From IMG/VR virus record IMGVR_UViG_3300012347_000308, positions 1 to 25,463 of that record: a stretch of 25,463 bases of DNA; one strand, given 5' to 3'. Source of the stretch: a virus. Taxonomy: Duplodnaviria > Caudoviricetes. Below, piece by piece: positions 1 through 25,463 of the stretch. Under the pieces are notes generated by a model. The model had not been told where the DNA came from, made no database searches, and saw only the letters and a list, made by a program, of their open reading frames with translations. Position 1 is the first letter of the stretch. Each line of letters begins with the position of its first letter. The position numbers and the translations under genes are program-made.

Positions 1-698
1 ACCCATGCGGCGTACCAGAAATTGGTCGGGCTACCATCGGTCAGTGTGCCGTTCGCCCCCGCTTGGTTGTTGATTACCGTGCCTGTGCCATCGTCCAGTG
101 GGGCGATGATGCTTCCGCCGGGGCCAGTTAGGCGGAGGTCGCAACATTTGATAGGGTCAACATTGCCAAACAAAGGCGCAAGCGCCAGAGTTCCCGCCTG
201 TGTGGTCGATGGAGTCCAACCAGATCCATCTCCGGTACCAGCGAGGGTGCCGTTTTTGTAAAACGAAATTGTTGTCCCTGTGCGCGTAATGCGCAGTGCA
301 TCCCAGGTACCTACATCTGGATATATTGACGGGTAGTAGAATCTTTGCAAATTGCCAAGAGAATCGTACAAATTAACGCCGACGGCTCCGGCACCGACTT
401 GCCACCCTATATGGCGATCCGTAAGCGGTGACGAATTCACTATCATCATCGCTGGAGTTCCGCTTGGCACCCGCACCCGCACCGAGAAATCAAAATCACC
501 AACCGATGGGAACAGGTTGATCGGAAACAGGATTGAGTCACCCGCGCCCTCGCGATTGGCGACCCAGCGCTTCTCGTACCAGATTTGAGATTCGGTATCT
601 AGGTACACGTCACCGAGCACACCCGAGCTATCCGGTGGGATCCCACCGGATGCAAGCACGGAGAATGTGTTGAGGCCGAAGCCGAAGCCGAAGCGCAT
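1..698 (-). CDS. Putative head fibre with LamG/concanavalin-like domain (3'-truncated by the window)
   Basis: Not in the ORF track. Manual translation from ATG 698 (TAATG overlap) stays open to the left edge: MRFGFGFGLNTFS...GTWDALRITRTGTTISFYKNG... The N-terminus resembles the GLGLGL anchor peptide of RcGTA head fibre Rcc01080. Confidence 0.65.
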   Translation of the reverse strand, partial: MRFGFGFGLNTFSVLASGGIPPDSSGVLGDVYLDTESQIWYEKRWVANREGAGDSILFPINLFPSVGDFDFSVRVRVPSGTPAMMIVNSSPLTDRHIGWQVGAGAVGVNLYDSLGNLQRFYYPSIYPDVGTWDALRITRTGTTISFYKNGTLAGTGDGSGWTPSTTQAGTLALAPLFGNVDPIKCCDLRLTGPGGSIIAPLDDGTGTVINNQAGANGTLTDGSPTNFWYAAW

Positions 699-976
699 TA
701 CCAGTACCCAACGAGGCCCGTTGCTGTGGTCCCGGTCGCGAGCACCTGCAAGATCTGCATCGAGATGGTCTGTCCAGCGACTACAGGGATGATTCCCGAT
801 GATCCGTCAATCGACACGATCGCGATATTTCCAGCCGCGCCAACGGTTAGTGCGCGCAAGGTCGGGAGGTTGGTATCGACGTTGTTGAAAACTGCGGTAT
901 TCGATGGCGTGATGGCCGCGAAACCCGAGGCAATGTCGTTGATTCCCCGCGAAAATTTGGAAAGGTCTCTGCCCAT
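698..976 (-). CDS. Head spike base protein, RcGTA Rcc01079-like (92 aa)
   Basis: ATG 976 overlaps the upstream TAA; motif AITPS...RALTVGAAGNI...VAGQ...QVLATGTTATGLV matches my recollection of this family. Confidence 0.7.
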   Translation of the reverse strand: MGRDLSKFSRGINDIASGFAAITPSNTAVFNNVDTNLPTLRALTVGAAGNIAIVSIDGSSGIIPVVAGQTISMQILQVLATGTTATGLVGYW

Positions 977-1431
977 TAGTTGCCCCCGATGATGGCTGTG
1001 GTTGTTGATCCAAGCAAGAAGCCCAAGACGGTACCGCCTGCGAACATGCCAGCGCCAGCCCATCGGCTGGTTTGTGGGCATGTCATGCTCTCGATTTGCG
1101 CCCTACGAATTGAGTCCACACGGAAGAGCGAATCCCGTGTTTTGTAGCAAGTGAGCGCGCTGTCCGCAAGCCGAACGACGACGGTGAACGTGTCGGTTTC
1201 CGTGCGCAGTACGGTATCCACGCGAACGCCTGCGGCTTTGCGGATTACCCGCCATACGGTATCGCGGACGGTGTCGCGCAAGGCTTCACGATCGGCCTGT
1301 AGCGACTCCTGCGCGCGGAAGTCCTCAATGGTTGGGCGGATCGGCGGAGCCTCTGGGCGCGAGTCTGCCGCCAAGTACGCGAGGCAGACAATCAACGCGA
1401 AGAGGACGCCCATCGTGAAGTAATGTTTCAT
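976..1431 (-). CDS. Membrane-anchored lysis-region protein, possible spanin (151 aa)
   Basis: ATGA-coupled start MKHYFTMGVLFALIVCLAYLA; hydrophobic N- and C-terminal segments; DTV/DTF repeats; follows the holin-like gene and endolysin. Confidence 0.5.
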   Translation of the reverse strand: MKHYFTMGVLFALIVCLAYLAADSRPEAPPIRPTIEDFRAQESLQADREALRDTVRDTVWRVIRKAAGVRVDTVLRTETDTFTVVVRLADSALTCYKTRDSLFRVDSIRRAQIESMTCPQTSRWAGAGMFAGGTVLGFLLGSTTTAIIGGN

Positions 1432-1640
1432 TTGCCGTATCGCCATTTGTGGCGCACAAGGCGCGCAAGCGATCCACCGAAGACCATCAGCAAGACGCCT
1501 GCGTTTAGTTGCACTTCTTGCGGAATTTCCGTAGCAAAGAAGGTTTTGGACAGCCAAGAACCGACGATCACAAGGGAGCCAAGGATCCCAAGATCCGCGA
1601 AAGATTCTGCCGCTTTTAGTTTTCCGCTTCGTGGTGTCAT
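1428..1640 (-). CDS. Putative holin (70 aa, two predicted TM segments)
   Basis: ATG 1640 overlaps the endolysin stop; LGILGSLVIVGSWL and AGVLLMVFGGSLA are hydrophobic; basic tail RLVRHKWRYGK. Confidence 0.6.
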   Translation of the reverse strand: MTPRSGKLKAAESFADLGILGSLVIVGSWLSKTFFATEIPQEVQLNAGVLLMVFGGSLARLVRHKWRYGK

Positions 1641-2116
1641 TTCGCCCCTTTCATCGCTCGCGACTCCGCAAGCACAACGTCGACCCGTTTGAGCCATCCT
1701 TTGCCAAAGGTGGGGAATGTGGACAGCGAACGGTAGAAGCTTCGCCGAATATCCGCCATTTTCTCTAGCACATTTGCAGTGTCGTGTGCGGCTTTGATCG
1801 TCACCGGACCAAGCACACCGTCCGCCTTGACGTTGCACGCGCTTTGCAAGAACTTGACTGCACGCGAAACGCCCATGTTTACCGCACTGTCTAGCACGAA
1901 ATTGGCCACATCTGCGGGCAACTGGTCGCCCCCAATGCGTTGCCAATAGTCGCGATTGTAGATGATGATTGCGTCTTCTTCGGTGATGCGCGCAATGTCC
2001 ATATGCGGGTAGCTCCGTTTGGTTATCCCAAATTTAGTTTCCCCGCCGGGGTCTTTTGGGTGGTTAACATACCCCCCCTCGTGGCGTATCACGTTCCGGA
2101 TTGACTCGTCCCGCAT
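1637..2116 (-). CDS. Endolysin, glycoside hydrolase family 108 with C-terminal peptidoglycan-binding domain
   Basis: HEGGYVNHPKDPGGETKFGIT, DSAVNMG, ADGVLGPVT and FGKGWLKR motifs. Confidence 0.93.
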   Translation of the reverse strand: MRDESIRNVIRHEGGYVNHPKDPGGETKFGITKRSYPHMDIARITEEDAIIIYNRDYWQRIGGDQLPADVANFVLDSAVNMGVSRAVKFLQSACNVKADGVLGPVTIKAAHDTANVLEKMADIRRSFYRSLSTFPTFGKGWLKRVDVVLAESRAMKGAK

Positions 2117-2472
2117 TATGAGTGTTCCTTGCGCTCTTTGACCAGCGCGGATAGCACGGCGACGTCTTGTTTTAGTGCCGCGATTTCCGTCGACAGCTTA
2201 TCCAACACTTTGAGCTGATTTGCTACCATTTCGTAAGCACCAAGAAGCTTTGCCATTGAGTTGTTCGCCTTGTGTTCGGCCATTTGCGCAACGGAATCTT
2301 GGAAGGTTTGCGACTTTAATAACTCACGCTCAACCAATGGCGCTTCTAGGCGAACTCGCACCTTGGATGTAATCACAAGCCCTGCGGCTGGGGCAACGAT
2401 AACCGCGAACAATGTCGCGATGACGATGATCCCATTGACCGCAAAATTCATTGTCTCCGGCGCGATGGTCAT
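2116..2472 (-). CDS. Membrane protein with C-terminal coiled coil (holin/antiholin-like)
   Basis: N-terminal hydrophobic helix, heptad-like C-terminus, coupled to the endolysin start. Confidence 0.55.
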   Translation of the reverse strand: MTIAPETMNFAVNGIIVIATLFAVIVAPAAGLVITSKVRVRLEAPLVERELLKSQTFQDSVAQMAEHKANNSMAKLLGAYEMVANQLKVLDKLSTEIAALKQDVAVLSALVKERKEHS

Positions 2473-2678
2473 TCCTGCACCACGATTTCGCCAGTTTCCA
2501 TATCCACCGATGCGCCTTCGGGGATTTCGAATTCCTGCGCGATGTTCTGGATTAGCTCTTGGTAGCTTGCACTTGCCACGAATTCCAACTTTTTCGCCTC
2601 CGCCATGCGCTGTTGTGCGCGCTTCAATATTGACAGCGTATTAGCTGGGATGGTTTTCTTTTCGGTGGACTCGCTCAT
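2469..2678 (-). CDS. Small helical protein, possible tail fibre chaperone (69 aa)
   Basis: AGGAG RBS before ATG 2678 (MSESTEKK); directly downstream of a tail fibre gene. Confidence 0.55.
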   Translation of the reverse strand: MSESTEKKTIPANTLSILKRAQQRMAEAKKLEFVASASYQELIQNIAQEFEIPEGASVDMETGEIVVQE

Positions 2679-2715
2679 TGATTGGCTCCTGTCGTTTGGC
2701 GTAAATATACGTTTA

Positions 2716-4602
2716 TCACTGCACCATACCGCAAGCAATGAGGTGCGTGCGCAATTGATTGACTAGGGCCACTGCTGTGGCCAAGTCGGCGCATTCGGCG
2801 TTGACCGTTGGGCGCGTGGTGGGGGCGGCGATTCCGAAGAAGCCGATACCGCCAGCGCTTGAAAACTGAACTTTTTTTGCCCAACTCCCGCTATAATTCC
2901 AAAAATCTAGCGTGTTTGTAGTGCTTAGTTGTGGTGCCCATCCTTTTGTGGGAGATGTAGCATCAGTTAATACGCAAGCGGATCCAGTGCCAATAGTATC
3001 ACCAGCGCCTTTTATGCAAGTAATCCCAAGTCCGTGAAGGAATAGCGTGAATCCATCGCTTTGGATATCACCAGTTACGGGAGTAGTTACCATCGCGCTG
3101 CGCGTTGGGATATTTAGCGACGCGTACCCCGCCGCCGCCGCCGCAAGTGTGACCTTCCCGCCCGTAAACGTCGCCCCCGCCGAACTCGTCAGCCCCGCAA
3201 ACGATCCCGCCCCGCCCGTGGTGATGCGATCCACTCCCGCGAGCTTAAGGGATTTGCCGTTGCGGATGTCGAAGTCTTGGCCGACGAAGCAGGTGCGGTA
3301 GTTCGACAAGAGGAAGTCAGCCGTTGTCGCGCTTCCCGAGTTTGCGGTAGATTCAACCTCCACGCCACTTGCGCTGGTGATATTGCGCAATCGTTGTGCG
3401 TTGTAGCGCACTGAATTGTAGTCAGAGTGATAGTACCCAGAGCGGAGGATTCCACCGCTAGTATCGTTTTGAACAGTCTCAAGGTGTCCGTCAAGCGAAG
3501 ATAGGCTAACGCTAGATGTAGCGACTGGGCTGATGGCCGACGCAAACAGTCCTGTAGTGCCAAAAGATGCGTTTCTGTATGTGGTCGCCCCAGCCGCACC
3601 GCCTCGCATTATGATAATCGTGCCAGCGGAATAATCGCTGTTGTACATCTCGATCATCGCCCCACTCGTCACGTCGGCGGTGATGGAGCGCAATGGAGTG
3701 GACCAGTTTGTGCCAGCCTCCATGACAAAACTTGCTCCGCCTGCAACCCTAGTTAGACGGATCTGGCTGGATTGTTCTGTAGCATCCCTGATATTCAATG
3801 CGTCTGGGATCATCTCAATGCAGTCTGATCCAGCTCCACCAGAAACCTTCTTTAGCGCGAATTGGTTAGCCCATATAGCACACTCTCTTGTGGCATCGTA
3901 GTTTTGCATCTGGATGATGCTTGAAGTCATTCTTGATTGATTCGAATCTGAGTCTGCAAACTGAATGGTATTACCGTCAACAAAACTCATAGATCCAGAA
4001 GAGGTATTAATTCTTATGGTTGATCCTTCAATATCAATTGATCCAAATGAATCAGATCCATGAATAACTGCTTCTGGATCCATCGTCCCGCCAGCCAGTG
4101 GCAAGTATCGCCCGCTCAAGTCGGGAATATCTGCCACCTCCAATGCGCGAAAAGTGGGTAAACCTGTGCTCCCGGCTGGGCCGATCAGCACATAGCGCGA
4201 AGACTGCGGCAAGAATTCCATGTTGATGTTTCCCGCCGATGTGACGGGGGGAGTCGTGACGTGCTGGGCCGCACCAAGGGCCGCGCCAAGGGTTACCTGT
4301 ACGCTGGTGACCGTTCCGACGCTTCCGTTGCCACTTGCCTCAATATCGTCGCGGGTGTCGATAAGGTCGTCCGTCTGCGAGTGGAGGGCGAACTTGTACC
4401 GCCCGCTTGTCGCGAAGAACTGGCCGAACTTGCCGCTTGCGTCGCTGATTAGCGGATTGGAAAGCGGGATCGTGCAGTCCACGTCCGAGAATAGCTGTTT
4501 TGGTACGCTCGAGTGCGCGGCGTAGCTGTAAAGCTTGGAGAATGGAAGCGGGGCGCCGTCGTTGTCGACCCAACGCGATATGATCTCTGGAATCGTTGCC
4601 AT
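2716..4602 (-). CDS. Tail fibre/spike protein 2 (628 aa)
   Basis: N-terminal DNDGAPLPFSKLYSYAA...NPLISDASG particle-attachment-type domain; YLPLAGGTM fibre motif; G/S/T-rich body; GAGGA RBS. Confidence 0.8.
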   Translation of the reverse strand: MATIPEIISRWVDNDGAPLPFSKLYSYAAHSSVPKQLFSDVDCTIPLSNPLISDASGKFGQFFATSGRYKFALHSQTDDLIDTRDDIEASGNGSVGTVTSVQVTLGAALGAAQHVTTPPVTSAGNINMEFLPQSSRYVLIGPAGSTGLPTFRALEVADIPDLSGRYLPLAGGTMDPEAVIHGSDSFGSIDIEGSTIRINTSSGSMSFVDGNTIQFADSDSNQSRMTSSIIQMQNYDATRECAIWANQFALKKVSGGAGSDCIEMIPDALNIRDATEQSSQIRLTRVAGGASFVMEAGTNWSTPLRSITADVTSGAMIEMYNSDYSAGTIIIMRGGAAGATTYRNASFGTTGLFASAISPVATSSVSLSSLDGHLETVQNDTSGGILRSGYYHSDYNSVRYNAQRLRNITSASGVEVESTANSGSATTADFLLSNYRTCFVGQDFDIRNGKSLKLAGVDRITTGGAGSFAGLTSSAGATFTGGKVTLAAAAAGYASLNIPTRSAMVTTPVTGDIQSDGFTLFLHGLGITCIKGAGDTIGTGSACVLTDATSPTKGWAPQLSTTNTLDFWNYSGSWAKKVQFSSAGGIGFFGIAAPTTRPTVNAECADLATAVALVNQLRTHLIACGMVQ

Positions 4603-4611
4603 TGTGTCCTC

Positions 4612-6438
4612 TTATACGTTGTATACGCTACGGAGTAGATACCATCCAGTAGGGCCGGGGATGAAGTCGGTGAACACTGGTGACGCGCCGCCAAGCGTTA
4701 CGCTCGTGACTGTAGCCGTCCCATTCCAGAACGTGCCGTTGATAGTTACGGTATTCGTCTTGCTGTAGGCCACCACGCGCCGAACGCCCACGCCCAAAAG
4801 GGTTGGGTTGCTCATCGTGAGCGTGATGTCTCCCGAGGAATTGTCGGCCATTACAAGTGACGGCGTGGTGTCGTCAATGGTTGCGCCACCTGCAATCATC
4901 GTCGTGAAACTCCGGTCCCATATCACCCGGATCGCGTCGATGTCGCCTTGCGTGGTTTGCCACGAGTCAAGGTTGAATGTGCGGCAAGCGGACTTGTGGA
5001 CCGTACCGGAAATGCCAGCAAGAAGAAGACACCCCTGTAGATATGCGGTCGTAGTCGCAAATGCCAGTGGAACCAACGCCGAATTGAAATAGCAATCCGT
5101 CGCGCAAATCGATGTAGCTGTAAGCCGTGCGGTCGCGTCTGCGTATAGCTCGATGCCGTTCGCAGTAAGCTGTGGGATGGTGCAATTGGCAAGGAAACGC
5201 AACGCTGGCCCACTGAATGTGGACTGGCCGGTTATCCCACTAGGGATGGCCGAAGACACCACTGCGCTGGGGAAGGTGGTTGCGGTAGAAATGTTGTAGG
5301 ATTGCGAAAGCTCAACGCGCCCGCTTAACATCGCGCTTTTAAGTTGTTCAGACCAATCAGATGGCGTTCCAATAACAAACCATTCGGGCTTTGCTGGGCA
5401 TGGGAACGAGAGCGAAACGGGAGCATTACCAGTGATGAACCCGTATAGCGGGGTTTCTGCGAACCGGCCAATCGTAAGCGATGGGGCCGGGTGGTCAAGG
5501 TCAATAATTGGAGTACTGCTCAACGTATCGACAAGCAAGGTCTGAATACCTGTTGCCGCAATAGAAACGCTCGCATCAGAAAACGATACGATGGAATCAA
5601 GTATGAGCCGTTCAACATTCATCCCGATCCATGATGTAGGGGACGAAAACCATGATGATCTAGCAGTGCTGAATGTTGGGTTAGAAATGATGACTTGCGA
5701 ATGGAAAAAGACGTTTTGAATATCTACTACTGCACTTGAAAAATTTATCGTAACGGTGCCAGCAGAAGGGACAAATTGACAAGCGTTCGAGAAAATGGAG
5801 TATCCCGTCCATGCAATCGAAGAGACGCAAACGTAACCGGTGAACTTGGCCGGGTGCTTCGATGAACTTGCCGCAAGTGCGCTTAATATCGCGGAGTTCT
5901 GCGCAGCATTTTGCATATACACCACACCAAACCACTGCGGATCAATATCACCCACAAACTGCCGCCGGTAGCTCGTCACAAGTGCGCGGTTTAATGTGAT
6001 GCCGTCATCATCCGCCGCAAACGGCACCTGCTCGAACACCCCATAGCCGCCATCGTCGGGGGTGTTGCGGCCAAGCACCATCACAACGTCGAAGTCGGTC
6101 GTGAGGGCCCTTAATGCCGCATAGTTCGACACCACAACCATCGAGCCGCCAGAAGCTGAGGCCGTGCCAAGTACGTTGTCCACGGTGCGAATGAGGTTGC
6201 CGTCTGCGTCGCGGAAAACGAACTTGTAGGCCTGCCCCTTGAGGAAGATGCTTGCGCTTCCGCTTGCATCCAGCACGACGGGGTTGAGGTTGGACGCGAA
6301 CCCGCCGGCGTCGGCGTATGTCTCGAGGGGGATCGTGGTACCCGCTTGGTACGTCTCGATTCGCCCAAAAGCAAGTAGGTTGCCTTGGTCGTCGAATTCG
6401 CGGGTGATTATGAAGGGGATGCAAGCGTAGTTTGACAT
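4612..6438 (-). CDS. Tail spike protein 1 (608 aa)
   Basis: N-terminal DDQGNLLAFGRIETYQAGTTIPLETY...NPVVLDASG; GRNTPDDGGYGVF and IDPQWFG...NSAILSAL typical of tailspike entry into a beta-helix. Confidence 0.8.
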   Translation of the reverse strand: MSNYACIPFIITREFDDQGNLLAFGRIETYQAGTTIPLETYADAGGFASNLNPVVLDASGSASIFLKGQAYKFVFRDADGNLIRTVDNVLGTASASGGSMVVVSNYAALRALTTDFDVVMVLGRNTPDDGGYGVFEQVPFAADDDGITLNRALVTSYRRQFVGDIDPQWFGVVYMQNAAQNSAILSALAASSSKHPAKFTGYVCVSSIAWTGYSIFSNACQFVPSAGTVTINFSSAVVDIQNVFFHSQVIISNPTFSTARSSWFSSPTSWIGMNVERLILDSIVSFSDASVSIAATGIQTLLVDTLSSTPIIDLDHPAPSLTIGRFAETPLYGFITGNAPVSLSFPCPAKPEWFVIGTPSDWSEQLKSAMLSGRVELSQSYNISTATTFPSAVVSSAIPSGITGQSTFSGPALRFLANCTIPQLTANGIELYADATARLTATSICATDCYFNSALVPLAFATTTAYLQGCLLLAGISGTVHKSACRTFNLDSWQTTQGDIDAIRVIWDRSFTTMIAGGATIDDTTPSLVMADNSSGDITLTMSNPTLLGVGVRRVVAYSKTNTVTINGTFWNGTATVTSVTLGGASPVFTDFIPGPTGWYLLRSVYNV

Positions 6439-8366
6439 TATCGGTTTCTCTCCATGCTTGCGCCTGTTCTGGCCGATTGTTTTTCGAGCATATTTCCTAG
6501 TGCGTTGACCAACAAAGGTAACCGATATTCGGTGAATGCGGTCTGTGCGGCCAGCTTCCCGAGTGCGGTTTTCTCTCGCGTGGTTTCCCGCTGGTTCGCA
6601 TTGACAAGGCTTTGCACCGTCTTGCCTTCCTTGTACTTCTTCCCTGCCATTCGTGCGGCTGGCTCGAGTCCAAGCGACTTGAGTTTCAAATCATTCCCGT
6701 ACATGTGACGGCTGGCAAAGTCTCCAACAACTTCGCCGATGATGTTTTGCATGTCACCGGCACCGAATTGGATAGTTTTACCACGCTTCACGTTGGCTAC
6801 ATTGCGCATAGCGGACAGGTCGCGCCGAAATAGCGGACTGATTGGGTACTTCGCGGGGTCGTTGAGGTCGAAAGGCATGATCGTCGAGATGGTCTCGAAC
6901 TTCTTTTTTAGCTCTTTGGCCAATTCTTTGGGCGTGTTCGTCGAAGTCCCTTCGGCCAGTGCCTCTTTCTTCCCGAGCAACTTACGCAAAGACTCGGTGT
7001 AGATGTCCTGCATGGTCACCGGACCGTGTGGGCTTGCGCCCTGCATCGTGACAGTCTTCTCTGGGTTCGCCCACGACATAACCTCGTCTGCAATATCTGC
7101 CGGGGGAGCTGTGCGTCCGTGGAACATTTGCGCCATCTCTGGGGATAGCCCCGCCGCAATGTGTTCTTCGGCAAACTTTGGGTCTCCACGATTCGCCAAC
7201 CATGCGCGAGTCTTGGGCGACATTGCCTCGTCGACCATGTCGTATAGGTTGCCAGATTCGCGCAAACGCTTACGCCAAAGATTCTCTAGGGCCGTGGCAC
7301 CAAGCAATGATTCGCCAACTCCAACGTCTTTGAGGTTACGCTTGAGCATGTCGTAGGTATCGGCAAACGCTTGGAGTTTTTCGCCCTTATTTACAACGCC
7401 CTTTGCCGACTGGTTGAGCGTCTGTCGAAGCCCCGGCAAAGCCTCCATGCCCCAGTCGGAGATGTGTGCGCCCAAAGGCGAACCAAGTCCGCCAATCATC
7501 GCCGATGTACCTAGCGCGGCGTGTGACAATGGACGCCCGAACTCGTCAAGCCCCGCGCCTGTGGCCGCTGTGGTTGCGCCCTCAATGCCACGCAAAAGAG
7601 CGGTGGCCTTCTTGGGATTCTTGGCGATGGCCGTGGATACCGATTTGATAACCTGCGGCAACATTCCTGCGGCTGGAGCGGCGGCGCGCTCGCCTGCCTT
7701 TGCTACGATCTTGCTGGTGTTTAGTCCTGGGGCAAACATGAGGATACCGGAAGGGGAACCAGTAATCCCTGTGGGGTCGGTCATCCAATCGGTTACGCGA
7801 TCTACGCTTTTGCCTGCTCCGCTGTAGTCCTTTTCACCGGTGAAGAGTTGCTTTCCGCCAGAGTAAAGCCCTCGAGCTAGAGCCGCAAGTCCATGCGTGC
7901 CGAGCGCGCCACCTGCGCGGGAAGGGAATGATACAATGTCGCCCAAGAATGGGGCTAGGTGCTCGGAAGCGTAGCCGCCTTGAGGCGTGCGCCCTGCATC
8001 AATATCGGCGCGGCGTGCGGCTTCGCTGGCTGGAAAAATCATCTCCGCTGTCGTTGCTGGGGTCTTCCCTTGCGCCCGTGCTTCGCTGATTTTGCTCGCG
8101 TAGTCGCGTGGATTGTCGCCTCGCACCACTTGCCGTTCGGCGTCGGACATTGGGCGCGATTCGTCTGCGTTGACTGCGCGCATTAAGGGGGCGAATGGGC
8201 TGGCCACCTGCATTCCTGCGGTAATCATCTCTCCGATTTTGTCGAAGAATCCCGCTTCCGGTGCCTTTGCTTTAGGGGCTGGCTTCGGTGCTGGCGCTGG
8301 TGCTGGTACGGTATCCTTTGCCCAAGGATTCGCGGGGCCTTTCTTTGCCCAAGGATTGTCCGCCAT
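6438..8366 (-). CDS. Putative DNA ejection/internal virion protein
   Basis: Start reassigned to ATG 8366 (TAATG overlap); NPWAK occurs twice plus a PAPAP linker; Ala/Gly-rich; third of three genes at the P22 gp7/gp20/gp16 position. Confidence 0.6.
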   Translation of the reverse strand: MADNPWAKKGPANPWAKDTVPAPAPAPKPAPKAKAPEAGFFDKIGEMITAGMQVASPFAPLMRAVNADESRPMSDAERQVVRGDNPRDYASKISEARAQGKTPATTAEMIFPASEAARRADIDAGRTPQGGYASEHLAPFLGDIVSFPSRAGGALGTHGLAALARGLYSGGKQLFTGEKDYSGAGKSVDRVTDWMTDPTGITGSPSGILMFAPGLNTSKIVAKAGERAAAPAAGMLPQVIKSVSTAIAKNPKKATALLRGIEGATTAATGAGLDEFGRPLSHAALGTSAMIGGLGSPLGAHISDWGMEALPGLRQTLNQSAKGVVNKGEKLQAFADTYDMLKRNLKDVGVGESLLGATALENLWRKRLRESGNLYDMVDEAMSPKTRAWLANRGDPKFAEEHIAAGLSPEMAQMFHGRTAPPADIADEVMSWANPEKTVTMQGASPHGPVTMQDIYTESLRKLLGKKEALAEGTSTNTPKELAKELKKKFETISTIMPFDLNDPAKYPISPLFRRDLSAMRNVANVKRGKTIQFGAGDMQNIIGEVVGDFASRHMYGNDLKLKSLGLEPAARMAGKKYKEGKTVQSLVNANQRETTREKTALGKLAAQTAFTEYRLPLLVNALGNMLEKQSARTGASMERNR

Positions 8367-9940
8367 TAGTAGCCCTCCACGCCTTTTTGGTGTTTCTTCC
8401 CGTCCGGTCCAACATACCACGCTTTATTCTTGAGTTTATCCCAACCTTCGCCATTCGCGCCAACCTTTGGGATTGCGGACTCAATGCGCCGTTCGATCTC
8501 CGTTTTAGCCGTCTTCTTGCCAACGCGCAACGCCTCGAGCGCGCTTGCGGTGTTGCCGTGTTTCATCTGGTGGTCAACCATGTCTTTGATGAGCTGGGCA
8601 ACCCGCGCTTGCTGATCCGTGGCGAACTCGTTTTTTGCAAGATTCTTCGCCAATTCGCCGACGGTGTTTGAATTGCGAATCACCTGTTGAACGTCTTTTC
8701 GTGCGGCAAATAGGCTTGATAACTGCTCGCGCCCGCCAATATCGGTAATCTTGTCTGCCGACATTGGTGCTTGTTCTAGGTTTTTCAGTAATGCTTGGAA
8801 CTTGGTCGCGTCGAGGTTGCCTGTCTCGTTGACTTCTTTGATGATGTCTGCGGCACCTTCGGAGGTGTTGCGAAGCCAATTCATGTCAGTTTGGAGTTTC
8901 TGATACTCTCCGACATTACCCTTGGAAACACCCTTGTATCCATTCTGCCAAGCGTCTTGGATCGCGGCTTGCGTCTGGTCGAACTCGGTTTTCGCGATGT
9001 TCATTCCCTGCCGGGTCGCCGCATTGCCAAGACGAGAGGTCGCGTTTGCTTGGCGATCGTTGCGCCATGTTGCGGCCTCTTCCGCAAGCTTTGCAGGTAC
9101 GCCAGCCTTCTTCGCTTCCCACTCCCGTTCGGCGGTTTTGAACTTCGCGAAGTCGCCGCCAAATTGCGTGATTTTTGGGCGCGATGCCTCAATGTCTGCG
9201 TAGACTTGGGCGACGTGTTTGTTGTATCCCGCCTGCATCTGTGGGCCGGGAACGTCGTTCCCAGCGTACAGACCACGCGATCGCAAACCGTAGGCGTAAT
9301 CCTTGGCCGTGTCTGCGGATAGCTTGGTCAAGTCCTGCTGATAATGCTCAACGGGTCCGCCTTGGCTCTGGTCGCCTCGGACATTGTACAACGTCTGCTC
9401 AACTGATGTCGCATTGGCTTCGGGCGTGCCGACACCGGAAACGGGCTTGGCGCCCATCGCTTGCGCGTTGATCGCGGCTAGTGCGGCCTCTTGGTTGCGC
9501 TTCTGCGTCTCGATTACCCGCTGTTGCTCTTGGTCGAGCGCGAGAGAGGTCGCGTTTGCGGCGTGGAGTCCGGGATCTACAGCAAGGCGTCCAGTATCCA
9601 CCGTGCCAGGTTGCGCAGTAATAGGACTCCCATCAGGGTTGCTTCCAATTTGTTGAGCCTGTCGGCGAACATACTCTTCGCGCGCTTTCTCGATCGCCAT
9701 CCTTTGTTGTAGCTCATACATCTGCGGTACGCCTGCCGCCGCCTCCGTGGGATTCACGCCACCGGCCATTGCAGATTGGCGGTACATCCGCTCGTTAAAA
9801 TTGCCGTCTTTGTCCATGCTTGCGCGGGAAGCGTTGAACAGCGCGGCTTGCTGTTTTGCCTTGAGGTATTCCGTCAAGATCTCCGAAGATTTCTTGAGCT
9901 GGCTTGAGGTATCCGGCTTGAGGTAATCGGCTACTGGCAT
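8366..9940 (-). CDS. Putative DNA ejection protein (524 aa)
   Basis: A/Q-rich helical protein; C-terminal WYVGPDGKKHQK; assigned from synteny. Confidence 0.6.
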   Translation of the reverse strand: MPVADYLKPDTSSQLKKSSEILTEYLKAKQQAALFNASRASMDKDGNFNERMYRQSAMAGGVNPTEAAAGVPQMYELQQRMAIEKAREEYVRRQAQQIGSNPDGSPITAQPGTVDTGRLAVDPGLHAANATSLALDQEQQRVIETQKRNQEAALAAINAQAMGAKPVSGVGTPEANATSVEQTLYNVRGDQSQGGPVEHYQQDLTKLSADTAKDYAYGLRSRGLYAGNDVPGPQMQAGYNKHVAQVYADIEASRPKITQFGGDFAKFKTAEREWEAKKAGVPAKLAEEAATWRNDRQANATSRLGNAATRQGMNIAKTEFDQTQAAIQDAWQNGYKGVSKGNVGEYQKLQTDMNWLRNTSEGAADIIKEVNETGNLDATKFQALLKNLEQAPMSADKITDIGGREQLSSLFAARKDVQQVIRNSNTVGELAKNLAKNEFATDQQARVAQLIKDMVDHQMKHGNTASALEALRVGKKTAKTEIERRIESAIPKVGANGEGWDKLKNKAWYVGPDGKKHQKGVEGY

Positions 9941-10692
9941 TAGAACAACCCCTGCAAGAAGCTACCCAAACCACCGCTTTGTGCGCTTGCACCAAAGTCG
10001 TTGAGGCCGCTCTGTACGGATGAACCGATCTGCGACCCTTGGCCAGCATTGATTCCCGCGATCTCCTTGCCTGCGTCCATGAATCGATTGCCCATGCTGT
10101 TGTACAGATTCGCTATTCCGCCAGCGCCCTGCATCTGGTTGGCGTTGAGCCCCTGCACCATGTTGGCGCCCATGCCGGCCATGTTCTGCCAGCCGCCCAA
10201 TTGGTTTTGGAAGTTGGTTTGCTGTTGGCCGAAGTCCTGCTGATTCTGCTGTAGGTACCGACCGTAGGCGTTTTGGTACGCGCCCTGCGCTAGACTGTTG
10301 GCATTGCCCTGCAACGCCTTGGCGAGTGCTCCACCAGCGTTACCGCCTGCCAATCCTGCGGCCTGTAGTGCGCGGTTGCTTTCGCTGATTGAGTAGCGGG
10401 TAGACGGGTCAGAGAATGCGTCGAAATTGAACGCGCCCGATTGCTTGGGTAGTCCGTTTTGCAAGAGGTCTTGTTGAGACTGCACTGCACCGGAACCCGC
10501 CGACATATACGGATTGGCGCGTGTCTGCGCGTCCGCCATCGTGGTCCCGTACTGGTCGATGCCCTTTTGGTCTTGCGCGTTCGCGGCGTTGCGGCCTTCG
10601 CGAATTGCGTTCTTTGCGGACTGCCCGCCATAATAGGACGAAATGCCCCCCGCAATATCGCCAACGACTGGTAGAAGACTCATTATGCCCAT
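9940..10692 (-). CDS. DNA ejection/pilot protein, P22 gp7-like
   Basis: G/A/Q/N-rich; GGISSYYGGQSAKNA, NPYMSAGSGA, DPSTRY, GGALAKALQ patterns. Confidence 0.75.
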   Translation of the reverse strand: MGIMSLLPVVGDIAGGISSYYGGQSAKNAIREGRNAANAQDQKGIDQYGTTMADAQTRANPYMSAGSGAVQSQQDLLQNGLPKQSGAFNFDAFSDPSTRYSISESNRALQAAGLAGGNAGGALAKALQGNANSLAQGAYQNAYGRYLQQNQQDFGQQQTNFQNQLGGWQNMAGMGANMVQGLNANQMQGAGGIANLYNSMGNRFMDAGKEIAGINAGQGSQIGSSVQSGLNDFGASAQSGGLGSFLQGLF

Positions 10693-10704
10693 TGGTTCGC
10701 CGCC

Positions 10705-13077
10705 TTACAGTAGAGCCGGGATTAGCCCGGTATTTGGTTCGATTCTGGCCAGACTTGCGGTGATTGTCCCGCTGTTTGCGATGTAGGCTTTGCTTGGGTC
10801 CATCTGGATAGATCCAGAGGTTGGGGCGATTACCGTTGTCCCGTCGTCCCTGAAAAGATAACCTCCAAACACCTTGACGGGTGCTGTAAGTACGTTATCT
10901 AACCGCAAATCTACAACGCCAACATTTATTTGATAGTTCGCCGTGTCGGTGGCCGTCATGCCCTTAAAGAAGTTGCGAATTCCGTCCGCTGTCGTGATTT
11001 CATAGTGATACCACGCATAGAGGCGCTGTACGCTCGTTACCCCGTCAGGGTCGGATACATCTACCTGCACGTTGGGGTAGTCCGCTGTAAATTCCGTAAC
11101 CGTAGAGCCGTCAGTCGCGTTCGCGTTGTAAACGGTACAGGCGGCTTGCGCCACAGAAAACGCAATACCAGAACTGCCGAAAGTTCCAGAAGACTCGTAC
11201 TCGTCATAACAGGTGACGCCGTTTTGGTACGTCACGCGCAAACGATACGTTTTGTCTGCGGTGTACACCCCGTACCGAAAGAAAGACGTACCTGCGACAA
11301 TCTGGTTATCGGTTTCTAGCGAGTTTGTGACGTTGTAAATCTGAATCCGCGAACCGGCAACCAACCCGGACACCGCAACGCCCACGTTTACGCCCGTGGA
11401 GTCCGTGTACTTGGAAACCGCGATTGCGGCACCGTTGGCAAGAGTGATTGTGCCGGTCGTGGAAATGCTCGAAAACTTGGTTCCATTGGCCAGCGAAGCC
11501 GCTTTGATCGTGACAGTGGAACCCACCACAGCGAACGCGCTTGCGGCCGTTGCGTCAATGGTCAGATTGAACGCGCCAAGATTGATCTCTGTACCGTTAC
11601 CCGTGGCAACCTGCGTACCGAAAGAGGGATTGGCCGCTGCCAAGTTGTCAACTGTCCAGGACTTGCACCGGTCGTACAACTGATCGAGGTTGTCGATTGT
11701 TGCGTAGGCGTCGACCGTGGCCTTGTTGGTCTGGGTGACGTAGCTATCGGGTAGCCCAAGCAAAGAAACGTCTTGACTGGTGGCAAGCGCAAGGGGGGCC
11801 GTCGCTGGCTGATAGAGGTACGAAGTCGCGGAAACAGCATATGGCGCGTAGGTTGTCCCGCCTGCCGTGGCCCACGAATAATTCCCTGTGGCCTGCACCG
11901 TCATGTCGCGGTATCGCACCTGTTGTCTAGGCAAAAGCCCTGTGGTCACGGTCGAATCGTAGATAGTGGCTGGCACCACATCGCGCAAAACAAACCTGGT
12001 AGAATCGGTAATCAACGCGCCCGCCGCTGTGCGGTAGCTTGCGTTCACATACTGCGAGATTCGGAAGGTATTTGCGTAAGTGCCGTTGCCATTGTTGTAC
12101 AGGATCGCAAGCGAAGACCACTCGGAAATGACGATATTCTTGAGCGTGAGCATCTGCCCTGCGGTCGAGATGTTCGCAAACCGAACGCCTCGAGTCACGT
12201 TCGGACCTAGTGAAATGCCTTCAAGTTCCAACGTCATTGAGTCGGGCCAATAGTGGTACACCGCCTGCAAGCAGTTGGTGACGCGCACGTTTGCGATTGC
12301 GCCGAATGCGGCTTTTGCGTTGAATGGTCCGCTCGCCGACTGGTTGCCGTACACTTCCCAATCGTCAATGATTGACCGCGACCCCTGCATGCGGCCACCG
12401 ATTGAGCCGTCACAACGTGCGCCAATCATGCGGAAACGGATATTGTTGTCCGTGTGGAACCGCCAAAATGGAGCCGCACCGGTGAGCCATGCAATTGAAC
12501 CGTAAAACTCGAAATCCATCGATACGTTGGCCGTTGGGTTGAATCCGCTGGCCGCTGTTGCCGTATCCAAGAGCATACACCCGTTGTACACGTTGCCGTA
12601 TTGGTCAACATCACCAAGCCGTAGCGCGCACCTGTCCGACGCAGTTGCCGCTGTCGTGGTCAGATTGGTACTTACTAAGTCGATTCTGGCGTTGCGGAGG
12701 TAGACGAACGCCCCGGTGTTAAACGTGGTCGCGCCGACAAAGCGAATCGAGTTTGTGAGAGGGTCGAGGATGATACTTGTCCCGTCCGCAATGTCTGCGG
12801 CACCGGAAGAGATCGAGAACCCGTCGCCGGGCGCGGGGTCAACGTCGGGCAATGCGGCCATTGTTGCGCGGGTGTAGGTGTTTGCGAAAGGGAATTCGAT
12901 TGTCACCTGCGTGGCGGAAACGTAGGCAGTGATGCGCCTTGTCTGCCCAACGCCTGCGCCCGTGGTCAAACGAATGCACCGACCTACCCACCCGGCCACG
13001 GCACCGCCAGAAACGACAATGGTCGTGCCTGTTGCGCTGGTGATGGTACCGACTGCGTATGCTGTGAGCGCGGCCAT
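10705..13077 (-). CDS. Large beta-rich virion/tail-associated protein (790 aa)
   Basis: T/A/G/V-rich; LTTGAGVGQTRRITAY N-terminal module; lies between the gp10-like and ejection genes. Confidence 0.65.
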   Translation of the reverse strand: MAALTAYAVGTITSATGTTIVVSGGAVAGWVGRCIRLTTGAGVGQTRRITAYVSATQVTIEFPFANTYTRATMAALPDVDPAPGDGFSISSGAADIADGTSIILDPLTNSIRFVGATTFNTGAFVYLRNARIDLVSTNLTTTAATASDRCALRLGDVDQYGNVYNGCMLLDTATAASGFNPTANVSMDFEFYGSIAWLTGAAPFWRFHTDNNIRFRMIGARCDGSIGGRMQGSRSIIDDWEVYGNQSASGPFNAKAAFGAIANVRVTNCLQAVYHYWPDSMTLELEGISLGPNVTRGVRFANISTAGQMLTLKNIVISEWSSLAILYNNGNGTYANTFRISQYVNASYRTAAGALITDSTRFVLRDVVPATIYDSTVTTGLLPRQQVRYRDMTVQATGNYSWATAGGTTYAPYAVSATSYLYQPATAPLALATSQDVSLLGLPDSYVTQTNKATVDAYATIDNLDQLYDRCKSWTVDNLAAANPSFGTQVATGNGTEINLGAFNLTIDATAASAFAVVGSTVTIKAASLANGTKFSSISTTGTITLANGAAIAVSKYTDSTGVNVGVAVSGLVAGSRIQIYNVTNSLETDNQIVAGTSFFRYGVYTADKTYRLRVTYQNGVTCYDEYESSGTFGSSGIAFSVAQAACTVYNANATDGSTVTEFTADYPNVQVDVSDPDGVTSVQRLYAWYHYEITTADGIRNFFKGMTATDTANYQINVGVVDLRLDNVLTAPVKVFGGYLFRDDGTTVIAPTSGSIQMDPSKAYIANSGTITASLARIEPNTGLIPALL

Positions 13078-13520
13078 TAGAACTCCGTCTGCGTGATGCT
13101 AGTGAGCAATCCGCCTGTGTAGTGCAGATCCTTGCGGGTCGTTGCTCCGTCATGGACGTAATCAATGCGATCCAGTCGGGTACCTGTGTATGTGAATACC
13201 TTGTACCATCCGCCTGCGTAGTCAATGCGGGTCACGAGGTCGCCTGTGCGCGTGATTACCGGGTCGGTTGGTGGTAGTGGTGCATCCTGTCCAGGTGGAC
13301 CTTGCGGACCTGTCAACCCGATCGGACCTTGCGGGCCTGTTGGACCAACTGGACCAGTTGGCCCGGCTGGGCCTTGTGGACCGGGAGGACCAACCGCGCC
13401 ACCGGACACCGTACCGAGTAGGGTAGTCAAGTCCATGAAGTACCGACGCCACGGAAGCGAAAGCGTGCGGTTGTCTTCGACCGCTGGAGTACTCAATGGG
13501 GCTGGGTACATCCCGCTCAT
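13077..13520 (-). CDS. Collagen-repeat virion protein at the tail-needle position (147 aa)
   Basis: [10 protein letters not shown]-terminal helix, 12 Gly-X-Y triplets, C-terminal YTG/RIDY beta repeats. Confidence 0.75.
13284..13391 (-). repeat. Collagen-like (Gly-X-Y)12 coding repeat
   Basis: [36 protein letters not shown]. Confidence 0.9.
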
Positions 13521-15082
13521 CGTGACAACGGCACCGAGTTGGCGATCACTCCCATAAGCAACATCGGCGTGGGTTCGGTGTACCGAATGCGAAGGATCAA
13601 GTTACGCCCCATCCCCCACGCAAGTGAGCGTGAACGGTGCATGTAATCGCCCATTTCGCCTACGGAAACAGAACGCTCATTACCCCATGTTGCGCCGAAA
13701 TCGCGGGACATTGCGAGCAGAAGCACGGGATTCTTGCCAACTCCGTTCGCGTCGTCCACGTTCAAACCGACACCCTGCGAGCAAACCACCTGCAATTCGT
13801 TGATTCGCTGGTTGACGCCACCAGAGAAGATTACTGGAGTGGTCTTTTGACACAAGATCGGCGTGGTACCGACTTCGGGGTCGTCGTTGTCGCCCTTGGT
13901 CACGTCGAGAGAGTAAACCGCATCGGTGATGGTGTCGCCAATGAGGTCTTTGCCCCAATTATAGGCATGGAAGATGCCTCTCCACCGGTGCAAAGTCGCG
14001 TCAATGGTGCGCCAATAGGTACGGCGATGCCATGCTTGGGCGACAATGTCGTAGACAATGGTGAGGTTTGCCGACTCGAAGGAAAGTACATAGAAAGCAT
14101 GCCCGCTTTGCGCGTAGCAGAAGCCGATCGCGTCTGAAATATCCGTGCCACGCTCGATTAGTTGTTCAATGCCACGTGTCGAGATGCGTACCGGGGCCAT
14201 TCCGTTGTTGGAGAACACGCCCACGGTACCTGTCTTCACGTCCGTTCCCAGCCAAAACACGTTGTTGCCGTACCGCGCTGGGCTGTTTGGTGCTGTGGTA
14301 CCAACCTCAATGATTGCGCCTTGGTACCGCGCCCATGTTCCCGGTGTAAGCCCGGTGTCGTAATGGACTTCGACGGATTCGGGGCCAAAGAGCCAAATCA
14401 TGTTATTGGCGGAAAGCAATGATACAATGTTGTCGGAATAGCCGATTTTCTTGTTCGACTGTAGCGCGTTCCAATAGTCTAGCGGAAAGCTAGAGTTTGG
14501 ATCTAGAACGTAGCCCGGATTACTCCAAAGGTACTCGGATGTGTTGGGCACGTTGACGATGAAATAGGTGTCGATGCACGCGCAGTGCGTGGGCCCGGGA
14601 TTGATCGGGAACATTGAACTGCCCGTGGTGGTAGTCCCGTCGAGCTGGGTGCAAACATTGGTCGAGAGGTCTACGATGTAGCCTGTCTGACCGTCCACCA
14701 AAAGCATCTGGTTTCCGTTGTCGCAAAACGACACGACGCCTTCGGTCGTTGCGAGTCCGCCAATCAGCAACCGGGTGCCGTTGGCGAATAGCTCATAGAG
14801 GCGATCAGAGGATACGCTAAATGTGCGTTGCGTCCCTGTGGTGTACAATCCACGGCAAGGTGTGATCGCATACCGTGGGGTGTGGATCTTGAGACCGGGA
14901 ACCTTGACGAAAAAATACGGGTATTTGCTGGTCTCCGTGGTCGCATTTTCGACGTAAAAGTTCTCGCAAATTTCCAACCCAAGGGAGCGGTAAGCCGTCG
15001 AATACGGCTTGGCACCAAGAGGCACACCAGCGTACCTGCTCATCATGGTAACGCTAGGGTCCATCTGCTGTGCGGGCATCAT
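13517..15082 (-). CDS. Tail hub / packaged-DNA stabilization protein, P22 gp10-like
   Basis: Start reassigned to ATG 15082 (ATGA overlap); PGL...[26 protein letters not shown]...GEMGDY...WGMG motifs. Confidence 0.85.
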
Positions 15083-15804
15083 ACTACGCGCCCCGGCCAT
15101 GTCTGCCAGCTACCCGCCGACGGTGAACCGAAGTCGCTCACAAGCTTGGGCGTGCGCATTCGGTTGTTCATCGATTTGATCCCGCTCAATGCGTGGCCTG
15201 CCGTCTGCATGATCTGCTCGTCGGGAGGGTTGCCCACGAATGGACCGAGCCGCACGGCAAGGTTGTACACGATCGCATCGCGCCACCAATCGGGAAGGTC
15301 AAGAGTGCCCTGCACGCTGGTCGCGTAGGCAAGGGACTTGATGCCGATTACGTCAACGGTTGAACCAGCGAGAGGCACCGGCCACATGTAGAGTTTGCCG
15401 ACCGGGAATTGGTAATCGTAAGCGAAGATCTGCGGGATACCTTGCGTCAATTTCGCAAAGCATCGGTCGTACTCCTCGTAAGTGCCGGATGGTACTGTCC
15501 AAACAGAAGTACCCTGTTTGATATGGATCTCGCGAATCTGAATAAACCGGATCGCGGAATCTGGGGTGATGATCCCGTCCGTACCGAAGGTGAGATAGGT
15601 CGTCCCTTGCGCGGGCGGGTTCAGAGTGACGACGGCCTGCGAGTAGTTTACCAGGTCTTTGGTAGACCAATTGGCAAGCATCCCGTTTAGGGTGCGAAGG
15701 GCCAAAGAGCCGATATTCTCTTGCAAGTCGTCGCCATCCGAAACGCCTAGCGCGCCTGTGAGGATCAATGCGTCTTGGATCATCCCGTAAACTGAAAGCA
15801 TCAT
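15079..15804 (-). CDS. Head-to-tail adaptor, P22 gp4-like
   Basis: IQDALILTG, ALRTLNGMLANW, LYMWPVP, AIVYNLAVRL; lies between coat and gp10-like genes. Confidence 0.8.
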   Translation of the reverse strand: MMLSVYGMIQDALILTGALGVSDGDDLQENIGSLALRTLNGMLANWSTKDLVNYSQAVVTLNPPAQGTTYLTFGTDGIITPDSAIRFIQIREIHIKQGTSVWTVPSGTYEEYDRCFAKLTQGIPQIFAYDYQFPVGKLYMWPVPLAGSTVDVIGIKSLAYATSVQGTLDLPDWWRDAIVYNLAVRLGPFVGNPPDEQIMQTAGHALSGIKSMNNRMRTPKLVSDFGSPSAGSWQTWPGRVV

Positions 15805-15819
15805 ACCCCCACAAGCGAG

Positions 15820-15858
15820 AAAAGGAAGAGGCGCGGGTAAAGGAAGAAACCCCGCGCC
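15820..15858 (-). terminator. Hairpin after the coat gene (probable leaky terminator)
   Basis: 8-bp stem GGCGCGGG/CCCGCGCC (15830-37/15851-58) followed on the minus strand by TCTTCCTTTT. Confidence 0.5.
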
Positions 15859-15867
15859 CCTTGACGG

Positions 15868-17163
15868 CTAGTAAACTCGGACCAATCCTTCCGGGATTAC
15901 TACCGCCGCACCAATCATGCACTGAATCGCGTGAATCTTGGTGAAGGTATACGGGTCGTGGCTCTCGATGATCGCGATGTTGATGCCGTTCACTTCTTCC
16001 TGCGCGCTGTAGTCCAAACCGGTAGGGAGGTTGAACTTTGGCGAGATGCCCACGATTGCATTCTTTGCGAACACAAGGCCGGGGGTGCTGGAAGCGGTGG
16101 AGTTGAGGAACGTCACTGTCGCACCCGAGCTAATGCCAGCGGTCACGTTCTGGTAAGGGCCAGAGGAAACCAAGCACTCGGACAAGGTGAGCGTGCAAGC
16201 GGTACCGGAAACGGTGGTGTGGGACACCACAACGAACGTGGCGGTGATGCCAGTATCGATCTTGAGGTCTGGGTTCACGAAACGTACAGGTGTACCTGCG
16301 TTCGAGAACGACACAAGGCGACCGACGAGGCCAGTCGAAGACCCGTTCAATCCAGCGGTCAGTCCGGTGATTGCCACGGTGAACGTGGGCGTCCACACGG
16401 TACCGCCGGCTTGTGCGGCAGTGGTGGTAACACCAGACTGCGCGGCCAAAGCGGGGTCAGTTGGGAGCAATGGGGTACGGAAGAAATCAAGACCAGAGTA
16501 TTCACCCATCAAACCCTGCGTGTAGAGCTTATCAATGCTCCGACCGGGATTGAACAATGCCTGCTGGCTGGTCTGCAAGGTCACGCCAACGGCCTCGGGG
16601 GTCAGTGCAACGCGAGGATCTTCGGGGGCCAGTCCACGGTTATTCAAGACGCCTGCGGCAATGGCGTACTGGGTCAATGGAGTCGCCGAGTAGGAACCGG
16701 GAGTGCCTACCACTTGACCAGAGCCAAGCAACGCAAGGGAACCGATGTACTGGTCAACCAATCGACGCAAGCGGCGAACGGCGGGTTTGATTACGCGCTC
16801 GTTGGCCTGCTCGGAACTCATGTTCACGGCCAATTCGTCAAGCGAACGGTTTAGGTTGACGGTGAACTTCTGCGAGACGGTCAGCTGGATGGTTGCGTCT
16901 TGAATCGCAGTGTAGGTAGGCGCCGAAGGGATTGGCGCGGGGGTGACGGTGCTCGAAGCATCGTACAAGCCAGCGTTGAAAGCGGTTTGGGTCACATCCA
17001 CCATCGTAGGACGGCGAAGAACAACGGTCGCGCCGGTGTTTTCCTGTGCGGAAATCATATCGTTGCGGAACTCGATGTTCTGGGAGATCTTGCCAGTCTG
17101 CGAGAACTGGAAGAAGATCTCTTTGGAAACTTTATTCTGAACCCTAGAAAGGTTATTGGCCAT
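15868..17163 (-). CDS. Major capsid protein, P22 gp5-like (431 aa)
   Basis: TGATVVLRRP, ERVIKPAVRRL...VD, GLMGEYSGLDF, GLVFAKNAI; size and synteny. Confidence 0.88.
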   Translation of the reverse strand: MANNLSRVQNKVSKEIFFQFSQTGKISQNIEFRNDMISAQENTGATVVLRRPTMVDVTQTAFNAGLYDASSTVTPAPIPSAPTYTAIQDATIQLTVSQKFTVNLNRSLDELAVNMSSEQANERVIKPAVRRLRRLVDQYIGSLALLGSGQVVGTPGSYSATPLTQYAIAAGVLNNRGLAPEDPRVALTPEAVGVTLQTSQQALFNPGRSIDKLYTQGLMGEYSGLDFFRTPLLPTDPALAAQSGVTTTAAQAGGTVWTPTFTVAITGLTAGLNGSSTGLVGRLVSFSNAGTPVRFVNPDLKIDTGITATFVVVSHTTVSGTACTLTLSECLVSSGPYQNVTAGISSGATVTFLNSTASSTPGLVFAKNAIVGISPKFNLPTGLDYSAQEEVNGINIAIIESHDPYTFTKIHAIQCMIGAAVVIPEGLVRVY

Positions 17164-17286
17164 TGTTGCACGCTCCGTGTTTGGTACTTGGTCGAATTGA
17201 TCGAGGCTTGTACCTGGGAGTCGTGCGGCCTCTTTGCACGTCCAGTGAGTCGCAGTATTACGCGATGCGAAGCGCGATTGTCAAGT

Positions 17287-17315
17287 ATAATACTCAATTT
17301 TCTCAAAATAGGCAA
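17287..17315 (-). promoter_or_regulatory. Sigma70-like promoter upstream of the coat gene
   Basis: TTGCCT-17 nt-TATTAT; a perfect TTGACA (17279-84) follows but has a poor -10. Confidence 0.5.
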
Positions 17316-17316
17316 C

Positions 17317-17340
17317 AAAAAAGCCACCTTTTCGGGTGGC
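17317..17340 (-). terminator. Rho-independent terminator after the scaffold gene
   Basis: GCCACC-CGAAAA-GGTGGC-TTTTTT. Confidence 0.75.
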
Positions 17341-17362
17341 CTTCGGTGCGAATCGCCTTAAA

Positions 17363-18301
17363 TCACCATGCCGACCCGCCTTTTGCGCGGTATGCGGCGT
17401 ATTCCTTGGGGTTCATGTCCTCCGGAGCCTTGCGCCCGCCTCGTGCATTGTCCACGGTCGCGGGGATGCGGACCGATGGTTTGGGCGCGGGGGTGAACGC
17501 TGGCTTGGGTGGAATCACCGGCGCGGACTGCTTGGGCTTGCCGTTGATCTCCGCCATTGCGGAAAGCTTGGCGATAGTCTTCATCGCGCGGGCTGGACCT
17601 TGCATGAGGGAGCGCAAGAGGTCTTCGTCTTCCGCAAGCGCGGCGATGATTGCGGGGCCGTTCTCATCTTCGGCGATGGACTCGATTACTGAGGGGTGGA
17701 CGTACTGTTGATTCTGTTGCAACACAGCAACAACGTATTCCTCCTTCGCGCTGATCTCCGGGTCGATCTTGGCGTGCTCGGTGATGCGCTGGGTGTAGCT
17801 CTCAATTGTGCGCTGTCGTTGCGCCTGTGCGGTGCGCTCGGCTTCTTCGGCGCGGAACATATCGCGAGCTTCACGGATCGCCTGCTCCTTGGTGGCCTTG
17901 GTCAAGTCCTTGAGGTACCGATCAACGTCTGGCTCACCGGTTGCGGTGACGTAGGCCGACAGGTCTAGCTCGGTCGGGTCGGTAACGGCTTCCGCTTGCT
18001 TCTTGGCGCTCTCGTACTCCGCTAGACGTGCCTCCAACTCTGCGGCACGCTGGGCCAACACTCGACGCTCGGAATTGACTTCCGCGAATCGTCCGTAGGG
18101 GATGGATTCGGGAGGCGTGTTTTTCTTCTGCCAAGGTTTCGGCTCGGCGGGCTTATCGTCCACCGGTGCAACTTCTTCGTCATCGTCTTCCTCTCCCTTT
18201 GGCGTGGGTGTGGCTTCGCCTCGCTGTTCTGCGATGCGCTGGGCGTTGTAGTCGGCTTGCGACTCCTCAACGTCAATCTGGTCTTCCGTTTCGTCTACCA
18301 T
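17363..18301 (-). CDS. Capsid scaffolding protein
   Basis: Acidic N-terminus, IPYGRFAEVN, coiled coils, Pro-rich linker, C-terminal EDMNPKEYAAYR; lies between portal and coat. Confidence 0.8.
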   Translation of the reverse strand: MVDETEDQIDVEESQADYNAQRIAEQRGEATPTPKGEEDDDEEVAPVDDKPAEPKPWQKKNTPPESIPYGRFAEVNSERRVLAQRAAELEARLAEYESAKKQAEAVTDPTELDLSAYVTATGEPDVDRYLKDLTKATKEQAIREARDMFRAEEAERTAQAQRQRTIESYTQRITEHAKIDPEISAKEEYVVAVLQQNQQYVHPSVIESIAEDENGPAIIAALAEDEDLLRSLMQGPARAMKTIAKLSAMAEINGKPKQSAPVIPPKPAFTPAPKPSVRIPATVDNARGGRKAPEDMNPKEYAAYRAKGGSAW

Positions 18302-20326
18302 TTATTCGAGTCCTTGCAAAAGGGATTGGATATTTGCTTGGTTCGCGGCTTGGGCTTGCGCCCGTTCGCGCGCATCGTCTCGGGCGTGATTGAGGCCCAA
18401 CAACTCCGCTTCGTGGGTCCGCTGTGAGCGTGCTTTTGCCTCGTCTCGCGTGTGCTGGTCGTGGCTGTCTGCGTCGCGCATCATCGTCTTGGCTGTCAAA
18501 TCTACTTGCTGGGAGTCCTTCTCGTGCGCAATTTTCATTTCTGTCATTTGCCGTTGCGCCTCGAGTTCCATTTGCTTCATTTGCATCTGGGTCTGCGCCT
18601 TGACCTTTTCGGCGTTGCCCTCTTGGAGCGCCTGTTGCATCTGCTGTAGTTGCGCTTGCATCTGCTGGATCTGTTGCGACTGCATGCGCACCGTGTTCAT
18701 CGGATCCTCTTGTGCCGAGAGGATCTGCTGGACGTTTGGCGGCAACATGGAGATCAACGCATCTGCGACGGATTCGGAACCGGGAAGGTCGATCGACTGC
18801 AAGAGCCAAGGGCCGATGATGGCCGCGCTTGCCGGGTTCATCTTCATAAAGTCCATCATACGGCTTTGCAACTCTTCGCGCTGGCTTGCGTAGGCTGGGC
18901 CGCTGGACACGGTCACACCGTACTTGCCGTAAGACAGATCGAGGTTTGCCACTTCGGGAAGCTGGGTTGGCCCAACGCTCACCGATTCGGTTTTCCCGTC
19001 TGGATGGATGGCAACGCGCACCGCATCGTCGATCCACGTCTTTGGCATGATGTCGATAAGGATCTCGCCGCACCGTTTGATTCCGTACCGTAGGGAGTCG
19101 AGGAAATGGAACGTGCTCACAGCGCCTTGAGCCTGCTCGTACTTGAGTGCCTTGCCGCTCGAAGCGTCGACGTGTTCGCCGGTGCTTGGCGCGTAGATGC
19201 CGGTAATCATCTTCATGACCTGCACGTTCGCGTCTGCCAACTGCATGTATCCGACTGGTGGTTCTGCGGGCGGGATCAACGTAAGTTCGGTGCCCTTCTT
19301 CTTGAACAGCATGACTTTAGCGACCCGGTTCGCGGTCGCCCAGTCGTCCATGTGGTTCTCGACGCTATTTTCCTCGGCAATGGCCATCGCTTTAGGGTGG
19401 TTGGCGATGCTTGCGATTGCTTCCGACTTGAGGTAGTTGTACTCCCGTTGCACGCTCGCAATGTCGCGCACAAGGCCGTGGAAGTGCAAGCGCCCTTCGC
19501 GGAATCCACGCTCGCCGGTGACGGTGACGAATGGGAGGATCGAGCCGGGGTACTCGTCGTTTACATCAAGCAGACAATCGTCGGTGAAGACATATTGAAT
19601 GATCTTTCCGCCTTCTTCCCGCGCCCATAGCTCCGAAACAAGAACCTCGTCGTTCTCGTCCTTCGCGGTCTTGAGTTCTTCGGCGTACTTCTCCCACATC
19701 TCACATGCGGCGTCCACGTTGAGCATCTTCTCGTAGACCACGAAACGGGCGTCGCTGAAATCTGGGCGGCGTGCGGCTGGATCCCAAAGTACGGTCGTTG
19801 GGTCGGCGATCGAGTCGATGCGTAGGCCAATGCTCTGGTCGTCCCGCTCAAACATATTGACGCGCCAAGAGCCGATCCCGCCCTTTACTGCGCACTCGAG
19901 CGCATAGGTGTACGCGCTTGCGGCGTTGCTCTCGTACTCGATGCCTGCGATAAGGCCAGACAACGCCTTGGCCGCTTCCTTGGTTGCTCCATCGCCTACC
20001 GGGTGGATATTGACGCTTGGCGGCGCTTGGCGTGCCGTATTGGTTACCGTGCGGGTAAATGCGGGAATTAGGTTGTAGACGAAGCTTGGGCGGCCTGCGG
20101 CTTTGCGGGTCTGAATGTCGCTTCCGCTCCACTGCTCACCGAACGCGAACTCGGTGTTCTCCCGGCTATCCTCCATGATTGGCGTCCAGTGATCGTTGGC
20201 CCGGTCGCGCATCTTCTTGAGTTCGGGCAGTTCCTTGACCCGCTTGACCTGTGGCGCTTCCTCGACGTGGGATTTGTGGTCCTCGTCGCGGTCCATCGGC
20301 GTGACGCCTTCCGAATAGTCTTCCAT
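18302..20326 (-). CDS. Portal protein, P22-like
   Basis: GEQW...RPSFVYNLI, GGIGSWRV, DPAARRPDFSDARF, GLVRDI...QREYNY, SSGKAL; Gln-rich C-terminal barrel. Confidence 0.92.
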   Translation of the reverse strand: MEDYSEGVTPMDRDEDHKSHVEEAPQVKRVKELPELKKMRDRANDHWTPIMEDSRENTEFAFGEQWSGSDIQTRKAAGRPSFVYNLIPAFTRTVTNTARQAPPSVNIHPVGDGATKEAAKALSGLIAGIEYESNAASAYTYALECAVKGGIGSWRVNMFERDDQSIGLRIDSIADPTTVLWDPAARRPDFSDARFVVYEKMLNVDAACEMWEKYAEELKTAKDENDEVLVSELWAREEGGKIIQYVFTDDCLLDVNDEYPGSILPFVTVTGERGFREGRLHFHGLVRDIASVQREYNYLKSEAIASIANHPKAMAIAEENSVENHMDDWATANRVAKVMLFKKKGTELTLIPPAEPPVGYMQLADANVQVMKMITGIYAPSTGEHVDASSGKALKYEQAQGAVSTFHFLDSLRYGIKRCGEILIDIMPKTWIDDAVRVAIHPDGKTESVSVGPTQLPEVANLDLSYGKYGVTVSSGPAYASQREELQSRMMDFMKMNPASAAIIGPWLLQSIDLPGSESVADALISMLPPNVQQILSAQEDPMNTVRMQSQQIQQMQAQLQQMQQALQEGNAEKVKAQTQMQMKQMELEAQRQMTEMKIAHEKDSQQVDLTAKTMMRDADSHDQHTRDEAKARSQRTHEAELLGLNHARDDARERAQAQAANQANIQSLLQGLE

Positions 20327-20329
20327 GCG

Positions 20330-21571
20330 TTATACTCCAACCATCATATTGTTGAACGACTTGTGCGCCATTTTGCGCCGTATTTCTGCTTGCATCCAAT
20401 ATCTAAAACTATCGCACATATCCGAGTAGGTATCGTGCAATGGATCGCCGAATAGACCTGTGCGGTCGTCAAACTTGCGGCGATACTTGCGTAATGACTC
20501 CACCAGCGTTACCGCGCCCTTGTCGATCCACACTTTCGGGAAGTGCTCTTTTACAAAGCTTATGTCGTACTCGATTGACTGCGTTCGCGGTAAGATCTCA
20601 ACGCGCACTCCACGGAATGCGCCCTCAATGATTTCTTCCGGTGAACGTCCGGTTTGCAGGCTTCGGTTTGCCGCATCGTGTGGTAACACAATGTGGTCGA
20701 TCCTGTACGGTAACCCCTTGAGGTGGTCGATGTAGTGCGATAAAGGCACGCCAAACGACTCGTAAGCATGCAGGACTCGGCGCTCTTGGCCGATCCACTG
20801 CCCCACAATGAGTGAGGTGTGGTCACCGATTCCAAGGTCAAACGAAACGATTGTGTCGGCGCTCTGCTCGTATCCAATCGAACATATCCGCCCACTATCG
20901 ACCATCGCGCCCATCTCCGCCTCGTAGATCGCGCCCTCTGCTGTTGGACGGCAATGCCCACCCCAGATCCATGCCGCACGCGCTGGGTCTTTGAGGTAGG
21001 ATCGCTCCATCTCTTCGAGCAGTTCTTTGGGCGCCCAAGGGTTTTCTTTGATGTTGACGCGAGTGAGCAGGACGTTTTCGTCCGTGTTCGCGACGAAACG
21101 GTCATAAACCGGATCGGTTTCAAGTTCTGGATTGAAACTCCACCAAAGCTCCGAACCCGGCTTGCGGATCGTTGGGATCAATACGTCCATCGAGTGTTGC
21201 GAAACGCTTTGCGCTTCCTCAACCCAAGCGATGTCTACGCCCTCGGTACTTTTCAGCCCGGCCATCACCTCGGAGCGAAGGCCCGAAAAGAGAATGATTG
21301 TGCCGTTTTTGCCGCGAATCTCCGTCTCGAGAACCTGATAGAACGCATTGAGGCCCATTGAATTGATCTTGTCATTCAATAGGCGATGCACCGAATCTTT
21401 GATGCTCTTCTGAACTTCGCGGGTGCACAAAATCCGAATTGGCCGCTGTACGCCCATGATGAGCAAGATGGATGCGATGGTGTGCGACTTCGCGCCACCT
21501 CGTCCGCCGTAAGCGACCTTGAATCGCTTTGGCTCAAACCATGTACGCGACCATTTCGGGAGTTCTGTCAT
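20330..21571 (-). CDS. terL: Terminase large subunit (PBSX-like)
   Basis: Walker A YGGRGGAKS, Walker B AWVEEA, SFNP, nuclease DLG and HD..SD.CDSFRY. Confidence 0.96.
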   Translation of the reverse strand: MTELPKWSRTWFEPKRFKVAYGGRGGAKSHTIASILLIMGVQRPIRILCTREVQKSIKDSVHRLLNDKINSMGLNAFYQVLETEIRGKNGTIILFSGLRSEVMAGLKSTEGVDIAWVEEAQSVSQHSMDVLIPTIRKPGSELWWSFNPELETDPVYDRFVANTDENVLLTRVNIKENPWAPKELLEEMERSYLKDPARAAWIWGGHCRPTAEGAIYEAEMGAMVDSGRICSIGYEQSADTIVSFDLGIGDHTSLIVGQWIGQERRVLHAYESFGVPLSHYIDHLKGLPYRIDHIVLPHDAANRSLQTGRSPEEIIEGAFRGVRVEILPRTQSIEYDISFVKEHFPKVWIDKGAVTLVESLRKYRRKFDDRTGLFGDPLHDTYSDMCDSFRYWMQAEIRRKMAHKSFNNMMVGV

Positions 21572-21879
21572 TCGACGAATTTAACCGTGATCTGGTTTTC
21601 CATCGGCCCACCGTCTGGCCCGGACATTTCCACCTGCTGTTTCGCCTGCCCGTCTACGTTGTCGATGCACAGCTTGATCGCGTTGAGGTCGCCTTGTGCG
21701 GCGATCTGAAACAGTTTTTGCGAGAGGAATTGGCCCTTGGTGATTATTGCATCTGGCTCACCATTTTTGCCGGGGATTGTGATCGTATCTGCCATCGATG
21801 CACGCAAGCAAGCCCGAATAGAGTTTTCTTTTTTCGGGCCGCCTTTTGGGTTTCCAGACTTTCCTTTTACGAATGGCAT
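21568..21879 (-). CDS. terS: Terminase small subunit-like protein (DUF5681-type N-terminus)
   Basis: FVKGKSGNPKGGPK, GDLNAIK...DG, VEMSGPDGGP; overlaps the terL start. Confidence 0.8.
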   Translation of the reverse strand: MPFVKGKSGNPKGGPKKENSIRACLRASMADTITIPGKNGEPDAIITKGQFLSQKLFQIAAQGDLNAIKLCIDNVDGQAKQQVEMSGPDGGPMENQITVKFVE

Positions 21880-21904
21880 TTATTGACCTTGGATTGTCAT
21901 TTAC

Positions 21905-22042
21905 TCAAAATGGCAAGTCATCTTTCGGCGTGTATTGCGCCTTGGATGCTCTTGATTTTGCGGCGTTTGCCTTGAGTACGCTGTCTAGGTTGCGTGGTGC
22001 GTTTTCGCCTTCGCGCCCGTTTCCGTCTGATCCACTAGCCAT
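21905..22042 (-). CDS. 45-aa peptide with SSB-like C-terminal tail DDLPF
   Basis: Not in the ORF track. GGAGG RBS; MASGSDGNGREGENAPRNLDSVLKANAAKSRASKAQYTPKDDLPF*. Confidence 0.7.
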   Translation of the reverse strand: MASGSDGNGREGENAPRNLDSVLKANAAKSRASKAQYTPKDDLPF

Positions 22043-22754
22043 TGATTTTCCTCCAAAGTTTGTTTGCGCGCACTTCTTTTTTGATCGTCGAGTACTCCTG
22101 CAATATAGCTTCCGAATACTCTAGGTGGAAATCGTGCAAATCGGGGTTTTCCTCTATGCTGAATTGCTCGAGGCTTCGGCTTGATCGTAGGTTTGCGCTT
22201 CCGTGGATGACGATCTTCGCACCTCCTACTGTCTCGATGAGCACCGTTTTGCAGTGCGTCCCTGCTACTGCAAGCTGAAAATCGCACTTTGCGTCTTCGT
22301 GGTCTAATGCCTCGTAGATGTACGGGATCAATGCTTGGCGCTCATGCGCGTAGAAATATGCGCTCACAATGAGGTCGAGCTTGTCGCAGTATCCCAGGTC
22401 GCACACATCTTTTAGTGCTTCGATGCACTCTTGGGACATTGAGAGCGTGGAAATCACCATGCGCTTTGCTTTGATGTTGTTGTCCATCAAAAATGAGCGT
22501 ATGAAGTGCGAGAAAATGAAGTTGTCCGAAATTACGGAGTGAACGCGCATTCCTCGCTCTGGCTTAATCTGCTTAACGAGGTCACTTGCGTATTCCGCCT
22601 TGACCATGCGTTGTTGCACTGGCTGGTGGTATCGCGGTTTGATGTATCGTGTTTCGAGTTCGGGCGCTTCGAAATTCAAATCCATGTCGAATGCGTCTGC
22701 GCCAAAGTCGGGAAGGTCGAAACCGATGTCTGGCAAGTCCAGTGCGAGATCCAT
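22035..22754 (-). CDS. Phospholipase D-fold (single HKD-like) protein, putative nuclease
   Basis: HCKTVLIE...IHGSANLRSS..LEQ; acidic low-complexity N-terminus; TGATG-coupled start. Confidence 0.75.
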   Translation of the reverse strand: MDLALDLPDIGFDLPDFGADAFDMDLNFEAPELETRYIKPRYHQPVQQRMVKAEYASDLVKQIKPERGMRVHSVISDNFIFSHFIRSFLMDNNIKAKRMVISTLSMSQECIEALKDVCDLGYCDKLDLIVSAYFYAHERQALIPYIYEALDHEDAKCDFQLAVAGTHCKTVLIETVGGAKIVIHGSANLRSSRSLEQFSIEENPDLHDFHLEYSEAILQEYSTIKKEVRANKLWRKING

Positions 22755-22804
22755 CACGCACCCATCAAAATCAGGATGATAACGATTAGCAGGAACACTA
22801 TCAT
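22754..22804 (-). CDS. 16-aa hydrophobic peptide
   Basis: MIVFLLIVIILILMGA*, with start/stop overlaps on both sides. Confidence 0.4.
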   Translation of the reverse strand: MIVFLLIVIILILMGA

Positions 22805-22908
22805 TTCCTCCGCCTCTCGTGGATCTCTAGCGAGCAAAGGACATCATTGACCAGTAGCGCGCTCACGATTGACAGCGCGGCCAGTGCTGAAATTGCGATG
22901 ACGGTCAT
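22801..22908 (-). CDS. 35-aa membrane peptide
   Basis: MTVIAISALAALSIVSALLVNDVLCSLEIHERRRK*, with ATGA overlaps on both sides. Confidence 0.5.
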   Translation of the reverse strand: MTVIAISALAALSIVSALLVNDVLCSLEIHERRRK

Positions 22909-23075
22909 TTGCGCGCCTTTGCCTGTGACGCTGGCACCAGCTCGACGGGCTTGCCGATGTACTCACCGCACCATGTCGCGGCGTCTACGGCTGGGAATGT
23001 TGGCTGTGGCGGGTATCGTCGGCACTGTAGCTGTTGTGCGTTGTCGTGTGCGTGTTTGCAGGTGGTGCAGTTCAT
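22905..23075 (-). CDS. Small four-Cys metal-binding phage protein (56 aa)
   Basis: AAAGGA RBS; CxxC...CRRYPP...FP.V...WCGEY. Confidence 0.75.
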   Translation of the reverse strand: MNCTTCKHAHDNAQQLQCRRYPPQPTFPAVDAATWCGEYIGKPVELVPASQAKARK

Positions 23076-23431
23076 CCGTTTTCCTTTGGATTGGTATCTC
23101 AAATTTACAAAACTATCGCGAATATCGCCGAAATTATGGTGATTTCCGCGATTATTGCGCCTGTGATTGTGTAAAAAGCGAATCCGTTTTGTTTTGGACT
23201 CTCGCTTTGTCAATGTGATTTCAGATCTGCCATAGATCTGTCAGGATGCGCCCCCCTACCCCCCAAAAAGAATAATCTATTGGAGTGGTAGAGTAGTGCG
23301 TCCTCGTCTCGTTGGTTCTCTGCGCCCCGTCGCCGCCTGTGGCGGTATCGATCCCGAGTCTACCATGAGTCTGCCGAGTCTGCTGGAGAGTCCCCTAGAT
23401 CTCTCTCCCACTGTTTCCAGTGCCCATCATC

Positions 23432-23460
23432 AGTATACTCTCTCACTCACCCGTTGGCAA
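23432..23460 (-). promoter_or_regulatory. Sigma70-like promoter
   Basis: TTGCCA-17 nt-TATACT, pointing into the non-coding region and the packaging genes. Confidence 0.6.
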
Positions 23461-23617
23461 GTGTCCAGCCCTCGAATTGCCTCGCCCACTCCCTCGCCTC
23501 TTGCTCCGTGGCCATGAGCGTGACCGGCTTCCCGCTTGGGTAGCATCGCACCTCTGGGCATTGGTAGCGGTCGCGTGGGCGTTCCAGCTTCCAGAGGTAC
23601 CGTTTGCTCTTGTTCAT
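23447..23617 (-). CDS. Hypothetical protein (56 aa)
   Basis: GGAG RBS; MNKSKRYLWKLERPRDRYQCPEVRCYPSGKPVTLMATEQEAREWARQFEGWTLANG*. Confidence 0.6.
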   Translation of the reverse strand: MNKSKRYLWKLERPRDRYQCPEVRCYPSGKPVTLMATEQEAREWARQFEGWTLANG

Positions 23618-23631
23618 TTGCTCTCCGTTGC

Positions 23632-23768
23632 TTGTGGTTTGCGCGCACTACCATTAGCGCAAAAACCACAATTGAGGTGAATACCCTTGTTAGGCAGACG
23701 GCTTCGCCGCAGGATGCAAGAACAAATCATTTTGCCTAACATCGTCTTCACCCTCAATTTGCGGTTTG
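23632..23768 (+). repeat. Circularly permuted attC-like element flanked by 10-bp direct repeats
   Basis: Right arm (GGTGAAT-ACCCTT-GTTAGGC, ending 23695) precedes left arm (GCCTAAC-ATCGT-CTTCACCC, from 23734); TTG(T/C)GGTTTG at 23632-41 and 23759-68. Confidence 0.7.
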
Positions 23769-24388
23769 AACAAATTCCCTTGCGCGGTATGCCTTGCAAG
23801 GCGCTCCTGCATCGCGGCAAAATAGTCAGCGTCCAATTCCGAAGCAACGAGGTCAAACCCAAGGTCATGGCAAGCAATGGCAATGCTACCAGATCCAAGG
23901 TGAGTGTCAAGTATAAGGTCGCCTGGCTTCGCATAGTTGGAAAGAAGCCAACGATATAAGGCAACAGGCTTTTGCGTTGGGTGTATTCTTTCGTTATCAG
24001 CACCAATAAAACCATCATATCGAATTGGTGCCTTTTTTATAACATTAAGAAAATTAGTCCAAGCAAGCTCACCATCAGAAAAAGAAAGATTTTTATCGCG
24101 CTGTTTATCCCAAAAAATCCAACCGCCAACAGAAGGTAAATGGAAATAATTTCCACCCCAAACGATTTGATATTTTGAAACGCGACTCAATTCAAAGAAA
24201 TAATCAGATTTAGGTACAAAAGAATCCCAACTTTTTGATTTATCCCAAAGTTGGTTTTTCCCTTTCCCCATTTTCATTTCGCTTGCACCAATCCCATACG
24301 GCGGATCAACAATAGCCAAATCAAAATGCTTATCAGGATACTGACGCATCAGATCCATGCAATCCATGTTTCGCAAATCAAGCATCAT
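23690..24388 (-). CDS. DNA amino-methyltransferase, beta class (probably N6-adenine)
   Basis: DPPY (motif IV) precedes HPTQKPVALY and ILDTHLGSGS (motif I); start at ATG 24388 or 24385 after AAAGGA; the stop lies in the GTTA core box. Confidence 0.92.
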   Translation of the reverse strand: MMLDLRNMDCMDLMRQYPDKHFDLAIVDPPYGIGASEMKMGKGKNQLWDKSKSWDSFVPKSDYFFELSRVSKYQIVWGGNYFHLPSVGGWIFWDKQRDKNLSFSDGELAWTNFLNVIKKAPIRYDGFIGADNERIHPTQKPVALYRWLLSNYAKPGDLILDTHLGSGSIAIACHDLGFDLVASELDADYFAAMQERLARHTAQGNLFKPQIEGEDDVRQNDLFLHPAAKPSA

Positions 24389-24409
24389 ATTCCTTTCAAG
24401 TTTTAGGTT

Positions 24410-24487
24410 GCCTAACAACCCCATTCCACCCGCATCGCGCCTGTTGTTATGCCGTGAGCGCGAGCAGGTGAATAGGGGAGGTTAGGT
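24410..24487 (+). repeat. attC-like site 1 (78 bp)
   Basis: GCCTAAC-6-ATTCCACC...GGTGAAT-7-GTTAGGT; imperfect palindrome with an extra C and an extra A in the left arm. Confidence 0.85.
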
Positions 24488-24664
24488 GGACGCCTCCGGC
24501 GCGGGATTAGCTCTTTCGCAAAAAATATCAAAGCATTTATCAGAGCAAGAAGACATCAAGGCATGCCCAAAGAAAAAACTTTTAGTGTCATCTCCAATTG
24601 TTGCACCACAAATTGCGCAAGGTGCGTGCATTAGGTTATCAAAAATCTTGATACTTGATTTCAT
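24482..24664 (-). CDS. Cys-rich small protein (CxxC...CxxxC), cassette-borne
   Basis: AAAGGAG RBS; TAA stop inside the attC core box. Confidence 0.7.
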   Translation of the reverse strand: MKSSIKIFDNLMHAPCAICGATIGDDTKSFFFGHALMSSCSDKCFDIFCERANPAPEAST

Positions 24665-24821
24665 ACCGAACTCCTTTGTACACTTCAGTAGATTGTTTTG
24701 GTGCTATCAATTTTGTAGTCCCTGTATGCTTCCCATTCTTGAAGAATATAGATATATTTTTATCTACTATATTCGTTATCAAGAAATAGTCAGTTCCTGT
24801 TATTCTTGTTTTTTGTATCAC
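24639..24821 (-). CDS. Hypothetical protein, cassette-borne
   Basis: Fills the gap between its neighbours; GTG start with weak RBS. Confidence 0.4.
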   Translation of the reverse strand: MIQKTRITGTDYFLITNIVDKNISIFFKNGKHTGTTKLIAPKQSTEVYKGVRYEIKYQDF

Positions 24822-24832
24822 TTAATCACCAT

Positions 24833-25018
24833 TCATCTAGAGGAAAAGTGGTGTATCGCTATTATTTTATTTGCAAATACAAAAGAATTATCAACATCAT
24901 CATAATTGTTTTCTTTAATGAAATTATCGGCATCATCTTCATCATCAAAAGAATGAAGATATGCTTTGTCATTTATATATGAACCAGATACACCTTTAAT
25001 CTTCAATACAAAAACCAT
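24833..25018 (-). CDS. Small acidic hypothetical protein, cassette-borne
   Basis: AGGGG RBS before ATG 25018; FDDEDDADNFI. Confidence 0.6.
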   Translation of the reverse strand: MVFVLKIKGVSGSYINDKAYLHSFDDEDDADNFIKENNYDDVDNSFVFANKIIAIHHFSSR

Positions 25019-25053
25019 ATACACACCCCTGCGTTAATGTTTTAACTCAATTC

Positions 25054-25112
25054 ACCTAACGTCCCCATTCCACCCACATGCTACGCAGTGGGTGAATATG
25101 GCGGGGTTAGGG
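25054..25112 (+). repeat. attC-like site 2 (59 bp)
   Basis: ACCTAAC-6-ATTCCACC-CACATGC-TAC-GCAGTG-GGTGAAT-8-GTTAGGG. Confidence 0.85.
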
Positions 25113-25124
25113 GCATCTGCGAGG

Positions 25125-25307
25125 CTATTGTTCGTTATTTTCAAGTTCACAAGTGTCTGGGATCTCAAAATTGCCGTTGAAATCTCTAACAAGGATTTTC
25201 TTGCGGTCATTGCAGTGAGCGTAAGGATATGTGTCCGTGTCCAATGAATCCGTAAAGAATGGACATTTATCACAGCGATGTACTACGATTGCGACTTTCT
25301 TTGCCAT
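25125..25307 (-). CDS. Small four-Cys phage protein, cassette-borne (60 aa)
   Basis: AAAGGA RBS; CDKCPF...C...IPDTCEL. Confidence 0.75.
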   Translation of the reverse strand: MAKKVAIVVHRCDKCPFFTDSLDTDTYPYAHCNDRKKILVRDFNGNFEIPDTCELENNEQ

Positions 25308-25338
25308 CTCGTTCCTTTCTGTTATTGGTTTTAATCAT

Positions 25339-25416
25339 CCCTAACATCCGCATCCCACCCACATCCCGCCTGTTTTGATACCGTGCGCGGGAGTGGGTGA
25401 ATAGCGTTGGTTAGGC
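25339..25416 (+). repeat. attC-like site 3 (78 bp)
   Basis: CCCTAAC-6-ATCCCACC-CACATCCCGC...GCGGGAGTG-GGTGAAT-7-GTTAGGC; loop similar to site 1. Confidence 0.85.
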
Positions 25417-25463
25417 GCACGCCTGCGGCGGGGCAAAAAGGTTGGCGCATCTACAAAACACGC
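25411..25463 (-). CDS. Possible 3' end of the next cassette gene (partial)
   Basis: ...VFCRCANLFAPPQACA* with TAA in the core box; only 17 codons are visible. Confidence 0.4.
   Translation of the reverse strand, partial: VFCRCANLFAPPQACA

Follow-up and report, generated by a model that had tools for sequence, protein, structure and literature searches.

A conserved, covarying hairpin with a bulged T beside the R' box of attC sites in a phage array and in Fibrobacterota integrons

Introduction

The canonical attC site of integrons consists of R and L boxes, an unpaired central spacer, the extrahelical bases G16 and T23/24 and a variable terminal structure. Hairpins that carry a GNA triloop on one strand, with longer stems, serve as promoters of N4-type virion RNA polymerases. 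The stability of GNA loops is known from d(GNA) mini-hairpins (PMC3201870), and for short attC sites an apex with a GAA-type triloop has been described (PMC2727003); the "mini-hairpin" of bioRxiv 2024.04.09.588808 is also the attC apex. Integrase-less clusters of attC sites (CALINs) accompanied by DNA methyltransferases are known from phages (Qi et al. 2023, PMC9892861).

The stretch of DNA analysed here, called the window, was 25,463 bases long and represented one entire virus contig. Like the phage CALINs, it contained a cluster of attC sites with a DNA methyltransferase; no integrase was seen in the contig, which ends inside the array. Its three full sites agreed with integron attC sites (aadA7/aadA1, VCR) in the R''/R' and L boxes and in two extrahelical bases on the expected arm. 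Reversed genes, an attI-like end site and a hairpin in the flank were features of the window in contrast to the phage CALINs; the available text of PMC9892861 mentions none of the three for integrase-less arrays, except attI in a Shewanella prophage. The hairpin element reproduced the attC module of bulged T and apex but, unlike any feature of attC, lay beyond the site, on the 3' side of R' (top strand), and formed part of the next cassette. It shared the loop and the C:G closing pair with the d(GNA) mini-hairpins but kept a fixed register relative to a recombination site and bore a bulged T. In contrast to the N4-type promoters, no such polymerase was seen in the contig, and the element occurred in bacterial chromosomes. 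No published report of a hairpin outside R' was found in a search that covered subscription journals thinly, and the supplements of PMC5737381 may hold related motifs. The available portions of PMC2727003, PMC5027507, PMC3053210, PMC5737091, PMC7439510, PMC2095811, PMC5737381 and PMC8876359 describe no structure 3' of R'. The element has the appearance of an additional arm, not described before, of the site at which integrons recombine.

Results

Organization of the array at the contig end

The terminase, portal and coat genes of the contig were P22-like and were all encoded on its minus strand. The right end carried three full attC-type sites and one end site, and the contig terminated inside the array. 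A tblastn search of the contig with integrases gave no credible match (best E 0.017), the terminase query found no related viral locus, and nothing matching the site of the window was found in annotated phages and plasmids. All of the cargo genes (a DNA methyltransferase and small unfamiliar ORFs) were on the minus strand, reversed relative to attC. The features were as follows.

23666-23695, plus strand: attI-like array end site with crossover G 23689 and without an upstream R''-L'' arm (aligned by eye)
23697-23710, minus strand: Element 1, G[A]CGGC-TTC-GCCG-C on the plus strand; on the bottom strand the loop is C(GAA)G and a T is bulged
23690-24388, minus strand: N6/N4 DNA methyltransferase (Pfam PF01555, PHROG 67), reversed relative to attC
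23734-23764, minus strand: inverted attI-like copy within the methyltransferase tail, recurring in phage arrays L277 and L275
24410-24487, plus strand: attC site, R'' 24410-24416, R' 24481-24487, top-strand extrahelical C 17/18 and A 25
24489-24502, minus strand: Element 2, G[A]CGCC-TCC-GGCG-C on the plus strand, bottom-strand loop GGA
24482-25024, minus strand: cassette 2 cargo, small reversed ORFs 24482-24664, 24639-24821 and 24833-25024
25054-25112, plus strand: short attC site, whose own apex C[A]TGC-TAC-GCA-G is the same module as the flank element
25114-25123, minus strand: Element 3, C[A]TC-TGC-GA-G on the plus strand, outside the ORF, whose stop is at 25125
25125-25307, minus strand: cassette 3 cargo, a 60-aa reversed ORF with no family match in Pfam or PHROG
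25339-25416, plus strand: attC site
25418-25431, minus strand: Element 4, C[A]CGCC-TGC-GGCG-G on the plus strand, bottom-strand loop GCA; the contig end cuts the cassette

The methyltransferase was 67% identical to a cassette gene of phage L277, and its stop codon was the TAA in the complement of R'. Pfam and PHROG searches gave no match for the ORFs of cassette 2, of which ORF 24482-24664 terminated in PAPEAST at R'. The site at 23689 is not a full attC: no R''-L'' arm was found upstream of L'-R', and it is an attI-like end site instead. It aligned by eye with the end sites of phage arrays L121, L205 and L275, and also with intI-adjacent sites (G175, G002) and an array-head site (G001). Its interpretation as a circularly permuted empty cassette was dropped in favour of an attI-like site followed by an inverted attI-like copy. 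The two copies faced each other 36 nt apart (23666-23764), and the methyltransferase tail read through the inverted one. A separate hairpin was found immediately upstream of the attI-like site (23632-23670), and a similar stretch was present in a related contig from run X1. The attI-like sites of G002 and G001 (L304 4900-4924, L305 9342-9366) contained TTATCCACA, which we take to be the DnaA-box consensus.

Polarity of the sites and position of the crossover

The sites at 24410, 25054 and 25339 fitted the patterns RYYYAAC for R'' and GTTRRRY for R', and their L boxes were complementary. In all three, an unpaired C (17/18) and an unpaired A (25), 6 or 7 bp apart, were located on the left arm of the plus strand. 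The attC family to which they belong had 6/7-nt spacers with the last extrahelical base at position 25 in 117 of 120 sites, and it was found beside an integron integrase in G108, where the array adjoins intI. Shared cassettes stood behind different sites, with the exchange at G/TT. For the 163-aa cassette (L122, L170, L204) and the methyltransferase cassette (L277), the right-hand site stayed alike and the left-hand site differed. Contigs of related genomes (runs X1 and X2 of one study; other strains or organisms) departed from the window at 24491, 25102 and 25105 and continued with other cassettes or sites. The extrahelical bases, the travelling right-hand attC and the contig departures together identify the G of GTTAGG on the plus strand as the crossover, as the initial annotation had assumed, the minus strand as the recombinogenic strand and the genes as reversed. 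Determination of polarity from the R''/R' match was dropped since the test is symmetric; what fixes it is the arm bearing the extrahelical bases, together with the identity of the attC that accompanies a gene.

Reversed genes frequently stopped at the TAA within R'. Arrays of the phage type with this gene orientation relative to attC were also found in L121, L122, L170, L198, L204, L205, L275, L277 and L374; they had a run resembling a ribosome site directly within R'', and their stops frequently fell at the R' TAA. L122 was near a small terminase gene, similar to the array of the window. In L123 (minus 4075) and L256, a sequence beginning with GTGCG was inserted in R', presumably resembling the start of a group II intron.

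Structure of the element in the window

Four hairpins began at 23699, 24491, 25116 and 25420, each 10 nt after the crossover G (23689, 24481, 25106 and 25410), and their minus-strand loops were GAA, GGA, GCA and GCA, in agreement with the initial annotation. That annotation was right about the hairpin and missed the bulged T and an extra pair, the most informative part of the element. It had counted one compensatory pair change in the window; in fact, there were two, as a further pair joins the base preceding the conserved A to the one that follows the stem. This extra pair, X:X', was G:C at sites 1 and 2 and C:G at sites 3 and 4, and the A (T on the minus strand) stayed bulged. On the top strand, the full element ran from the 7-nt R' through a single base, X, A, a 2-4-bp stem, the loop TNC and the partner stem to X', which was usually followed by GG or GC. 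The proposal that it lies outside the standard attC held, since it sits 3' of R' and not between R'' and R', and the GNA loop was indeed on the recombinogenic bottom strand. TC-TGC-GA had been described as a reduced copy; the 2-bp form was present, but it was a recurring variant (L147, L174, L196, L218) rather than a product of decay.

The pattern for the 4-bp form gave 3 matches in the window and none in 100 shuffles. All four loops of the window were C(GNA)G closed by C:G on a stem of at least 2 bp, and 52 of 54 elements elsewhere closed with C:G. The folding energy was not above chance (z -1.3 to +0.8, 8 of 8 strands folded), and the folding model gave both strands about equal energy. A search with Rfam covariance models gave two chance-level miRNA matches, neither of which fell on an element. 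The evidence for the element is its position and covariation, not folding energy.

Conservation and covariation

Conservation in larger sets, on which the initial proposal depended, was borne out and was accompanied by covariation. The attC sites were gathered with patterns that leave the flank untouched (the blind set). Among the matches listed, the strict element was present in 65 of 99 unique blind flanks of the window's attC family and absent from 34, compared with 0 of 62 in a second attC family, although the sequences are related and these counts overstate their independence. The covariation control set had given 5 hits in 65, comprising two misfiled family members and three perfect empty palindromes; for the comparison of 65/99 with 0/62, those loci were refiled and the bulged A was required. 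In a wider set of 121 flanks, which takes in loci fetched by the hairpin itself, a triloop stem was found at +10 in 81, compared with a mean of 5.0 and a maximum of 17 in 1000 shuffles. All 71 stems of at least 3 bp at +10 in this wider set had a TNC top-strand loop, and the bulged A was present in 81 of 83. Stems of 2-4 bp began at +10 in 52 of 54, and since stems of differing length share this start, the anchor is the crossover and not the loop.

There were 27 distinct element types with 13 different stems. X and X' paired in 25 of the 27 types (mean 11.4 and maximum 20 in 10,000 permutations), alternating among G:C, C:G and A:T over four stem backgrounds. A double change of the outer stem pair was also found within one 520-bp cassette (L122 versus L170 and L204), the copies of which were otherwise near-identical. 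In alignments A2 and A3, the rows were picked for carrying the hairpin, so that the 100% pairing there is by construction.

On the R'' side, no paired hairpin was conserved (6 TNC and 6 GNA in 161 upstream flanks). The 148 top-strand leaders contained 160 TNC hairpins compared with 3 GNA hairpins; 63 further TNC hairpins lay deeper in the leaders at no fixed position. The leaders of G108, G003 and G002 (e.g. L304 4924-5038) were long and non-coding and held more ACGGCC-TNC-GGCCGT hairpins, all GNA on the bottom strand. Three hairpin-less leader types were reused on different genes (L121/L122/L277/L243; L198/L374/L184; L185/L195/L358). An A at position 10 was seen in 33 of 47 non-hairpin flanks, many of which were decayed hairpins, compared with 15 of 65 controls. 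Empty cassettes of about 40 nt, consisting of the hairpin and then a decayed attC, were noted at L205 1372-1460, L374 3383-3460 and L122 1-75. In L152, L169 and L186, 29-nt perfect palindromes (R'-stem-TNC-stem-R'') followed a second-family attC as minimal empty cassettes.

Distribution in chromosomes, phages and plasmids

The strict pattern was found in 7 of 12 genomes of one order, that of G001, and reversed-pattern controls gave none; two of those genomes carry the name Fibrobacterota. Integron integrases above the TIGR02249 cut-off were also present in 7 of the 12 genomes of this order. The element stood at +10 in 23 of 27 sites of a 49-kb array in G003 (two others shifted and two variants), in 13 of 16 sites of the main G108 array, and in 2 of 6 sites plus the first cassette of G001. 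In chromosomal Fibrobacterota arrays, the genes ran forward and mostly started 60-270 nt downstream, leaving the element in a non-coding leader. Among the matches listed, the reversed-gene arrays of the blind set comprised 24 cassettes, 11 with the element and 13 without it. One cassette of viral contig L380 carried it. In the sul3-type class 1 integron, it opened a short remnant behind the qac cassette, one of four leaders of the array, and this stretch was present at an identity of at least 99% in 899 plasmid records. The element also points to a probable phage host in Fibrobacterota.

The clear sites of Vibrio, Shewanella, TJE1 and Thiodictyon recovered by the finders, which are few as controls, were without the element; for TJE1 this was the one site clearly recovered. 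With a loose pattern, the 201 genomes of the phylum of G001 were at about control level, G108 excepted. The strict pattern occurred in 1 of 151 genomes in the neighbourhood of G004 (G004 itself) and in 1 of 101 in that of G003 (G003 itself, one contig), and the element-bearing contigs of G003 and G004 may be misbinned or transferred. Contig C26 of G003 was a 49-kb Fibrobacterota-type array in a Flavobacteriales bin whose 100 relatives all lacked the motif, and it is possibly misbinned. A half-site scan of viral contigs was set aside because nearly all of its 120 hits were due to chance; one had an upstream CCTAAC.

The integron integrases of the order (L278, L341-L350) were about 400-450 aa long, with one ORF of 498, and had an N-terminal extension of ~110 aa, for which no Pfam match above threshold was found. 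The Thiodictyon integrase had a similar extension. A link between the element and this extension was unsupported: there were only two close relatives, and the one clear attC of Thiodictyon, with its long integrase, lacked the element.

The R stem and the mirror of the L arm

Within a cassette, R'' was paired with the start of the same cassette at positions 7, 8 and 9 in 91, 98 and 16% of 44 hairpin cassettes, compared with 71, 76 and 43% of 21 family cassettes without the hairpin and 88, 40 and 40% of 25 control cassettes. From the drop at position 9, the R stem of hairpin cassettes ends where the first pair of the hairpin begins. In modelled circle junctions, both helices stood side by side in two 4-bp cases, and in a 2-bp case the hairpin formed only on the top strand. 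In the array context, positions 7-8 were frequently mismatched, so a clean stack would be expected only in the circle.

Counted on the bottom strand from the C of AAC, the bulged T was base ten, and its distance to the crossover G was 9 nt. In canonical attC sites, nine base pairs separate the beginning of L'' from the conserved T at position 23 (PMC5027507), and four attC sites of L377 showed the same 9-bp spacing. Because the two spacings are equal, the element mirrors the L arm on the R side. The T of the window's own family is at 25 and not 23, and an exact mirror requires the second C to be unpaired, as it is in one of two pairings.

Discussion

The element is well supported as a structure and may have a function in recombination. 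We tentatively favour, at somewhat short of even confidence, an accessory arm that would lengthen the R side of the site, be read by the R-box integrase monomer and raise or tune recombination. The grounds for this reading are the position, the covariation, the strand, the 8-bp adjacency to the R stem, the occurrence in integrons with IntI and the mirror of canonical attC. The 5' end of a cassette would carry the arm. When the bottom strand is single-stranded in the cell, attC would fold and its R box would pair over 8 bp, and the GNA mini-hairpin would fold beside the R box and stack on it. The R-box monomer would then face a helix of up to about 13 bp, in which the bulged T mirrors the extrahelical T of the L arm; contact with the arm may hold the cutting monomer firm, with recombination raised or tuned as a result. 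According to PMC7439510, the stem that surrounds the second extrahelical base has an influence on recombination. The phage array would probably use the integrase of its host. As the hairpin is the sole part of the upstream site that the cassette itself supplies, a cassette could thereby influence its own excision. The strict element in the first cassettes beside intI in G175, G108 and G002, and variants in G359 and G360, count for an accessory arm. Against it stand the absence of the element from about a third of the family's flanks, the hairpins without fixed position deeper in the leaders, the mismatches at positions 7-8 in arrays, the dependence of the exact mirror on one of two pairings and one hairpin-less cassette found behind different attC sites in L121 and L277. 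Hairpin-less cassettes move, and more than half of the reversed-gene cassettes listed lack the element, so it is accessory at most and not essential. A bolder version, which we consider doubtful, is that the substrate is two-armed and near-symmetric, with the stacked hairpin of the next cassette and its second bulged T read by the cutting monomer, so that this cassette would set its own mobility; the arm would have been copied from the attC apex, and its 24-nt frame, put in reverse on phage genes, would expose a step in cassette genesis.

The main rival, rather unlikely in our view, is that the element is only a relic or tool of cassette building: the first ~24 bases would have been copied as a block from the distal half of an older attC (L''-stem-loop-L'), and the junction with new DNA would be marked or primed by the hairpin, which would play no part in recombination. 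Such an origin is consistent with X[A]stem-TNC-stem'X' being the apex of the short attC here and with the loops TTC or TAC in 14 of 16 classed apices, although the flank loops were mostly TCC and TGC and the apex loops mostly TTC. One leader type shared the bases surrounding the loop and the next GG with the aadA-type attC of L377, and the +10 register results exactly when an L'' arm loses its first extrahelical base. Identical leader types of 24 nt recurred on unrelated genes in both orientations, with gene-specific sequence starting right after the hairpin, and hairpin-less leader types were reused as well. However, the compensatory change inside one cassette lineage argues that selection on the structure persists after construction, and the R stem was tuned to end at the hairpin. 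An origin of this kind and a present function, such as that of the accessory arm, are compatible with each other.

A purely protective role appears improbable. In such a role, a stable GNA hairpin would eliminate the single-stranded overhang next to the base of attC and so reduce opening of the site by SSB or nucleases, while the integrase would not touch the hairpin. A short single-stranded overhang is required for SSB to open attC (PMC5737091), two stem pairs are sufficient for a stable C(GNA)G loop (PMC3201870), and the excess of TNC over GNA hairpins in the 148 top-strand leaders places extra GNA hairpins along the bottom strand. Such a shield, however, has no need for a bulged T at a fixed register, and the opening by SSB is five times more efficient 3' to 5' (PMC5737091), which we read as the R'' side, where no hairpin was conserved.

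Even less probable is an inhibitory arm, in which the bulged T would enter the pocket that stops the L-box monomer from cutting, damp cleavage at R and stabilize large arrays. In VchIntIA, it is the non-attacking subunits that have their T pocket filled, and they bind T12'' in cis via P232, H240 and H241 (PMC3053210), and T12'' is said to prevent L-box attack (PMC5027507). The filled pocket suggests a brake over a boost and counts against an arm that promotes cleavage. The proline was kept in two of three aligned Fibrobacterota integrases, and the His-His pair read Trp-His or Trp-Arg. On the other hand, hairpin cassettes came first at attI, were duplicated in G108 and were shuffled among phages.

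A constraint at the RNA or protein level (a 5' leader hairpin or a conserved C-terminal peptide) or a double-stranded protein site is largely refuted and very improbable: the element overlapped the gene end in three of four window cassettes and preceded a ribosome site in L380, but its polarity relative to attC was constant for forward and reversed genes, it was non-coding in cassette 3 and in chromosomal arrays, the tails varied (KPSA, EAST, QACA, EGSP, KLCA), the 13 different stems speak against a site read by sequence, Rfam gave no relevant match, and the similar tails, which the initial annotation had attributed to the hairpin, are by-products, as the Fibrobacterota chromosomal copies lie in non-coding leaders of forward genes.

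By definition, attC ends at R', and the flanks are left out when the site is cloned for assays. A conserved, covarying structure outside R' would widen this definition and would let a cassette act on the site of its neighbour, and the reuse of the element on unrelated genes and on reversed ones bears on how cassettes are made.

Follow-up and report, generated by a model that had tools for sequence, protein, structure and literature searches.

Introduction

Cassette genes are regarded as having a single set orientation relative to their attC site, the one that allows them to be expressed from Pc. Cassettes facing the promoter are unobserved in mobile and chromosomal integrons according to the relevant passages of Nivina 2016 (PMC5027507), and the origin of cassettes is considered an open question (PMC8618304). 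Clusters of attC sites without intI have been described in virulent phages, with methylases as cargo, and IntI1 recombines such sites, the bottom strand above the top strand (Qi 2023, PMC9892861). In the freely accessible texts covered here, we found no description of systematically reversed phage cassettes, and such cassettes go unmentioned in the covered parts of PMC8876359, PMC1382264 and PMC5371416. Phage attC clusters are already known, and what sets the locus described here apart from canonical cassettes is the reversal of its genes relative to attC polarity. We consider it probable that the locus represents a phage-resident, integron-type array, which would use ordinary IntI chemistry while holding its genes in reverse.

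Results and Discussion

A P22-like phage record with a terminal attC cluster

The window analyzed is the whole of the linear virus record IMGVR_UViG_3300012347_000308 (25,463 nt), estimated to be 71% complete. The contig is a P22-like phage in which the terminase, P22-like portal, coat, scaffold and endolysin genes all lie on the minus strand, as do the cassette genes, and its terminase matches those of Pseudomonas phages at 45% (Table 1). The final 1.8 kb of the contig is AT-rich and contains the array. There are three attC sites within 1 kb, and no integrase was found in the contig; a CALIN is defined by at least two attC in 3 kb with no integron integrase close by. By sequence and fold the sites are attC-shaped, and the array is a CALIN. 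A viral-contig search with the terminase returned no relative and hence no empty-site allele of this phage, no cultured phage carrying the same array was found, and host clues from the Atlas were uninformative. Elsewhere in the record, an ORF of 240 aa (22035-22757, minus strand), located upstream of the terminases, has weak PHROG matches (endonuclease, E 3e-4), and a tail-region protein (13077-13520, minus strand) carries collagen-like Gly-X-Y repeats.

Table 1. Features of the array and of the phage backbone in record 3300012347_000308.
Feature	Position	Strand	Remarks
Phage backbone: coat, scaffold, portal, large terminase	15868..21879	-	Gene list, Pfam, PHROG
DUF5681 protein, probable small terminase	within 15868..21879	-	Pfam/PHROG
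attI-like terminal site	23633..23695	+	Hairpin; 12-nt motif 23663-23674; L box 23676-23682; R core
Orphan N6/N4 DNA methyltransferase	23690..24424	-	Stop is TAA of R'; SD-led start probably 24388
ORF-less mini-cassette, about 36 nt, GNA mini-hairpin tail	23696..23733	+	Translated as methylase C-terminal extension
Degenerate attC in methylase 3' end	23734..23770	+	R'' and L'' recognizable, R' lost; CM 8.8 bits
attC1	24410..24487	+ top, - recombining (predicted)	78 nt; crossover G24481/T24482
60-aa ORF with Cys pairs	24482..24664	-	Stop in attC1 R'; shared tail at end
139-aa open frame	24486..24905	+	Gene list; probably shadow ORF
60-aa ORF	24639..24821	-	Open frame only, otherwise unsupported
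Acidic orphan ORF, 61-63 aa, first gene behind attC2	24833..25024	-	Database gene call
attC2	25054..25112	+	59 nt; GTA loop on minus; crossover G25106/T25107
60-aa ORF with SD	25125..25307	-	Database gene call
attC3	25339..25416	+	78 nt; crossover G25410/T25411
3' end of next cassette, shared tail, cut by contig end	25411..25463	-	Sequence

Structure and polarity of the attC sites

R''/R' cores (RYYYAAC, GTTRRRY) with paired L boxes are present in attC1-3; TAAC and GTT are exact in all three, with deviations in some outer core letters, and 98% of L-stem cells are paired in a 20-site alignment. The lengths fall inside the range of 57-141 nt given for attC, and attC3 shares 80% identity with attC1 across 94 nt, tail included. 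The attC pattern matched three times in the contig against none in 100 shuffles, and an Rfam search gave no match. Unpaired spacers measure 6/7, 6/8 and 6/7 nt, compared with 5/6 in aadA1 under identical counting and an attC criterion of 5-6 per arm. Both strands of every site fold as hairpins, the minus strand more stably each time (minus/plus -21.8/-19.9, -16.2/-15.5 and -19.6/-18.8 kcal/mol for attC1-3; z -3.0 to -5.2) and with A-rich loops.

Folding and pattern both bear out the original observation that the left arm of the + strand carries an unpaired C (bracketed in ATT(C)CACC and ATC(C)CACC) plus an unpaired A, and the folds likewise place the extrahelical G and T, 6 or 7 bp apart depending on the choice of bulged G, and the GTA loop of the second site on the minus strand. 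The canonical rule to which this polarity was referred also holds: in the aadA1 cassette of plasmid R100, our polarity control, the left arm of the coding strand has the same extra C and A, the published bottom strand of aadA7 carries the G and T bulges, and the recombinogenic strand is by definition the bulged bottom strand in Nivina 2016 (PMC5027507). As the bulges of attC1-3 match those of aadA1/aadA7, the + strand is the top strand. From the R' breakpoints described below and the published PH101 assay, we infer that IntI would recombine attC1-3 as the folded minus strand.

Genes and stops in the array

The methylase (PF01555, E 8.6e-16; phrog_67, E 3e-44) has thousands of homologues, and the ORF with Cys pairs has one, P0128, which shares 55% identity and lacks the tail. 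Neither Pfam, PHROG nor NCBIfam matched the ORF at 24639..24821, for which an exact look-up was also empty; the ORF at 24833..25024 found no relative among 1.84 billion representatives, and that at 25125..25307 none by sequence, its closest ESM Atlas clusters being viral hypothetical proteins (score 0.95). The 139-aa plus-strand frame had no PHROG match and is absent from database gene calls. That the minus strand codes for every ORF, as had been claimed, is thus correct for the credible ORFs but not to the letter, given this frame.

Stops in R' had been noted at 23690, 24482 and 25411. The first two truly end the methylase and the 60-aa ORF with Cys pairs, whereas the TAA at 25411 closes an open frame of only 16 codons to the contig end and is a putative gene stop. 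At the second site the ORF at 25125..25307 ends at TAG 25125, six codons short of the in-frame R' TAA (25107). Within each unit of the array the hairpin comes first, then a ribosome-binding site and one or more genes, and the last stop falls in or close to the core that follows; the canonical order is instead a top-strand ORF followed by its own attC.

The end of the methylase gene is itself composite. A near-identical copy of the mini-cassette module occurs in L246 and another behind an unrelated gene in L322, and the peptide tail that it encodes is the same in 11 homologous methylase clusters among the matches listed. The degenerate attC and the terminal site together make up an inside-out inverted repeat, and analogous sites without R' occur in L326 and L057. 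The C-terminal extension (23690-23800) and several homologues end in QxxLF-like motifs, which we take to resemble sliding-clamp binding motifs. Within the gene, the middle (23990-24290) has diverged from L246:300-620 while both ends are highly similar DNA, and a contig from run X1 is alike; the diverged part is probably the target-recognition region, which suggests, as far as the alignment goes, that specificity is swapped inside the methylase cassette.

A probable attI-like site at the end of the array

The TAA at 23690 does sit in an R' core, as originally noted, but that core belongs to a terminal half-site and not to a full attC. Its crossover lies between G23689 and T23690, it folds without a closing R'' arm, and it consists of R, a 5-6 nt spacer and an attC-like L box. 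The 12-nt motif beside it also marks the end of reversed arrays in three further phages, at four sites in all (L326 twice, L023/L328 and L322/L329). In those phages the L box repeats R in inverted form at a distance of 5 nt, and the layout of these terminal sites matches that of the Shewanella attI quoted in Qi 2023 (PMC9892861). The half-site at 23689 is presumably the primary attI-like site. Its 12-nt motif is also found in the long hairpin sites of L331/L332, and a decayed attC is a possible alternative identity. In another phage contig, L032, a Cro gene is followed first by reversed cassettes and then by an attI-like core, behind which lies an 83-aa 5' fragment of intI (L032:3077-3328; NCBIfam E 8e-20), co-oriented with the cassette genes. 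This order puts attI at the promoter-distal end in normal platform geometry. A search for Pc returned eight promoter-like matches against 5.1 +/- 2.3 in shuffles.

Several observations accompany these sites. One phage holds two separate reversed arrays (L326:60-640 and 2010-2480), each closed by the same terminal site, and a gene of tandem 72-nt repeats lies upstream of the array in L023/L334 (2570-3111). The AT-rich phages L331 (7001-7135) and L332 (5800-9500) have hairpin sites of about 130 nt with an asymmetric spacer, densely arrayed in L332, and there the terminal 12-nt motif is on the non-coding strand. Other matches to the attI-like pattern (L342, L344 and L347-349) were dropped as chance, with no attC nearby, as was a match in L327.

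Cassette boundaries lie at the R' crossover

The methylase cassette has a homologue in L246 with 67% protein identity. Homology between the two covers the upstream site, where L246 has a homologue of attC1, the leader and the gene, and stops between AA and C just past the stop codon: at this 3' crossover 17 of 30 positions are identical before and 3 of 30 after. For a cassette common to L023 and L246, identity is lost at this position too (28/30 before, 13/30 after). Contrary to our preferred reading, the methylase cassette has a blurred 5' boundary (16/30 before, 21/30 after), which is explained by the relatedness of the tails. At 19 family junctions, the stretches of 20 nt that follow the R' core resemble one another (likeness 23.4) more than do bacterial flanks (13.1), other viral flanks (14.2) or shuffled sequence (13.1). 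Judged from these alignments, the exchange unit appears to be a hairpin followed by its gene, which is the arrangement expected of a reversed gene if the bottom strand recombines at R'.

Two alternatives bear on these boundaries. If a recombinase of inverted specificity folded the + strand and cut R'', the cassettes would be functionally canonical and the bulge rule alone would differ; changes to bulge, spacer or loop can indeed shift strand choice (Nivina 2016, PMC5027507), and the spacers of these sites exceed those of aadA1 by 1-2 nt. Such an enzyme is very improbable, however, as the methylase shares its upstream and not its downstream site with L246, with identity continuing unbroken across the upstream R'' and on into the leader, bacterial members of this L-box family are canonical among the matches listed, the minus strand folds more stably and with A-rich loops, and PH101 bottom strands won the published assay (Qi 2023, PMC9892861).

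The hairpins could instead be former attC sites that have ceased to recombine site-specifically. They would persist as intergenic structures in RNA or DNA, and would provide anchors of homology between which phage recombinases swap genes. Similar attC precede unrelated genes in L329 and in this phage, and in a contig from run X3 attC2 has other flanks on both sides, a pattern that could also arise by homologous recombination. Ample homology is available in the related sites and in the 20-nt tails that cassettes have in common (23.4 against 13.1 in bacterial flanks), one site has lost R' and become fused to the methylase, the methylase middle has been swapped between conserved ends, so that internal recombination does occur here, and the records searched contain no integrase. 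We nevertheless hold this account to be unlikely: attC1-3 all retain their R and L boxes, the two bulges and a paired stem, identity drops between AA and C in three of the four relevant comparisons, and a conserved attI-like end would be needless. Four DNA sequencing runs covered the array in part and gave no clean excision joint, a joint of 25102 to 25324 having ambiguous letters between, and metagenome scans, with 0 and 2 loci (L324 examined), were uninformative.

Reversal accompanies the phage setting

Viral and bacterial collections were scanned with near-identical L-box patterns, and sites were kept if R' was present and the fold reached -10 kcal/mol or below, leaving 37 sites from at least 120 viral loci and 96 from at least 123 bacterial loci; several viral loci are near-duplicates, and the counts overstate independence. 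Among the matches listed, the gene to the left of the site was on the top strand at 79 of 96 bacterial sites (8 bottom, 9 uncalled), whereas by ORF length it was on the bottom strand at 20 of 37 viral sites (14 top, 3 uncalled). A Shine-Dalgarno (SD) sequence with a start was found on the bottom strand only at 24/37 viral sites and on the top strand at none, compared with 5/96 bottom-only, 18 top-only and 1 both in bacteria, again among the matches listed (Fisher P 7e-9, near-duplicate viral loci included). For 27 viral sites among the matches listed, Pfam matched 9 of 54 flanking candidates on the bottom strand (Dam, Mom, Tad2-like, HNH and N6/N4 methylase families) and 0 of 48 on the top strand. 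An in-frame stop in R' occurred at 14/37 viral and 9/96 bacterial sites and a stop in R'' at 4/37 and 37/96, respectively, among the matches listed. Against reversal, the long ORFs surrounding the site were mostly bottom-strand in only 19 of 27 viral loci, and by ORF length alone 14 of the 37 viral sites look canonical, both among the matches listed. The SD and Pfam measures, which are cleaner, nonetheless agree with reversal at viral sites, and the bacterial counts of gene and SD strand point the other way, which ties reversal to the phage setting and not to the site family. The original suggestion of a distinct cassette class is thereby supported: the reversed layout is dominant in viral and rare in bacterial members, and its boundaries lie at the R' crossover. 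A few bacterial contigs (L243, L180, L177 and L181) carry apparently reversed cassettes, L243 being closely like the viral L064; possibly these are prophage or misbinned phage DNA.

Integrase, transcription and replication

No PF00589 match to an integron integrase was found in the 71%-complete contig, where phage genes follow the terminal site and no intI lies beside it, as it would in a complete integron. Five further records yielded no full integrase. Two results count against our preferred reading: no integrase was found in ten related records, two of them complete, and in a search for a host integron the family model scored no higher than 33 bits at any of 50 bacterial loci and had hits in 0 of 5 genomes.

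Under the phage-resident array that we favor, a host integron integrase would act in trans, folding the minus strand, and host IntI is the presumed enzyme. Phage transcription would read through the array toward the terminase genes, which would put the landing point of new cassettes at the promoter-distal end; expression by phage read-through, part of the original proposal, is plausible from the co-orientation of the genes and their internal Shine-Dalgarno sites. The cargo, an orphan methylase and small proteins, may be of use to the phage, for instance in countering host restriction. Once inserted at a bacterial attI, the cassettes would face Pc and be silent, an antisense placement that had been predicted and that follows from the published rules of IntI strand choice (PMC5027507), and this silence would keep the phage-side pool separate.

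Phage replication might instead set the polarity, by leaving the minus strand exposed as single-stranded DNA or by shielding it, with gene direction following transcription independently. Folding of attC requires single-stranded DNA (PMC5027507; PMC5371416), and the viral bias in the SD control is strong among the matches listed. The contig, however, holds no replication genes or origin, its GC skew profile shows no clear origin, and canonical phage arrays such as that of TJE1 exist. As the sole explanation replication polarity seems distinctly unlikely, although it is compatible with a phage-resident array, as its cause.

A possible route from gene to cassette

Tails common to unrelated cassettes, together with the tail-less free homologue P0128 of the 60-aa ORF, point to genes captured into a ready-made shell. 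They also support a model that casts phages as cassette factories, in which a phage gene abutting the attI-like site would be turned into a cassette by insertion of a near-empty attC cassette at a secondary GTT, immediately upstream of the ribosome-binding site of that gene. Such an insertion would account for the reversed gene, the stop in R', the internal SD and the tail in common, and would leave a relic GTT at 9-16 nt from R''. A relic GTT is present at 11 of 13 family sites, the window having been picked after seeing them; in 29 independent viral flanks it occurred 8 times against 4.1 expected (P 0.04), and it was not above ordinary phage genes (P 0.2). The relic therefore fits capture by insertion but is weak in independent data, and we rate the cassette-factory model as rather unlikely. 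It does offer a concrete and testable route from an ordinary gene to a cassette.

More broadly, reversed cassettes suggest bacterial gene-shuffling chemistry in a layout suited to phage transcription. If this is true, phages keep a cassette pool of their own, rich in methylases and other counter-defence genes and shuffled by the same enzyme that bacteria use for stocking anti-phage genes. The cultured phage PH101, whose sites have already been assayed, appears to share the reversed layout.

Comparison with known systems

Among described systems, the phage CALINs of Qi 2023 (PMC9892861) are of the same kind as the array in 3300012347_000308: a tailed phage, an attC cluster, no intI and N6/N4 methylase cargo. 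In PH101 the strand that was cloned as bottom in that study carries the annotated ORFs, which are SD-led, so that its genes are bottom-strand like those here, whereas the text of Qi 2023 calls TJE1 and PH101 typical and leaves antisense genes unmentioned; the PH101 cluster (KR534323 75536-77987; L351:25536-27987) contains attC2 twice, with nearly identical leaders. By our mapping of the sites given in Qi 2023, TJE1 cassettes are canonical, which makes this phage a counter-example. The array here also has a putative attI-like end, and none is described for virulent phages in the text of that source.

Insertion in the wrong orientation through the top strand (Nivina 2016, PMC5027507) likewise leaves the gene facing the attI side, but as described in that source the event flips gene and site together, whereas here site polarity toward the attI-like end is normal and the gene alone is reversed. 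IntI also inserts cassettes outside integrons, at SALINs/attG (bioRxiv 10.1101/2022.09.11.507474), a possible route by which attC could enter phage DNA; the cassettes described there are canonical and in bacterial genomes, and this route alone gives no reversed arrays of phage genes.

With the class 1 cassettes aadA1/aadA7 and with chromosomal integrons of the ATTCCACC/GGTGAAT L-box type, which are mostly from Betaproteobacteria among the matches listed, the array shares R and L boxes, bulges opposite AAC and sites of 59-78 nt, and with classical integrons it also shares a crossover between G and TT and closure by what is probably an attI-type site. It differs from classical integrons in that intI is missing, and Pc apparently so, from the presumed attI end and in the shared tails past the crossover, and from classical cassettes in its bottom-strand genes, in a site that precedes its gene and in a stop that lies in R' and not in R''.
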